Source: Clostridia bacterium (lineage in GTDB: Bacteria > Bacillota > Clostridia > UMGS1883). Taken from it: a stretch of DNA of 59,447 nucleotides. Location of the stretch: positions 1 to 59,447 of the forward strand of contig JBJDXJ010000018.1 in assembly GCA_051866635.1 (NCBI GenBank), in the 5' to 3' direction. Numbering within the stretch: position 1 is the first letter of the stretch; each line of letters opens with the position of its first letter. Position numbers and translations under genes: made by a program. The notes under the pieces are model-generated. The model made no database searches and was not told the origin of the DNA. It was given only the letters and a program-made list of their open reading frames with translations. This document shows positions 1 to 59,447 of this stretch, piece by piece.

Positions 1-30
1 TTATCAATAAATTAATCCAAATTTATGGGA

Positions 31-46
31 GTTTTGACACAGTCTG
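31..46. repeat. IS-end-like 16-bp arm (GTTTTGACACAGTCTG), inverted partner of 991..1006
   Basis: Reverse complement CAGACTGTGTCAAAAC matches 991..1006 CAGACTGTGTTAAAAC at 15/16. Resembles IS1182-type termini from memory; any element body would lie left of the window. Confidence 0.7.
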
Positions 47-59
47 ACGTCCCCATTCG
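47..59 (+). repeat. ACGTCCCCATTCG half-site
   Basis: Exact reverse complement of 1609..1621. Confidence 0.85.
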
Positions 60-60
60 T

Positions 61-561
61 CTAATGGTAAACTCCAGCATCCCATGGAATTTCATCGCTG
101 TTTAACATATATTCTTTCATTGTCTCAGGCAATACTTGAATCGTATATAATCCTTCCCTATCGGAATTGTGGTCATCTTGTAGATATACAGCAAACAGTA
201 CTCTGTAAGTTTTTTGAGTATTTGTGACCACATCGCTCCATGCACGCTCTTTCTTTATTCTTTTTCCATCCTTTACCGTTGTGGTAGTAACCCTTACAAT
301 ATAGCTGTGGGAAACAATATCACCATCAACAATATCGAACATATATTCTATATTCTCATCTAAGTTTTTTGCATCTTGTAAAGCTTGTTGAGAGAATAAT
401 GATTTAACTGAATTTACATCTCGATTATTAATAGCATCTATCAAATCTTTAAGGTCTGTTTCTGAAATTGCATTCTTGACATACTTGTTTTCCTCAGTTT
501 TGACACTGCAACCAGAAACAATAATAATAATGCTACATATTAATAACAATATTTTTTTCAC
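61..561 (-). CDS. Lipoprotein, DUF5104-like; putative immunity-type protein
   Basis: GTG start, lipobox IVSG-C, segment AINNRDVNSVKSLFSQQAL...NLDENIEYMFDIVDGDIVS recalls DUF5104 lipoproteins. Confidence 0.7.
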   Translation of the reverse strand: MKKILLLICSIIIIVSGCSVKTEENKYVKNAISETDLKDLIDAINNRDVNSVKSLFSQQALQDAKNLDENIEYMFDIVDGDIVSHSYIVRVTTTTVKDGKRIKKERAWSDVVTNTQKTYRVLFAVYLQDDHNSDREGLYTIQVLPETMKEYMLNSDEIPWDAGVYH

Positions 562-585
562 TATTTATCCTGGTATAATGTAATT

Positions 586-789
586 GACTCATCTAACAGT
601 CATTTACAAATATACCTTTCTCCTTTCTCCTTTCTATCAACCTTCTTTAATCCGTGATTGATTACGGTTTTAAATATTGGTATTATATAAATATGTGATG
701 TGGATTTGTATATTTTTCCTGTGGCTTTGACTACTTTTTGGAGGTTCTTACCACGCCTTGTTTCTAAGTAATGATTAGTTAGATGAGTC
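586..789. mobile_element. 204-bp MITE / internally deleted IS remnant
   Basis: Perfect 12-bp terminal inverted repeats GACTCATCTAAC (586..597) and GTTAGATGAGTC (778..789), extending imperfectly inward; no intact ORF inside. Confidence 0.6.
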
Positions 790-857
790 TTTGAATTCGT
801 ATCTCGTACCAGGTTTTACGAAACAAGTGTTGTGGATAACACATTACATATTTTTTA

Positions 858-943
858 TGTGTAACTGGGGACTGGTCCAAAATTGCACGTTTTAAAAACA
901 GGAAAAAGAAATGTGCAAAAACTGACCCTTCCCCAATTACACA
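858..943. repeat. REPIN-like imperfect hairpin (GGGGAC...TTCCCC type)
   Basis: Arms 858..888 and 913..943 are complementary at 23/31 positions around an A-rich loop. Confidence 0.7.
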
Positions 944-968
944 CATATTTTTTCTATCTTTTCAAGAG

Positions 969-1006
969 AATAGTGCCATAAAATGTACGTCAGACTGTGT
1001 TAAAAC
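969..1006 (+). repeat. Hybrid site: AATAGTGCCATAAAATGT-ACGT-CAGACTGTGTTAAAAC
   Basis: 969..990 matches the reverse complement of 1618..1639 at 20/22; 987..1006 matches the reverse complement of 31..50 at 19/20. Confidence 0.85.
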
Positions 1007-1012
1007 ATCTGC

Positions 1013-1504
1013 CTAAGCCCTTCCAAACACAGGAATCTTATTGAAAAATACCCAGTAACCCAAATGGGTTGTGCTTTTGTTCTCAAGTTCCTCAAAAAAA
1101 GCATCTCTCTTTGCACTCTTCAAATCAAAAACACATAAACCTTTATAATGTTCCTCTTCTCCTGGTTTTAATTCGTAATTGTCATAAAACTCTACATAAT
1201 CCTCCGTATACACTGTTTTGTGAGGGGGGATATATTTATATTGTTCGATGAAAATTTCTTTAGACGTATTATTCTTTATATGTATATCATACTTGATAAT
1301 AATATAGGAGTCTAAATCATTATCTATTTCCAATATCGAATTCGAAAGATTATGCAAAACATAATCTTTCGAATTTTCTGTTACATCTTCAACGTCAATA
1401 TCTATTATCGTAATTGGATATAATATCGACACTAATCGCGTGGATGCAAAGATAATGATTAAAAACATAAGGAAAACAACAAAAATTTTTACAAGTTTCT
1501 TCAT
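1013..1504 (-). CDS. Hypothetical protein with N-terminal membrane anchor; putative immunity protein
   Basis: 163-aa ORF, AAGGAGG RBS, hydrophobic N-terminus; ATGA overlap with an upstream gene fragment. Confidence 0.75.
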   Translation of the reverse strand: MKKLVKIFVVFLMFLIIIFASTRLVSILYPITIIDIDVEDVTENSKDYVLHNLSNSILEIDNDLDSYIIIKYDIHIKNNTSKEIFIEQYKYIPPHKTVYTEDYVEFYDNYELKPGEEEHYKGLCVFDLKSAKRDAFFEELENKSTTHLGYWVFFNKIPVFGRA

Positions 1505-1605
1505 CGAGCATCCTCCTTTATTTTTACGATAATTAGATTATCTGTATCTAATAATTCTGAGGTTATTGGAGCATTAATCCTATCATTTGAGTGTGCAGAA
1601 TATTG
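1501..1605 (-). pseudogene. C-terminal fragment of a putative amidase (Amidase_6-like) toxin domain
   Basis: Translates QYSAHSNDRINAPITSELLDTDNLIIVKIKEDAR*; no start codon; begins at the repeat boundary; TGA overlaps the next ATG. Confidence 0.55.
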
Positions 1606-1608
1606 GGG

Positions 1609-1672
1609 CGAATGGGGACGTATATTCTATGGCACTATTTTATCTTTTAAACTGCCATAACGAAAATTCCCC
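1609..1672. repeat. Intact site (minus strand AATAGTGCCATAGAATATACGTCCCCATTCG) forming the left arm of a second REPIN-like hairpin
   Basis: GGGGA 1614..1618 pairs with TCCCC 1668..1672; TATGGCA 1628..1634 pairs with TGCCATA 1653..1659. Confidence 0.75.
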
Positions 1673-1740
1673 TTAAATTCCACTGAAACTCTACAACCGT
1701 CGACATGACTGAAATCGCACGTTTTAAAAGCGGAGAAAGT

Positions 1741-2579
1741 TTAATCTATAACAACCGTAAGGCTTTCCTGGTCCCATTCAACCTTAAATCCAAACGCTTC
1801 TGAAATAAAGCGAAGAGGTACAAGAGTTCTGTATTTAACCATCTTTGGTGCAACATCAAGTGTAACTTCTTCATCGTTTACATATGCTTTTTCAGAGCCA
1901 ATTTGCATTACAATTACAGTTTCATCTTTGGTAATTATAATCGTTTGTGTTTCCCCGTCCCATTCAACCTCTGCACCGTAAGCTTCGCTTATTGCACGGA
2001 GAGGTACAAGAGTTCTGTTATTTTGAATCACAGGTTCTACGCCATCGTATTTGTCAAAATCAACTGCAATACCCTTTACAAAAGTTCCTATGGAGTAGTC
2101 CTTTAATTCTGCTTTAGCAGCTGCAATGCAGGCTAAAATTTCTTTTCTTGTTTCAACATCTGCATCTTTAAAAATGGCCTTTATTTCATCCACATATTCC
2201 TTAGTTTCAAGTTTTGCCTGCTCGCGTTCGGCTTTTTTCTGTTCCAAAAGTTCCTTGCTTACCTTTCTGTTATCTGTCTTTTCTTCATTAACCTTTTCGT
2301 TTTTCTTGTCGTTGTTATCTTCTTCAATGGCTGTTTCATCTTTTTCGGGCTTTTCCTGTGCATTTTCATTTTTTTGTCGGGTTTGACTTTTTTGGTGTTT
2401 TCTGCCTTTTCCGGCTTTTCCGATTTCACCTTATCCAAAATACCATCTTCCACATTTTCCGTAACCTGAACTATTTCCTCAGTTAAAGTAGCATCTTCTG
2501 CTTCCTTCGCCTGAACAAACACTGAGGCGTTCGCTGTCAACAGTGCAAGTGTAAGGGCAATAATTGTAAACTTTTTCAT
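1741..2579 (-). pseudogene. Secreted copper-amine-oxidase-N (stalk) domain protein, frameshifted
   Basis: Signal peptide in 2259..2579 and two RTLVPLR motifs in 1741..2247. One extra A in the A7 tract (2369..2375) fuses them into a continuous charged linker. Confidence 0.75.
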
Positions 2580-2627
2580 TTGAAAATATCTCCTTAATAA
2601 AACATATAAATCTTTAAACCTATATTA

Positions 2628-3239
2628 TCAATCCCGTGATTTTATAACAATAATACTGCCCTCTTTAATTTTTATAACTGCGTCCTTGTCTGTAAATTCG
2701 TTGCTCACGGCAATAGATTCTGAAAATTTCAAGTCGTAATCATCAAGTGAATACTTTAAGTTTTCCAATGTGACGCCTTTAACCGTGCCGATTGGTATAA
2801 GGGAAAGGTGAGTGTTGTCCTTTTTTATAACGGTATCTTTTTGGATTACGGTAATGGTGTTATGCTCATCAATCAAATATCCTTGTCCTCCGCACTTTGC
2901 AATATATTCCAAAAGCCCAATATTTGAAAGAGTGTGGTCAAGCCTTGTGCCGCTACAGCCCAAAAGGCAGATTTCTTTATATCCTCTATCTAACGCTTCA
3001 GTTACCGCAATATGCGTGTCTGTGTAGTCCTTTTCAGGGTTAAACCGCCTTACTTCGCCTGTTACATTGCCCTTGTAGGAGTCAAAATCCCCAACTGTGA
3101 GATCCGGCGTTATGCCCATTTTTTCCGCATGTGCAAAGCCCCCATCGGCACAAATTATATAATCGCCCTTTTCAATAAAAGACGAAATATAATTATAATC
3201 TGCAATACTGCCGGCACTGATTACAACCGCTTTACTCAT
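2628..3239 (-). CDS. thiN: Thiamine pyrophosphokinase
   Basis: ADGG, GDFDS, EKDYTD and GTRLDHTLSN motifs; follows rpe. Confidence 0.95.
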   Translation of the reverse strand: MSKAVVISAGSIADYNYISSFIEKGDYIICADGGFAHAEKMGITPDLTVGDFDSYKGNVTGEVRRFNPEKDYTDTHIAVTEALDRGYKEICLLGCSGTRLDHTLSNIGLLEYIAKCGGQGYLIDEHNTITVIQKDTVIKKDNTHLSLIPIGTVKGVTLENLKYSLDDYDLKFSESIAVSNEFTDKDAVIKIKEGSIIVIKSRD

Positions 3240-3897
3240 TTTCTGCCGCCTTGCAGAGCTTTTCTGCAGCTAACGCAATATTTTCCGCACCGAAAACGGC
3301 ACTGCCTGCAACAACAACATTTGCCCCTGCATTTACAATTGTCTTGATATTGTCCGCATTAACTCCACCGTCAACTTCAATATCAACATTGTAGCACTTT
3401 GTCATTTCACGGACTGCACTCAATCTGTCAAGGCTCTTTTCGATAAACTTCTGACCGCCAAAGCCCGGATAAACAGACATAATAAGCACCATATCAACCT
3501 TATCTATATAAGGCTTTATAACCTCAACAGGTGTATCGGGACTTATTGAAAGACCTGCCTTTATGCCAAGGCTTCTGATGTAATCAAGAGCTTCACCTGT
3601 TTTATCGCCCAAGGCTTCATAATGGACAGTTATATTATCTGCCCCTGCCTTATAAAAAGCGTCAATAAAATCATATGGCTTTTCCACCATAAGGTGACAG
3701 TCGTAAAACATATTACTGCATTTGCGTATTGATTTAACCAAGAGGGCACCAAACGTAAAGTTTGGTACAAACCTTCCATCCATTACGTCTATATGTAAAA
3801 CCTTTGCACCACCTTTTTCCGCTTCCTTTATCTGGCTTCCCAAAACGGAAAAGTCCGCAGAAAGAATACTTGGTGCCAACTTAAACTCTCTTTCCAT
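3232..3897 (-). CDS. rpe: Ribulose-phosphate 3-epimerase
   Basis: APSILSADF, HIDVMDG, MSVYPGFGGQ and EVDGG motifs; ATG at 3897 follows GAGGTG. Confidence 0.97.
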   Translation of the reverse strand: MEREFKLAPSILSADFSVLGSQIKEAEKGGAKVLHIDVMDGRFVPNFTFGALLVKSIRKCSNMFYDCHLMVEKPYDFIDAFYKAGADNITVHYEALGDKTGEALDYIRSLGIKAGLSISPDTPVEVIKPYIDKVDMVLIMSVYPGFGGQKFIEKSLDRLSAVREMTKCYNVDIEVDGGVNADNIKTIVNAGANVVVAGSAVFGAENIALAAEKLCKAAENE

Positions 3898-3909
3898 TAT
3901 TTTCACCTC

Positions 3910-4794
3910 TTATTTTCTCTCCCAGTCCTTTACATCCTTCAAAACATCATACATTTTCACATAGCTGTCATATCTGGATTGGGCAATTTCACCATTTTCC
4001 AATGCTTTCTTTACAGAGCAACCCGGCTCCGAACGGTGAGAACAACCACGGAAACGGCAACTGCCTTCAAAGGCATTAAACTCGGGAAACATAGTGCTTA
4101 ATTCATTTGCCTTAATATTTGTTACATCAGTAATTTCAAGCTGTGAAAATCCCGGGGTGTCAAGGACATAGCCGTCATTAAGCTTTAAAAGCTCCACATG
4201 ACGGGTTGTATGCTTGCCACGACCTATACGGCTTGTATCTCCCGTTTCAAGCTCCCGTCCTGTAACAAGGGTTAAAAGGCTGGACTTGCCCACACCCGAC
4301 AATCCTGCAAAGGCAGTGGTCTTACCCTTTAACATTTCTTTTATTTTGTCTATGCCTTCCTTAAAGGCGGCACTTGTTACGAAAACCTTGTAACCGGCTT
4401 TTTCGTAAATATTTTTAAGCTTTTCAACATCTCCGCTTTCGTCAAGGTCGCTTTTATTGATACACACAGCACCCTTAATGCCCTTTTCTTCTGCAATTAC
4501 AAGCATTTTGTCAATAAGGAAGGTATCGGGCAAAGGGTTTGAAACTGCCGCTACAATAATCAAGGTGTCAATATTGCTTACCGGGGGGCGTATCAGAAAA
4601 TTCTGTCTTTCGTGAATTTCCTCGATACTTCCCTTCCCCGATAAGTCAACCTTAACTGTAACCTTATCACCCACAGTGGGGGTTATTTCATTTTTTCTGA
4701 ATTTTCCTCTGGCACGGCACTCAACTACGCCTTCACCTGTATCAACGCTGTAGCTTCCGCCAACGCCCTTAATAATAGTACCTTCCAAACTCAA
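3910..4794 (-). CDS. rsgA: Ribosome small subunit-dependent GTPase
   Basis: NKSD, GLSGVGKS, GKHTT, DTPG and CRFRGCSH-EPGC zinc finger. Confidence 0.97.
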   Translation of the reverse strand: MSLEGTIIKGVGGSYSVDTGEGVVECRARGKFRKNEITPTVGDKVTVKVDLSGKGSIEEIHERQNFLIRPPVSNIDTLIIVAAVSNPLPDTFLIDKMLVIAEEKGIKGAVCINKSDLDESGDVEKLKNIYEKAGYKVFVTSAAFKEGIDKIKEMLKGKTTAFAGLSGVGKSSLLTLVTGRELETGDTSRIGRGKHTTRHVELLKLNDGYVLDTPGFSQLEITDVTNIKANELSTMFPEFNAFEGSCRFRGCSHRSEPGCSVKKALENGEIAQSRYDSYVKMYDVLKDVKDWERK

Positions 4795-4814
4795 GGTTTT
4801 GCCCCCTGTTCACA

Positions 4815-6782
4815 TTATAAACCGTCAACAGATGTCTGCGGTGCATAGCCACCCTGTGCTACGCTGTCATTTTTTCCCACGTAAATATCAATTACAGTAC
4901 CCTTTTGTACAACAGTTCCCGGGGTTATGCTCTGCCTTACAACTAAGCCGTCATTACCGGAAGTAACTGTTTTGACTTCGCCAAGTTTAAGTTTGTTATT
5001 GGCAATTGCATTTCTTGCCTTGTCTTCATCAAGCCCCACAAGGTCAGGAACCTTTATCTGTTCCACACCGTTACTTACATAAATTGTAACACTGTCGCCC
5101 TTCTTAAGCTCTGCACCTTCAGAAGGTTCATGTCTTGTAACAATACCGGAAGGTACAGTGTCGCTGTATTCTGTTACAACAACAACCGTAACGTCCTTTT
5201 CTTCAAGCTCTTTCTGTGTAGATGCCTTTTCCTGACCAACATAGCTTCCTAAAGAGAAGGTGTTACTGCCTGAGCTTACAAAAATTGTCAATGGGTCCCC
5301 TGCTTTAAAATAAGTGTCTGCTGAGGGGAACTGACGGATAATCAATCCCTTTTCAACGCTGTCGCTTACATCTTCGCTTATTCTTACATCGGTAATGCCC
5401 TTTTCATTAAGCTCAGCAATTGCAACTGCAGGGTCTTCACCGGTGTAATCACGAAGTTTAAAGCTTTCTGTACCACGACTTATTACAACGTAAACTTCAC
5501 TGCCATCTTCTATTGTGTCCCCTGCCGGAGGAATTTGTGAAATAATTGTTCCTTCGGGATAATCTGCATTATAAACACGATCTGCTACAACAATTTCAAG
5601 GTTTGTATTTTTAATTGCCTCCTGGGCCTGTTCATAAGTAAGATGTGTCAAATTCTGCATTTTAACAGGAGTTTCACCATGTGAAGGCATTGGGTTATTC
5701 AGCAGTACCATAACACCAAACCCCATAAGAGCGGCTATAACAAAGCATGTAATAACAGCTGCAACAATAGTTGTAACATTCTTCTTATTGCTCTTTTTCT
5801 TAGTCTTTCTTTCCGAAACGGGAGTTTCAGGTTCCGCACCGCTTCGCCTTACAACAGGCTTTTCCTGCACGGGGATGTCAATTGTGATAATGGGAGGAAT
5901 TTTCCTTGTTCCGAACTTATCGTCATCCTCTACGGGCATTTCGGCAACAGTGGAATCAGGGTCAGCATAAACCTTTTTTATATCAGAAAGCATCTGCGTT
6001 GCACTTTCGTATCTGTAACGCTGTTCCTTGCTCATTGCCTTAAGTATAATATTTTCAACAGACTTAGGTATATCAGGGTTAATATTTCTTGGTTTTACAG
6101 GCTCCTTCTGTACATGTTGCATTGCAACCGCAACGGGAGTTTCACCATCAAAGGGAAGCTTGCCTGTGAAAAGCTCATACATAACTATGCCCAAGGAATA
6201 AATATCGCTCCGCTGGTCAGTATAACCGCCACGGGCCTGTTCCGGGGAAAGATAATGTGCACTTCCGATTGCCTCCATTGTCATTGTGCCGTTGTTGGCG
6301 GCTCTTGCAATGCCGAAGTCCATGACCTTGATAATATTGCCTTCATTGCTTATCATAATATTCTGCGGTTTTATATCCCTATGTATGATGTGTTTGGAAT
6401 GGGCATGCTCCAAGGCAGAACAAATCTGCATGGATATATCCACCGCTTCTTTCCAGTATATATTACCCTTTCTTTCGTCAATATAGTTCTTTAAGGTTTT
6501 GCCTTCAATAAATTCCATTACAATGTACTGATGTTCACCGGACTGCCCAACATCGTAAATAGGAACAATATTGGGATGTGACAAGCTTGCCGCCGCTTGG
6601 GATTCAATATTAAAGCGTCTTATAAATTCCTCATTGTCCCTGAATTCGCTTCTTAAAAGTTTTACTGCCACATAGCGGTTTAACAGTCTGTCCATGGCTT
6701 TATATACAATTGCCATGCCGCCTACGCCAACTTTTTCAACAAGTTCATATCTGTTGTCTAATACAGTACCTATCATAATCAT
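4815..6782 (-). CDS. pknB: PASTA-domain Ser/Thr protein kinase (PrkC/Stk1)
   Basis: GVGGMA, HRDIKPQN and DFGIAR motifs, a transmembrane segment and multiple PASTA repeats. Confidence 0.96.
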   Translation of the reverse strand: MIMIGTVLDNRYELVEKVGVGGMAIVYKAMDRLLNRYVAVKLLRSEFRDNEEFIRRFNIESQAAASLSHPNIVPIYDVGQSGEHQYIVMEFIEGKTLKNYIDERKGNIYWKEAVDISMQICSALEHAHSKHIIHRDIKPQNIMISNEGNIIKVMDFGIARAANNGTMTMEAIGSAHYLSPEQARGGYTDQRSDIYSLGIVMYELFTGKLPFDGETPVAVAMQHVQKEPVKPRNINPDIPKSVENIILKAMSKEQRYRYESATQMLSDIKKVYADPDSTVAEMPVEDDDKFGTRKIPPIITIDIPVQEKPVVRRSGAEPETPVSERKTKKKSNKKNVTTIVAAVITCFVIAALMGFGVMVLLNNPMPSHGETPVKMQNLTHLTYEQAQEAIKNTNLEIVVADRVYNADYPEGTIISQIPPAGDTIEDGSEVYVVISRGTESFKLRDYTGEDPAVAIAELNEKGITDVRISEDVSDSVEKGLIIRQFPSADTYFKAGDPLTIFVSSGSNTFSLGSYVGQEKASTQKELEEKDVTVVVVTEYSDTVPSGIVTRHEPSEGAELKKGDSVTIYVSNGVEQIKVPDLVGLDEDKARNAIANNKLKLGEVKTVTSGNDGLVVRQSITPGTVVQKGTVIDIYVGKNDSVAQGGYAPQTSVDGL

Positions 6783-7507
6783 TTATCCTCCAATTTCTGT
6801 CCGAAGGGTTTAATTAAAATAACGGTAATATTGTCTTTTCCGCCGTTTTCATTGGCTTTTTCAACAAGCTTATCTGCCGCCTCAGAAAGACTTTCTGCCC
6901 CCATGACAATGTTTTTTATATCCCTTTTAGAAACCATATTCGTAAGACCGTCTGTACACATAAGCACAACTTCATCTGTATGTATTATAGTCTCTTCCAA
7001 ATCCACATCAACAACTGCGGCAGTACCTACAGCACGTGTAATAATGTTCCGCTGAGGGTGAACCATTGCTTCCTCTTCGCTTATGGTACCTGCATCAATA
7101 AGCATACCAACCACACTGTGGTCTTTTGTAATCTTTCTGATGGAATTTTCCGATATGATATAAACTCTGCTGTCACCTACATGACCTACACAAAGTTTTT
7201 CATCCTTAACAAGGCACACATCAATCGTTGTACCCATGCCTCTCATGCTTTCGCTTTCACAAGCACGTACAAAAACATCCCTGTTTGCCTTTTTAACAGC
7301 CTCCACCACGTCATTTTCATGGATATTGTCCCTTGAAAGCAAGTAGTTTTCGACAATACGGCAGGCATTAAAACTTGCAACTTCTCCGGCATTATGTCCG
7401 CCCATGCCGTCAGCCACAACAAAAAAACCTTTGTCGCAGTTTATGAGATATGAATCTTCATTGTTCGCCCTTCTTCTGCCCATGTCTGTTTTTGCCGCAT
7501 ATTCCAT
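6779..7507 (-). CDS. stp: PP2C-type Ser/Thr phosphatase (PrpC/Stp1)
   Basis: NEDS, VADGMGGH, HVGDSR, CTDGL and GGKDNIT motifs. Confidence 0.96.
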   Translation of the reverse strand: MEYAAKTDMGRRRANNEDSYLINCDKGFFVVADGMGGHNAGEVASFNACRIVENYLLSRDNIHENDVVEAVKKANRDVFVRACESESMRGMGTTIDVCLVKDEKLCVGHVGDSRVYIISENSIRKITKDHSVVGMLIDAGTISEEEAMVHPQRNIITRAVGTAAVVDVDLEETIIHTDEVVLMCTDGLTNMVSKRDIKNIVMGAESLSEAADKLVEKANENGGKDNITVILIKPFGQKLEDK

Positions 7508-7524
7508 TGAAAGTCACCTCCCTT

Positions 7525-8547
7525 TTAATTTACCACACTGTTACGAAGCTGTCCGCAGGAGGCTGAAATATCGCTTCCCAATTCACGCCGCACAGTAGCA
7601 GTTACATGCCCTTTATTAAGCATATTTTTGAATTCTTCCACTCTTTTTTTGCTCACCCTCACATTCCCCCGTTCTTTAACATCGTTTACGGGGATAAGGT
7701 TTATGTGGCAATTATCTTTGTAAAACAGCTCAATCAAAAGTCTTGCACATTCATCTGAGCTATTTTTCCCTTCTATTAAAGCATATTCGTAAGTAATACG
7801 TCTGCCTGTTTTTTCAAAATAATACCTGCAAGCCTTAAGTAATTCATCCAAAGAATATTTTCTTGCAATAGGCATTATATTCTTTCTGTATTCATCAGTA
7901 GGTGCATGAAGGCTGACCGCCAGATTGACAGGTATACCTTCGTTTGCAAAATCAATAATTTTAGGCACAATACCACAGGTGGACACAGTAATATGTCTGT
8001 AGCCTAAATTCACACCGTCAGGATGATTAATGTTTTTGAGAAACACCATAAGGTTTTCATAATTGTCAAATGGTTCGCCTATACCCATTACAACAATATT
8101 CGACACACGCTTGCCTAAATCCTTTATAACACGTATAACCTGACCGGTCATTTCATGGGGTGCTAAGTTTCTCACCTTGCCGCCCAATGTGGAAGCACAG
8201 AAGGTGCATCCCATGGCACAGCCCACCTGACTTGATATACAAACGGATATTCCATGGTTATATTCCATAGCAATAGTTTCAATAATGTTGGAGTCACTAA
8301 GCCGCATTAAATATTTTACCGTTCCGTCAATTTGGGAGATAAGCTTTCTTTCAATCTTGGGCAGGAAAATTTCTGCATCTTCCTTTAATCTTTCACGAAG
8401 ATTTTTTGAAAGAGAAGTTAATTCATCTATACTTTCAACGCCCTTTTGTATAAACGAAAAGACCTGCTTCCCTCGGAATTTTGCTTCCCCCAGCTTTATC
8501 ATATATTCAGTTAATTCATCTTTTGTCAAATCTCCAAGATTAATCAC
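7525..8547 (-). CDS. rlmN: Dual-specificity RNA methyltransferase RlmN (radical SAM)
   Basis: SSQVGCAMGCTFCAS, MGIGEP and ASCGQL motifs; likely GTG start at 8547. Confidence 0.95.
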   Translation of the reverse strand: MINLGDLTKDELTEYMIKLGEAKFRGKQVFSFIQKGVESIDELTSLSKNLRERLKEDAEIFLPKIERKLISQIDGTVKYLMRLSDSNIIETIAMEYNHGISVCISSQVGCAMGCTFCASTLGGKVRNLAPHEMTGQVIRVIKDLGKRVSNIVVMGIGEPFDNYENLMVFLKNINHPDGVNLGYRHITVSTCGIVPKIIDFANEGIPVNLAVSLHAPTDEYRKNIMPIARKYSLDELLKACRYYFEKTGRRITYEYALIEGKNSSDECARLLIELFYKDNCHINLIPVNDVKERGNVRVSKKRVEEFKNMLNKGHVTATVRRELGSDISASCGQLRNSVVN

Positions 8548-9832
8548 GTCGTATAAACCTCGCAATAAAAAATCCGTCTGTGCCAAAGGTGTTAGGCAAA
8601 AGCTGACAGTAGCCCTTTGCATTCATGTAATCTGTAGGCAGTGCCTCGAAATTCTTATTCTCCCTTAAGAAGGTTTCTGCCATCTGCTCATTTTCCATAC
8701 GGCTTATGGTACAGGTTGAATATACCAATATTCCCCCTTTTTTCACATACCGCATTGCATTACGTAACATTCTGTACTGTGTCTTTGCAAGTGATGAGCA
8801 GTCTGCCGCACCCTTTTTCCATTTTATATCGGGCTTTCGTCTTATAATGCCCAGCCCTGAACAAGGTGCATCAAGTAAAACTCTGTCAAATCGGTTTTCA
8901 AATTCGCTATTGAACTTTTCCGCATCGTTTACCTTTGTTTCAATTATTTCAATGCCTAATCTTTTTGCACTTTTCTCAATAAGCTCTGTTTTATGGGGAT
9001 AAAGGTCACAAGCTATAACAATGCCTTTATTGCCCATCAATTCAGCGGCATATTCGCTTTTACCACCCGGTGCGGCACAAAGGTCCAAAACTTCCATTCC
9101 GCCTTTGGGGTCAAGTGCTTCAACTGCCAGCTGGCTTGCCACATCCTGAATTGAAAAATAGCCCGCTTTTTGCATCTCTCCGCCGTGGAAGGCACCACTT
9201 TTTGTATAAAGATAGGAGTTTTGTCCCAAGGGTGCTTTCTCAATACCTTCGGGAAGAGGGAAATCGCCCTTTAATAAGTTCCGCCTTAAATATGTAGGAG
9301 GCGTTTCGTTCCCCGCTTTAAGGAGCGTTTCAATATCCTTAATTCCTTCGCTTTTCCATTTTCCCACAATCCAATCAGGGTATGAATAGAACAGTGAAAG
9401 ATATTCTTCGTCTCCCTTTTCGGGCAAAAAGTCACCGCTTTGAGTCACCTTTCTTAAAACGGCATTTACAAAGCCTGCACTTTTGCCGTGACCATACCTT
9501 TTTGCTAAGTTTACACATTCATTTATAGTTGCACTTTCGGGTATTTTGTCCAAAAACTTCAAGGAATATACACCTATACGCAGAATGTTCAATATCCACA
9601 CGGAAATCTTTTTCAGCTTAAGGGTGGAAAGATGTGAAATTATATTGTCAAGGTAAAGCCTATTTCTTTCAACACCGAAAACAAGCTCTGTACACAAACC
9701 GCTGTCACGGCTGTCAAGGTGCGAAGACTTAATTATATCGTTTAAGGCAATGTTAAGATATGCCTCTTCCTTTTCAATTGCATATAAAGTTTTAAGTGCC
9801 GCTTCACGGGCGTTTGATATACTACTTGCCAT
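8540..9832 (-). CDS. rsmB: 16S rRNA m5C967 methyltransferase
   Basis: NusB-like N-terminus; DLCAAPGGKS, DAPCSGLG and YSTCT motifs. Confidence 0.95.
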   Translation of the reverse strand: MASSISNAREAALKTLYAIEKEEAYLNIALNDIIKSSHLDSRDSGLCTELVFGVERNRLYLDNIISHLSTLKLKKISVWILNILRIGVYSLKFLDKIPESATINECVNLAKRYGHGKSAGFVNAVLRKVTQSGDFLPEKGDEEYLSLFYSYPDWIVGKWKSEGIKDIETLLKAGNETPPTYLRRNLLKGDFPLPEGIEKAPLGQNSYLYTKSGAFHGGEMQKAGYFSIQDVASQLAVEALDPKGGMEVLDLCAAPGGKSEYAAELMGNKGIVIACDLYPHKTELIEKSAKRLGIEIIETKVNDAEKFNSEFENRFDRVLLDAPCSGLGIIRRKPDIKWKKGAADCSSLAKTQYRMLRNAMRYVKKGGILVYSTCTISRMENEQMAETFLRENKNFEALPTDYMNAKGYCQLLPNTFGTDGFFIARFIRRD

Positions 9833-10533
9833 CAGTCTCTGTCCCTTGCTATAAGAATTAATCTTAAAAGCTGTGCTATGCTTGTTGCCGCAGCCGCTAC
9901 ATAAGTAAATGCCGCCGCACTGAGAACCTTTTTAACCATACCTGTTTCATCATCGTAAAGGTAACCGCCCTCGGATAAAATCTTTATGGCACGGTTTGAA
10001 GCGTCAAATTCCACAGGCAGTGTAACAATCTGGAAAACTACTGCCGCGGCGAAGAAAAGTATGCCTCCGTAAACTAAAAGGCCTCCTAAATAGCTTTCAA
10101 ACTGCATAAGCACAAACCCCAATATAATAAGGGGGATAGAAATTCTTGAACCGAAATTTGCAACGGGAACTAATGCACTTCTCCATTTTACAGGTGCATA
10201 GCCCACCGCATGCTGAACTGCATGACCTGCCTCGTGTGCCGCAACGCCCACTGCCGCAACAGAGGAGGAATTCATTACAGAATCTGAAAGCCTTACAACA
10301 TTTGCCTTTGGGTCGTAATGGTCAGTTAAATTACCTCGTACATGTTCGATTTTAACATCATAAAGCCCGTTATTGTCAAGAATTTGCCTTACGGCTTCTG
10401 TAGCCGTGAAATTCCTTCTTGTCTGAACACGAGAATATTTTTTGTATGTGCCGTTAACCTTTTGTGATGCAATCATGGAAATAATAATCATCGGAAGCAC
10501 AAGAACTATATAATAAATATCGTAATAGAACAT
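9832..10533 (-). CDS. Membrane zinc metallopeptidase (YugP family)
   Basis: LTDHYDP, AAHEAGHA and TLPVEFDAS motifs. Confidence 0.9.
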   Translation of the reverse strand: MFYYDIYYIVLVLPMIIISMIASQKVNGTYKKYSRVQTRRNFTATEAVRQILDNNGLYDVKIEHVRGNLTDHYDPKANVVRLSDSVMNSSSVAAVGVAAHEAGHAVQHAVGYAPVKWRSALVPVANFGSRISIPLIILGFVLMQFESYLGGLLVYGGILFFAAAVVFQIVTLPVEFDASNRAIKILSEGGYLYDDETGMVKKVLSAAAFTYVAAAATSIAQLLRLILIARDRD

Positions 10534-10545
10534 AAAATCAACCCT

Positions 10546-11472
10546 TTATCTTCCTAAAATTGAGCCTTTTTCTATTTTGTTTCCCACAAGATAGTCTTTA
10601 ACGCTCATTCTTTTTTTGCCGTCAAACTTAACTTCTTTTATCTTAATGGCACCATTTTTTGCGGCAACTGTAATGCCTTCATTATTAACATTTATAATCT
10701 CGCCTATCTTACCTGTGCCTGAAACCTTTTCTGTTTTATAAGGCACAAATCTCTTTTCACCAAGGTAAGTATATGCCATAGGCCAGGAATCCATCCCACG
10801 TATAAGGTTATATATTTCATCGCTTGTTTTATTCCAGTCTATCTCACCCTCTGCTTTTGTGAGCATATGGGCATATGTTGCCTTGGAATCGTCCTGTTTT
10901 TCAGATGAAAAATCGCCTTTTTTAAATCTTTCGATTGTTTGTATAAGAACATCTGCACCTAAGAGGGCAAGTTTATCGTGCAATGTTTCCGCTGTATCAT
11001 CATCTGCAATGGGAATTTTTTCAACCATAATTATATTTCCCGTATCAAGACCCTTTTCCATATACATTGCCGTAACGCCCGTTTCCTTTTCACCGTTTAT
11101 AACAGCCCTTTGTATAGGTGCCGCACCACGGTATGCCGGAAGTATTGATGCATGAGCATTCACACATCCGTATTTAGGGTAGTTTAAAACATATTCGGGC
11201 AAAATTTTTCCGTAAGCCACTACTATGATTAATTCAGGGTCAATTTCCTCCAAAAAGGGCATCAGTTCCCCGTTTTTTATTGTTTCAGGCTGAAATACGG
11301 GAATATTATATTCAATTGCCACCTTTTTAACGTCTGTAGGTGTTAAAACCATGCCCCTGCCCTGCTTCTTGTCAGGCTGTGACACAACAGCTGAAATGCA
11401 GTAGCCCTTTTCTATTAAAGTTTTAAGGGAAACTGCCGCAAATTCAGGGGTCCCCATAAACATAATCCTCAT
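10546..11472 (-). CDS. fmt: Methionyl-tRNA formyltransferase
   Basis: FMGTPEFA, VVAYGKIL and HASILPAYRGAAPI motifs. Confidence 0.97.
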   Translation of the reverse strand: MRIMFMGTPEFAAVSLKTLIEKGYCISAVVSQPDKKQGRGMVLTPTDVKKVAIEYNIPVFQPETIKNGELMPFLEEIDPELIIVVAYGKILPEYVLNYPKYGCVNAHASILPAYRGAAPIQRAVINGEKETGVTAMYMEKGLDTGNIIMVEKIPIADDDTAETLHDKLALLGADVLIQTIERFKKGDFSSEKQDDSKATYAHMLTKAEGEIDWNKTSDEIYNLIRGMDSWPMAYTYLGEKRFVPYKTEKVSGTGKIGEIINVNNEGITVAAKNGAIKIKEVKFDGKKRMSVKDYLVGNKIEKGSILGR

Positions 11473-11503
11473 AAATCTACCTCCCTTTGAGGTTTATATA
11501 TTT

Positions 11504-11968
11504 TTAGTCCTCGTCATCTATGTCTTTCCATTCCACTACCTTGGAGGAATACAAAATTCCGTCCAGATGATCTAACTCGTGACAAATGCACTTAGCGTAC
11601 AATTCTTCACCTGAAAATTCAATTTCCTCACCGTAGCGGTTCTGTGCCCTGCAAGTAGCCTTCATAGGTCTTTCAACAGTGCCCACCTTACCCGGGAGAC
11701 TTAAACAGCCTTCCACATCTATATAACTGCCTTCAGTATATGTTAAGACAGGGTTTACAAGCTCAACCATTTCTTCACCTGTATCAATAACCACAACCCT
11801 TTTCAATATACCAACCTGAGGTGCAGCAAGACCTACACCCTGTGCTTTTTTAAGGGTGTCTTTCATATCATCTAAAAGTATATGCAGTCTTTCATCAAAT
11901 TTATCAACAACACGGCAAACCTTGTTAAGACAAGGATCACCTTCAACACGTATTTCTCTGATAGCCAT
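11504..11968 (-). CDS. def: Peptide deformylase
   Basis: GVGLAAPQ, EGCLS and HELDH motifs. Confidence 0.97.
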   Translation of the reverse strand: MAIREIRVEGDPCLNKVCRVVDKFDERLHILLDDMKDTLKKAQGVGLAAPQVGILKRVVVIDTGEEMVELVNPVLTYTEGSYIDVEGCLSLPGKVGTVERPMKATCRAQNRYGEEIEFSGEELYAKCICHELDHLDGILYSSKVVEWKDIDDED

Positions 11969-12004
11969 ATATGTCTCCTCCTTTTAAACCTATTAAAGTT
12001 TTTA

Positions 12005-14437
12005 CTAACTCATGCTGTAAGGATTTATGTCAACAGATATCTGCACACCGTTCTCCCTTTTTGCAGCTAACATTTTCCTGAATGTCTTTGAAAAAACTTT
12101 TGCGTCCTTACATTTAAACCATATTCTTTTACGCCACCTGCCCTGTATCTTTGCAATTGGTGCATTAGCAGGTGGAAAAATTTTTATGCCTTCACTACGC
12201 ACATTTTCGTCCACCCTAAGCTCACTGTAGCACATGGTGGCACATTTTGTGCATTTATCCTCCTCCTCGGAGCTTACTATGATATTCACAATATCCTCAA
12301 AAGGCGGGTAACCGAAAACACGGCGGAATTCAATTTCTTCTTTATAAAAGGTTTTATAATCCTGCTCAGATGCCAGGTTAAGAACCCTGTTTTCCGGGGA
12401 ATATGTCTGTATGACTGCTCTGCCGGGAGTATCCCCTCTGCCTGCTCTGCCGGCAACCTGGGTTATAAGTGCAAAGGTTCTTTCCTGGGCACGGAAATCA
12501 TCGGCATAAAGTGATGCATCTGCCGCCAAGGCACCAACTAAGGTAACACGGGGAAAATCAAGACCTTTTGACACCATCTGTGTGCCCAATAAAATATCTG
12601 CACCCTCATTTTCAAACTTTTCAAGAATTTTTTCGTGTCCGTTTTTGCCCCCTGTTGTATCGGCATCCATCCTGACAATTTTTGCATTTGGAAAAATTTC
12701 GTTAATCTGCTTTTGTGCTTTTTGAGTTCCCGTGCCAAAGTCACGTATGTTCTTACTTTTGCACACAGGACAAAGTGCATCACGGTGTTGTCTGTAACCG
12801 CACATGTGGCAGTTTAATGTGTCGTTTGTACTGTGGTAAGTAAGTGACACACTGCACTTTGGACACATATACACAAAACCGCAGTCACGGCAGGACACAA
12901 AGGTTGAAAAACCACGCCTGTTTAAAAACAGTATTGTCTGTTCCCCTTTTTTCAAGTTTTCATAAATATTTTGTGCCAGCAAGCGGCTTAAAACAGTTCT
13001 GTTTCCATCTTCAAGTTCTTTTCTCATATCAACGATTTCAACCTTTGGAAGGGGATTTTTGTTATATCTCTTTGTAAGCTTGATTAACTTATACTCCCCT
13101 TTTTGTGCTTTGTAATAGCTTTCAACGGAGGGTGTTGCACTTGCAAGAAGAAGGGGACAATTAAATGCTTCACACCTTAAGCGTGCAATGTCACCGGCAT
13201 GATATTTCGGTGTAGTTTCCGATTTGTATGAATATTCATGCTCTTCATCTATAATAATTATTCCAAGATTATTGCAGGGTGCGAAAACTGCACTTCTTGC
13301 CCCCACAACAACCTTAGCATCGCCTTTTTTTATGCGTTTATATTCGTCATATCTTTCGCCTAAGGAAAGTGCCGAATGCATAATCGCCACAACAGAACCG
13401 AAACGCTTGTAAAAACGGTCCGTTATCTGTGGTGTAAGGGAAATTTCAGGCACCAAAACAATTGCCTGCTTGCCCTTTTTAATAAGTTCCTCCACAATCT
13501 GCAGATATACTTCCGTTTTACCGCTTCCCGTTACACCGTGGAGTAAAAAAGTTTCATTTTTTGCATTTTTAACGATTTCTATGGCGTTTTTCTGTTCATC
13601 TGTAGGTTCAAAGGCTTTTGTACGCTCCACACTCTTAGTTTTGGGGTTTCTTAAAACCTCCACATCCTCGTAACATATAACGCCCTTTAGCTCCAGTGCC
13701 TCTATGCTGTTACGTGAACAGTTACAGGAGGATATTACATCACTTATTGTATATTTTTCGCCGTCTGCTAAAAATTCCACAATTTTTGCCTGAATGGGAC
13801 AACTTTTTCGTATGCTTTCAGCATAGGAAAAAGCATCCTCGCTGTAATTGTAATAGCATACCCTGACAGTTTTATCGTTTACTTTTTTTCGGCTTTTATA
13901 TTCAACTTCTACAAAGCCCTTTTTTAAAAGTGCGTTAACATAACTTTTGGCGTTCTTTCCCATTTCCGCCCTGATGGCGGTCATTTCTAAACTTCCGGAA
14001 GCATTTGAAAGAAGGGTTATAACTCTCTCCTGCATTGCACTTCTTTTTGTGCTTTCATACATTTTTTCAAGGGTAAACTCATCGGTCAGATTGACCCATT
14101 CTTCTTTCTTTTCGTCGCTTCCCACAGGCAGTAACAGCTTTGCCGCAGAGTAAAAAGAGCAATAATAATCCTCCCTCATTTTAAAGATAAGGTCAATATC
14201 CTTATCTGTTAAAAGGGGCATAGGGTCAACTACGCTTTTTATTTCTTTAACCTCTTCAAAGTCTGTTTTGTCAAGCACATCAGTAACAATCCCATCAGTA
14301 AGGTGGTTTTTGAACCCAAATGGCACTTTTACCCTTACGCCGCAAACCACATCGCCTAAAAACTTTTTAGGTATTTTATAAGAAAAGGGCTTGTCCAGAC
14401 TTAAAAGCGGTGTATTTATATATACCTCTGCATACAT
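12005..14437 (-). CDS. priA: Primosomal protein N'
   Basis: HGVTGSGKTE, DEEHE, SATPS and Cys-rich zinc region. Confidence 0.97.
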   Translation of the reverse strand: MYAEVYINTPLLSLDKPFSYKIPKKFLGDVVCGVRVKVPFGFKNHLTDGIVTDVLDKTDFEEVKEIKSVVDPMPLLTDKDIDLIFKMREDYYCSFYSAAKLLLPVGSDEKKEEWVNLTDEFTLEKMYESTKRSAMQERVITLLSNASGSLEMTAIRAEMGKNAKSYVNALLKKGFVEVEYKSRKKVNDKTVRVCYYNYSEDAFSYAESIRKSCPIQAKIVEFLADGEKYTISDVISSCNCSRNSIEALELKGVICYEDVEVLRNPKTKSVERTKAFEPTDEQKNAIEIVKNAKNETFLLHGVTGSGKTEVYLQIVEELIKKGKQAIVLVPEISLTPQITDRFYKRFGSVVAIMHSALSLGERYDEYKRIKKGDAKVVVGARSAVFAPCNNLGIIIIDEEHEYSYKSETTPKYHAGDIARLRCEAFNCPLLLASATPSVESYYKAQKGEYKLIKLTKRYNKNPLPKVEIVDMRKELEDGNRTVLSRLLAQNIYENLKKGEQTILFLNRRGFSTFVSCRDCGFVYMCPKCSVSLTYHSTNDTLNCHMCGYRQHRDALCPVCKSKNIRDFGTGTQKAQKQINEIFPNAKIVRMDADTTGGKNGHEKILEKFENEGADILLGTQMVSKGLDFPRVTLVGALAADASLYADDFRAQERTFALITQVAGRAGRGDTPGRAVIQTYSPENRVLNLASEQDYKTFYKEEIEFRRVFGYPPFEDIVNIIVSSEEEDKCTKCATMCYSELRVDENVRSEGIKIFPPANAPIAKIQGRWRKRIWFKCKDAKVFSKTFRKMLAAKRENGVQISVDINPYSMS

Positions 14438-14447
14438 TCGCTCACAC

Positions 14448-15944
14448 TCATTTATTTATTATTACACATCTTGCATCGTTATCCCATTCGGCAGTCATAC
14501 CCAAAGATTCAACTATGGCTCTTACGGGAACGTATACGGTGCCGTCAATGTTCAAGGGTTTTACATAATTATTGTTTACATCGGAGGGGATTAAAATGTT
14601 TCCGTCCACATAAACACGGATATCCTTATAGACCTTAGCCTCTACATTGTCTTTAGCTTCTTCAACTGCGATAATAAAAGCTTGGTAAGTATCGCCATAG
14701 CCATCCTTGGCAAACTTTTCGTTCAAGGTTTCTATCATATTGGATATAGCTGTAACCTTTACTGCAAAGTCCTCTGAAACGCCTTCATATGGAGAATATT
14801 CAAAATTATAGGCTTCTTTTATTTCTTCTTCGGAAAGATATCCGCTGTTACAAACCCTTTCTACAGCGAACAGCTCCTTAATTAAATCAAAAGCGTCCTC
14901 ATAGTAAGAGTCCATTGTAGCACCTAAAAATTCAAACTCACTACTTGTAATTTCCATGCCCTCAATCATGCCATATGCATCTGTACCCTTTGTAACGAAA
15001 ACAATTTTTGTAGGATTGGGAATACTGTTTACTTCATCGTAAAATGCAGAAACCTTATAGTTTTCCATGTCAGCATTTTCCCTATCCAAGGGCAATCTTA
15101 ATATAATGTGATAGCCATAATCCGTACCAACGGGTTCCTTTGTGTATTCATTTTCCAAAAGTGCAAAGGCTGCCTTTTCAAAAGGTTCAACCATTTCACC
15201 GTATGTAAAGGTGTAGGTGGAATTTGCACTTTGTCCCGGGTCAATATTATATTCTTCAATGAGCTTTTCAAAGCTTTCGCCATCATTTAACGCGGCAATA
15301 ATATTTTCCGCAGTTTCCTTGTCACCTGCTAAAATATGCTTCACCGTAACAAAGTTATCATATTCATCTTCAGGTACTTCAATCTTGCTCAATAGGGCAA
15401 TCTCTCCTGCAAGAAGATTGAAACATTCTCTTATTTCCCCTTCTTTAACGCCTATGGATTTTGCAAAATCAGCCAAACTTTCCTCTGTTTCACCATAGGA
15501 AGCATATACATCATTAATGCTCTTTTCTATATCTTCTTTTGTTATTAAGCCTTCTTTTATCTTATTTTCAATAAGTTTTTCCATTTTATAGCTTAAAATG
15601 AAATTTTCTGTTCTAAAGCCAAATTTCAAAAATCCGTCTGTGTAAATTTTGTCTTCTATCTGCACATAGGGATATGCCTCTACATCAGTTGCCATAGGCT
15701 TTGAACCAACGTACACCGCATAGTTTTCTGCGTCAAAGCTCACTTCTTTACCTACAGCCTCGCCCATTGCTCTTACCGGCAAATATGTGGAGCCGTCCTT
15801 TATAAAGGGTTCAACCACTTCACCTAAGGCATTTTTTGCTATAAATTCTTCACCGTTTATTTTAATATTAACATCTGCCGCAAGGCAAGATGCAGCGGGC
15901 AGAAGCATTGCTCCTGCAAGTAATGTACATATAATTTTTTTCAT
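14448..15944 (-). CDS. Secreted parvulin-type peptidyl-prolyl isomerase with copper-amine-oxidase-N-like segments at both ends
   Basis: Signal peptide; TYLPVRAMGE (N-term) and VYVPVRAIVE (C-term); central VKHIL...MVEPFEKAAF...TDYGYHII rotamase motif; ATG at 15944 after AGAGGAG. Confidence 0.8.
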   Translation of the reverse strand: MKKIICTLLAGAMLLPAASCLAADVNIKINGEEFIAKNALGEVVEPFIKDGSTYLPVRAMGEAVGKEVSFDAENYAVYVGSKPMATDVEAYPYVQIEDKIYTDGFLKFGFRTENFILSYKMEKLIENKIKEGLITKEDIEKSINDVYASYGETEESLADFAKSIGVKEGEIRECFNLLAGEIALLSKIEVPEDEYDNFVTVKHILAGDKETAENIIAALNDGESFEKLIEEYNIDPGQSANSTYTFTYGEMVEPFEKAAFALLENEYTKEPVGTDYGYHIILRLPLDRENADMENYKVSAFYDEVNSIPNPTKIVFVTKGTDAYGMIEGMEITSSEFEFLGATMDSYYEDAFDLIKELFAVERVCNSGYLSEEEIKEAYNFEYSPYEGVSEDFAVKVTAISNMIETLNEKFAKDGYGDTYQAFIIAVEEAKDNVEAKVYKDIRVYVDGNILIPSDVNNNYVKPLNIDGTVYVPVRAIVESLGMTAEWDNDARCVIINK

Positions 15945-15945
15945 A

Positions 15946-17157
15946 TTATTTCTCCTCTGAAATTTTTGTAGCCATATCAAGTATAACAGCTGCCAAGTTT
16001 TCCTTTGTATCTATGGGAAGCTCTGTCACATTGCCGTTTTTTTCAATAACTGTCAAAACATTTGTGTCGGTACCAAAGCCTGCACCTTCTACATTCAGGC
16101 TGTTTGCACAAATCATATCTAAATTTTTGCCAACGAGCTTTTTTTGTGCATTTTCAAGTAGGTTTTCAGTTTCCATACAAAAGCCGATAAGCACCTGATG
16201 AGCCTTCTTTTCCCCTAAATATTTTAAAATATCATCTGTTCTTTCAAGCTCAATATTTAAACTGCCGTTATCCTTTTTTGTTTTTTTGTCATTTACGTAC
16301 TTAGGTCTAAAATCAGCCACAGCCGCCGCTTTTATTACAATGTCATTGTCAAAATACCTTTCGGTTACTTCACGGAACATATCCTTTGCACTTAGTATTT
16401 CAACGGTGTCCACACCCAAAGGTTTAGGTAAATTGGTCTTTCCTGTGATTAAAGTTACCTTTGCACCCTTTGCCTTTGCAACACGAGCCAAGGCGTATCC
16501 CATCTTACCTGTTGAATGGTTTGTTATATATCTTACAGGGTCAATTTTCTCCTGTGTGGCACCGGCGGTAATTAAAACCCTTTTTCCTAAAAGAGTTTTT
16601 TCAAAAGCCAATTCATTTACAACTCTTTCCACAATTTCGGCAGGTTCGGGCAATTTTCCCACCCCTACCGCACCGCATGCAAGACGGCCCGATGCAGGCT
16701 CTATTACGACAAAACCCCTGCCACGGAGTTTCTCCAGATTTTCCTGTACAATTTTATTTTCGTACATGTGAGTATTCATGGCGGGGGATATTATTATTTT
16801 TTTGTCGGATGCGGCAAGCACAGTAGTAGTGAGCATATCGTCACCGATACCGTTTGCAACTTTGCCAATAAAATTTGCCGTAGCAGGAGCAACAAGGACC
16901 AAATCTGCCCCTCGTGCTAAATCAATATGAGGTACACCCTGTTCATTTTCATCAAAAAGACAGGTATGTACCTTGTTCCCTGTGATAGATTTGAAAGTAA
17001 GAGGCGTAACAAACTCACAGGCGGCATTTGTCATAACAACATGAACATCTGCCCCTTGCTTAATAAGTCTTGATGCAACATCGCAGGCTTTATATGCCGC
17101 AATGCCACCTGTTACACCCAGTAAAATGTTTTTGCCCTTCAGCATATCCATCACCAC
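15946..17157 (-). CDS. coaBC: Phosphopantothenoylcysteine decarboxylase/ligase
   Basis: GVTGGIAAYK, PAMNTHM, GRLACG and IDPVRYITNHSTGKMG motifs. Confidence 0.97.
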   Translation of the reverse strand: MVMDMLKGKNILLGVTGGIAAYKACDVASRLIKQGADVHVVMTNAACEFVTPLTFKSITGNKVHTCLFDENEQGVPHIDLARGADLVLVAPATANFIGKVANGIGDDMLTTTVLAASDKKIIISPAMNTHMYENKIVQENLEKLRGRGFVVIEPASGRLACGAVGVGKLPEPAEIVERVVNELAFEKTLLGKRVLITAGATQEKIDPVRYITNHSTGKMGYALARVAKAKGAKVTLITGKTNLPKPLGVDTVEILSAKDMFREVTERYFDNDIVIKAAAVADFRPKYVNDKKTKKDNGSLNIELERTDDILKYLGEKKAHQVLIGFCMETENLLENAQKKLVGKNLDMICANSLNVEGAGFGTDTNVLTVIEKNGNVTELPIDTKENLAAVILDMATKISEEK

Positions 17158-17167
17158 TTTATTTCAT

Positions 17168-17344
17168 TTAGTGCTTAATTCTTACCAAGCCTTCGCTTAT
17201 TTCACGTACTGCAACTGAAACGTGTTTATCTGTAAGCTTTTCCCCTCTTTCAGCAAGCTGTCTTGCACGCTTTGCCGTTACAATAACCAAAGAATATCTT
17301 GAGGGCATACCCTCCATAAGTTTAGAAATTTCAGGATATAACAT
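17168..17344 (-). CDS. rpoZ: RNA polymerase omega subunit (58 aa, not in ORF track)
   Basis: Manual translation MLYPEISKLMEGMPSRYSLVIVTAKRARQLAERGEKLTDKHVSVAVREISEGLVRIKH; canonical position between gmk and coaBC. Confidence 0.95.
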   Translation of the reverse strand: MLYPEISKLMEGMPSRYSLVIVTAKRARQLAERGEKLTDKHVSVAVREISEGLVRIKH

Positions 17345-17346
17345 AA

Positions 17347-17943
17347 TTAAAACTCCTTTAAAAAATCTTTATTATTTTTAATTTTACACTTCTCTGAAGT
17401 GAAAATCGCTCCCAATTCATCAGCGGCATTTTCAAGGCAGTCATTTACGATAACGTAGTCATACTTGTCCGCCTGTGCAATTTCGCCATATGCCATATTA
17501 AGCCTTTTTTCAACCACGTCCATGCTCTCTGTGCCTCTGCCGATAAGCCTTTCACGAAGCACTTCGTATGACGGGGGTGCTGTAAACACCAAAACAGCCT
17601 CAGGGCAGTTTTTCTTAACCAAAAGGGCACCCTGCACATCAATTTCCAGTATTACATCAACACCGCTTTGAAGTTTCTTTTCCACCTCTTCACGTGGTGT
17701 GCCGTAATAGTTTTCGCAAAACCGTGCATATTCCAAAAAACCGTCTTCTGCTATTTTCTGTTCAAATTCCTCAACAGTCATGAAAAAGTAGTTTACGCCA
17801 TACCTTTCCCCTTCTCTTGGGTCACGTGTTGTGGCAGAAACAGAAACAAATACATTTTCATGTTTATCGGTATATTCCTTTACAAGTGTACCTTTACCTG
17901 AGCCCGATGGCCCTGAAAGTACAAGCAATGTTCCCCTTCTCAT
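17347..17943 (-). CDS. gmk: Guanylate kinase
   Basis: SGPSGSGKGT, SATTR, YYGTP and LEIDVQG motifs. Confidence 0.97.
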   Translation of the reverse strand: MRRGTLLVLSGPSGSGKGTLVKEYTDKHENVFVSVSATTRDPREGERYGVNYFFMTVEEFEQKIAEDGFLEYARFCENYYGTPREEVEKKLQSGVDVILEIDVQGALLVKKNCPEAVLVFTAPPSYEVLRERLIGRGTESMDVVEKRLNMAYGEIAQADKYDYVIVNDCLENAADELGAIFTSEKCKIKNNKDFLKEF

Positions 17944-17956
17944 AAGTAACCATCCT

Positions 17957-18223
17957 TTATTCCTCACCGATTATAACAGGTTGTTTTTCACTTGTTTCAT
18001 TACGTTCATATATTATATCTGCCGTTAACGCTGAAAGTATAACATGACCTGAATCGGCGATAATAACGCTTTTTGTTTTTCTTCCGTATGTTGCGTCAAT
18101 AAGCATGCCCTTATCCTGAGCGTCCCTGACAAGTCTTTTTACAGGTGCCGAATCGGGACTTACAACGCTTACAATTTTGCTGTCGGAAACCATGTTCCCG
18201 AAACCGATATTGATTAGTTTCAT
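17957..18223 (-). CDS. remA: DUF370 regulator RemA/YlzA
   Basis: MKLINIGFGN, SPDSAP and LIDATYGRKT motifs; upstream of gmk. Confidence 0.92.
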   Translation of the reverse strand: MKLINIGFGNMVSDSKIVSVVSPDSAPVKRLVRDAQDKGMLIDATYGRKTKSVIIADSGHVILSALTADIIYERNETSEKQPVIIGEE

Positions 18224-18272
18224 CCAAAATCTCTCCTAAAGTGCTTTTGTGCTAAAGCATAAACATAGGATA

Positions 18273-19148
18273 TTATTCAATATTCTGAACCTGTTCTCTT
18301 AATTTCTCAATTTCCGCCTTAACGTCAATAACATTTCTTGCAACGGAAAGATTGTTGCATTTTGAACCTGTTGTGTTGATTTCTCTGTTCATTTCCTGAA
18401 TAAGGAAATCCATCTTTCTGCCTACAGGTTCTGTAGATTTAAACATTTCTCGCATCTGGTCAATGTGGCTTTTTAACCTTGCTATTTCTTCATCCACATT
18501 AACTTTATCGGAGAAAAGTGCAACTTCTGTTAAAAGCCTCGATTCGTCATAGGGGACGCTTCCCATTATTTCCTTCATTCTTGCTTCTATTTTGTTTCTG
18601 TAGTTTGTAACAATTTCAGGCGTATTATTTTCAATAATACCTACAATATCTTCAATCACATTCAAATGTTCTTGAAGTACCAAAAGCATGTTGTAGCCTT
18701 CTTCTTCACGCATTTCAACGTACATTTTTCCTGCCTTCTCCAAGGCTTCCAACACAACCTTTGTCATTTCCTCGCTGTCTTCATCCTCCGCATCAATAGT
18801 TAAAACATCGGGAAGGCGAGCGAGAGTTGTGGCATTTACATCATTAGAAGTATTTGTTTCCTCTGCAATTTTATTAATTGCCTCATAATAAGCCTTTGCA
18901 AGGTTTACATTGACATTTACCGCCTTACTTTCGTCAGTTGCATCATCGATGTTTATATAAACATCGATCTTTCCTCGGGAAGTATAATTTGTAACAGCTT
19001 TTTTCAAAGGAGCTTCCAAAAAGGTGTAAAGACGAGGTGTTTTTACGGAAATATCACTGTAACGACTGTTTACGCTTTTAATTTCAACAGTAATCTTTTT
19101 TCCCATATACATAGTTTCGGCAGTGCCGTAACCTGTCATGCTTCTCAC
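18273..19148 (-). CDS. yloC: YicC/YloC family endoribonuclease
   Basis: [28 protein letters not shown] and REQVQNIE motifs. Confidence 0.95.
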
Positions 19149-20983
19149 TGTGCGTCACCCTCCTCTTCCTTTTTCAACTCACCGTTAAAGGCCTTGATGA
19201 ATTCCTGACCGTCAAGCTTTTCAAACTCAATAAGTGCATTTGCAACGTTGTGAAGCTTATCAATGTTTTCTGTAAGAAGCTTTTCACATCTTTCATAACA
19301 TAAGTCAACAATAGCCTTGATTTCTCTGTCAATTTCAGCTGCCTTTTCCTGTGAGAAATGATTTCCCTGAGAGAAATCTCTGCCTAAGAACACTTCGTGG
19401 TCATCGCCTGTAAAGCTTAAGAAACCTAAGTTTTCGCTCATACCGTAGCTCATAACCATCTTTGTGGCAGTCTTTGTAGCAGACTCAATATCGCCGCTGG
19501 CACCTGTATTTATTTCGTTGAATATGATTTTTTCAGCCATTCGTCCGCCCATGCATACAACAATTCTGTCAAGCATTTCTTCTTTTGAAATATATGCCTT
19601 GTCTGTATCGGGCAAATAGAAGGTAAATCCGCCTGCATGACCGCGGGGGATTATAGATACCTGATGAACGTTGTCCTGTGTGGGAAGAAGGTGTGCTAAA
19701 ACTGCGTGACCTGCTTCATGATAAGCAGTTTGCTTCTTATGCTTTTCTTTATCAGCTCTGTCCTTCTTTTCAGGACCCATAACAACCTTCAATATTGCTT
19801 CGTCTATTTCGCTCTGACCGATTTTTTCTTTATTTGTTCTTGCCGCTAAAATTGCCGCTTCGTTAAGAATATTTTCAAGGTCTGCACCTGTAAAGCCGTA
19901 AGTTGACTTTGCTATCTTTTCCAAACTTACAGTGTCATCAAGAGGCTTATTTTTCGCATGTATGCTAAGTATTGCCTCTCTGCCCTTCTGGTCGGGGTAA
20001 CCAACTACAACCTGACGGTCAAATCTGCCCGGACGCAAAAGTGCAGGGTCAAGTATGTCTGCACGGTTTGTTGCGGCAATTATAATAATGCCTGAATTTG
20101 TGCCAAATCCGTCCATTTCAACCAAAAGCTGGTTTAATGTCTGCTCTCTTTCGTCGTGACCGCCGCCTAAGCCTGTGCCACGCTGACGACCCACAGCATC
20201 AATTTCATCAATAAATATAATTGCAGGAAGGTTCTTTCTTGCCTGTTCAAACAAGTCACGCACTCTTGAAGCACCGACACCTACAAACATTTCAACAAAG
20301 TCACTGCCACTCATGGAGAAAAAGGGTACCCCCGCCTCACCTGCAACAGCTTTTGCAAGAAGTGTTTTACCTGTACCGGGAGGTCCCACCAAAAGTACGC
20401 CCTTGGGAATTCTTGCACCTAAAGAAGTAAACTTCTTGGGGTCACGAAGGAAATCAACAATTTCGCTTAATTCCTTCTTTTCTTCGTCAACACCGGCAAC
20501 GCAGTCAAAAGTTACCCTTGTGCCGTTTTCTTCCGGTGATTTTGCTTTACTTTTACCAAAACCGCCCATTGCCCCTTTGCCGCCCTGTGACTGTTTAATG
20601 AAGAACATCCATACACCCACAAAAAGGACCAGCATAATAAGGCTAGGAATCATGGAAACCCACCATGGAACAGTTGTTTCAGGTGTGGACACGGTAAGTG
20701 TTCCCTCGGATATCTGTTTGTCAATTTCGTCACTTATGGGAGAAGACAAAATCCATGAACGTCCCGGAATTTCAACAACATTTGTACTGCCGTTCTTATA
20801 AGTTACCTTTGCTGTTGTATCCATAAGTTCAAGGTTTGTTACGTTTCCCTCACGGATTTCATTACAAAGGTCAGAGTACACTGTTTCATTAACCATAGGC
20901 TGTTGGGCGAACATGCTTACGGTGATTGCAATTACTGCAGTTAAGGCTATAACAAAGCCTAAATTTTTAAATCCTTTTTTCAA
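19145..20983 (-). CDS. ftsH: ATP-dependent zinc metalloprotease FtsH
   Basis: Two transmembrane segments, [17 protein letters not shown] and HEAGH motifs. Confidence 0.98.
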
Positions 20984-21003
20984 CTTATCATTGCCTCCTT
21001 GGC

Positions 21004-21567
21004 TTACTTATCGTTTTCATAAACTTCCGGCTTAAGAACACCCACAAAAGGAAACTGACGGTATCTGTGGTCATAGTCAAGACCGTAGCCCACCGCAAAT
21101 TTATTGGGAATATCAAAGCCTATATACTTAGGTGTCATATCCACAACACGTCTTTCAGGCTTATCAAGCAGTGTACAAATTTCTACACTTTTTGCACCCT
21201 CGCTTAACAAAAATTCCTTTACAGCAGAAAGAGTTCTGCCTGTGTCAACAATGTCTTCCACAATAAGTATATCCTTATCTGCCACAACAAAACCTTTTCC
21301 TTTTATTATATCCACTTTTCCCTTGGATTCTGTGCCTTCGTAGCTTGATGCGAAAATAAACATCACCCTTGCAGGAACAGTAAGTGTGCGGATAATGTCA
21401 GATGCAAACATAAAGCTTCCCGTAAGAACAGATAACACGCAAACCTCTCTGCCCTCATAGTCACGGCTGATCTGGGCCCCGAGCTCTTTAATTCTTTTCT
21501 GAATTTCTTCCTCTGTTATCAGCACTTCTTCAATTACATCAGCTATATCAAACTTCTTATCTTCCAT
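21004..21567 (-). CDS. hpt: Hypoxanthine phosphoribosyltransferase
   Basis: [10 protein letters not shown] and VGYGLDY motifs; tilS-hpt-ftsH order. Confidence 0.96.
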
Positions 21568-21582
21568 CTCTTTCTCCTTTGA

Positions 21583-22920
21583 TTAAACCTTTTTATATTC
21601 CGCAACTAAAAACCTTTTTGTATTTTCATCAGGCAGGTAATTCTTGCTTTTTCTTATCCCGGGAATAAACAAAACCTCACAACCCTTTGCAATAAGGGTT
21701 ATTTCATCACGCTTACCTTTAGGAATTTTCATATCTATAAAAAGAGATTTAAGCTTTTTTCTGCCGTTCATACCAAAGGGATAAATATAGTCCCCGTCAC
21801 ATCTTGTGCGTATTGAAACTTCTTCACCAAGCTTATCAGCGTCAAAGACTGCTATTAATTTATTATCTCGTATTTTTTCGCTTTTGTCAACAGTTTTTAC
21901 ATTCCAAAGCCCTATCTTAACTGATAATTCAAGATTTTCACCAAGTTTAATAATACATTCTTCATAATTTTTACATTTTTTACCGTCTGTCTTTACCACA
22001 TAGGAATATTCCTTTACAATTTTTACACCCGAGCCTAAATCTCTCTCTTTTCCTGTCTGTGATAAAATAACATCCTCCAAAGCCTCAATGCTTTTACTGT
22101 CAATTTCTTCTACACCCCACCCTTTAAGGGCATTTACGCAAACTCTCCTTTTGAGGCTGTCATGAAGGGGCAAAAATTTATCAATTATAATCTTTTCCCC
22201 GTCAAAGGCACCTGTTTTTGTTGCAAGAGCACACAAATATTCATCATCGCTTTTTGCAAATTCCTCGCTCATTGCGATTTTTTTAACTGCCTTGGGAAAG
22301 GTTTTTTCAATTTCTTTAATTATTACGTTACGTATGTTGTTTCTTGTGTACGTGCTGTCCTTATTGGTGTAATCCTCACGCCAGGTGATGCCCTGCTTTA
22401 CAAGGTAGGCTTCAATTTCCTTTTTGGAAACGTTTACAAGGGGCCTTATTATATTATCCCTTTTAAAGGGAATACCTCTAAGACCTCCGCTTCCCCTAAA
22501 AAGGTTTAAAAGAACAGTTTCCACTCTGTCATTTATATGATGGCCTGTGGCAATTATGCCTCCGCCCAATTCTTTGCACACTTCGTCAAAAAACAAATAC
22601 CTCTCAAATCTTCCGCACTCTTCCTCACCTATGGACTTTTCCTTTGCAAGAAGTGGCACATCCACCTTTTTTGTGAAAATTTCAACACCGATTTTTTGGC
22701 AGAAATCCTTAACAAATTCACTATCCTCATCTGCATCCTTGCCGCGGATGGAATGATTTAAGTGTGCGGCGTAAAGCTCAAACTGTAATTTATCACGCAG
22801 CTTATAAAGCACATAAAGCAGAGCCATGGAGTCTGCGCCCCCTGAGAGAGCGCACACCACCTTGTCACCTGCTTTTATCATATTATACTTTTTAATTGTT
22901 GTAAGTACCCTGTCAAGCAC
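21583..22920 (-). CDS. tilS: tRNA(Ile)-lysidine synthase
   Basis: SGGADS PP-loop, IIRPL and RNNIR motifs. Confidence 0.96.
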   Translation of the reverse strand: MLDRVLTTIKKYNMIKAGDKVVCALSGGADSMALLYVLYKLRDKLQFELYAAHLNHSIRGKDADEDSEFVKDFCQKIGVEIFTKKVDVPLLAKEKSIGEEECGRFERYLFFDEVCKELGGGIIATGHHINDRVETVLLNLFRGSGGLRGIPFKRDNIIRPLVNVSKKEIEAYLVKQGITWREDYTNKDSTYTRNNIRNVIIKEIEKTFPKAVKKIAMSEEFAKSDDEYLCALATKTGAFDGEKIIIDKFLPLHDSLKRRVCVNALKGWGVEEIDSKSIEALEDVILSQTGKERDLGSGVKIVKEYSYVVKTDGKKCKNYEECIIKLGENLELSVKIGLWNVKTVDKSEKIRDNKLIAVFDADKLGEEVSIRTRCDGDYIYPFGMNGRKKLKSLFIDMKIPKGKRDEITLIAKGCEVLFIPGIRKSKNYLPDENTKRFLVAEYKKV

Positions 22921-22928
22921 CCTACCAC

Positions 22929-24260
22929 CTAATTTCTGTTATCCAGATTCATAAACTTTGTATATTCACCACGCCATGCAAGGTTTACAGACCTACACTC
23001 ACCGCCACGGTGCTTAGCCACAATACATTCCACAATATTGCTCTTTTCGGCACTCTGGTCCTCTGCCGCCGTATCGGGATTATATAAAAGCATTACAATA
23101 TCAGCATCCTGTTCAATGGCACCACTTTCCCTAAGGTCGCTTATCTGAGGACGCTTATCCTTTCTGGCTTCACTTGTTCTGTTAAGCTGTGACAGCGTTA
23201 TAACGGGAATTTCCAATTCCTTCGCCATAATCTTAAGAGCACGGGAAATTTCACCGATTATCTGTGAACGATTATCACTGTTGCCTTTGCCTTCCATAAG
23301 TTGCAAATAGTCAATAACAACCATGCCAATGTTTTTTTCAAGTTTAAGTCGTCTGCACTTTGCCCTTATTTCTGAAATGGAAATACCGGGAGTATCGTCA
23401 ATATATATGGGTGCATTAATAATTCCCTTTAATGAATGGGCAAGCTTTGTCATATCGGAAGGTGCTAAATCTCCCACACGCATTTTTTCACTTGAAACTA
23501 ATGCCTCACTTGACATTACACGGTTTACAAGCTCCTCCTTACTCATTTCAAGGCTGAAAATAGCAACGGGGATATTGTGCCTTATGGCAGCATTTTCCGC
23601 TATGTTCAAGGCAAACGAGGTTTTACCTACACCGGGACGTGCGGCTACAATTACCAAAGTGCTTTTCTGAAGTCCCGCCGTCAGCTTATCAAGCTCTTTA
23701 AAACCTGTGGGGACACCTGTAATTGAAGAACCTTTCTTCTTAAGCTCCTGTAAAAGTGCCATGGAGCTTTGCACAACCTCTTTAATATGGTAAAAGCCCT
23801 TTGTGCCCCGTTTGTCAAGAATATTGAAAATAAGCTGTTCACTTTTATCAAGTATTGCAGTTACTTCTTCTTTGTCCGCAGTGGAAATATCAATAATTTC
23901 ACTTGCCGCATTGACAAGCTTTCTTAAAATGCTCCTGCCCTCAACTATAGAAATATAGTGTGATAAGTTTTCTGTTGAAAGCACGTTCTGCACAATGCCT
24001 GAAATATATCCCATACCGCCCACAGCATCAATATCCGAGCCTAATTTGTCAGACAAGGTTACAACGTCAACAGGCTTACCCTCGTTAAAAAGGTTTTCCA
24101 TTGCATTGTATATTGTCTTGTGGGCATTTGTATAAAAATCATCGGCACTTAGCGATTCAACACATTTAACAAGAGCTTTATCGTCAAATATCATACTGCC
24201 CAACACAGCCTGTTCGGCTTCAATGTTGTAGGGCATTGTTTTTCCGATTGGAAGTTCCAT
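22929..24260 (-). CDS. dnaB: Replicative DNA helicase
   Basis: AEQAVLG, AARPGVGKT, IDYLQLM and SDLRESGAIEQDAD motifs. Confidence 0.98.
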   Translation of the reverse strand: MELPIGKTMPYNIEAEQAVLGSMIFDDKALVKCVESLSADDFYTNAHKTIYNAMENLFNEGKPVDVVTLSDKLGSDIDAVGGMGYISGIVQNVLSTENLSHYISIVEGRSILRKLVNAASEIIDISTADKEEVTAILDKSEQLIFNILDKRGTKGFYHIKEVVQSSMALLQELKKKGSSITGVPTGFKELDKLTAGLQKSTLVIVAARPGVGKTSFALNIAENAAIRHNIPVAIFSLEMSKEELVNRVMSSEALVSSEKMRVGDLAPSDMTKLAHSLKGIINAPIYIDDTPGISISEIRAKCRRLKLEKNIGMVVIDYLQLMEGKGNSDNRSQIIGEISRALKIMAKELEIPVITLSQLNRTSEARKDKRPQISDLRESGAIEQDADIVMLLYNPDTAAEDQSAEKSNIVECIVAKHRGGECRSVNLAWRGEYTKFMNLDNRN

Positions 24261-24281
24261 ACATATTCCCTCCGAAGAGAA

Positions 24282-24728
24282 TTATTCACCCGTAACCGTT
24301 ACAGTAATTTTTGCACTGATTTCGGGGTAAACCTTAATTTCAACTTCATGGTCACCCACGGTCTTTATCCCGTCGGGAAGAACCACCTTTCTCTTATCAA
24401 CAACAACATGGAGCTGATATTTTACAGCATCTGCCACATTCTGATTAGTAATCTTTCCGAAAAGCTTGCCGTTGTCGCCGGCTTTGGAACTGATTGTAAC
24501 CTTTTTGCCTTCTATTTGAGCTTTAATTTCCTTAGCCTGAATAATTTCCTGTTCCTTATGGTAAGCCTTAGCTTCGTTCTTGCCCTTCACTTCATTAAGA
24601 GCACCCTTTGTTGCCTCCTTGGCAAGACCACGGGGAAGAAGGAAATTTCTTGCATATCCATCGCTTGCCTCAACAACATCGCCTTTTTTACCGTGACCCT
24701 TTACATCTGTTAAAAGTACTACTTTCAT
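24282..24728 (-). CDS. rplI: 50S ribosomal protein L9
   Basis: [16 protein letters not shown]...GYARNFLLP; GKLFG. Confidence 0.97.
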
Positions 24729-24747
24729 ATTTTTCATCCTTTCAATA

Positions 24748-26718
24748 TTATTCGTATTTTTTAAGTGCGTCCATAAGCATTTCTTCAGCCTTGTCAACGT
24801 CACAATCTTCTATCCTTACGGCACCTGCCAGCATATGACCGCCGCCGCCTAACATTTCGCATATTACCTGAACATTAAAGTCCCCGTAGCTTCTGCCGCT
24901 TATAGACACCGCATTTGTGCTTGTGGGAGCTATAACAAATGATACTGTTATGCCTTCAAGGTTCAAAATGTCGTTTGCCGCCTTTGCAAGAACCTCTTGT
25001 GCCTCAGTTTCCGTATAAACCTTGCTTATACCGATACCGTTTTTATAAACCTCTACAGAGGAAACAATTCTTGCTCTTTCGTTATACGCCTCCATTGTTT
25101 CCTTCATGCACTTTTTAATGTTTACCGTGTCTGCACCTAACTTTTTAAGGTACGCTACCGCTTCAAAGGTTCTCACGCCTGTTTTGTAAATAAAGTCGTT
25201 TGTGTCCACCAATATACCTGCATATATGGCTTCCGCAACCTCGGAATTAATACCGCTTCTGCCTATATACTGGAACATTTCCGTTATCATCTCACAAGTG
25301 GAGGAGGCGGAAGGCTCGTGATAAGTAAGGTCGGTATTTGTTATAAAGTCCTCGCTTCTTCTGTGGTGGTCAATAAGAACTACAGTTTCCGCCATGTCCA
25401 ATACTTCTGTGGAAGCCACCAAACTTCGTCTGTGGGTATCACAAACAATTACCAAGGTTTTTTCCCTTACAAGCTCCCTTGCTTGCATCTTATTTACAAA
25501 CAGGCTCCAGTGGGTCTGATTTTTTTCAAAATTCCTCATTATATATTTTACGGTGGAATCATATGTTTCTATCAAAACCTTTGCCTGTTTTCCCCTTGCC
25601 ATTGCCACACAGGCAAGTGCAACAGAAGAACCGAAAGCATCTGCGTCTGCATAATTGTGACCCATAACTATAACATTTTCACATTCGTCAATAAGGCTCA
25701 CTAAGGCAAGTGCCTTTATTCTCGCCTTAACCTTTGTCCTCTTTTCCGTTTCACGGCTCTTGCCGCCGTAATAAGTAAAGTTATTGCCGTCCTTGACAAC
25801 CGCCTGGTCACCGCCTCGGCCCAAAGCCATATCAAGTGCAGTTTTTGCGAAGAAATCAATTTCGTTAATGTCTGCCCCGTCAATACCTACGCCGATACTT
25901 AACGTTGGCTCAATAACACTTTCGCCGCCTAAGGTTTTTACCTTTTCAAGAATGTCAAATTTTGAAGCTTTAATTTTTTCTAACATACCTGCGTTTAAAA
26001 TGCACAGGTATTTGCCCTTTTCCATCCGTCTTATACTTCCGCCAAGATTTTTACCCCAGTCAAAAACAAGCTTTTCAATTTCCTTTTCCGCCTGATAAGA
26101 TGCATCATTGCCATCATCGGTTACAAGCTCGTCATAATTGTCAATAAGGATATGTGCCACAACTGTTCTGCCGTCAGATGCCATTTTCTTAAGCTGTTCC
26201 TTTTCGGTTATATCGCTTAAGGTAATAACAAATGCACTGTCAGAGGCATTATCAGCCTTGAAGGGTACGTTGACCATCATATAGCAACGGTTATTATGTT
26301 CAATCCTTTTTTCTTCACCTGTCTGCATTTTACAGAGTGTATCCATCGTGATGGCACTTATATGTGTTGTTATGCCATCATGCATGGCAACGGTTGGACA
26401 TATTTCCTCAAACACATCGTTCCACCATGTAATCTTACCGTCGGTGCTTACCGCAACCATGGCAACCATTACGCCGCGTGTTACGTCAAACTTGTCATCT
26501 GTCTGTGTCATGGAAGAAAAATATTTTTCCATGTTCTCCATCCTGAGATAATTTTTTAAAAGTACACCTAAAGTCATGGCAATGGACAGTGCAATAAGAA
26601 CAATACCTGCGAACAGATTAAAAAAGCACATCCATATTCCAAAAAGAATTACAAGCATAAAATATAAAAAAGGCGTATTTTTTAATATAAAATTAAAATA
26701 TCCGTTTTTTCTTTTCAT
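24748..26718 (-). CDS. gdpP: Cyclic-di-AMP phosphodiesterase (DHH/DHHA1)
   Basis: N-terminal transmembrane segments, [13 protein letters not shown] and GGGGH motifs; upstream of rplI-dnaB. Confidence 0.92.
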
Positions 26719-26804
26719 TGCTACTCTCCCAAAATAAAACATATATATTATTATATAACATTTTATTTAAAATGTACAGTGTTTTTTTAATTATAGGAGT
26801 CTTT

Positions 26805-27053
26805 ATGAACCGTAAAAGTAATTATATTTCCGATTTCAGACACAAGGAGGTAATCGACATCACCTCAGGCAGTAAAATGGGTTTTATTACCGATGTTGAT
26901 GTGGATTTGGAAAAAGGTGTTGTAAATTCTGTAATTTTGCCGGGAAAAAGGCGTTTTTTCGGTTTTTTCCCCTCGGAGGATGTTGTTATACCATGGAAAA
27001 GCATACAAAAAATCGGTGACGACGTAATATTAGTCGTCACCGAAAGTGAATGA
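26805..27053 (+). CDS. YlmC/YmxH family PRC-barrel sporulation protein
   Basis: SDFRHKEVIDI...G.ITDVDVD...IPWKSIQKIGDDVILV; AGGAG RBS before ATG at 26805. Confidence 0.9.
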   Translation: MNRKSNYISDFRHKEVIDITSGSKMGFITDVDVDLEKGVVNSVILPGKRRFFGFFPSEDVVIPWKSIQKIGDDVILVVTESE

Positions 27054-27125
27054 TGTGCCGTAGTTCAAATTATCAAAAGATATGTTAAATCCTTCAGGAA
27101 ACGTTATGCTCATTGAGGTATTTTA

Positions 27126-27452
27126 TTATTCTTCGTTCAATTTCATATCGTCAAATATGATTTTAAGATAATCTCTCCGACCATATAATACACGATATAT
27201 TGAAACATATTGTTCATCAGTTTTATAGAATACGAGATAATTTCCGCTTACTATAAAGCGATAATCCGTTTCAAAAGGCACCTTGCTTGATAATGACGGT
27301 CCCATATTCGGAGAAAATTCCAAACGGCTGTAATCATTAATTATACGCTTAATAACATTATTAGCCGCTATGGGATTTGATAAATCATTTTCAATATATG
27401 CTTTGATTTCTTTCAAATCATTAAGTGCTGCCTGGGTAACTCGTATTTTCAT
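27126..27452 (-). CDS. Type II toxin, RelE/ParE family
   Basis: AALNDLKEIKAYI...NPIAA...NYLVFY...RVLYGRRDY pattern. Confidence 0.9.
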   Translation of the reverse strand: MKIRVTQAALNDLKEIKAYIENDLSNPIAANNVIKRIINDYSRLEFSPNMGPSLSSKVPFETDYRFIVSGNYLVFYKTDEQYVSIYRVLYGRRDYLKIIFDDMKLNEE

Positions 27453-27454
27453 TG

Positions 27455-27700
27455 CTATACCCCCAAAGCGATCTTTACATCATCATTAGATAACCAACCA
27501 TTGTCTTTTGCGGATTTTTCGCCTTCGGCAAGCTTTCCCATAAGTTTAATAATCGCCTTTGTTTTTTCGTATTCCTCAATATCCACAATCGCATATCTGC
27601 CCCTGCCGTTCTTTGTGAGAAATACCGGTTCATCAAATGATATTTCTTTTAGCACTTCTGCATAATTTCTTAAATCGGAAACAGGTCTGATATTTGGCAT
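27455..27700 (-). CDS. Type II antitoxin, Phd/YefM family
   Basis: MPNIRPVSDLRNY...PVFLTKNGRG; GGAGG RBS; 2 bp upstream of the toxin gene. Confidence 0.9.
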   Translation of the reverse strand: MPNIRPVSDLRNYAEVLKEISFDEPVFLTKNGRGRYAIVDIEEYEKTKAIIKLMGKLAEGEKSAKDNGWLSNDDVKIALGV

Positions 27701-27906
27701 ACATAACCCTCCTTTACATTCTGTTGTAATCATTGTATCATAATTTTAAGTAATATACAACAACAAACTAAAATTTTTAAAAAAATTACGCACAGCTTGA
27801 TTGCCATGCGTAAAACTTTAAGACAATTATTTTATATTTATATCAGATTTTCTGTATATGGTCATTATGGGTAAAAATGTTGTTCGTACAGTACAGATAT
27901 TTTTAA

Positions 27907-29217
27907 TTACATATCAGCCTTTGCTTTTTCAAGGCTGTCAAGTGCCTCATGGGCAATTTCAAGGTATCTTTCCTTTTTATTTTTAATTCTGCCCACATGA
28001 TGCTCAATAATGCCGAAGTTTGCGTTCATAGGCTGAAATCTGCCTTTAACTGCACCTACTGTAATATAATTACTGAGTGCTCCCGTAACGGTTGATGTGG
28101 GAAGAATAATTTCTTCTTTCCCGAGAATTTGTCTTGCGGCATTTATGCCTGCCATCATACCCGATGCGGCAGATTCAACATAGCCTTCGACACCTGTAAT
28201 CTGTCCTGCAAAATAAACCTTCGGGTACTTTTTCATGGCAAAGGTGGCGTTTAAAACCCGGGGTGAATTTATATAAGTATTTCTGTGCATCACACCAAGG
28301 CGTAAAAAGTTTGCATTTTCAAGGCCGGGTATCATTGAAAACACCCTTTTTTGCTCCCCGAACTTTAAATTCGTCTGAAAGCCTACCATGTTGAACATTG
28401 TTCCGGGAGTGTTGTCCTGTCTAAGCTGTACAACAGCATAAGGCTCCTTGCCCGTTTTGGGGTCAGGAAGTCCCTTGGGCTTTAAAGGTCCGAACCGCAG
28501 TGTATCAACGCCACGTGATGCCATAATCTCCACAGGCATACAACCTTCAAACACATTGGGCTTGTCAATATCCTCATGGATAGGTGCCCTTTCGGCGTTT
28601 ATAAGCTCGTTATAAAAATTAAGGTATTCGTCCTTATCCATGGGGCAGTTTATATAATCTGCCGTTCCCTTGTCGTAACGGGCACTTTTGTAAACCTTGT
28701 GAAAATCAATGCTTTCAGTTTCTATAACAGGTGCCGCCGCATCGTAAAAGGAAAGATATTCTGCACCTGTAAGTTTTTTTATGGGGTCACAAAGTGCTTC
28801 ATCTGTCAAGGGGCCTGTGGCAACAATTGTATAATTCTCTGTATCTATATCTGTCACAAGGCTGTTTATAACCTTTATATTTTCGTGACTTTTAATTTTT
28901 TCCGTTACCAATGCGGAAAACTTTTCTCTGTCCACTGCCAGTGCTCCCCCTGCAGGGACTTTTGTTTTATCAGCACATTCAATAATAAGTGAATTAAATC
29001 TTCTCATTTCCTCTTTTAAAAGTCCGCAGGCATTATCAAGACCTGCCCCTTTTAATGAATTAGAGCAGACCAATTCACAAAGGTCACTATTTTCATGGGC
29101 AGGAGAAAATTTCACAGGCTTCATTTCGTAAAGTTCAACTTTTACGCCCATCCGGGCAGCCTGCCACGCCGCTTCACATCCTGCTAAGCCGCCTCCGATT
29201 ATCTTTAATACGCTCAC
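27907..29217 (-). CDS. trmFO: tRNA (uracil-54-C5) methyltransferase, FAD/folate-dependent
   Basis: GGGLAGCEAAWQ, ELVCSNS and AGQITGVEGY motifs. Confidence 0.97.
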   Translation of the reverse strand: MSVLKIIGGGLAGCEAAWQAARMGVKVELYEMKPVKFSPAHENSDLCELVCSNSLKGAGLDNACGLLKEEMRRFNSLIIECADKTKVPAGGALAVDREKFSALVTEKIKSHENIKVINSLVTDIDTENYTIVATGPLTDEALCDPIKKLTGAEYLSFYDAAAPVIETESIDFHKVYKSARYDKGTADYINCPMDKDEYLNFYNELINAERAPIHEDIDKPNVFEGCMPVEIMASRGVDTLRFGPLKPKGLPDPKTGKEPYAVVQLRQDNTPGTMFNMVGFQTNLKFGEQKRVFSMIPGLENANFLRLGVMHRNTYINSPRVLNATFAMKKYPKVYFAGQITGVEGYVESAASGMMAGINAARQILGKEEIILPTSTVTGALSNYITVGAVKGRFQPMNANFGIIEHHVGRIKNKKERYLEIAHEALDSLEKAKADM

Positions 29218-29235
29218 TTTTCCCCCGCCTTTCTT

Positions 29236-31338
29236 TTATTCCTTTTCCTTGTTTTCGTCCTTCTTTTTACTGTTTGAACTACATTCGCTGTTTGAGCAAA
29301 CTGTCAAGCTTCCCTTTTTAAGGTACTTCTTCACCATAATACTGCCGCAAATGGGGCAAGGCGACTTAACAGGCTGATCCCACAGGAGGAAATCGCACCC
29401 GGGTGCATTTTCGCAAGCAAAATACTTTTTGCCCTTTTTACTCTTTTTCTCAACAATTCTCCCGTTACACTTGGGACAAGCCACGCCTGTGTCCTTCATA
29501 ACCGGCTTTGTATTTCTACATTCGGGGAAACCGGGACAAGCAAGGAACTTTCCGAATTTACTTACCTTTACCACCATGTTTCGTCCGCACTTGTCGCACA
29601 CTTCATCTGAAACCTCGTCTGCGATTTTTACTTTATCAATGTTCTTTTCTGCCTGTTCCAGAGTAATCTTAAAGGGTTCATAAAATTCTTTCAAAAGCTC
29701 AACCCAGTCTCTTTCTCCTTCTTCCACCTTATCAAGCTCCGCTTCCATGCCGGCAGTAAATTCAGCATCAACAATATCTTTAAAATTTGTCTGCATAATA
29801 TCGTTAACTATTTTGCCAAGCTCTGTGGGCTTAAGCATCTTTTTCTCACGGGCTACGTAGCCACGGCTGATAATAGTGGTGATTGTAGGCGTATAGGTAC
29901 TGGGTCTTCCGATACCGTTGTCCTTCATCATTTCAATAAGGCTGGCTTCCGTAAATCTTGAAGGTGCTTCTGTAAAGTGCTGGTCAGGTTCAATTTCTGA
30001 CAAAAGAAGCTTCTGGTTTTCTTCAAGTTTTAAAAGCTTTTTGGAATCCTTTGCCACAGCTTCATCACTGCCTTCAATATAAACCGCACGGTAACCGGGG
30101 AACTTGATGGCACTGCCTGATGCTTTGAATGTGACAGAATTTGCATCAATATCTGCCTGTACGGAATCGTAAATTGCACTTGTCATCTGGCAAGCTACAA
30201 ATCTTTCCCACACAAGTTTATACAGCTTGTACTGGTCTGAAGTAACGCTTTTCTGAATCATATCAGGCGTAATAGTACAGTCTGTGGGGCGGATTGCTTC
30301 GTGTGCATCCTGTGCACCCTTACCCACCTTATAGTAATTAGCTTTTTTAGGGAGATATTCCTCGCCGTATCTTTCGCCTATATAACTCCTTACCTCACGG
30401 AGTGCTTCTTCCGAAATACGCATAGAGTCTGTTCTCATATATGTTATAAGACCCATAGGACCACGTCCCGGCACATTTACGCCTTCATACAAGGATTGAG
30501 CATTGCTCATTGTCCTCTGTGAAGTAAAACCGATTTTACGGCTTGCTTCCTGAAGCATTGTACTTGTTGTAAAGGGCGGAAGGGGGTGTTTCTTCTTTTC
30601 GCTGTATGTTGCCTTTGTTACAACATAGGAAGCATTTTTTGCAATTTCTACTACCTTTTCTGCATCTTGTTGTGTATTTAACTCCTTTTTCTTTCCGCCT
30701 ACACCGTAGTAGCGGGCTTCAAAGGGATGCTTGCCCTTTTCGTCTGTAAGAAATGCCGTAATAGTCCAGTATTCCTTAGGAACAAAATTTTCAATCTCAG
30801 TTTCTCTGTCAACAATCATTTTTGTAACGGCACTCTGCACTCTGCCGGCAGACAAGCCTCTTTTAACCTTTTTCCAAAGGATGGGGCTTATTTTATAGCC
30901 CACCACTCTGTCTAAAACCCGTCGTGCCTGTTGGCTGTTAACCAAGTTTATATCAATACTTCTGGCATTCTTAAGAGATGCCACAACTGCATTTTTTGTT
31001 ACCTCGTTGAAAGTAATTCTGCAATCGGAGTTTTCATCAATGTCCAAAAGCTGTGCAAGATGCCAGCTTATTGCTTCACCCTCTCGGTCAGGGTCGGCTG
31101 CCAGATATACTTTGTCGGCACTTTTTGCGGCCTTTTTCATTTTAGCAATCAAATCGCCTTTTCCGCGTATAGTAATATATTTGGGCGAAAAGCCATCATC
31201 TACGTCAACACCTAAAGTGCTTTTTGGCAAATCCCTTACATGACCGATTGATGCCATAACGGTATAGTTTTTCCCTAAATATTTATTAATACTTTTAGCC
31301 TTAGCAGGCGACTCAACTATAACAAGATTTTTTGCCAT
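29236..31338 (-). CDS. topA: DNA topoisomerase I
   Basis: IVESPAKA, DPDREGE, SAGRVQS, ITYMRTD and C-terminal zinc ribbons. Confidence 0.98.
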   Translation of the reverse strand: MAKNLVIVESPAKAKSINKYLGKNYTVMASIGHVRDLPKSTLGVDVDDGFSPKYITIRGKGDLIAKMKKAAKSADKVYLAADPDREGEAISWHLAQLLDIDENSDCRITFNEVTKNAVVASLKNARSIDINLVNSQQARRVLDRVVGYKISPILWKKVKRGLSAGRVQSAVTKMIVDRETEIENFVPKEYWTITAFLTDEKGKHPFEARYYGVGGKKKELNTQQDAEKVVEIAKNASYVVTKATYSEKKKHPLPPFTTSTMLQEASRKIGFTSQRTMSNAQSLYEGVNVPGRGPMGLITYMRTDSMRISEEALREVRSYIGERYGEEYLPKKANYYKVGKGAQDAHEAIRPTDCTITPDMIQKSVTSDQYKLYKLVWERFVACQMTSAIYDSVQADIDANSVTFKASGSAIKFPGYRAVYIEGSDEAVAKDSKKLLKLEENQKLLLSEIEPDQHFTEAPSRFTEASLIEMMKDNGIGRPSTYTPTITTIISRGYVAREKKMLKPTELGKIVNDIMQTNFKDIVDAEFTAGMEAELDKVEEGERDWVELLKEFYEPFKITLEQAEKNIDKVKIADEVSDEVCDKCGRNMVVKVSKFGKFLACPGFPECRNTKPVMKDTGVACPKCNGRIVEKKSKKGKKYFACENAPGCDFLLWDQPVKSPCPICGSIMVKKYLKKGSLTVCSNSECSSNSKKKDENKEKE

Positions 31339-31360
31339 TTCCTAAGTCCTTTCCTTATAA

Positions 31361-32467
31361 TCAGTCATTGAGTATATATTTATTTGATAAATCACGCTTT
31401 ATTATGCCCTTGATTTCCATAATTGTCAAGAGCGAAGTTAATTTATTTGTTTCCAATGCACAAAAATCAAATATTTCTTCATATGTGTGTCTGCCGGAGC
31501 TTATTGCGTTCATAACCGCTTTTTCATTGGGCGTAACATTGGAAGAGATGGGGTTTTCTTCCCTTTTATTTCCCATAAAACTGTTTTTTACTTCGCTGAT
31601 AAGTATTTCATCTTCTTTTGTAATATATCCCTTTGCCCTTCGGTACTTGTCTGGTATTCGCTCCATTATTTCATAAAGGATATCACTTCCGCACATTGCC
31701 ATATTTGCTCCGTCACGGATAAGTTCATTTGTACCAACACTATTTGGTGAATCGATATTCCCCGGCACTGCAAAAAGGGTTTTTCCTTGCTCATTTGCGT
31801 ATTCTGCCGATATTAATGCACCGCTTCTTTTTGCGGCTTCAACTACCACCACACTGTCCGCAAGGGCTGTCATAATACGGTTTCTCACGGGGAAATTTCT
31901 ACCTAAAGGTCCCATACCCATGGGAAATTCCGAAATAATCAGCCCCTTTTCGGCAACTTTTTTAAAAAGCTCCTTATTTTCAGGGGGATAATCCACGTCA
32001 ATTCCCGTTCCGATAACTGCAATTGTACCCATATCGGTTCTTAAGGCTCCCCTTAATGCCGCAGAGTCAATTCCCCTTGCACCGCCTGAAACGATGCAAA
32101 TGTTATTACTTGCCAACTCATAGGCAAATTCATTTGCAACATTCATGCCATAGCTTGTGGCATCACGGCTTCCTACAATTGTAACCTTAACGGGAAAATC
32201 CAAAAGTTTCACATTCCCCCTAAGGTATAAGTACGGAGGAGGATATGCAATATGCCTTAGTTCGTCAGGGTAAGAGTCATCCATATATGTAATACACTCT
32301 ACGCCCATTTTCTGTGCCTTTTCCAAGTCGTTCATTATACTTACGGCACTATCACTTGTTAAATCTGCTTCCCGTTTCTTTTTATCAAACTTTTCCTTTA
32401 ATTCTTTCATTTTCCTCTGTGGTCTGTTCTTTTCCGAAAGTAACATCCACCGAATTTTGTCCTCCAT
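31361..32467 (-). CDS. dprA: DNA-processing protein A
   Basis: VGSR, VSGGARGID, FPVRNRI and SGALIS motifs. Confidence 0.95.
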   Translation of the reverse strand: MEDKIRWMLLSEKNRPQRKMKELKEKFDKKKREADLTSDSAVSIMNDLEKAQKMGVECITYMDDSYPDELRHIAYPPPYLYLRGNVKLLDFPVKVTIVGSRDATSYGMNVANEFAYELASNNICIVSGGARGIDSAALRGALRTDMGTIAVIGTGIDVDYPPENKELFKKVAEKGLIISEFPMGMGPLGRNFPVRNRIMTALADSVVVVEAAKRSGALISAEYANEQGKTLFAVPGNIDSPNSVGTNELIRDGANMAMCGSDILYEIMERIPDKYRRAKGYITKEDEILISEVKNSFMGNKREENPISSNVTPNEKAVMNAISSGRHTYEEIFDFCALETNKLTSLLTIMEIKGIIKRDLSNKYILND

Positions 32468-32488
32468 AGTTGCACCTCTGTATTTATC

Positions 32489-33268
32489 TTATCTGTTCAC
32501 TCGTACATGCTCATACATCATAACAGCGCCTGCAACAGAAGCATTAAGACTTTCAGCACCGCCAAGCATGGGAATGGTAACCTTTATATCGCATCTTTTA
32601 ACTGTATCTTCCGTCAGTCCGTTGCCTTCGTTACCTATGAAAATGGCAGATTTACCTCTTAAATCCGCATCAAACAAATCGCAAGAATCCTTACTTAAGG
32701 CACCTGCAATGCTTTTTATTTTATTATTTTTCAAAAAACCGAAAACCGAATCAATGTTTTTGTTGCGGATTACTTTAACCGAGAAAAGACTGCTCATAAC
32801 AGAGCGTACAACCTTTTGGTTATATATGTCAACACAGCCCTTTGTCATAATAACACATGCCGCACCAACAGCATCTGCCGTACGTATAATAGTTCCTGCA
32901 TTTCCCGGGTCCTGAAGATTTTCACATACTATCACAAGGGATTTGTCATTAAGTGTAACGTCGGAAAAGGAAACCTCCTCCATGTTGCATATTGCCATAA
33001 TGCCCTGAGGCGTTACAGTGTCTGAAACATATTCAAAAATCTTAGGTGCTAAGATATATGTTTTAACACTCTTAAACATACTTAAATCATAAGTGCAGTT
33101 ATCACTTATAAGTAAATATTCGATTTTGGCACCTTTTTTATATGCATCGGAAACACTCCTGTAACCTTCAATTATAAACTTACATTCCTTATCTCGACCT
33201 TGCTTTGTAGAAAGAAGCTTTGCTTCCCTTACAATATTATTCTGGCGACTGGTAATAAGCTGTTCCAT
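32489..33268 (-). CDS. TrmH/SpoU family RNA methyltransferase
   Basis: DPGNAGTIIRT, GNEGNGL and ESLNASVA motifs. Confidence 0.93.
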   Translation of the reverse strand: MEQLITSRQNNIVREAKLLSTKQGRDKECKFIIEGYRSVSDAYKKGAKIEYLLISDNCTYDLSMFKSVKTYILAPKIFEYVSDTVTPQGIMAICNMEEVSFSDVTLNDKSLVIVCENLQDPGNAGTIIRTADAVGAACVIMTKGCVDIYNQKVVRSVMSSLFSVKVIRNKNIDSVFGFLKNNKIKSIAGALSKDSCDLFDADLRGKSAIFIGNEGNGLTEDTVKRCDIKVTIPMLGGAESLNASVAGAVMMYEHVRVNR

Positions 33269-33288
33269 ATCAAGTTCCTTTCAAAATG

Positions 33289-33323
33289 AAAACCTCGTTA
33301 CCTTAGGGGTAAACGAGGTTTTT
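33289..33323. terminator. Intrinsic terminator after rplT
   Basis: AAAACCTCGTT...AACGAGGTTTT hairpin. Confidence 0.8.
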
Positions 33324-33329
33324 CTCCTA

Positions 33330-33683
33330 TTAAAGGCTTGCCTTTGCTGTTTCAACAAGCTTTGCGAAAGCTGCAGGATCATTGATTGCGATTTCGGAGA
33401 GCATCTTTCTGTTGATTTCAACGTTAGCCTTCTTAAGACCGTTCATGAATCTGGAATAGTTCATGCCGTTAAGTTTACAAGCTGCGCTGATTCTTGTAAT
33501 CCAAAGTCTTCTGAAATCTCTCTTCTTGAGCTTTCTTCCTACATATGCATAGGAAAGAGACTTCATAACAGCCTGGTTCGCTGTTCTGTAAAGCTTGGAC
33601 TTACCGCCGCGGTAACCCTTAGCAAGCTTTAAAATCTTTTTATGATGTTTTCTGGTGTTAAGTGCACCTTTTACTCTAGCCAT
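33330..33683 (-). CDS. rplT: 50S ribosomal protein L20
   Basis: MARVKG...LAKGYRG...FRRLWITRI. Confidence 0.99.
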
Positions 33684-33702
33684 TGTAAAATCCTCCTATC
33701 GA

Positions 33703-33900
33703 TTATTTGTAAGGTATAAGCTTCTTGATAACCTTTGCATTTGCTACAGAAGCGTAACCGCCTTTTCTGAGTCTTCTCTTCCTCTTTGTGTCCTTCTTGT
33801 TGAGAATGTGGCTTCTGAACGCCTTAGCTCTCTTTACCTTGCCGCTTTTTGTAAGACTGAAACGCTTAGCCGCTGCTCTGTGTGTCTTTATTTTAGGCAT
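33703..33900 (-). CDS. rpmI: 50S ribosomal protein L35
   Basis: [14 protein letters not shown]... Confidence 0.99.
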
Positions 33901-33962
33901 AATACCTCTCCTCTCATAACAATAAAAAATTTATTATCCATACCTTTTTGGTAATAAGGATC

Positions 33963-34475
33963 TTATTTCTTTATGGGTGCAATAAACATAATCATGTTTC
34001 TGCCTTCAAGCTTGGGCTTTTTGTCAACTGTGCCAACCTCGCTTGTACCCTGGGCAAATCTTTCCAAAAGCTCTTCGCCCACTGCACTGTGCTGAACCTC
34101 TCTGCCGCGGAAACGGACGCTAACCTTAACCTTATCACCGCTTTTAAGGAACTTCACTGCATTTCTGAGTTTTGTTTCAAAATCATGTGTATCTATGGTG
34201 GGGGACAACTGAACTTCCTTCGTTGCCACAACCTTCTGGTTCTTACGGTTTTCCTTTAATCTCTTGGATTCTTCAAAACGGAACTTACCGTAGTCCATAA
34301 TTTTACATGTAGGGGGCGTTGCAGAAGGTGCAATCAAAGCAAGGTCCATATTCTGACCTGCCGCAAGATCCAACGCCTCCTGAATAGACATAATACCCAT
34401 CTGTGCGCCGTCTTTGCCGATCACTCTGACTTCCTTTTCACGAATTTCCTCGTTTATCAACATTTCCTTACTGAT
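33963..34475 (-). CDS. infC: Translation initiation factor IF-3 (probable non-canonical ATC start)
   Basis: INEEIR, CKIMDYGK and RFRGRE motifs; GGAGG at 34484..34488 is 8 nt from ATC at 34475. Confidence 0.95.
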   Translation of the reverse strand: MSKEMLINEEIREKEVRVIGKDGAQMGIMSIQEALDLAAGQNMDLALIAPSATPPTCKIMDYGKFRFEESKRLKENRKNQKVVATKEVQLSPTIDTHDFETKLRNAVKFLKSGDKVKVSVRFRGREVQHSAVGEELLERFAQGTSEVGTVDKKPKLEGRNMIMFIAPIKK

Positions 34476-34499
34476 AAAAAACACCTCCGAAATTTTTTA

Positions 34500-34625
34500 C
34501 AAAACAAAAATACGATGAAACAAATTTTCACCGCACTCAAATAAACCCCGGTACTTTTCCGGTACTCTGTTATTAACCCCAGCCGCATTTCGCTTGAGGT
34601 GAGAAGCGGTTACTTCTTCTTTGCT
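34500..34625 (-). promoter_or_regulatory. L20 ribosomal protein leader
   Basis: Minus strand GAAGTAACCGCTTCTCACCT...GAGTGCGGT upstream of infC-rpmI-rplT; boundaries approximate. Confidence 0.8.
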
Positions 34626-34632
34626 CTTTGGT

Positions 34633-34661
34633 ATCTTATCACACATTTCCCACTTTGTCAA
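34633..34661 (-). promoter_or_regulatory. SigA promoter of the infC operon
   Basis: TTGACA-17-TAAGAT with extended TG. Confidence 0.75.
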
Positions 34662-34780
34662 CAGTGAAAATAAAATTTTTTTCTGTTTTTATATTTTTCA
34701 AAAAAAGTTATAGATTTTTTATTTCACATGTTATATAATGTAGATATCTTTAGACTTTTATATTGAAAGGATTTGATTTT

Positions 34781-35263
34781 ATGAACAAAGAACTGTTATC
34801 AATACTTGAAAAAAACAGCCGTATTTCCCCTGCCGAAATCGCTGTTATGTTAGGCACAACGGAAGAAGCGGTGTTAGAGGAAATAAAAGAGCTTGAAAAT
34901 GAAAAAATAATTTTAGGCTACCGCACTCTTATAAATTGGGAAGAGGTAAAAAAAGATACTATAAAAGCCTATATCGAACTTAAGATTACTCCTCAGGAGG
35001 CAAAGGGCTTTGACAGAGTTGCGGAAAAGATTTATAAGTTTCCCCAGGTTAAAAGTCTCACGCTTATGAGTGGTGCTTACGATTTGCTCCTTGAAGTTGA
35101 GGGCGAAACACTCCGAGATGTTGCAATGTTTGTTTCCGAAAAGCTTTCCCAGATGGATTCTGTTATTTCAACTGCAACACACTTTGTTTTAAAAACATAC
35201 AAAAAGGAAAATGTTATTTTTGAACATCCCGAAGAAGATACCAGAGAGGTTATCACATTATGA
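34781..35263 (+). CDS. Lrp/AsnC family transcriptional regulator (YugG/AlaR-like)
   Basis: N-terminal HTH, MSGAYDL and TATHFVLK motifs; overlaps the aminotransferase start. Confidence 0.9.
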   Translation: MNKELLSILEKNSRISPAEIAVMLGTTEEAVLEEIKELENEKIILGYRTLINWEEVKKDTIKAYIELKITPQEAKGFDRVAEKIYKFPQVKSLTLMSGAYDLLLEVEGETLRDVAMFVSEKLSQMDSVISTATHFVLKTYKKENVIFEHPEEDTREVITL

Positions 35264-36435
35264 TAGATTACGAAAATATACTTTCAAAAACCGCAAGTGC
35301 AATTCCACCTTCCGGCATAAGAAAGTTTTTTGACATAGTAAGCGAAATGAAGGGTGCCATAAGCTTAGGTGTAGGCGAGCCTGATTTTGTAACACCTTGG
35401 GCAATACGTGAAGCAGGCATTGCCGCTTTGGAAAAGGGCAGAACACACTATACTTCCAACGCAGGTCTTGTTGAGCTTCGTGAGGAAATCTCACGCTATA
35501 TAAAAAGGAAATATAATATAGAGTATAATCCCAAAAGTGAAATTATTGTAACCGTAGGCGGAAGTGAGGCTATTGACATAACGCTCCGTGCACTTGTAGA
35601 GCCGGGGGACGAGGTTTTAATCCCCGAACCCAGCTTTGTCTGCTACAAGCCCTGTGCAACTTTGGCAGGCGGCGTTCCCGTTCCCATCGTTACAGAAGAA
35701 AAGGATAATTTTCGTTTAACAAAGGAAAAGCTTTTAGAAAAAATCACCGATAAAACAAAGGTTTTAATTTTGCCTTTCCCCAATAACCCCACAGGTGCAA
35801 TTATGGAAAAGAAGGATTTGGAAGAAATTGCCGACGTTCTCAGAGATACTAATATAATCGTTTTATCCGACGAAATTTACTCCGAGCTTACATACAACGG
35901 CAAAAAGCACGTTTCCTTTGCATCCATTGAGGGTATGCGTGAAAGAACTGTTACAATCAACGGTTTTTCAAAGGCTTTTGCCATGACAGGTTGGAGATTG
36001 GGCTATGCCGCCGCACCTGAGCCTATTGCCCGTGTAATGTACAAAATTCACCAGTACGGCATAATGTGTGCACCTACAACAAGCCAGTTTGCCGCTATTG
36101 AAGCGCTCCGCAACTGCGATGAAGACGTTGAAAACATGTGCAATGAATATAACCACCGTCGCCGTGTTCTTGTGGATGGTTTCAGAAAAATGGGGCTTTC
36201 ATGCTTTGAACCCGAAGGTGCATTTTATGTATTCCCCAACATTTCATCCACAGGCTTTACAAGCGAAGAGTTTGCGAAAAAACTTCTTGAGGAAGAAAAG
36301 GTTGCGGTTGTTCCGGGCAATGCGTTCGGTCAGTCAGGCGAAGGCTTTGTCCGTTGCAGTTATGCTTACAGCATAAAAAACATTGAAGAAGCTCTTGCCA
36401 GAATTTCAAGATTTGTGGAAAAATATAATAAATAA
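35260..36435 (+). CDS. Class I/II PLP-dependent aminotransferase (YugH/AlaT-like)
   Basis: LGVGEPDF, PNNPTG, SDEIY and GFSKAFAMTGWRLG motifs. Confidence 0.95.
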   Translation: MIDYENILSKTASAIPPSGIRKFFDIVSEMKGAISLGVGEPDFVTPWAIREAGIAALEKGRTHYTSNAGLVELREEISRYIKRKYNIEYNPKSEIIVTVGGSEAIDITLRALVEPGDEVLIPEPSFVCYKPCATLAGGVPVPIVTEEKDNFRLTKEKLLEKITDKTKVLILPFPNNPTGAIMEKKDLEEIADVLRDTNIIVLSDEIYSELTYNGKKHVSFASIEGMRERTVTINGFSKAFAMTGWRLGYAAAPEPIARVMYKIHQYGIMCAPTTSQFAAIEALRNCDEDVENMCNEYNHRRRVLVDGFRKMGLSCFEPEGAFYVFPNISSTGFTSEEFAKKLLEEEKVAVVPGNAFGQSGEGFVRCSYAYSIKNIEEALARISRFVEKYNK

Positions 36436-36438
36436 CAC

Positions 36439-36476
36439 AAAAATAATGAGTCGGTTTATGCCGACTCATTATTTTT
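36439..36476. terminator. Bidirectional intrinsic terminator
   Basis: AAAAATAATGAGTCGG-loop-CCGACTCATTATTTTT between convergent genes. Confidence 0.85.
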
Positions 36477-36525
36477 CGTTCACACAATTAAAACATCAGG
36501 ATAATCGGGATAGCTTGTATTCACA

Positions 36526-38364
36526 CTAACTGTCCCCTTGTGCCTCGTTATGTTCAATTATTTCAACAGTTTGAGTGTCATCATTCCAATGAACACTGCA
36601 ACCAAAAGCTTCTGAAACAGCTCTTAAGGGAATCATCGTTCGGTCGTTAATGATTTCAGGCACTGCATCCAGCACTTTTTCCTCACCGTTAACAAGAATC
36701 CTGTCGCTGCCTATTGTAAGAACGATTTTGTTATCATTTGTTACTGCCGTTACCGTTCTTGTTTCTTCATTCCAATAAACCTCTGTTCCCAGTGCCTCAA
36801 AAATGCTTCGCAAGGGCACAAGGGTACGGTCATTTTTTATCACAGGTTCTTTGCCGTATGTACTGAAATCAACTGTTTCTCCGTTTATCGTCACGCTAAT
36901 GGGTGAATAATTATAGACAATCTCTGCCTCCAAAAGTGCGTAATTGTGTTCCCCTATAGTTATATTTTCCCAATCTTCTTCACTGCCTGTGTAATAAACA
37001 GTTTTCAAAGCAGTCATGGCATAGACTAATTCTCCTTTTTGCGGTGAAACAGGATTTATTCGGCGGTCTGCAAAAGCATAATCACCGATAAATGTTACGC
37101 TTTGGGGTATTATTATGCTTTTTAGTTTCGGGCTTATAGCTCCTGCCCATTCGGCAATATATTTTGTTCCGTCCTTAACCCTAAATTCTCCTTCTGCATT
37201 GCAGTTAATAAGATACTTACCCACGTATGATATATCAGTATCGAGAGGAGTAAAACTTACAATATGTCCACCTACATATTCCAGGTTGTCCGGTAACACC
37301 AAATCTGTTAGTTTTTTACACCCCTGAAATGCACCGCCTTCTACACGTGTAACACCGTCAGGTATAGTAATGCTCTCTAATTCCTCACAGTAGCTGAACG
37401 CACTCTCTCCGATTGTTTTTATACTGTCGGGCAAGCTGACCTTTTTTAGGCTTTTGCAGAAACTGAATGCTCCGGATTCAATTGTTTCCACACCCTCCGG
37501 TATTACAATTTCTTCAATACCTGAAAAACAAAATCCTTCAACAACTTTTAGATTTTTCGGCAAAACAACATTTTTTAGGCTGTAACAATACGTAAATGCT
37601 CCGTATTCGATAGACTCTACACTATCAGGGATATTTATTTCTTTAAGAGCACGGCAGCCTTCAAAGGCACTGTTTCCTATTTCCTTCACACCAAAAGGAA
37701 TATCAATTTTCTCAAGATTTTCGCAGTTTGAGAATGAATCTCCGATAATAATTTCCACACCATCGGGGATTTTAAAATAATCTCCTTCCTTTTTTGGAGG
37801 GTAGCATAAAAAAGTTTTCTTGTTCTTGTCGTAAAGGATGCCATCCTCTGACATATAGTGCAGATTGTTCTTATCTACAGTAATACTTTCAAGGTTAAAA
37901 CAATAAAGAAATGCATTATTGCTAATGTTTTCAACACTTGCCGGTATATCAAGTTCTGTAAGTGCACAATATGCAAAAGCAACACTTTCAATTGTTTTAA
38001 GTCCTTCAGGAAGGCAAATTTCAGAAAGCTTAGAACATCGTGTAAATGCACTCTTCCCTATTCGTATTACGCTTTTAGGCAAACTAACGCTTACAACACC
38101 GTCAAGGTCGCCAAATGCTTCTTTTCCGATTCCTGTAATTCCTTCTTCAATTACAATCTTTTCAATTTTAACTTTATTTTTCCATGAGTAGTCCCACCAC
38201 GGAGTACCTCGGCCGTCAAAATAATCTTCAATATCGCCCGTACCGCTTATTGTGAGAATACCATTTTCAATATTCCACTTTATATTGTCACCTTCTGCCC
38301 GAGCAACACAAAAGTACCCTGTACATATTAAAAACGCTAAAACCAAACATAATACCTTTTTCAT
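36526..38364 (-). CDS. Secreted BspA-type leucine-rich repeat protein with C-terminal copper-amine-oxidase-N domain
   Basis: Signal peptide, many IPDSVESIEYGAFTYCYSL-type repeats, RTLVPLR and RTMIPLR motifs. Confidence 0.92.
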   Translation of the reverse strand: MKKVLCLVLAFLICTGYFCVARAEGDNIKWNIENGILTISGTGDIEDYFDGRGTPWWDYSWKNKVKIEKIVIEEGITGIGKEAFGDLDGVVSVSLPKSVIRIGKSAFTRCSKLSEICLPEGLKTIESVAFAYCALTELDIPASVENISNNAFLYCFNLESITVDKNNLHYMSEDGILYDKNKKTFLCYPPKKEGDYFKIPDGVEIIIGDSFSNCENLEKIDIPFGVKEIGNSAFEGCRALKEINIPDSVESIEYGAFTYCYSLKNVVLPKNLKVVEGFCFSGIEEIVIPEGVETIESGAFSFCKSLKKVSLPDSIKTIGESAFSYCEELESITIPDGVTRVEGGAFQGCKKLTDLVLPDNLEYVGGHIVSFTPLDTDISYVGKYLINCNAEGEFRVKDGTKYIAEWAGAISPKLKSIIIPQSVTFIGDYAFADRRINPVSPQKGELVYAMTALKTVYYTGSEEDWENITIGEHNYALLEAEIVYNYSPISVTINGETVDFSTYGKEPVIKNDRTLVPLRSIFEALGTEVYWNEETRTVTAVTNDNKIVLTIGSDRILVNGEEKVLDAVPEIINDRTMIPLRAVSEAFGCSVHWNDDTQTVEIIEHNEAQGDS

Positions 38365-38380
38365 GCAATCACTCCCTATT

Positions 38381-41300
38381 TTAAGAATCAGCGGAACAGT
38401 TCTCTTGCGTTTCTTCTTCAACCATTTTTAATAGTGCATCACGGTCACTTATTTTGTTCACATACCGATAACTGCACCCTGTAACGGTAGTATCAAAACC
38501 GCATAAGGCTTTCATACTGCACCAATCACAGGCACCTCTTACAGGCTTTATATCGGTTACGCCATCTAATATTGCACCTGCCAACTTTTTGACAGTTTTT
38601 GACACATTTTGCCTTATTGCTTTAAATTCCCCTTCTGTTGCAACTGATGAGCTGCTTGTAAAACTGCCGTCAGTTTTTTTCTTTACGGGAACTACAGTGC
38701 TTCCCTGTGCGTAATTTATATCCATAGCTTCCAGTATTTCATCTTCTGCCAGAACCAGTCCGTCCATGGTAAAGTTTTTTTCAATTTGGGCGTTTATTTC
38801 TGTATCTGTGGAGTCAACGCTTCCGCTGATAACCGGGTCGGAAATTTTGAAATACAACATTCCGGCACTTTTGTACCCACCGTTTTCACATAATGCATCA
38901 AGATATACCCCCAGTTGCAAATCAAAGCCGTAATAAATATTCGCCAGTGAAAAACTTTTACTGCCGCTCTTGTAGTCAATAATACGCACATATTTTCCGT
39001 GGCTTGTTTCAAGTAAATCAGCTCTGTCAATTCTGCCCCGAAGTTTTACGGTCTGCCCTGTGGGCAATTCAATTTTAACAGGCTTAAATTTGCCCTTTTC
39101 GTCAAAGACAATTTCATACCCCAAGGGTTCAAAGGAACCCTTTTTCATATGCTCCGAAAGCATAGTTACACTCTTTTTTGCAATTCTTTTAAGCTGTACA
39201 AAAAGCTGTCTTACCCTTGGAGATGTTTCTATAAGATGTTTATTCACCCCATCTAAGAGTGCCGGAGTAATTTCATCTGCTTTTTTGTCAATATATTCCT
39301 TATCTGCATCACGCCAAGTTCTGTTATCCTCTTTAAGACCTTTTCCAAACATATCCACAAAATTGTGAAGGAAGGTACCGCTGTCAGCGGCAGTAACCTC
39401 CAAGGCTTTTCTGTCCTTAAGGGATAAGGTTACATTGGCAAAATATGAAAATGGGCATTTTGAAAACTGTTCCAGTCTTGATACGCTTGTTGAAATACCC
39501 TCGCCGTAGCGTGAGTTTAAAAGGTCACGCCTTATGATTTCCGTCTTATTTTCATAAGATGTATACTTTTCAATTTCCGCAAGTTTTTCCTTCCAGAAAG
39601 GTTCGTTTTTATAATATTCCAGTGCTGTCATGTAATAAGGGGACATTTCTTCCCCCTTTGCCATGGCGGCAAATTTCACCGCAAAGTCCTCAAATGTACT
39701 TTTGGCACCGCTTATTCTCTCCATATCGGAAAAGCCCTCAAGCTCGCTTACAAAGTTGCATTTCGGGAAAATCTTTCTCAGCCTTTTTACAATAACAGAC
39801 TCTGATGCACCCTCTGCTCCTAAATTATAGCTTACATATATTCTGTCGGTAGCACATGTAAGTGCCCCATATAAAAGGCTTTCTTCCATGTAAATCTTTC
39901 CAATATTCCCCGGGGGCAGTTCAATACCGTATTTTGCAAGTTCCATCTTATCCGCATCTGTAAATATGCCCGTTTCCTTAGGATTTTGTGGGAATTTACC
40001 TTCATTTGCACCAATAATTATAACAGCCTTGGCACCATGTCCTCTTGCTCTGTCGATGCTTCCTGCACAAACACAGTCAGTAGTTGCGGGGATAATGCCA
40101 ATTTCCACGCTTTCCATGCCCGTCATAATAACAGACAAAAATTCCTCTGCTGATAAGGTTTTGTTTTTAAATGCAGAATCAAAGCTTTCAAGTATATCAA
40201 GGAGTAAATCATACACCTGTTTCATCTTAAGTGCCATGTTGTTTTGACCGTAAGACATTAGTGTTTCGCTTATTTCTTCAATCTTTTCTTCAAGGCGGCA
40301 GTCCTCCATAAAGCTGTAAAACGCCAAGGCAAATTCCCGTCCTGTATGTTTGCCCTTTATTTTTCTTTCAAGCTCAAGCAAGGGTTCTGTAAGCTTTCTT
40401 CTGTATTGGTTTATCCTTTTTAAGTAATCCTCATCTACTTCTTCATTTTCGTTTATATTGGGCTTCATGGTCCAATCCTCTTCTTTTTTCCAGTCCATAG
40501 CCCTCACCCCGGCTTTAATGCAATAATCCTCAAGAAAATCAGCCTCAAGGGTATCAAGAGGAGAAAATGCCGTTTTCATGTAAGCAAAAACATTTTCGCT
40601 CCTCCAGCCACGGGAAATTATTTTAATTGCAAAGGCAACAAATATGGCGGCAACTTCTCCTGAAAGAGGAGTCTTTTTGTCCATAAACAAAGGTATATTA
40701 AACTTCTCAAATGCCCTTTGTAAATTTTTTTCATAATCTTCCATATCACGTGCCACAATAACAATATCACGATATCTGTAGCCATAATCACGGCACAGCT
40801 TTTCAACCTGTCGTGCCGCCGCCTGTGCTTCGTTATATTCGTTTTTGGCACAATATATTTCAACCTTGTCCGTTTCCTTCTGAAAAACGGCATATTCATC
40901 TTCAAAAAAGCTCTTTTCTATGGCTTTCATTTCATCTGTTGCCGTATACATGGCACCCTTCAGATGTGTCTCTTCAACATAGGGTATTCCTAGATTTTTC
41001 GCTATTCTTATAAGGGTGTTTTTTGTCCTTCTGCATGTTTCAAATTCATCACCTACATCTTCAACGCACAAAGCCACAGTAACTTTTTTGCATCTTTTCA
41101 TCATGCTTTCTATAACGGAAAACTCCAAAGGCGTAAAGGCAGTGAAGGAATCAAAAAATATTTCACGATTTGTAAGATATGGCGTATTTTCAATATTTCT
41201 TTTGAGAGATTCCAACACATCGTCAGCATCACGGTAGCCTTCCTTTAAAAATGCATCATACGCCTCGCTTATTTTAATACAGTCAGAAAGCTTTTTCTTA

Positions 41301-41731
41301 AGAAGATTGTTACCTGTTTTTTCGATAACATTTTCCATTTTTTCTTTCGTCACATTGTACTCTTTCAATGTGGTTACAATAACAGCCGATTCCTCTGCCA
41401 TATTTCCCCTTTTTGCCGCACCGCCGTAAAGGGTTAAAGACTTTGACAGCTTTCTTACAATATCGGAGAGCATCATAATCTTTCCGGAGGGTGTAATATC
41501 GTCACACATCTTCCTTCCGCTTTTTTCTTCAATGTAATAAGCAAGTCGTCTTAAGCTGTAAACAGAAGGATTACCCATTCCGCCCATTTTAAAGGCATGA
41601 GTAATCTTCTTTTCTGCCGCAAAGCTATACTGCTCCGGCACTATATATATGGCATTTTCGCTTTTTTTCATCAGTTTTAGAAGCTCCTGGGTCTTTCCGC
41701 TTCCGCTTCTGCCTGTTATTATTTTAAGCAT
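38381..41731 (-). CDS. addB: ATP-dependent helicase/nuclease subunit B
   Basis: GRSGSGKT, IVPEQ, SVSRLEQFSKCPF, GRIDRAD, IIDYKS and C-terminal Fe-S cysteines. Confidence 0.93.
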   Translation of the reverse strand: MLKIITGRSGSGKTQELLKLMKKSENAIYIVPEQYSFAAEKKITHAFKMGGMGNPSVYSLRRLAYYIEEKSGRKMCDDITPSGKIMMLSDIVRKLSKSLTLYGGAAKRGNMAEESAVIVTTLKEYNVTKEKMENVIEKTGNNLLKKKLSDCIKISEAYDAFLKEGYRDADDVLESLKRNIENTPYLTNREIFFDSFTAFTPLEFSVIESMMKRCKKVTVALCVEDVGDEFETCRRTKNTLIRIAKNLGIPYVEETHLKGAMYTATDEMKAIEKSFFEDEYAVFQKETDKVEIYCAKNEYNEAQAAARQVEKLCRDYGYRYRDIVIVARDMEDYEKNLQRAFEKFNIPLFMDKKTPLSGEVAAIFVAFAIKIISRGWRSENVFAYMKTAFSPLDTLEADFLEDYCIKAGVRAMDWKKEEDWTMKPNINENEEVDEDYLKRINQYRRKLTEPLLELERKIKGKHTGREFALAFYSFMEDCRLEEKIEEISETLMSYGQNNMALKMKQVYDLLLDILESFDSAFKNKTLSAEEFLSVIMTGMESVEIGIIPATTDCVCAGSIDRARGHGAKAVIIIGANEGKFPQNPKETGIFTDADKMELAKYGIELPPGNIGKIYMEESLLYGALTCATDRIYVSYNLGAEGASESVIVKRLRKIFPKCNFVSELEGFSDMERISGAKSTFEDFAVKFAAMAKGEEMSPYYMTALEYYKNEPFWKEKLAEIEKYTSYENKTEIIRRDLLNSRYGEGISTSVSRLEQFSKCPFSYFANVTLSLKDRKALEVTAADSGTFLHNFVDMFGKGLKEDNRTWRDADKEYIDKKADEITPALLDGVNKHLIETSPRVRQLFVQLKRIAKKSVTMLSEHMKKGSFEPLGYEIVFDEKGKFKPVKIELPTGQTVKLRGRIDRADLLETSHGKYVRIIDYKSGSKSFSLANIYYGFDLQLGVYLDALCENGGYKSAGMLYFKISDPVISGSVDSTDTEINAQIEKNFTMDGLVLAEDEILEAMDINYAQGSTVVPVKKKTDGSFTSSSSVATEGEFKAIRQNVSKTVKKLAGAILDGVTDIKPVRGACDWCSMKALCGFDTTVTGCSYRYVNKISDRDALLKMVEEETQENCSADS

Positions 41732-42461
41732 TTTTTCTTTTCCTTCTCACTTTTTTCAGCATTGCCTTTTCCTCATCTGTAAGGCATGCTTTTTTTATCA
41801 TATCGGGACGCTTCAGCTTTGTTCTTATAAGGCTTTGCTCCCGTCTCCATTTTTCTATATTTGCATGATGACCCGACAAAAGTACATCAGGCACCCGTCT
41901 ACCCATAAATTCAACAGGGCGTGTATACTGAGGGTATTCCAAAAGCCCGTTATAATGGCTTTCAACCTCCATTGTTTCAGATGAATCAAGCACACCTTCA
42001 CACATTCTGGCAGTTGCGTCAATCACAATCATTGCAGGAAGTTCTCCACCCGTTAAGACATAGTCACCAACGGAAATTTCCTCATCTACAATTTCCTCGA
42101 TAATTCTTTCGTCAACGCCCTCATAATGTCCGCAAAGGATTACCACATGCTCCATTTTTGAAAGTTCCCTCGCTTTTTCCTGATTAAACACACTGCCCTG
42201 AGGGGACATATATATTACATAAGGCTTATTATCTCCTGCCACTGATTTGTATGCCTTGTAGATTGGCATAGGTTGCATAACCATGCCGCCCCCTGCACCG
42301 TAAGGATAATCGTCAACACGGCGGTAATTGCCTTCGGAAAAATCACGGATGTTAACATATTCAGTTTCAATAATACCTTTTTTCAAAGCCCTTCCTATAA
42401 TGCTCTCCCCAAGAACAGACTCAAACATTTCAGGAAACAGCGTCAATACGGAAAATTTCAT
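41724..42461 (-). CDS. trmD: tRNA (guanine37-N1) methyltransferase
   Basis: TLFPEM, VDDYPYGAG, CGHYEGVDER and SVGDYVLTGGE motifs. Confidence 0.98.
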   Translation of the reverse strand: MKFSVLTLFPEMFESVLGESIIGRALKKGIIETEYVNIRDFSEGNYRRVDDYPYGAGGGMVMQPMPIYKAYKSVAGDNKPYVIYMSPQGSVFNQEKARELSKMEHVVILCGHYEGVDERIIEEIVDEEISVGDYVLTGGELPAMIVIDATARMCEGVLDSSETMEVESHYNGLLEYPQYTRPVEFMGRRVPDVLLSGHHANIEKWRREQSLIRTKLKRPDMIKKACLTDEEKAMLKKVRRKRKNA

Positions 42462-42949
42462 CAGTCAAGCAATCCTTCTATAGGTTTAATATATATCTTT
42501 TTCTCTTCTAAATCCACCCTGTCAACAAAAGCATCACACTTGGGAACAAGAATTTCTTTATCAGCATTTTTTATCACAATCAAATCCTGTGCCGTATTTT
42601 CAAGCACGTCAATAACCTCGCCTATTTCTTCTCCGTCCACGGTTTCCGCCTTCATGCCGAAAAGGTCAATAAGGTAATATTCACCCTTTTTAAGCTTCGG
42701 AAAATCCTCTCTCTTTGCAAAAAGTGACACATTTTTCATCCTTTCAGCCTGTGTCATATCTTCAATGCCTTCTATTGTAATAAGCAAGGAATTTTTATGT
42801 TCACGTATACTTGTTATTTTATATACCTTTTCATTTTGGTCATACAAACAGTTGACCTTTTTAAAAAATGCAGGCGAATCTGCGTAATAAAGGGCTTTCA
42901 TTTCCCCACGTACACCATGTGTATTTATAATTTTCATAACTTCGATCAC
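42461..42949 (-). CDS. rimM: Ribosome maturation factor RimM
   Basis: IINTHGVRGEMK, EYYLIDL and PIEGLLD; likely GTG start at 42949. Confidence 0.93.
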   Translation of the reverse strand: MIEVMKIINTHGVRGEMKALYYADSPAFFKKVNCLYDQNEKVYKITSIREHKNSLLITIEGIEDMTQAERMKNVSLFAKREDFPKLKKGEYYLIDLFGMKAETVDGEEIGEVIDVLENTAQDLIVIKNADKEILVPKCDAFVDRVDLEEKKIYIKPIEGLLD

Positions 42950-42980
42950 ATCGCACCACCTCAAGGTTCAGTATAACATA

Positions 42981-43015
42981 AAATCACTCATTTTTGCAAC
43001 AAAAATGAGTGATTT
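42981..43015. terminator. Intrinsic terminator-like hairpin upstream of rimM
   Basis: 16-bp perfect stem AAATCACTCATTTTTG / CAAAAATGAGTGATTT. Confidence 0.7.
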
Positions 43016-43117
43016 GTACTTCTTATTTAATTAAAATACTATGCTCCACAAATAATGCCAATATGCTTTAACCGTGGAACAAAAGAACCTAAAAAGCCTG
43101 TTCATGTTTTTCCTGTA

Positions 43118-43159
43118 AACTAACAACCCGTTACTCAAATGAGTAACGGGTTGTTAGTT
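43118..43159. terminator. Long perfect hairpin downstream of the S-layer-like gene
   Basis: AACTAACAACCCGTTACTCA-AA-TGAGTAACGGGTTGTTAGTT, 20-bp arms. Confidence 0.7.
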
Positions 43160-43226
43160 GCTTTTTACCGGTCCCGACCTATAGTCGGAAGTAATATGAA
43201 CTATTTATTTAATTAAATTAGATTGA

Positions 43227-44933
43227 TTATGCTTCGGGAACGTATTCTTCGAGTCTATCACCAAAGAAGCCAGCCCAATCCTTAGCATAGTCCCAATCGT
43301 TTACATGCCATGTACCGGGAACTGTTTCGTACATTTCGTAACGTTCGCCAGCGTAGCTGAATACGTAAACGTTAACAGCTGTCTTAGCACCAATTCTGGA
43401 ATCATAAGCATATCTTGTTTCATGGTTAACTCTCTGACCTGTGTAAGAACGAGCACATGTTACCCATACACCGTCAACATAAGCTTCTGTTCTAACTACG
43501 AGTTCATCGTCAACAACGCTGTCAACTACTGTTCTGTGTGCAACGTTAGCTGTAGCACCTGTGTATCTGTAAATGAAGGGCTTGTAAACTTCCTGGTAAA
43601 CTGTGCCACCTTCAACCTTAACTTCAACTGTGCCGATCATGGAACCATCCATTACAACACCGTCAACTGTAAGGAATTCATAAACCTTGTGAGGTTCTGT
43701 TGTTTCGTAGCCACCCTTTGTCCATGTGATATCACAGTAGGAAAGTTCACCGTTCAAATCGTTGACAAGACCGGAAACTCTTGCGTTTTCTGTGGAAAGA
43801 AGGTTAGGAATGTTGAAGTACTGAGGAGCGTATTCATACTGCTGCCACTTAATTTCGTTACCAGCAGCGTCAACGCCTGTGTACCAAACCCAAGCCTTGT
43901 ATTCTGTAGCCTTAACTGTTTCTGTAGCACCTGTCTTGTTGCCGTCAGCATCAAATGCAGGACCTACGAGAACATGTTCATATGTTCTGGGGATCTTGAT
44001 TTCTGTGTCGTAAGCAACTTCATAACGGTAGGGGTTAGAATACTTGGGCCAGATGGACTTCTTGTATGTGCATGCATCACATACGCAATCAGGTTCGTGA
44101 TCGCACTTAACTTCCATCTTCTTCCAATCTTCAACTGTTACATACAATCTGTCCCATACGCCATCGATGAAACCTTCAACGTAGCAACGACCAAGTGCAT
44201 CAATACCTCTGATTACGCAGTCACAATCGTCCTTGTAATCAACTGTTACGTATTCGGGAGCGAGCTTCCAAGCTTCAATGCCTTCGATATCTTCGTAAAC
44301 AGAAGCTTCTGTGTAAGCAGCCATGTGTTCGGGAACGATAGAAACTGTGTTTTCACCTGTTACCTTGTAGTCAGCAAAACCGTAGTAAGCTCTTTCATGA
44401 GTTACAGCAGCGTTTTCGCCGGAGTAAACAATGGGATAGTTCTTTTCAGCAGAAGCGAACCACTGAACAACGCCATCCTTGAAAAGCTTAGCCTGTGTTG
44501 CAGCGTAAATTCTGTGAGGAGCAGCAACTTCCCACATGAAGTTAACGTCTCTGTATTCAACACCGGCAGCTTCACCGAATAAACCTGTGGGGATTACTCT
44601 ACCTGTGTAGTTGCCATCAGCATAAAGCTTAGCATACTGGTCATTGGGATATACGTCAGATACCCATGTACCACCTACAGTAACATTAGCCCAACCAACT
44701 AAGCCTTCCTTTACTGCAGCTTCGCCTTCCACCATTCTGCCTGTGGGAAGACCAAGATCGTCAAATTCCTGATATACAACAGGAACTGCCAAAGATGTAA
44801 CTGAAACGCCGTTTTCAATAGCAGATGTATTATAATCTACTCTACGCCATTCAGCTGCGGATGCGCTTACAGTTGCAAGGCAAAGAGATGTAGCCAAAGC
44901 AAGTGTAAGACCTTTTTTGAATTTTCCTAACAT
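43227..44933 (-). CDS. Highly expressed secreted protein, S-layer-like
   Basis: Signal peptide ending in ASA-AE; Tyr/Val/Thr/Gly-rich and acidic; codons strongly biased to TAC, TTC, AAC, GCT, GTT as in the ribosomal protein genes; no family recognised. Confidence 0.75.
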   Translation of the reverse strand: MLGKFKKGLTLALATSLCLATVSASAAEWRRVDYNTSAIENGVSVTSLAVPVVYQEFDDLGLPTGRMVEGEAAVKEGLVGWANVTVGGTWVSDVYPNDQYAKLYADGNYTGRVIPTGLFGEAAGVEYRDVNFMWEVAAPHRIYAATQAKLFKDGVVQWFASAEKNYPIVYSGENAAVTHERAYYGFADYKVTGENTVSIVPEHMAAYTEASVYEDIEGIEAWKLAPEYVTVDYKDDCDCVIRGIDALGRCYVEGFIDGVWDRLYVTVEDWKKMEVKCDHEPDCVCDACTYKKSIWPKYSNPYRYEVAYDTEIKIPRTYEHVLVGPAFDADGNKTGATETVKATEYKAWVWYTGVDAAGNEIKWQQYEYAPQYFNIPNLLSTENARVSGLVNDLNGELSYCDITWTKGGYETTEPHKVYEFLTVDGVVMDGSMIGTVEVKVEGGTVYQEVYKPFIYRYTGATANVAHRTVVDSVVDDELVVRTEAYVDGVWVTCARSYTGQRVNHETRYAYDSRIGAKTAVNVYVFSYAGERYEMYETVPGTWHVNDWDYAKDWAGFFGDRLEEYVPEA

Positions 44934-45092
44934 AAAAACCATTTCCTTTCATTAATTTTTATACCGGTTGTTGCACAAAATTATTATAAAAGCTTTATTA
45001 ACTTTTTTCAACAAAACCTGATAAACAAAGAAAATATAAGATTTATTTGGAACTATTTTCATTTAGAGGATTTTTATGGTAATTTATCCGTT

Positions 45093-45803
45093 TTATACGA
45101 TTTTTTTCACGTATTCCATCACTTCTTTCCGATATTTTTCTGAAATAGGCAAAGTTTCATCAAGACAATCAAGCTCAATGCTACCTTTATGTGTTCCTTT
45201 TATGTAGAGTTTGTTAACTAAAAACCCGTGATGGCATCTGAGCAGCATATCCCCAAAACGGTTTTGCAGGTTTGTTATTGTTTCGTAAAACTCAAGCTCC
45301 TCACCTAATACAGTTTTGCAGAAAAGCTTTTTACCGCTTGTTGCAAAGTAAACTATATTATCAACATTAATGCTTCGTTTAAACTCATGTGTGGATATAT
45401 ACAGCATTTTTGCACGTGTCTGCTTACGTATATTTTCTCCGATTTCACCAAGGAGAGCCGACACTTCAAAATTAGAGGACGGTTTTAATATGAATCCTGA
45501 AGGCCTTAAAAGGTTTTTAAGACACAACGACATATCTTCAGGATGGGAGGATATAAACACAATGTGACATCTTGGAAATTTTTCACGCAATGAAGCGGCT
45601 AAGAAAAACCCGCTCTGCTTTCTTACACGTATTCTCGTATCAATAAAAAACACACTTTTATAGTCCTCCGGTGCAAGCTTTATAATATTAGCTATACTTT
45701 CATTTACGTAAAATCTGATATCTTCGTTTTTCATTGCAAGAACTGTGCTTTTCAAAATTTCCTGAAAGGGGCTTTCAACCCCGTCAAAGCAAAATACATA
45801 CAT
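45093..45803 (-). CDS. LytTR-family response regulator (atypical receiver)
   Basis: VFFID, IVFISSH and FILKP receiver motifs; LRCHHGFLVN LytTR motif. Confidence 0.85.
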   Translation of the reverse strand: MYVFCFDGVESPFQEILKSTVLAMKNEDIRFYVNESIANIIKLAPEDYKSVFFIDTRIRVRKQSGFFLAASLREKFPRCHIVFISSHPEDMSLCLKNLLRPSGFILKPSSNFEVSALLGEIGENIRKQTRAKMLYISTHEFKRSINVDNIVYFATSGKKLFCKTVLGEELEFYETITNLQNRFGDMLLRCHHGFLVNKLYIKGTHKGSIELDCLDETLPISEKYRKEVMEYVKKIV

Positions 45804-47386
45804 TATTTATCACCTTTTTTCAAGCATTTTTTAAGAAGCAGTATTGCTATAAGTATGGCTGCCCCGGTGCAGATAAATACTATACACTTCCCAATGCCTC
45901 CAAAGCCTGATTTCTTACTTGTGATTTCAGGTTCTTTGATTTTTATGGCAAAGGCAGTTGCAGGAAGTACATCGTCAGAGAGATGCACTTGTTCACCGAA
46001 TACATTTTCAACATTACAATTATACCTGATTATGCAAACAGGCGTAGTGCTTTCAATTCGGATTTTGTCCTCTTCCACTGTAACAGAAGCATCTTCTATC
46101 AAATTCCAGTTATCGTCTATAAGAATGATTTCCGTTATGTCGGGGCAATTTAGAGTTCCCTGCACATAATCAAAGTGCAAAAGAATTTCCTTATCGCTTA
46201 CTTTCTCCACCTTTGTCAATGTAGGAGGGAAATACAGTTCACGATAGCCGTAGCCGTATTCTCCCGACAAAACCATAAGGGAGAGACGCCTTGCAATAGC
46301 CAATTTATTTGTAGGATGGAGATTGTTTGAGTAACCTCTGTCGCTCCACAAATCAGATGTGGGACATATGTACAAATCATCTACCATTGTTGCAACAGAA
46401 CAAATTTCACCACGGACAATACCAAAGTCAATAAACTGTCTGTCCGGGTCTGTTTCGTCGTTAAAGCAGGGAGATAGCTCCACCACGTACACAGGCATTT
46501 CACCGCACATATCTTTTTCTTCACGCAGATAATCGATAAATGATGCAAACCTTGCACTGTAACGGGAATAATCGTTGCTGTCAGCTTCACCCTGATACCA
46601 CAAAAGACCACGTATGGGCATCTTCAGCATATTTTTAATTACATTGTCGTAAATAGGCCCGTCAAAGCGTCTTCCGTATTCCTCGCCTTTGGGCAAAAAC
46701 CTTGACAGCTCACAGCCTGAAAAACCAAAAGACACAATTCCAACAGGCACTTCACCCTGCAGTGCACTGTTAAGCTCATTTGCAAAATATGTACCCAATG
46801 CAGAAAAATCGCTTGCACTGTAACGGCTGATATTCTTCCACCTTACGTTGTTTTTATCGTATGAATCCATTTCCATTTTACAGAAGGTTATATTTTCATT
46901 TCCTGTAAGGGAAGATAAAAAGCTTTCCCCTTCAGGGTCGGCACTTACGGTAAATTCCACATTGGATTGACCGATAACCCACCATACATCCCCCACCTTA
47001 ACATTTTCCAGTGCAAGATATTCGCCTGCACCGTAAATTTCCATTACAGTAGGTGTGGTAATATACGATCTTTCGGAAAGTTCAATTTCCCACTTGCCGC
47101 CCTCTACAACACTTTGTCCGTAGGAGCCGTCAAAGACCGCAGTTATTGTTTCGCCTTCGCACTCACTCGTACCCCATATTCTGATTTTTTCATTTTGCTG
47201 AAAAACCATATTGTCACTGAAAACGGCATCCACTTCAAAGCCGTGGGGAACAATATCCTTTTTCATCTTCCATTTCAAGTATATATATCCGCCAACCAAA
47301 ATCCCAAGCAGAATAATCTCTATAAGTATAAAAACAAGAAACTTACGAACCCAATCATTTTTAAATATTTTAGAGAACACTTTCAT
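45803..47386 (-). CDS. Sialate O-acetylesterase (SASA) family protein, membrane anchored
   Basis: FSDNMVFQQ, GDVWWVIGQSN, LWYQGEAD and LHPTNK motifs; transmembrane helices at both ends. Confidence 0.85.
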   Translation of the reverse strand: MKVFSKIFKNDWVRKFLVFILIEIILLGILVGGYIYLKWKMKKDIVPHGFEVDAVFSDNMVFQQNEKIRIWGTSECEGETITAVFDGSYGQSVVEGGKWEIELSERSYITTPTVMEIYGAGEYLALENVKVGDVWWVIGQSNVEFTVSADPEGESFLSSLTGNENITFCKMEMDSYDKNNVRWKNISRYSASDFSALGTYFANELNSALQGEVPVGIVSFGFSGCELSRFLPKGEEYGRRFDGPIYDNVIKNMLKMPIRGLLWYQGEADSNDYSRYSARFASFIDYLREEKDMCGEMPVYVVELSPCFNDETDPDRQFIDFGIVRGEICSVATMVDDLYICPTSDLWSDRGYSNNLHPTNKLAIARRLSLMVLSGEYGYGYRELYFPPTLTKVEKVSDKEILLHFDYVQGTLNCPDITEIILIDDNWNLIEDASVTVEEDKIRIESTTPVCIIRYNCNVENVFGEQVHLSDDVLPATAFAIKIKEPEITSKKSGFGGIGKCIVFICTGAAILIAILLLKKCLKKGDK

Positions 47387-47415
47387 GCTCCTTTCACCTT
47401 TTGTTACACGGAAAT

Positions 47416-47444
47416 ATTATACTATTTTCCTATAAGAATGTCAA
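47416..47444 (-). promoter_or_regulatory. Consensus SigA promoter for the esterase-LytTR pair
   Basis: TTGACA-17-TATAAT. Confidence 0.8.
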
Positions 47445-47447
47445 CTT

Positions 47448-47487
47448 AAACAAAAATCGGCAGGGATAATCCCTACCGACTTTGTTT
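47448..47487 (-). terminator. Intrinsic terminator after recA
   Basis: Minus strand TCGGTAGGGAT/ATCCCTGCCGA hairpin followed by a T tract. Confidence 0.75.
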
Positions 47488-48502
47488 ATTCTGTTACATT
47501 TTCCGATGAGTTTTCTTTTTCTGTTAACTTCTGACGGATTTTTTCTTCTATTTCATTGGCAATTTCAGGATGCTCAATCATGAAGGCTTTTGCATTTTCT
47601 CTGCCCTGACCAATTCTCATATCCCCATAGGCAAACCATGCACCGCTTTTTTGTATAACACCCAAAAGAACACCCATATCAACAAGGCTTCCCTCCTTGG
47701 AAATTCCCTTGCCGTACATCATGTCAAATTCTGCTTCCTTAAAGGGAGGTGCAACCTTATTTTTAACAACCTTAACCCTTGTACGGTTGCCCACAAATTC
47801 ACTGCCGTTCTTTAAGGTTTCAACCCTTCTTACGTCCATACGTACAGAAGCATAGAACTTAAGTGCTCTGCCCCCTGATGTTGTTTCGGGGTTGCCGTAC
47901 ATAACGCCAACCTTTTCACGAAGCTGATTGATAAAAATGCACACGGTGTTTGTCTTTGCAAGCACACCTGCCAATTTACGCATAGCCTGGCTCATAAGCC
48001 TTGCCTGTAAACCTACGTGGCTGTCACCCATTTCGCCGTCGATTTCAGCCTTGGGAACAAGAGCTGCAACAGAGTCAACAACTATAACATCAAGGGCTCC
48101 GCTTCTAACCAACGCTTCGGCAATTTCCAACGCCTGTTCACCTGTATCCGGCTGTGCTACAATCAAAGAGTCAACATCAACGCCGATATTTTTTGCATAT
48201 GTAGGGTCTAGTGCGTGTTCCGCATCGATAAATGCCGCTTCACCGCCACGTTTCTGTGCCTCGGCAATAATATGAAGGGCAATAGTTGTTTTACCTGAGG
48301 ATTCAGGTCCGTAAATTTCCACAATTCTTCCCTTCGGAACGCCGCCTATACCAAGTGCCATGTCAAGCGTTAAGCTGCCTGTGGGAATTGCATCCACATT
48401 TAAGTGTGCATTGCTTCCCAGCTTCATTACACTGCCTTTACCAAACTGCTTTTCTATCTGACTCATTGCTATTGCAAGAGCTTCTTTCTTTTCAATTGAC
48501 AT
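47486..48502 (-). CDS. recA: Recombinase A
   Basis: [27 protein letters not shown] and [10 protein letters not shown] motifs. Confidence 0.99.
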
Positions 48503-48525
48503 TTATATTCCCTCTTTCTCTACCC

Positions 48526-48568
48526 GAACATCTGTTCTTATTATAGAATATATTTTTTGTTTTGTCAA
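48526..48568 (-). promoter_or_regulatory. recA SigA promoter with LexA (SOS) box
   Basis: GAAC-ATCT-GTTC at 48526..48537 just downstream of TTGACA(48563..48568)-17-TATAAT(48540..48545). Confidence 0.9.
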
Positions 48569-48572
48569 TATA

Positions 48573-50423
48573 TTATTTTAATTTATATATATTAAACGAA
48601 ATAGCAGGTATTGTAAGGGAAATTTCCTGACTTCCCACAGTGCGTGTAAGGCTTGTTGGTACAACTTTATTTTTGCAGTCCATAGTGTTCACATCATCCA
48701 ACGAATTTGATGTAAGTGTTATTTCTGTAATCTCCTCCACGCTTTCGGGCATAGTCAGCACAACATCCTTTTTGCCGCCACGGTTTGCCACCTTTAAGAT
48801 ATATTCACCGTTTTTATAGCCTGCACTGATAAATACATCACTGTCATCTTCACGATTAAATTCCAATGTATACTGTGGTACATTATGTGCAAAAAGTGAT
48901 TGTACATAGTATGAGGGAGTAAGCATTACTTCATGATTATTCACAAAAATCAAGTCAGGTGTCCACTGTGTGTAGCCTTCACGGGCAAACAAAGGAGCAT
49001 AGGAGGCAAGTGTGACAACATCTGCATTTCTTTCAAAACCTGTCATCATAGCACCTTCTGCAATTGCCGCTTCAAGGTTGTTGGGGCGGGGCTGTTCACT
49101 GCATAAATGGCAGGCATATTCACCTGCAAAAACCTTAAATCCGTCACGCTTGTAATTATCGTAACGGTTTGTATTATTAAACATCCACTCACTGTTTACA
49201 TAATAATGCTCGTCAACAGCATATGCAAAGTCTTCCTTTTTGCCTTCAAGCCATGCATAAGCCTTGTCAAATTCAACCCCTGCCGCATAAGGACCCGATG
49301 ATGTAATAAGTTTTATTTCAGGATACTTTTCACTTATTACTTTTTGAAATTTTTCATAGCGTTCAAAATACTTTTTATCCCACTGCTCATTGCCGATAGC
49401 TAAATATACCATTTTAAAGGGTTCTTCATGTCCCATTTGGGCACGCTTACTGCCCCATTGGGTATTTTTGTCGCCGTTTGCAAATTCAATAAGGTCAAGT
49501 GCATCCTGTATATATTCGTCCAGCTCTTCACCGTCGGCAGTTTCACCTGTTTTGTACTGGCATGCAATCCCGCAGTTAAGTACAGGAAGTGCCTTACAAC
49601 CCAAATCTTCACAGAGGAGGAAATATTCATAAAATCCCAGACCGTAAGACTGGAAATAATCGTGCTCGGTTATACCAACATCGCCGTCCTGCCAGCGGTT
49701 CCAGTTTATTTTTCTCTCTTCCAAAGGTCCTATTGTATCTTTCCATCTGTAACGGTTTGAAAGAACAGTGCCTTCTACTATACAGCCTCCGGGGAAACGC
49801 AAAAATCCGGGCTTTAAATCGTAAAGTGCCTGTGCCATGTCACGTCTTAATCCGTTCTTTCTTCCCATGAACGTATCACGGGGAAAAAGAGAAGCCATAT
49901 CCACATCACATTTTCCGTCTTCTTCAAATAAAATATAAAGCTTTCCATCGTAAACGGTATTTTCACTTTCCAGTTCAAGAGAATATTTTGTCCAGTCGCC
50001 TTCCACCTCAATATTTCCTTCTGCACATACTACAGTGTCATTTTTAATAACTATCTTTAACTTTGCATTTCCTTTTACATATACGGAAAAGTCATACTTC
50101 TTGCCCTTTTCTAAGAAAATTCCTTCATATGCACGATTTACAATGCCTTCACCCTTCTTCCCTTCAATATGGGCATACTGAGGGTTGACTGTGTTCATAG
50201 GGCTTTCAGTTTTGCTGACAAATTCAGCATCTCCCACACTGCTCCATGCCGTAAGGGGTGAAATATCGTCAAACTCCATAGTTGGGAAAAAGTCAAAGGA
50301 ACGGTTTTCCAACAACTCACCATATAAACCGCCATCTGCACCGTAGTTTATATCTTCAAAGAACAAACCAATCATATCAGGGTTAACATCTACGCCCTTT
50401 TTATTTGTTATTTCTATCTTCAC
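48573..50423 (-). CDS. Alpha-L-arabinofuranosidase (GH51)
   Basis: GLFFEDINYGADGGLY, LRFPGGCIVEG, AIGNEQW and FAGEYA motifs. Confidence 0.93.
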   Translation of the reverse strand: MKIEITNKKGVDVNPDMIGLFFEDINYGADGGLYGELLENRSFDFFPTMEFDDISPLTAWSSVGDAEFVSKTESPMNTVNPQYAHIEGKKGEGIVNRAYEGIFLEKGKKYDFSVYVKGNAKLKIVIKNDTVVCAEGNIEVEGDWTKYSLELESENTVYDGKLYILFEEDGKCDVDMASLFPRDTFMGRKNGLRRDMAQALYDLKPGFLRFPGGCIVEGTVLSNRYRWKDTIGPLEERKINWNRWQDGDVGITEHDYFQSYGLGFYEYFLLCEDLGCKALPVLNCGIACQYKTGETADGEELDEYIQDALDLIEFANGDKNTQWGSKRAQMGHEEPFKMVYLAIGNEQWDKKYFERYEKFQKVISEKYPEIKLITSSGPYAAGVEFDKAYAWLEGKKEDFAYAVDEHYYVNSEWMFNNTNRYDNYKRDGFKVFAGEYACHLCSEQPRPNNLEAAIAEGAMMTGFERNADVVTLASYAPLFAREGYTQWTPDLIFVNNHEVMLTPSYYVQSLFAHNVPQYTLEFNREDDSDVFISAGYKNGEYILKVANRGGKKDVVLTMPESVEEITEITLTSNSLDDVNTMDCKNKVVPTSLTRTVGSQEISLTIPAISFNIYKLK

Positions 50424-50426
50424 AAT

Positions 50427-51317
50427 TTAACACTCCTTGCTTGGCAATTGAGATAAGATTATGGCAAAAAACATAATCAAACAGCCTATTATTTGTCTTA
50501 CATTCATTGCATCACCTAAAATAATCCATGCGGCAATTACACTTACGCAGGACTCTAAGCTCATAATAAGGGATGCCACTGTGGGGTTAAGGTTTTTCTG
50601 TGCCACAATCTGAAGGGTGTATGCAACACCTGAAGACAATACACCTGCATACAAAACAGCAATCCACGCACTGCTTCCTGTGCCTATAACAAAGCTGCCG
50701 GTTATAAACGCCAGTATAATGCTGATTACACCTGTTGTTGCAAATTCGATGCATGCCAGCTTTACACCGTCCACCTTAGGGGAATAATGGTCAACCAAAA
50801 GTATCTGCAATGTGAAAACGATGGCACATATAAATACAAGAAAATCCGCAAATTCAACCCGAAACGCCACGCCTTGCGGTATGCACAGTATATAAAGTCC
50901 CACAACTGCAATAACTGCCGCAATCCATGCCTGAATAGGGCATTTTTTCTTTATAAAAACACCGAAAATAGGTACAAGCACTATGTAAAAGGCAGTTATA
51001 AAGCCTGCCTTTCCGGCACTTTCATTACTAAGTGAAATGCCGAACTGCTGAAAATTTGTGGCAACGCAAAGTGCCAATCCGCATAAGATCCCACCTGTAA
51101 GAAGGGTCTTGTTGCTCCACTTGCACGCCTTATCGCCCCTTTTTTTATCTCTTGCAAAAATAAAGGGCAAAAGCACCGCCGCACCGATAATACTTCTTGT
51201 TCCGTTAAAGGAAAAAGGGGTCCAATAATTCATACCCACATCCTGGGCAACAAAGGCAACACCCCATATAATTGCCGTTATTAAAAGAAGTATAGAACTT
51301 CTGTACTGTTTACTCAT
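50427..51317 (-). CDS. EamA/DMT family transporter
   Basis: About ten hydrophobic segments; IWGVAFVAQ, KAGFIT and VAYTLQIVAQK motifs. Confidence 0.9.
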   Translation of the reverse strand: MSKQYRSSILLLITAIIWGVAFVAQDVGMNYWTPFSFNGTRSIIGAAVLLPFIFARDKKRGDKACKWSNKTLLTGGILCGLALCVATNFQQFGISLSNESAGKAGFITAFYIVLVPIFGVFIKKKCPIQAWIAAVIAVVGLYILCIPQGVAFRVEFADFLVFICAIVFTLQILLVDHYSPKVDGVKLACIEFATTGVISIILAFITGSFVIGTGSSAWIAVLYAGVLSSGVAYTLQIVAQKNLNPTVASLIMSLESCVSVIAAWIILGDAMNVRQIIGCLIMFFAIILSQLPSKEC

Positions 51318-51321
51318 AATC

Positions 51322-52098
51322 TTACTCCCATACTTTCCAAGGTGCTTTTCCACTATTCCACATGTTTTCAAGAGCATCATGCTCCTTTTTGGAATCCATA
51401 GGCTTCCAGAAACCGTTATGGATATAGGCCTTAAGCTGACCCGCACTTGAAAGTGCAGGCAATGTTTCCTCTTCAAAAATCGAATTATCGTCTGTTATAT
51501 AGTCAAAGACTCCCGGGCTTAATACCATATATCCCCCGTTAATTCTTGCCGCTTCGTAGGCAGTCTTTTCACGGAAGGAATAAATGGAATTGTCATTGTC
51601 AATACCTAAAATACCAAACCTCTGCTCCATTGTAACAGCGGAAATGGTTGCAATACATCCGTGGCTTTTGTGAAAGTCTAAAAGCTTACTTATGTCAATA
51701 TCACAAACACCGTCACCGTAAGTAAGCATAAAGGTTTCATCTTTGACATAGTCCTTTATTCTTTTAACCCTTCCGCCGGTCTTAGTGTCAAGGCCTGTAT
51801 CAATAACAGTCACCTTCCAGGGTTCAGCTTTGCGATTATGCACCACAACCTTGTTTCCTTCAGTAAAGTCAAAGGTCACATCGCTTGTGTGCAGGAAATA
51901 GTCGGCAAACCATTCCTTAATCACATGCTGTTTATAACCGGCACATATAACAAAATCGTTGAAGCCGTAATGGGAATATGTTTTCATAATATGCCAGAGT
52001 ATGGGCATACCTCCTATTTCTACCATAGGCTTGGGACGGAAAACACTTTCCTCGCTTATGCGTGTTCCGTATCCTCCCGCAAGTATTACAACCTTCAT
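51322..52098 (-). CDS. rfbF: Glucose-1-phosphate cytidylyltransferase
   Basis: LAGGYGTRISEES, PKPMVEIG, TYGDGV and INGG motifs. Confidence 0.93.
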   Translation of the reverse strand: MKVVILAGGYGTRISEESVFRPKPMVEIGGMPILWHIMKTYSHYGFNDFVICAGYKQHVIKEWFADYFLHTSDVTFDFTEGNKVVVHNRKAEPWKVTVIDTGLDTKTGGRVKRIKDYVKDETFMLTYGDGVCDIDISKLLDFHKSHGCIATISAVTMEQRFGILGIDNDNSIYSFREKTAYEAARINGGYMVLSPGVFDYITDDNSIFEEETLPALSSAGQLKAYIHNGFWKPMDSKKEHDALENMWNSGKAPWKVWE

Positions 52099-52100
52099 AG

Positions 52101-53474
52101 TTAATTCTCCTTTGCCAGATAACGTGCCACATGTACCCCTGATGCGGAGGCATGGGATAATGAATGTGTAATACCACTGCAATCGCCGATTACAAAAAGT
52201 CCACTGTGAACAGTTTCAAGGTTTTGGTCAATTTCAACCTCCATGTTATAGAACTTTACCTCCACACCGTAAAGGAGCGTGTCCTCATTTGCGGTACCGG
52301 GTGCAATTTTGTCCAAGGCGTAAATCATTTCGATAATGCCGTCAAGTATTCGTTTGGGAATGACAAGGCTGAGATCCCCCGGTGTTGCAGTTAAAGTAGG
52401 TGTCACAAAACCTTCGCTTATTCTTGATTCATTGCTTCGCTGTCCACGTATAAGATCACCGAAACGCTGTACAATAACACCGCCGCCAAGCATATTGGAA
52501 AGCCTTGCTATGCTTTCACCGTAACCGTTTGAATCCTTGAAGGGTTCGGAAAAATGCTTTGACACCAAAAGTGCAAAGTTTGTATTTTCTGTCTGCTTTT
52601 CAGGGTCTTCATAGCTGTGTCCGTTAACGGTAATAATACCGTTGGTGTTTTCTGTTACAACGGCACCCTTGGGGTTCATACAGAAGGTTCTTACCATATC
52701 TCCGTATTTTTCTGTTCTGCAAAGGATTTTACTTTCGTATAATTCATCGGTCAGATGTGCAAAAATTTCATAAGGCAATTCCACTCTTACACCGATGTCA
52801 ACACGGTTTTTCCTTGTGGGAATTTTCAGGCTTTCACACACTGATTCCATCCACTTACTTCCGCTTCTGCCTGCGGAAATGATGCACTTTTTGCCCAGGA
52901 ACTTTTTGTCGCCAACATATGCCTCATATTCGCCATTATCTGTTTTCACAACATTGTCAACATGGGAATTAAAGAATATGTCAACCCTGTCCTTTAAATG
53001 ATTATACAAATTTTCAAGCACTATATAATTAATATCCGTACCTAAGTGGCGTACAGATGCATCTAAAAGCAAAAGACCGTTCTGCATACAAAGTTTTTTT
53101 ATTTCGCTGTTTGCCGTAGAATAAAGTTTGGTTCCCTCGCCACCGTATTTAAGGTTCAATTCGTCCACATACTTCATAGTTTCAATGGCTTCTTCTTTTC
53201 CCACATATTCATACAGTGTTCCGCCGAAACGGTTTGTAATGTTGTATTTGCCGTCACTGAAGGCACCGGCACCGCCGAAGCCTGTCATAATGGAGCAATG
53301 CTCACAGCCGATACAGCTTTTTATCTTTTTTCCGTCAATGGGACATTTTCTTTTTTCAAGGCTCTGTCCCTGTTCAATCAACGCAATCTTCAAATCGGGT
53401 CTTAACTTGTTCAATTCATAAGCAGAAAATATCCCTCCGGGGCCTGCTCCTATAATTATAACATCATAATTCAT
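52101..53474 (-). CDS. NAD(P)/FAD-dependent oxidoreductase
   Basis: GAGPGG, GGAGAFSDGK and RTFCMNP motifs. Confidence 0.88.
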   Translation of the reverse strand: MNYDVIIIGAGPGGIFSAYELNKLRPDLKIALIEQGQSLEKRKCPIDGKKIKSCIGCEHCSIMTGFGGAGAFSDGKYNITNRFGGTLYEYVGKEEAIETMKYVDELNLKYGGEGTKLYSTANSEIKKLCMQNGLLLLDASVRHLGTDINYIVLENLYNHLKDRVDIFFNSHVDNVVKTDNGEYEAYVGDKKFLGKKCIISAGRSGSKWMESVCESLKIPTRKNRVDIGVRVELPYEIFAHLTDELYESKILCRTEKYGDMVRTFCMNPKGAVVTENTNGIITVNGHSYEDPEKQTENTNFALLVSKHFSEPFKDSNGYGESIARLSNMLGGGVIVQRFGDLIRGQRSNESRISEGFVTPTLTATPGDLSLVIPKRILDGIIEMIYALDKIAPGTANEDTLLYGVEVKFYNMEVEIDQNLETVHSGLFVIGDCSGITHSLSHASASGVHVARYLAKEN

Positions 53475-53713
53475 TTAATTTACCTCCAGTATTAGCTCGG
53501 TAGTATGCATAGTCATACATAATGCATTTTATCACATAAAAACTTTCATGTAAAGAAAAATCGACTTAATATTCAGATTGTCCACAAAGAATAAGGCATA
53601 TTGTTCCAATCAGAAAGAAAAAATAAAAATTTTTCAGCTTTTTTAAAAAAAGTAGTTGCATTTTCCCAAAAAGTGTGTTATCATACACCTTGCGTTTAGA
53701 TGATAAATAATTT

Positions 53714-53790
53714 GTGCTTGTAGCTCAGTTGGATAGAGTATTTGGCTACGAACCAAAGGGTCGGGGGTTCGAATCCCTCCAAGCACGCCA
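53714..53790 (+). tRNA. tRNA-Arg(ACG)
   Basis: 77-nt cloverleaf: GTGCTTG/CAAGCAC acceptor stem, TTTGG-CTACGAA-CCAAA anticodon arm, GGTTCGAATCC, encoded CCA. Confidence 0.97.
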
Positions 53791-53952
53791 AACAAAAATC
53801 CTTTTTGCGAAAGCATGAAGGATTTTTTTGCACTATAATTTACTGTAATGTGAAAAAATCCTCCGGTCTATGGGAATAATGCTTAAAAAGTTTAAGTTTT
53901 CAGGTGATTTTTGAGGCAAAATGCGGAAAAATCCCCTTAAAACCTAAAAAGG

Positions 53953-53981
53953 TTGACAATTGGTCAAATTCAGTATATAAT
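53953..53981 (+). promoter_or_regulatory. Consensus SigA promoter with an overlapping palindrome
   Basis: TTGACA-17-TATAAT; TTGAC-AATTG-GTCAA spans the -35 element. Confidence 0.8.
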
Positions 53982-54059
53982 AGATGTGACGGAGAATGTC
54001 TTATTCTCTTTATACATCTGGGAACGGCTTAATATTTTTACAGAAAGGATGTTTGCCCC

Positions 54060-54290
54060 ATGAAGAAGGTTATTTGTAAGGTTGAGTATGACACAGAAAC
54101 AGCTGAAGTAGTAGCAAGCTACACAAGCGGTGAATTCGGCGATGCTACAGGTTATGAAGAAGTTCTTTATGTAACACCCGGCGGAAAGTATTTCCTTTAC
54201 GCTAATGGCGGTGAAGAATCTATCCATCCCGTAGAAAGCATTACAAGATTGTCTGCAGCTAAGGCTGACGAATGGCGTGCCGCTCACTAA
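54060..54290 (+). CDS. Small hypothetical protein (76 aa)
   Basis: Own promoter, GAAAGGA RBS, biased codon use and own terminator. Confidence 0.85.
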   Translation: MKKVICKVEYDTETAEVVASYTSGEFGDATGYEEVLYVTPGGKYFLYANGGEESIHPVESITRLSAAKADEWRAAH

Positions 54291-54315
54291 TCGGGCGTTA
54301 TTTATTTAAACTTAT

Positions 54316-54355
54316 AAAATAACAGGGCTACACTTTTTGTAGCCCTGTTATTTTT
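54316..54355. terminator. Intrinsic terminator
   Basis: AAAATAACAGGGCTACA / TGTAGCCCTGTTATTTT hairpin. Confidence 0.85.
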
Positions 54356-54427
54356 CGTTTGAACCCACAAAAGTGAAAAGGACTGCACTTATAAAAGTAA
54401 CAGTCCTTTTCGTTATATGTTAATATG

Positions 54428-54600
54428 TGTGGAGGCTTGTTTAATATCAGGGCGTTGCCCTTTCAGGACCGGCGTTGGAGGAGGGCCGGTTCCTGAGAAG
54501 CAACCGCAGCGGAACACAGTGCAGAAAGCGTGCCACGTGGCTACACTGCAAGAAACTTATGTTCCACATTCCCTGCGTATGTAAGAGCACCGCCTTACAT
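54428..54600 (-). ncRNA. CsfG-like small RNA
   Basis: GC-rich and ORF-less; GCAGGGAAUGUGGAACA pairs with UGUUCCGCUGC; a long hairpin displays CCUCCUCCAAC; resembles sporulation sRNA CsfG from memory. Confidence 0.6.
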
Positions 54601-54621
54601 ATATAATACTTTTCACAAATC

Positions 54622-54671
54622 AAAAAAGTTGCATCAGGTTGAAAAAAATTTCAGCTTAATGCAACTTTTTT
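54622..54671 (-). terminator. Terminator after the membrane-protein gene
   Basis: AAAAAAGTTGCAT...ATGCAACTTTTTT hairpin. Confidence 0.7.
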
Positions 54672-56737
54672 TACAGGAAAAACGAAAAGGCGGAATAAAG
54701 TGACATATACAAAGGTTTATTCATTGTTTGTATTGTACTTGTCCCCCCTGCAAAAATAAGCAATGTGTCATAAAGAACCATACACAAAAGTGCCCATGCC
54801 GCAAACTTTGTGGCAAGAGAAGGGTATTCCTTATATAAACCGAATATGACTATAGATGCCGCCATTACAAAGAACACTGCAAAGTCACTTGTGTATCTGG
54901 GAAGGATGCCTCCTGCATGAATGTCAACAAGGCATACAAAAAAGCTTGTTATTATAAGGAATGTGCTAAGTTTAAAGGGCCACTGGTGCTTTGTTTTATG
55001 CATTGCAAAAATTACCCACAGCACAGGATATGTGATAAATATACCACCGAACATACCCTCCTTACTTGTAAAACCGATGTATGATGTTTCGGGCAATGAA
55101 GATGATAAAAACGGGAATGTTCCTGTAATACGTGGAGGTCTGAAAAGATATTCAAAAACGCCTAGGCCGAAACGGTCAAGAGCAAATCCACGTTGAGTCA
55201 TGTCCGAGGTTGTAAGATTATAGGCGGCTCCGAAATCAAAGGGAGAATCAAACCTTAAATAATTGTACACCATAACAAAAGAAGCAAATATTATATACGG
55301 TGCACAAAATGCCAAAGTGTTTTTAAGTGCACGGTATTTATCATCACACACTTTTGACTTTACGGATAAAAGCTCACGATGTTTAAACACACTGTCCCAA
55401 AAAATTATAAAGGCGGCACAGGAGTAAAATATAAGATTTGGTCTTAAAGCAATAACCGATGCCATAAATACAGAGCCTATTGTCATATGCAGTCTATTAA
55501 TTTTCTCGGTTTCTATAGATTTAATCCAAAAGTAGAGCCCCATAATGGTAAATGCCAACGCACCTATAATAGGAACCGAATAAAAGTCAGGCCGCTTTAT
55601 TATGTACACAACGCCTCCTGTAAGTATTGTGACAGCAGACAGCGTAAGATACAATAAGTAAGGCACATCTTTTAAATACTTTTTTATTAATTGCCTGTAG
55701 AGTAAAAACACTCCGGCAATCAGCACCCAACCAAAAATGACAACTGCCAAAAAATTTGGGAAATCCACGCCCAAAAGCCTGGAGGGCAGATAGAACAAAA
55801 GCACGGGAAGCACACCGAAATATACGTAAAACTTGCCGTTATAATATGCTGTGTCCCAAGGTTCAACCATGTTGGCGTTTTTAAAAACAGCCTTTCGTTC
55901 ATAGCGATCGTAAGGGTTATTCATTTCTTTTAAAACATCAGGCACTTCCTTGTCCAAGTGAAGCTGACCTTTTAAAAATGCATCAGCCAAGTCATTATAC
56001 TGGTTAAAGTGAGGCTGTGTAGGGTTAACAAACCCGGGGTTAAGGGAAGAAATTGCCAGGAAAGATGCCGCCAACACTAAAGCCAAGGCAACTGTTGTGC
56101 TGTTTTGGTTTTTATCATCGGCATCAAAAGGCACCTTCCACAAATCCTTTGTAGCTATGAAATAGTGAATAAAAAGCAGCACAAGATAGCATACAAGAAT
56201 ACGGAACACATTAAAGAACATGGGCCTTGGACAGTTTAACCGTATATCCGAAAGGGTTACAATTCGGTTTGAAATATCGGGAATAGTAATCCTTATTGTT
56301 TTTGCCTCGCCCGTAAAGTTTGTTTTCATATAGGATGTCTGCTGTGTAAAACGTGAAATTTTACGTTCCCCGGCATAGTAAAAATTTATGTTTGCGTCAT
56401 CAGTTGCCATAAAACGCACAGTGTGGATAGTTGTATTTGTTGAAATATGTATATTTTCAACCTCGCCTATAATATTGCTTATTTCAATATAATCATGGGC
56501 AGAGCGAATTTGATAAGAACCGTCCTTGGCTTTTACACCGCTTGAATATGTAACAGTGAAATATTCAATAGGGTCATATGTTCTGCTTCTGAAATATTCA
56601 AAATTAAAAAAGAAAATTTCACACAGTATACATACCGCCAAAAAGAACACCAAGGGAAGATAATTGCCCAAACGGTTTTTTGCCGCTTTTGCCACAAGAA
56701 GGCTGCTGCCTAAAAAAAGCACGGCTATAACAGGCAT
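54671..56737 (-). CDS. Polytopic membrane protein, putative GT-C-fold glycosyltransferase
   Basis: More than ten hydrophobic segments with extracytoplasmic loops; YNDLADAF, WDTAYYNGKFYVYFG, YNYLRFDSPFDFG and PRY motifs. Function is inferred. Confidence 0.7.
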   Translation of the reverse strand: MPVIAVLFLGSSLLVAKAAKNRLGNYLPLVFFLAVCILCEIFFFNFEYFRSRTYDPIEYFTVTYSSGVKAKDGSYQIRSAHDYIEISNIIGEVENIHISTNTTIHTVRFMATDDANINFYYAGERKISRFTQQTSYMKTNFTGEAKTIRITIPDISNRIVTLSDIRLNCPRPMFFNVFRILVCYLVLLFIHYFIATKDLWKVPFDADDKNQNSTTVALALVLAASFLAISSLNPGFVNPTQPHFNQYNDLADAFLKGQLHLDKEVPDVLKEMNNPYDRYERKAVFKNANMVEPWDTAYYNGKFYVYFGVLPVLLFYLPSRLLGVDFPNFLAVVIFGWVLIAGVFLLYRQLIKKYLKDVPYLLYLTLSAVTILTGGVVYIIKRPDFYSVPIIGALAFTIMGLYFWIKSIETEKINRLHMTIGSVFMASVIALRPNLIFYSCAAFIIFWDSVFKHRELLSVKSKVCDDKYRALKNTLAFCAPYIIFASFVMVYNYLRFDSPFDFGAAYNLTTSDMTQRGFALDRFGLGVFEYLFRPPRITGTFPFLSSSLPETSYIGFTSKEGMFGGIFITYPVLWVIFAMHKTKHQWPFKLSTFLIITSFFVCLVDIHAGGILPRYTSDFAVFFVMAASIVIFGLYKEYPSLATKFAAWALLCMVLYDTLLIFAGGTSTIQTMNKPLYMSLYSAFSFFL

Positions 56738-56749
56738 TTAAAACCCTCC

Positions 56750-57064
56750 TCAGATTTCCGTTTTCATATACCGGACAATTTCCCTTAGCTCGTCCCTTGC
56801 ATCCTTTATGCAAGAAGCAAGCTGGGGATTTATCCTGTCCTGTTCTATAGCAGAGCGTATAACAGCCAAGGCATTGTAGCATGCCGGGATATAAAACTCA
56901 CTGCCTTTTTCATCCTCAAGGTCGTAACGGAGGGAAAGGGCTTTTTTTTCGTCCTCCAACATTCTTATTGCCGCAGGGGAATTAATTTCAAAAGATATAA
57001 GAATATTATTTAACATTTCAATATGTTTTTCCAAAAGATCTATATATGTCATAATATACCTCAC
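56750..57064 (-). CDS. Hypothetical protein
   Basis: ORF tightly packed between neighbours; start may be the ATG at 57052. Confidence 0.7.
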   Translation of the reverse strand: MRYIMTYIDLLEKHIEMLNNILISFEINSPAAIRMLEDEKKALSLRYDLEDEKGSEFYIPACYNALAVIRSAIEQDRINPQLASCIKDARDELREIVRYMKTEI

Positions 57065-58038
57065 TCATATTTTTTCTTTTTTCGTATATCTTCTCCGAAA
57101 AAGCGTAGTGTTTCAAAGTTACCTATGATACGTGACACAATTCTTTCAGAATAGCTGTTTACAATTTCCTGCAAGGATAAATTAGTGGAAAAAACCATCT
57201 TCTTACTTGTAAGCAGTCTTTGATTCATTATCCGAAAAAGCTCGGAGGCGGTGAACTGTGTTATAAATTCTGCACCTAAATCATCTAAAATAAGCAAATC
57301 TGCATCAAGGACTTTTTCGGCAATATATGCACTTTTCACATCTCCCCTGCCAAAATGCATATTTTCAAGAATTGGGAAAAGGGAATTTGCACTTATGTAT
57401 AAAACATCCTTACCCTTTTTAAGAAGTTCGGTTGCAATAGATGATGAAAGGAATGTCTTTCCCAAACCGCTTGCACCATAGAAAAGAAGGTTTGTTTCGG
57501 TAAAGTCAAAATCCTCCGTAAACTTTTTACACACATGAAGAATACTTCTTGCGTTTTCCCTTGCACCTATACCCACATTGTTTTTTATCTCATCGTCGTA
57601 ATAGGCAAGATTAAACTTGTCAAAGGTTTGCCCTGCCATATGGCGTGAAAGGTTCGCTTCCTCCAATGCACGGTTTGTAATTTCCGTTTTTAAGCAGGAA
57701 CAAAGCTTGTTTTCACTGTTGTAGCCCGTATCTGAACAAAGAGGGCAAAAGTAAGGTGGATTAAGATAATCAGAGGGGTATCCGTTTTGGGAAAGAAGTC
57801 TCTCCATTTCTTCGTTAAAGGCACGGTTTTCCGCCATAATGCAGGAAACTGCTTCCTCCTCGCTCATGTTTTCCTCTGATACCTTTGATAAAAGAATCAT
57901 CCCTGTAGAGGACAATCTGTTTTCTATTTCTTGTATACGGGGAATTTTATCATATATTTCCCTCTTGCGGCGGTCAATAAGATTTTTTCTGTCTTCACGC
58001 CTTTTTTCAAGGACGTCCATTGCGTTTTTGTAAAGCAT
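57061..58038 (-). CDS. DnaC/IstB-like ATPase (helicase loader-like)
   Basis: CPLCSDTG...CSC zinc motif, GASGLGKT, ILDDLGAE and FSTNL motifs. Confidence 0.9.
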   Translation of the reverse strand: MLYKNAMDVLEKRREDRKNLIDRRKREIYDKIPRIQEIENRLSSTGMILLSKVSEENMSEEEAVSCIMAENRAFNEEMERLLSQNGYPSDYLNPPYFCPLCSDTGYNSENKLCSCLKTEITNRALEEANLSRHMAGQTFDKFNLAYYDDEIKNNVGIGARENARSILHVCKKFTEDFDFTETNLLFYGASGLGKTFLSSSIATELLKKGKDVLYISANSLFPILENMHFGRGDVKSAYIAEKVLDADLLILDDLGAEFITQFTASELFRIMNQRLLTSKKMVFSTNLSLQEIVNSYSERIVSRIIGNFETLRFFGEDIRKKKKYE

Positions 58039-58059
58039 AGTTGCCCTCCTTTAATTGCT

Positions 58060-59079
58060 TTATGACTTTTTCATTCTGCGTTGGAGTTCAAGCCGTTCAA
58101 TATCATCAAAGTTATAGTTTGACTTTGAATTGTTCTGGTTTTTTGCATCTTTTCTTGTGTTTTCTCTGCTGCTTTCGGCTTCCTTTAAGGCGGCAATAGT
58201 TTTAATTCCGTCATTAGCCCAGCTGGAGAGAATTTTGTCCATATACTGAAAGCTTAACTTTCCTGTATTTAACGTTGTTCTTGCATAGGCTTCCTTTATC
58301 ATTGCCTCACTCATGGAGTAGGTATTTGTCCATTCTGTAATATACTGAACCTCTTTTTCCGAAAAGGCACGGTTCAATCCAAACATCTGACTGCACTTTT
58401 TCAGCATACTTCTTTCTTTTTCCTTACGTTTTATAACCTTTTCAGCCATTTTTACAGTCGTAATGCCGTCATTGGCCCAGGCTTCAGCAACAGATTCCAT
58501 ATATCTGATATTTTTTGTTTTTTCGTCTGCGGCACAGTATTCCAAAAGCATAAGAAGCACTTCGTTTGAAAAGGAATACCATTCCAAAAAAGAATATAAG
58601 GCTTTAATCTCGCTTTGTGTAAGGGGCTTTTCCCAAATAAGCTGAGCCATTTTTAAAGTGTCGGACAAGGACTTGTCCAATTCCATTTTTGCTGTAATTT
58701 CCGTCATGGGAATGTCACGACGCTGTGGTTGAATTTTAGGTTCAGCCACATTCTTTACTGATGCCGCAGGGGTAGATGTCATAGTGGGCTTTTGCTCCTG
58801 CACAGGTTCAACATTAGTTGAAAGAAACGTAACACTGCCGTCCACCTCCAAGGAAATAAGCCCTGCCTTAACCCAATATTTCCATGCCTTTATAACGTCA
58901 GATTCCAATATGTCCAAAGCTTCTGCAATGGAGGCATTGTCCGACTGCTTGCCGGAGTAACAAAGACCCAGAGCATATATGTACACCATAACATGTGTAG
59001 GATTTGCCTGAGGCAGATATTTATTAATAAAGTTTAATTCCAAAGGTACAATCGGATGTGCAACCTGAATTTTAGCCAT
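58060..59079 (-). CDS. DnaD-domain replication protein
   Basis: Two YM(E/D)xxxxxWANDGI DnaD repeats; ATG at 59079 after GAAAGGG. Confidence 0.9.
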   Translation of the reverse strand: MAKIQVAHPIVPLELNFINKYLPQANPTHVMVYIYALGLCYSGKQSDNASIAEALDILESDVIKAWKYWVKAGLISLEVDGSVTFLSTNVEPVQEQKPTMTSTPAASVKNVAEPKIQPQRRDIPMTEITAKMELDKSLSDTLKMAQLIWEKPLTQSEIKALYSFLEWYSFSNEVLLMLLEYCAADEKTKNIRYMESVAEAWANDGITTVKMAEKVIKRKEKERSMLKKCSQMFGLNRAFSEKEVQYITEWTNTYSMSEAMIKEAYARTTLNTGKLSFQYMDKILSSWANDGIKTIAALKEAESSRENTRKDAKNQNNSKSNYNFDDIERLELQRRMKKS

Positions 59080-59447
59080 TTTTTCATAACCCTTTCCGAT
59101 AAATTTAGACAATTATATACTATATTGTATCACAGATTCTTTTTTGTGTAAAGCGAAAAAAAGGTTTATATAAGTGTCAATTAATACAAAAAAGGGGTTG
59201 GAACAAAGTGTCTCTTCGCTCCTTGGCAATAGCTTAGCTAAGGCAGACACAGGAGAAAACACTTTGTAATGCCATGTGCGTTTTCCTCTTCTGCCGGGAA
59301 ATTCTCCCACGGCAATAAAATCAAAATTTATTTTTACATTATAAGGAAATGAGGAATTTCCTATAATATAAAAGACCATTTCGGGACTGTCACAACAAAA
59401 CCTCGCAAGGTTTCTTTGGCAAATTGTCTCCCAATTTGCCATAAGGG

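Follow-up and report, generated by a model that had tools for sequence, protein, structure and literature searches.

The three sites described here are probably joints between the ends of an IS1182-type insertion sequence (IS) and halves of a repetitive extragenic palindrome (REP) hairpin: that is, debris of mobile DNA, with no gene-capture system. They lie near the start of the window, the whole 59,447 nt stretch of Clostridia bacterium DNA that was analysed, which constitutes the entire contig C18 of an assembly of 63 contigs (96.6% complete); hence there is no sequence to the left of position 1 in the data. An earlier note had interpreted two of the sites as an attL/attR-like pair of an integron-like capture system, an interpretation that is not supported, as the arms are halves of an IS1182 terminal inverted repeat and of a REP hairpin of the type associated with REP-associated tyrosine transposases (RAYTs), and no integrase is found nearby.

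Composition of the three sites

When read from the sequence, all three sites (31-59, 969-1006 and 1609-1639) are exact, being built, as originally described, from arms designated L1, R1 and P around ACGT, with direct ACGTC cores starting at 47 and 987, a spacing of 940 bases. The two P arms are complementary at 15 of 16 positions. Allowing up to two mismatches, P has two matches in the window against 0.03 expected, with at least two found in none of 100 shuffles; allowing up to three, L1 has two, both with no mismatches, against 0.42 expected, although eight of 100 shuffles reached two. ACGT followed by R1 has two exact matches, and one at two mismatches, against 0.71 expected. The sites and the repeats that compose them are as follows.

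1-46, minus strand: left (promoter-side) end of an IS1182-family element, with P at 31-46 and the interior at 1-30; the contig breaks inside the element
31-59: first site, with the reverse complement of P at 31-46, ACGT at 47-50 and CCCCATTCG at 51-59
47-61, plus strand: right REP half, ACGT and CCCCATTCG(TC), the reverse complement of the head GGGGACGT plus stem
969-1006, plus strand: second site, with L1 at 969-986, ACGT at 987-990 and P at 991-1006
969-990, plus strand: left REP half (L1 and ACGT), cut off by the IS end
991-1030, plus strand: 40 bp right-end remnant of an IS1182-type element, with P at 991-1006
1597-1640, plus strand: uninterrupted REP hairpin, with no mismatches to the REP 18-mer
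1609-1639, minus strand: third site, with L1 at 1639-1622, ACGT at 1621-1618 and R1 at 1617-1609
1616-1692, minus strand: body of the 'L-element', a repeat of around 80-125 bp ending in the REP hairpin, just downstream of a gene

The 16 bp P arm is an IS1182-family terminal inverted repeat, belonging to a DDE insertion sequence. Four elements in other Clostridia, 1601-1702 bp long (L042, L134, L136 and L140), have this repeat or its initial 10 bases at their boundaries. The L042 element is 1601 bp long, has inverted repeats matching at 15 of 16 positions and encodes a 449 aa protein with matches to the Pfam families DUF772, DDE_Tnp_1 and DDE_Tnp_1_6; its score against the NCBIfam IS1182 model NF033551 is 373 bits (cut-off 270). 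The other three, of 1658-1702 bp and with CAGACTGTGT tips, came from a class-wide protein search by likeness to the L042 protein. The 20-mer of ACGT and P was detected in eight Bacillota MAG contigs, in addition to two Pseudomonas matches resembling those expected by chance. In G003, a genome of the same genus, an IS1182-family element (416 bits) is found inside a duplicated 29 bp terminator hairpin, with a solo P-type end 197 bp away from it.

Both P arms continue into further IS sequence. Positions 1-48 are 97.9% identical to C45:5223-5270, 85% to C58:78367-78428 and 87% to G002:C33:42851-42904. In each of these copies a TTGATA-17-TATAAT promoter follows, then a ribosome-binding site and an ATG, the same promoter-side layout as that of the full-length P-type elements L042, L134 and L136. 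On the other side, 981-1030 is 88% identical to C55:5622-5671, with both copies diverging past the 40th base. The copies on C45, C58 and C55, and that at 991-1030, are all fragments, with no transposase gene between ends in this genome, and their lengths recur: the right end is 40 bp long in both C18 and C55, and the left end around 128 bp in both C45 and C58. With either the L042 protein or NF033551 as the query, no IS1182 transposase was found in the 96.6%-complete assembly. The first 25-31 bases of C18 are common to no other contig of the assembly, and the possibility that its small contigs represent collapsed IS copies was rejected, as none encodes a transposase. The R1 side of the unit spanning 991-1617 was also considered as a decayed IS left end, and discarded once 43 of 300 shuffles reached the same alignment score; a pattern search for L1' across the genus returned as many matches as the reversed control, and was regarded as noise.

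The remaining arms make up a REP-type hairpin. L1-ACGT-R1 has a short stem and a loop carrying the conserved head GGGGACGT (ACGTCCCC on the other strand). In the uninterrupted copy, the long 5' stem arm at around 1593-1603 (with an AGAATAT core at 1597-1603) pairs with 1622-1635, the head occupying 1614-1621; as DNA, 1590-1650 folds at -6.4 kcal/mol (z = -3.34), with one of 200 shuffles equally good. Neither interrupted site folds (z = +1.14 and +0.37). A 13-mer of the right half, starting at 47, recurs on the minus strand at 1609-1621, and the L1-xxGT-P joint recurs at C59:5153, C45:5253-5290 and C6:58566-58603. The L-element body is 83% identical to C63:45517-45592 and 75% to C38:217323-217398; in both of these copies ATGGCAC closes the hairpin five nucleotides past ACGT/ACCT.

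The hairpin is widespread in the order, and in relatives it flanks a transposase gene. Across 87 genomes the REP 18-mer was matched 72 times, in 29 of them, compared with 26 matches of a reversed control pattern, and 60 of the 72 contain the exact 13-mer AATGTACGTCCCC; there are up to eight copies per genome, and four in this one. Exact stems of at least 5 nt were found in 21 of 49 instances, compared with five of 49 after shuffling. At all four loci examined in relatives (G070, G017, G065 and G025), inverted REP copies 825-826 bp apart flank a gene encoding a 245-247 aa protein that matches Pfam Y1_Tnp at 54-61 bits (cut-off 23); its best NCBIfam match is the REP-associated tyrosine transposase, at 76.6 bits, below the cut-off of 80. 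Hairpins with GGGGAC[GC] were present on both sides at eight of 14 further RAYT loci, on one side at three and on neither at three. The 245 aa type was not found in this genome, in which Y1_Tnp is represented by a divergent 180 aa ORF (C38:210558-211097), adjoining a different GGGGACG hairpin unit, and by an IS200-like pseudogene at the end of C46. Presumably it is a Y1/HUH transposase of the RAYT type that disperses the REP family. L1-ACGT-R1 had been predicted as the junction of an excised circle, but this sequence is the REP itself, found in the same 29 of 87 genomes; since it is a multi-copy repeat, its presence is uninformative with regard to circles. The other predicted product, an empty P-ACGT-P palindrome, was found in none of the 87 genomes at up to three mismatches.

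DNA between and around the sites

A lipoprotein gene, a palindromic repeat and the decapitated end of an IS110 element share the 940 bp between the cores, with no consistent cassette anatomy; a further ORF precedes the third site.

61-561, minus strand: DUF5104 lipoprotein gene, 166 aa, with a lipobox-like N terminus
565-857, plus strand: IS110-family left end, non-coding, transposase gene lost, 89% identical to G033:C113:36216-36492
858-942, no strand given: small palindromic repeat, MITE/REPIN-like, with GGGGAC...GTCCCC termini
1013-1504, minus strand: membrane-anchored ORF, 163 aa, of no known family

That a lipoprotein gene lies between the first two sites is borne out by its N terminus and by a Pfam DUF5104 match of 83.4 bits (cut-off 27). 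It is ordinary chromosomal cargo between repeats, and a copy 95.5% identical (23 differences in 510 bases) is found in a different context on a metagenome contig. In G033, the IS110 end is followed by a 394 aa ORF matching DEDD_Tnp_IS110 (123 bits) and Transposase_20 (70 bits); many contigs from four gut metagenomes cover this end, several of which continue past 855-857 with letters containing an ATG, and 560-860 had no match in plasmid and phage collections. Copies of the palindromic repeat are found at C59:5044-, C59:2938-2996 and C6:58460-58543, as well as in G007, G009 and G006, and GGGGACGG occurs 51 times in the genome against 16 expected. One metagenome contig joins positions ~885-942 of the window to 62-571, with the letters between them not known; this is the one observation that still stands on the side of the earlier note.

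The two supposed cassettes differ in anatomy, R1 marking the gene's 3' end in the first and being located upstream of the 5' end in the second, and identical arms were not seen with variable cargo. No Pfam family was found for the 163 aa ORF, the last six codons and stop codon of which lie inside the IS-end remnant. Its C terminus, VFGRA, is probably not that of a transposase, as the stop codon in full-length elements is 69-176 bases from the tip.

The statement that the window contains no recombinase or transposase holds for the three families searched: the Phage_integrase profile has nine matches in the genome and Y1_Tnp two, none of them on C18, and IS1182 has none. Apart from the repeat copies, positions 47-1700 are unique in the genome, and an Rfam search of 1-2700 gave nothing beyond two microRNA matches below threshold. 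Of the genes here, only that for thiamine pyrophosphokinase is common to six genomes of the genus (70-81% amino acid identity), with no synteny in these six downstream of it. In the relatives this gene is followed by what we take to be an HD-domain protein, a regulator and a 490 aa SpoIVA-like ORF; these neighbours are on contig C2 here, so that an empty-site comparison by synteny is not available. Amongst public sequencing runs, the best of the 24 listed contains 0.09 of the sampled words, and the contigs of four metagenome runs each cover parts of the stretch, none spanning the whole.

Proposed insertion into REP heads and competing explanations

In gut Clostridia, one lineage of IS1182-family elements appears to insert at a base-exact position within the loop of a single REP family. 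Amongst 24 distinct P tips, 12 have GGGGACGT, at seven or more of its eight positions, directly outside the tip. In a related IS1182 subfamily, both ends were located at 43 of 80 loci, and in 10 of these 43 the flanks are palindromic, matching as inverted repeats at eight or more of 10 positions (2% with random pairing). All five genomes with related IS1182 transposases also have RAYT homologues. As judged from the joints, a P-type IS would land in the REP loop at the ACGT adjoining GGGG and keep one ACGT on each side, a putative 4 bp duplication that would leave half a REP either side. The site at 31-59 would then be the left end of one IS copy, within which the assembly broke, beside a right REP half; that at 969-1006 would be the left half of another REP copy beside a 40 bp right-end remnant, and that at 1609-1639 a REP never hit. 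The 940 bp would be chromosomal DNA between two IS ends pointing away from it, rather than a cassette. We infer the order of insertions and losses from this arrangement of P, the REP and their neighbours, the identities of which follow from the matches described above. The alternative raised in the earlier note, insertion of an IS1182-like element into repeat copies at ACGT followed by deletion, is largely upheld, including, through L042, its guess at the family.

Several observations sit awkwardly with insertion into REPs. With no IS1182 transposase in the assembly, no P arm is tied to a living IS here; the P tips facing the 940 bp segment require two IS copies, one cut to 40 bp; random deletion does not explain the equal fragment lengths of C18 and C55, or of C45 and C58; and the genome has only four copies of the REP 18-mer and lacks the 245 aa RAYT type. 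The metagenome joint of ~885-942 to 62-571 is also what the joined form proposed in the earlier note predicts. Against a simple 4 bp duplication, two of the four full-length P-type elements, L134 and L140, have outer flanks that are perfect inverted, not direct, repeats of 7-8 bp. These flanks would suit a different, though unlikely, explanation in which GGGGACGT is the outermost part of a 24 bp IS end and L1 the tip of another, non-autonomous relative whose outer 8 bases are identical; each joint would then be two elements of one superfamily nested tip to tip, with ACGT as the overlap. GGGGACG(G/T) does lie outside P in elements of several genera, small P hairpins (C38:218895-218955 and L045) have GGGGAC.T or ACGTCCCC on both sides, CTnTGnCA follows ACGT in both L1' and P, and GGGGACGT alone is not over-represented in the genome (17 occurrences against 24.6 expected). 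However, CAGnCTGT tips also bound elements of the related IS1182 subfamily, the flanks of which are diverse and lack GGGGACG; this motif heads hairpins flanking RAYT genes without P sequence; and five P tips in this genome adjoin AATGT-ACGT-like flanks, not GGGG.

It is improbable that a Y1/HUH (RAYT-like) transposase made the hybrid arms by single-strand cleavage and religation at the REP head, such that DNA between heads could leave as a circle and re-enter elsewhere. This reading resembles that of the earlier note, though with an enzyme of a known class. All the joints do fall at the same four bases within the conserved head and form a cyclic permutation of the halves of three palindromes, the metagenome contig puts ~885-942 beside 62, and C18:860-998 is 97% identical to C59:5044-5182, a unit running from a GGGGAC head to 8 bases past ACGT. 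Yet P can be shown to be a DDE-type IS end, the two units have R1 at opposite gene ends, and a cassette-like appearance follows simply from the normal position of REPs, immediately downstream of genes (G035:C33, and the part of PMC3733652 available). The more specific proposal, that GGGGACGT is a cut-and-rejoin site at which swapping of ACGT arms frees gene-sized DNA, either the 940 bp or a whole IS1182 copy, as a circle that enters another REP, is decidedly improbable; if true, it would amount to REP-based shuffling of small accessory genes in gut Clostridia. A dedicated recombinase acting on ACGTC-core sites, as in integron-like gene capture, is scarcely credible: sites with a shared core do stand between small genes, but all nine tyrosine recombinase matches are on contigs other than C18, the IS end and REP halves account for the arms, and the genes are inconsistently oriented relative to them. 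The lack of an empty palindrome in the 87 genomes counts against recombination by either type of enzyme. Finally, the inside-out order of the two joints is very unlikely to be an artefact of assembling a metagenome-derived genome at repeats. The contig starts 30 bases inside a repeat, the assembly is in 63 pieces and the C59 copy of 860-998 ends near a contig end; against this, the two P joints share only around 14-20 bases, judged too short to mislead the usual assemblers, and 47-1700 is otherwise unique.

Insertion of IS1182-type elements into REP hairpins remains our preferred explanation; on this reading no new gene-capture system need be claimed, each 'hybrid att site' being an IS end beside half a REP. 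In an order of Clostridia, the REP family with the GGGGACG head flanks genes for transposases of the RAYT type. Joints of this kind break short-read assemblies and mimic recombination sites, such that recognising them should help in the annotation of gut MAGs.

Relationship to known systems

As in integron attI/attC arrays, repeated sites with a shared core separate short genes, but here IntI is absent, the 3' ends of the genes lack an attC-type imperfect palindrome, and the arms belong to an IS and a REP, with no variable cargo seen. REP/REPIN-RAYT systems are a further parallel, these comprising a Y1/HUH transposase gene and inverted multi-copy hairpins that are mostly downstream of genes, according to the parts of PMC3733652, PMC3337134 and PMC3116915 available. 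The literature on such systems, in the same partial form, mainly describes Proteobacteria, with little on Clostridia, from which Group 1 RAYTs are nevertheless reported in the portion of 10.1101/119735 available. The repeat here differs in its low copy number in this genome and in having a conserved GGGGACG inside the loop or on its 5' side, not GTAG at the foot. Assuming that the published tag lies 5' of the stem, its CGTC on the opposite strand faces away from the hairpin rather than into it, which sets it apart from the CGTC-tagged REPs; these are reported in PMC3733652 to have no dedicated transposase, and its available text names no Firmicutes amongst them.

REPs are known IS targets (PMC1525189, in part), and elements such as ISPpu9 similarly reside inside repetitive extragenic palindromes (available parts of PMC1525189, PMC12288879 and PMC8450116). 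ISPpu9-type elements have an IS110 transposase, compared with the DDE transposase of IS1182 here, and their REP family and host phylum also differ. Another parallel is provided by IS1272, itself of the IS1182 family, and TnSha1 of staphylococci. In the available parts of PMC4923244 and PMC5678879, these have 16 bp terminal inverted repeats and a single DDE transposase, as do the elements here, and IS1272 targets hairpins or inverted repeats without classical target duplications; duplicated left-end pieces, and a neighbouring gene movable by one IS copy, are further points in common. The hosts here are gut Clostridia, and this genome has no intact copy. The targets of IS1272 share no primary sequence according to the same excerpts, whereas those described here have the REP head GGGGACGT at 12 of 24 tips, with ACGT apparently kept on both sides.

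IS1182-family ends around the ACGT cores

Reading of the window sequence bore out exactly the three hybrid sites of the earlier note, at 31-59, 969-1006 and 1609-1639 (minus strand), the last being an intact L1-ACGT-R1. The 16 bp P arm occurs twice (0.03 expected), at 31-46 (reverse complemented) and 991-1006, as do L1, with 0 mismatches, and ACGT+R1, in exact copies; 940 bases separate the ACGT cores of the first two sites, whose P arms are complementary at 15 of 16 positions. As the window is the whole of contig C18, in an assembly of 63 contigs (2.33 Mb, 96.6% complete), no sequence is available to the left of it.

On other contigs of this genome (G000), a longer repeat extends inward from P. 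Window positions 1-48 share 97.9% identity with C45:5223-5270 and 85% with C58:78367-78428, both of which are continued by a promoter (TTGATA-17-TATAAT), then a ribosome-binding site and an ATG; the P arm at 991-1006 extends for 24 further bases, common to C55:5622-5671. An exact ACGT+P search, using one genome per species, found ten contigs: eight from Bacillota MAGs and two from Pseudomonas, the latter being taken as chance matches. Two P tips (15/16) bound a 1601 bp element at locus L042, the 449 aa product of which matches DUF772, DDE_Tnp_1 and DDE_Tnp_1_6 and scores 373 bits against the NCBIfam IS1182 model (cut-off 270). Matches to a class-wide protein search were found in 15 genomes (399 scored; 401 searched, 2 unscored), and include three further elements tipped by CAGACTGTGT (1702, 1660 and 1658 bp), one of which (L140) lacks a long open frame. 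Hence the ends and the related transposases place P in the IS1182 family, as the earlier note had correctly guessed, although the G000 assembly contains no IS1182 transposase.

In another genome of the genus, G003, a 1576 bp IS1182-family element (416 bits) lies within a duplicated 29 bp terminator hairpin; 197 bp from it is a solo P-type end. The entire hairpin is present on both sides of this element (L051, G003:C3:1-3550), a long palindromic duplication that would explain flanks resembling extended inverted repeats. Relatives of its transposase were detected at 80 metagenome loci, 43 of which retain both ends and flanks; the flanks are inverted-complementary at 8/10 or better in ten of these 43, as opposed to 2% for random pairing. 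These metagenome and G003 observations agree with the targeting of hairpins or inverted repeats, without a classical duplication, described for the IS1182-family member IS1272 in the cited accounts (PMC4923244; PMC5678879).

Fragments of these ends recur at equal lengths. The 40 bp right-end fragment is the same size in C18 (991-1030) and C55 (5632-5671), and the left-end fragments of around 128 bp at C45:5140-5268 and C58:78285-78412 both stop a few bases past the ATG. Random deletion does not explain such shared stop points in independent copies. The outer flanks of L140 and of L134, another of the full-length elements, are inverted, not direct, and C18:860-998 is 97% identical to C59:5044-5182, with divergence beginning 8 bases into P.

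The REP hairpin and RAYT-like genes

A search for the REP 18-mer in 87 genomes of the order returned 72 matches in 29 genomes, the reversed control giving 26. The exact 13-mer AATGTACGTCCCC is shared by 60 of these matches, which are often clustered. The repeat is composed of a stem, GGGGACG(T/G) in the loop and a complementary stem, with the stems co-varying among subfamilies (GACAAA/TTTGTC, GCCAA/TTGGC, ACCAA/TTGGT). Stems that pair exactly over at least 5 nt are present in 21 of 49 instances, against 5 of 49 when shuffled. The window's intact site is predicted to fold into a hairpin (z = -3.34), and the two interrupted sites are without a fold. GGGGACGG, which belongs to several families of small palindromic repeats, occurs 51 times in G000 (16 expected). 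From this fold, distribution and layout it follows that R1 with ACGT is the head of a REP plus part of one stem, and that L1 holds the other stem.

In four relatives, a gene encoding 245-247 aa lies between inverted REP copies 825-826 bp apart. Its product scores 54-61 bits against Pfam Y1_Tnp (cut-off 23), and among NCBIfam models the REP-associated tyrosine transposase (RAYT) fits it best, at 76.6 bits, just below the cut-off of 80. At these loci (L205, G070:C54:24800-26900; L206; L202; L207) inverted AATGTACGTCCCCA clusters, of which those are the innermost copies, flank the Y1/HUH gene and are adjoined by tandem CGTCCCCATTTGTCTC units. Homologues were found in 30 of the 87 genomes and in six of the nine other genomes of the genus; motif and gene occur together in 17 of the 87, motif only in 12, gene only in 13 and neither in 45, a tally that is descriptive only, the genomes being related. 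Fourteen further RAYT-like loci have GGGGAC[GC] hairpins on both sides (eight), one side (three) or neither (three). The fold and the RAYT flanks in relatives place the repeat among the REPs, its mobilisation being putative.

The 245 aa type was not found in G000. Contig C46 of this genome ends with an IS200-like pseudogene, and C38:210558-211097 is a 180 aa Y1_Tnp ORF adjoined by GGGGACG hairpin units, four to five in number. Within C38:210186-211097 the ORF is preceded by four tandem GGGGACGGCGTCCTCGACGTCCC units and contains a fifth, which encodes VVGDGVLDVP; the unit recurs at C58:30546 and C31:14330. Also on C38 (218895-218955) is a 60-base perfect-looking hairpin, comprising GGGGACTT, 13 bases of P, 18 bases, 13 bases of P' and ACGTCCCC: a miniature element with the outer architecture of the REPINs flanking RAYT genes. 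In G002, of the same genus, the left end of a P-type IS, part of a RAYT gene (aa 3-76) and one copy of the REP fall within 1 kb (C33:42501-43468).

The segment between the ends

Features of the 940 bp segment
First feature: DUF5104 lipoprotein gene
565-857: IS110-family non-coding left end, without a transposase gene, by likeness to G033
858-942: small palindromic repeat

The segment is faced by both P tips, and therefore lies between two IS ends and not within a transposon. The equivalent of 565-857 in G033:C113 (89% identical) precedes a 394 aa DEDD_Tnp_IS110 and Transposase_20 gene; by analogy with the IS110 elements described in PMC11208160, the region may be a source of bridge RNA, and an Rfam search of it gave no match. 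Around 290 bases of it recur at 85-99% identity on many contigs from four gut metagenomes, several of which then carry letters including an ATG beyond 855-857.

The earlier note had proposed an integron-like gene-capture system that would release a 940 bp circle, a reading that breaks down on three counts: the recombinase, the empty site and the cargo. The core of the predicted empty P-ACGT-P palindrome is missing from all 87 genomes, with up to 3 mismatches allowed, and the supposed circle junction has the sequence of the REP, which makes its detection uninformative; no public sequencing run contains the stretch (best share 0.09). One gut metagenome contig of 1624 bases joins a 95.5% copy of 62-571 to approximately 885-942, the intervening letters not being known; this joint could be a REP before the IS arrived, another small-repeat copy or the joined form that the note envisaged. 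The lipoprotein gene has R1 at its 3' end, whereas the 163 aa ORF has it ahead of its 5' end, hence the two units have no common cassette anatomy. REPs are usually just downstream of genes, according to PMC3733652, and this position lends them the look of cassettes with no capture system needed. An array of that appearance is seen at L208 (G035:C33:1-4506), where a 4.5 kb contig carries five REP copies, all in one orientation and extended on the left by around 28 conserved bases, and six small ORFs, one lipoprotein-like; three of the five copies follow a small gene at a distance of 25-75 bases. The boldest of the remaining readings, in which RAYT-driven exchange at the REP head would move gene-sized DNA, seems very improbable.

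Downstream of the thiamine pyrophosphokinase gene, four genomes of the genus carry an HD-domain gene, then a regulator gene and a 490 aa ORF, read as SpoIVA-like from its N terminus (all named by reading). In G000 these three genes are on a different contig (C2:100-4543; compare window 2628-3239), where an extra 399 aa ORF separates two of them, so that this neighbourhood has undergone rearrangement.

Probable insertion into repeats, and related systems

Among 24 distinct P tips from G000, relatives and other Clostridia, GGGGACGT is directly outside 12 at 7/8 or better and ACGT or xCGx directly outside 21, eight of the 24 having been retrieved by a pattern already containing ACGT, without GGGG. 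The other common flank in G000 is the opposite, AATGT-ACGT-like REP half (C18:991, C59, C6, C45 and C55), which adjoins either IS end; an element entering a single type of hairpin in either direction would give this pattern. RAYT homologues are present in all five checked genomes having related IS1182 transposases, and REPs are known IS targets, as described in PMC1525189. The simplest reading is that an IS1182-family element would insert in the REP loop at ACGT. Given the inverted flanks of L134 and L140, GGGGACGT may be either part of the target or part of the IS end, and a duplication of ACGT is putative.

The repeat is kept apart from the published CGTC-tagged REPs because its tag faces away from the hairpin, assuming that the published tag is 5' of the stem. 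The system as a whole resembles IS1272-type hairpin targeting joined to a REP-RAYT repeat family.
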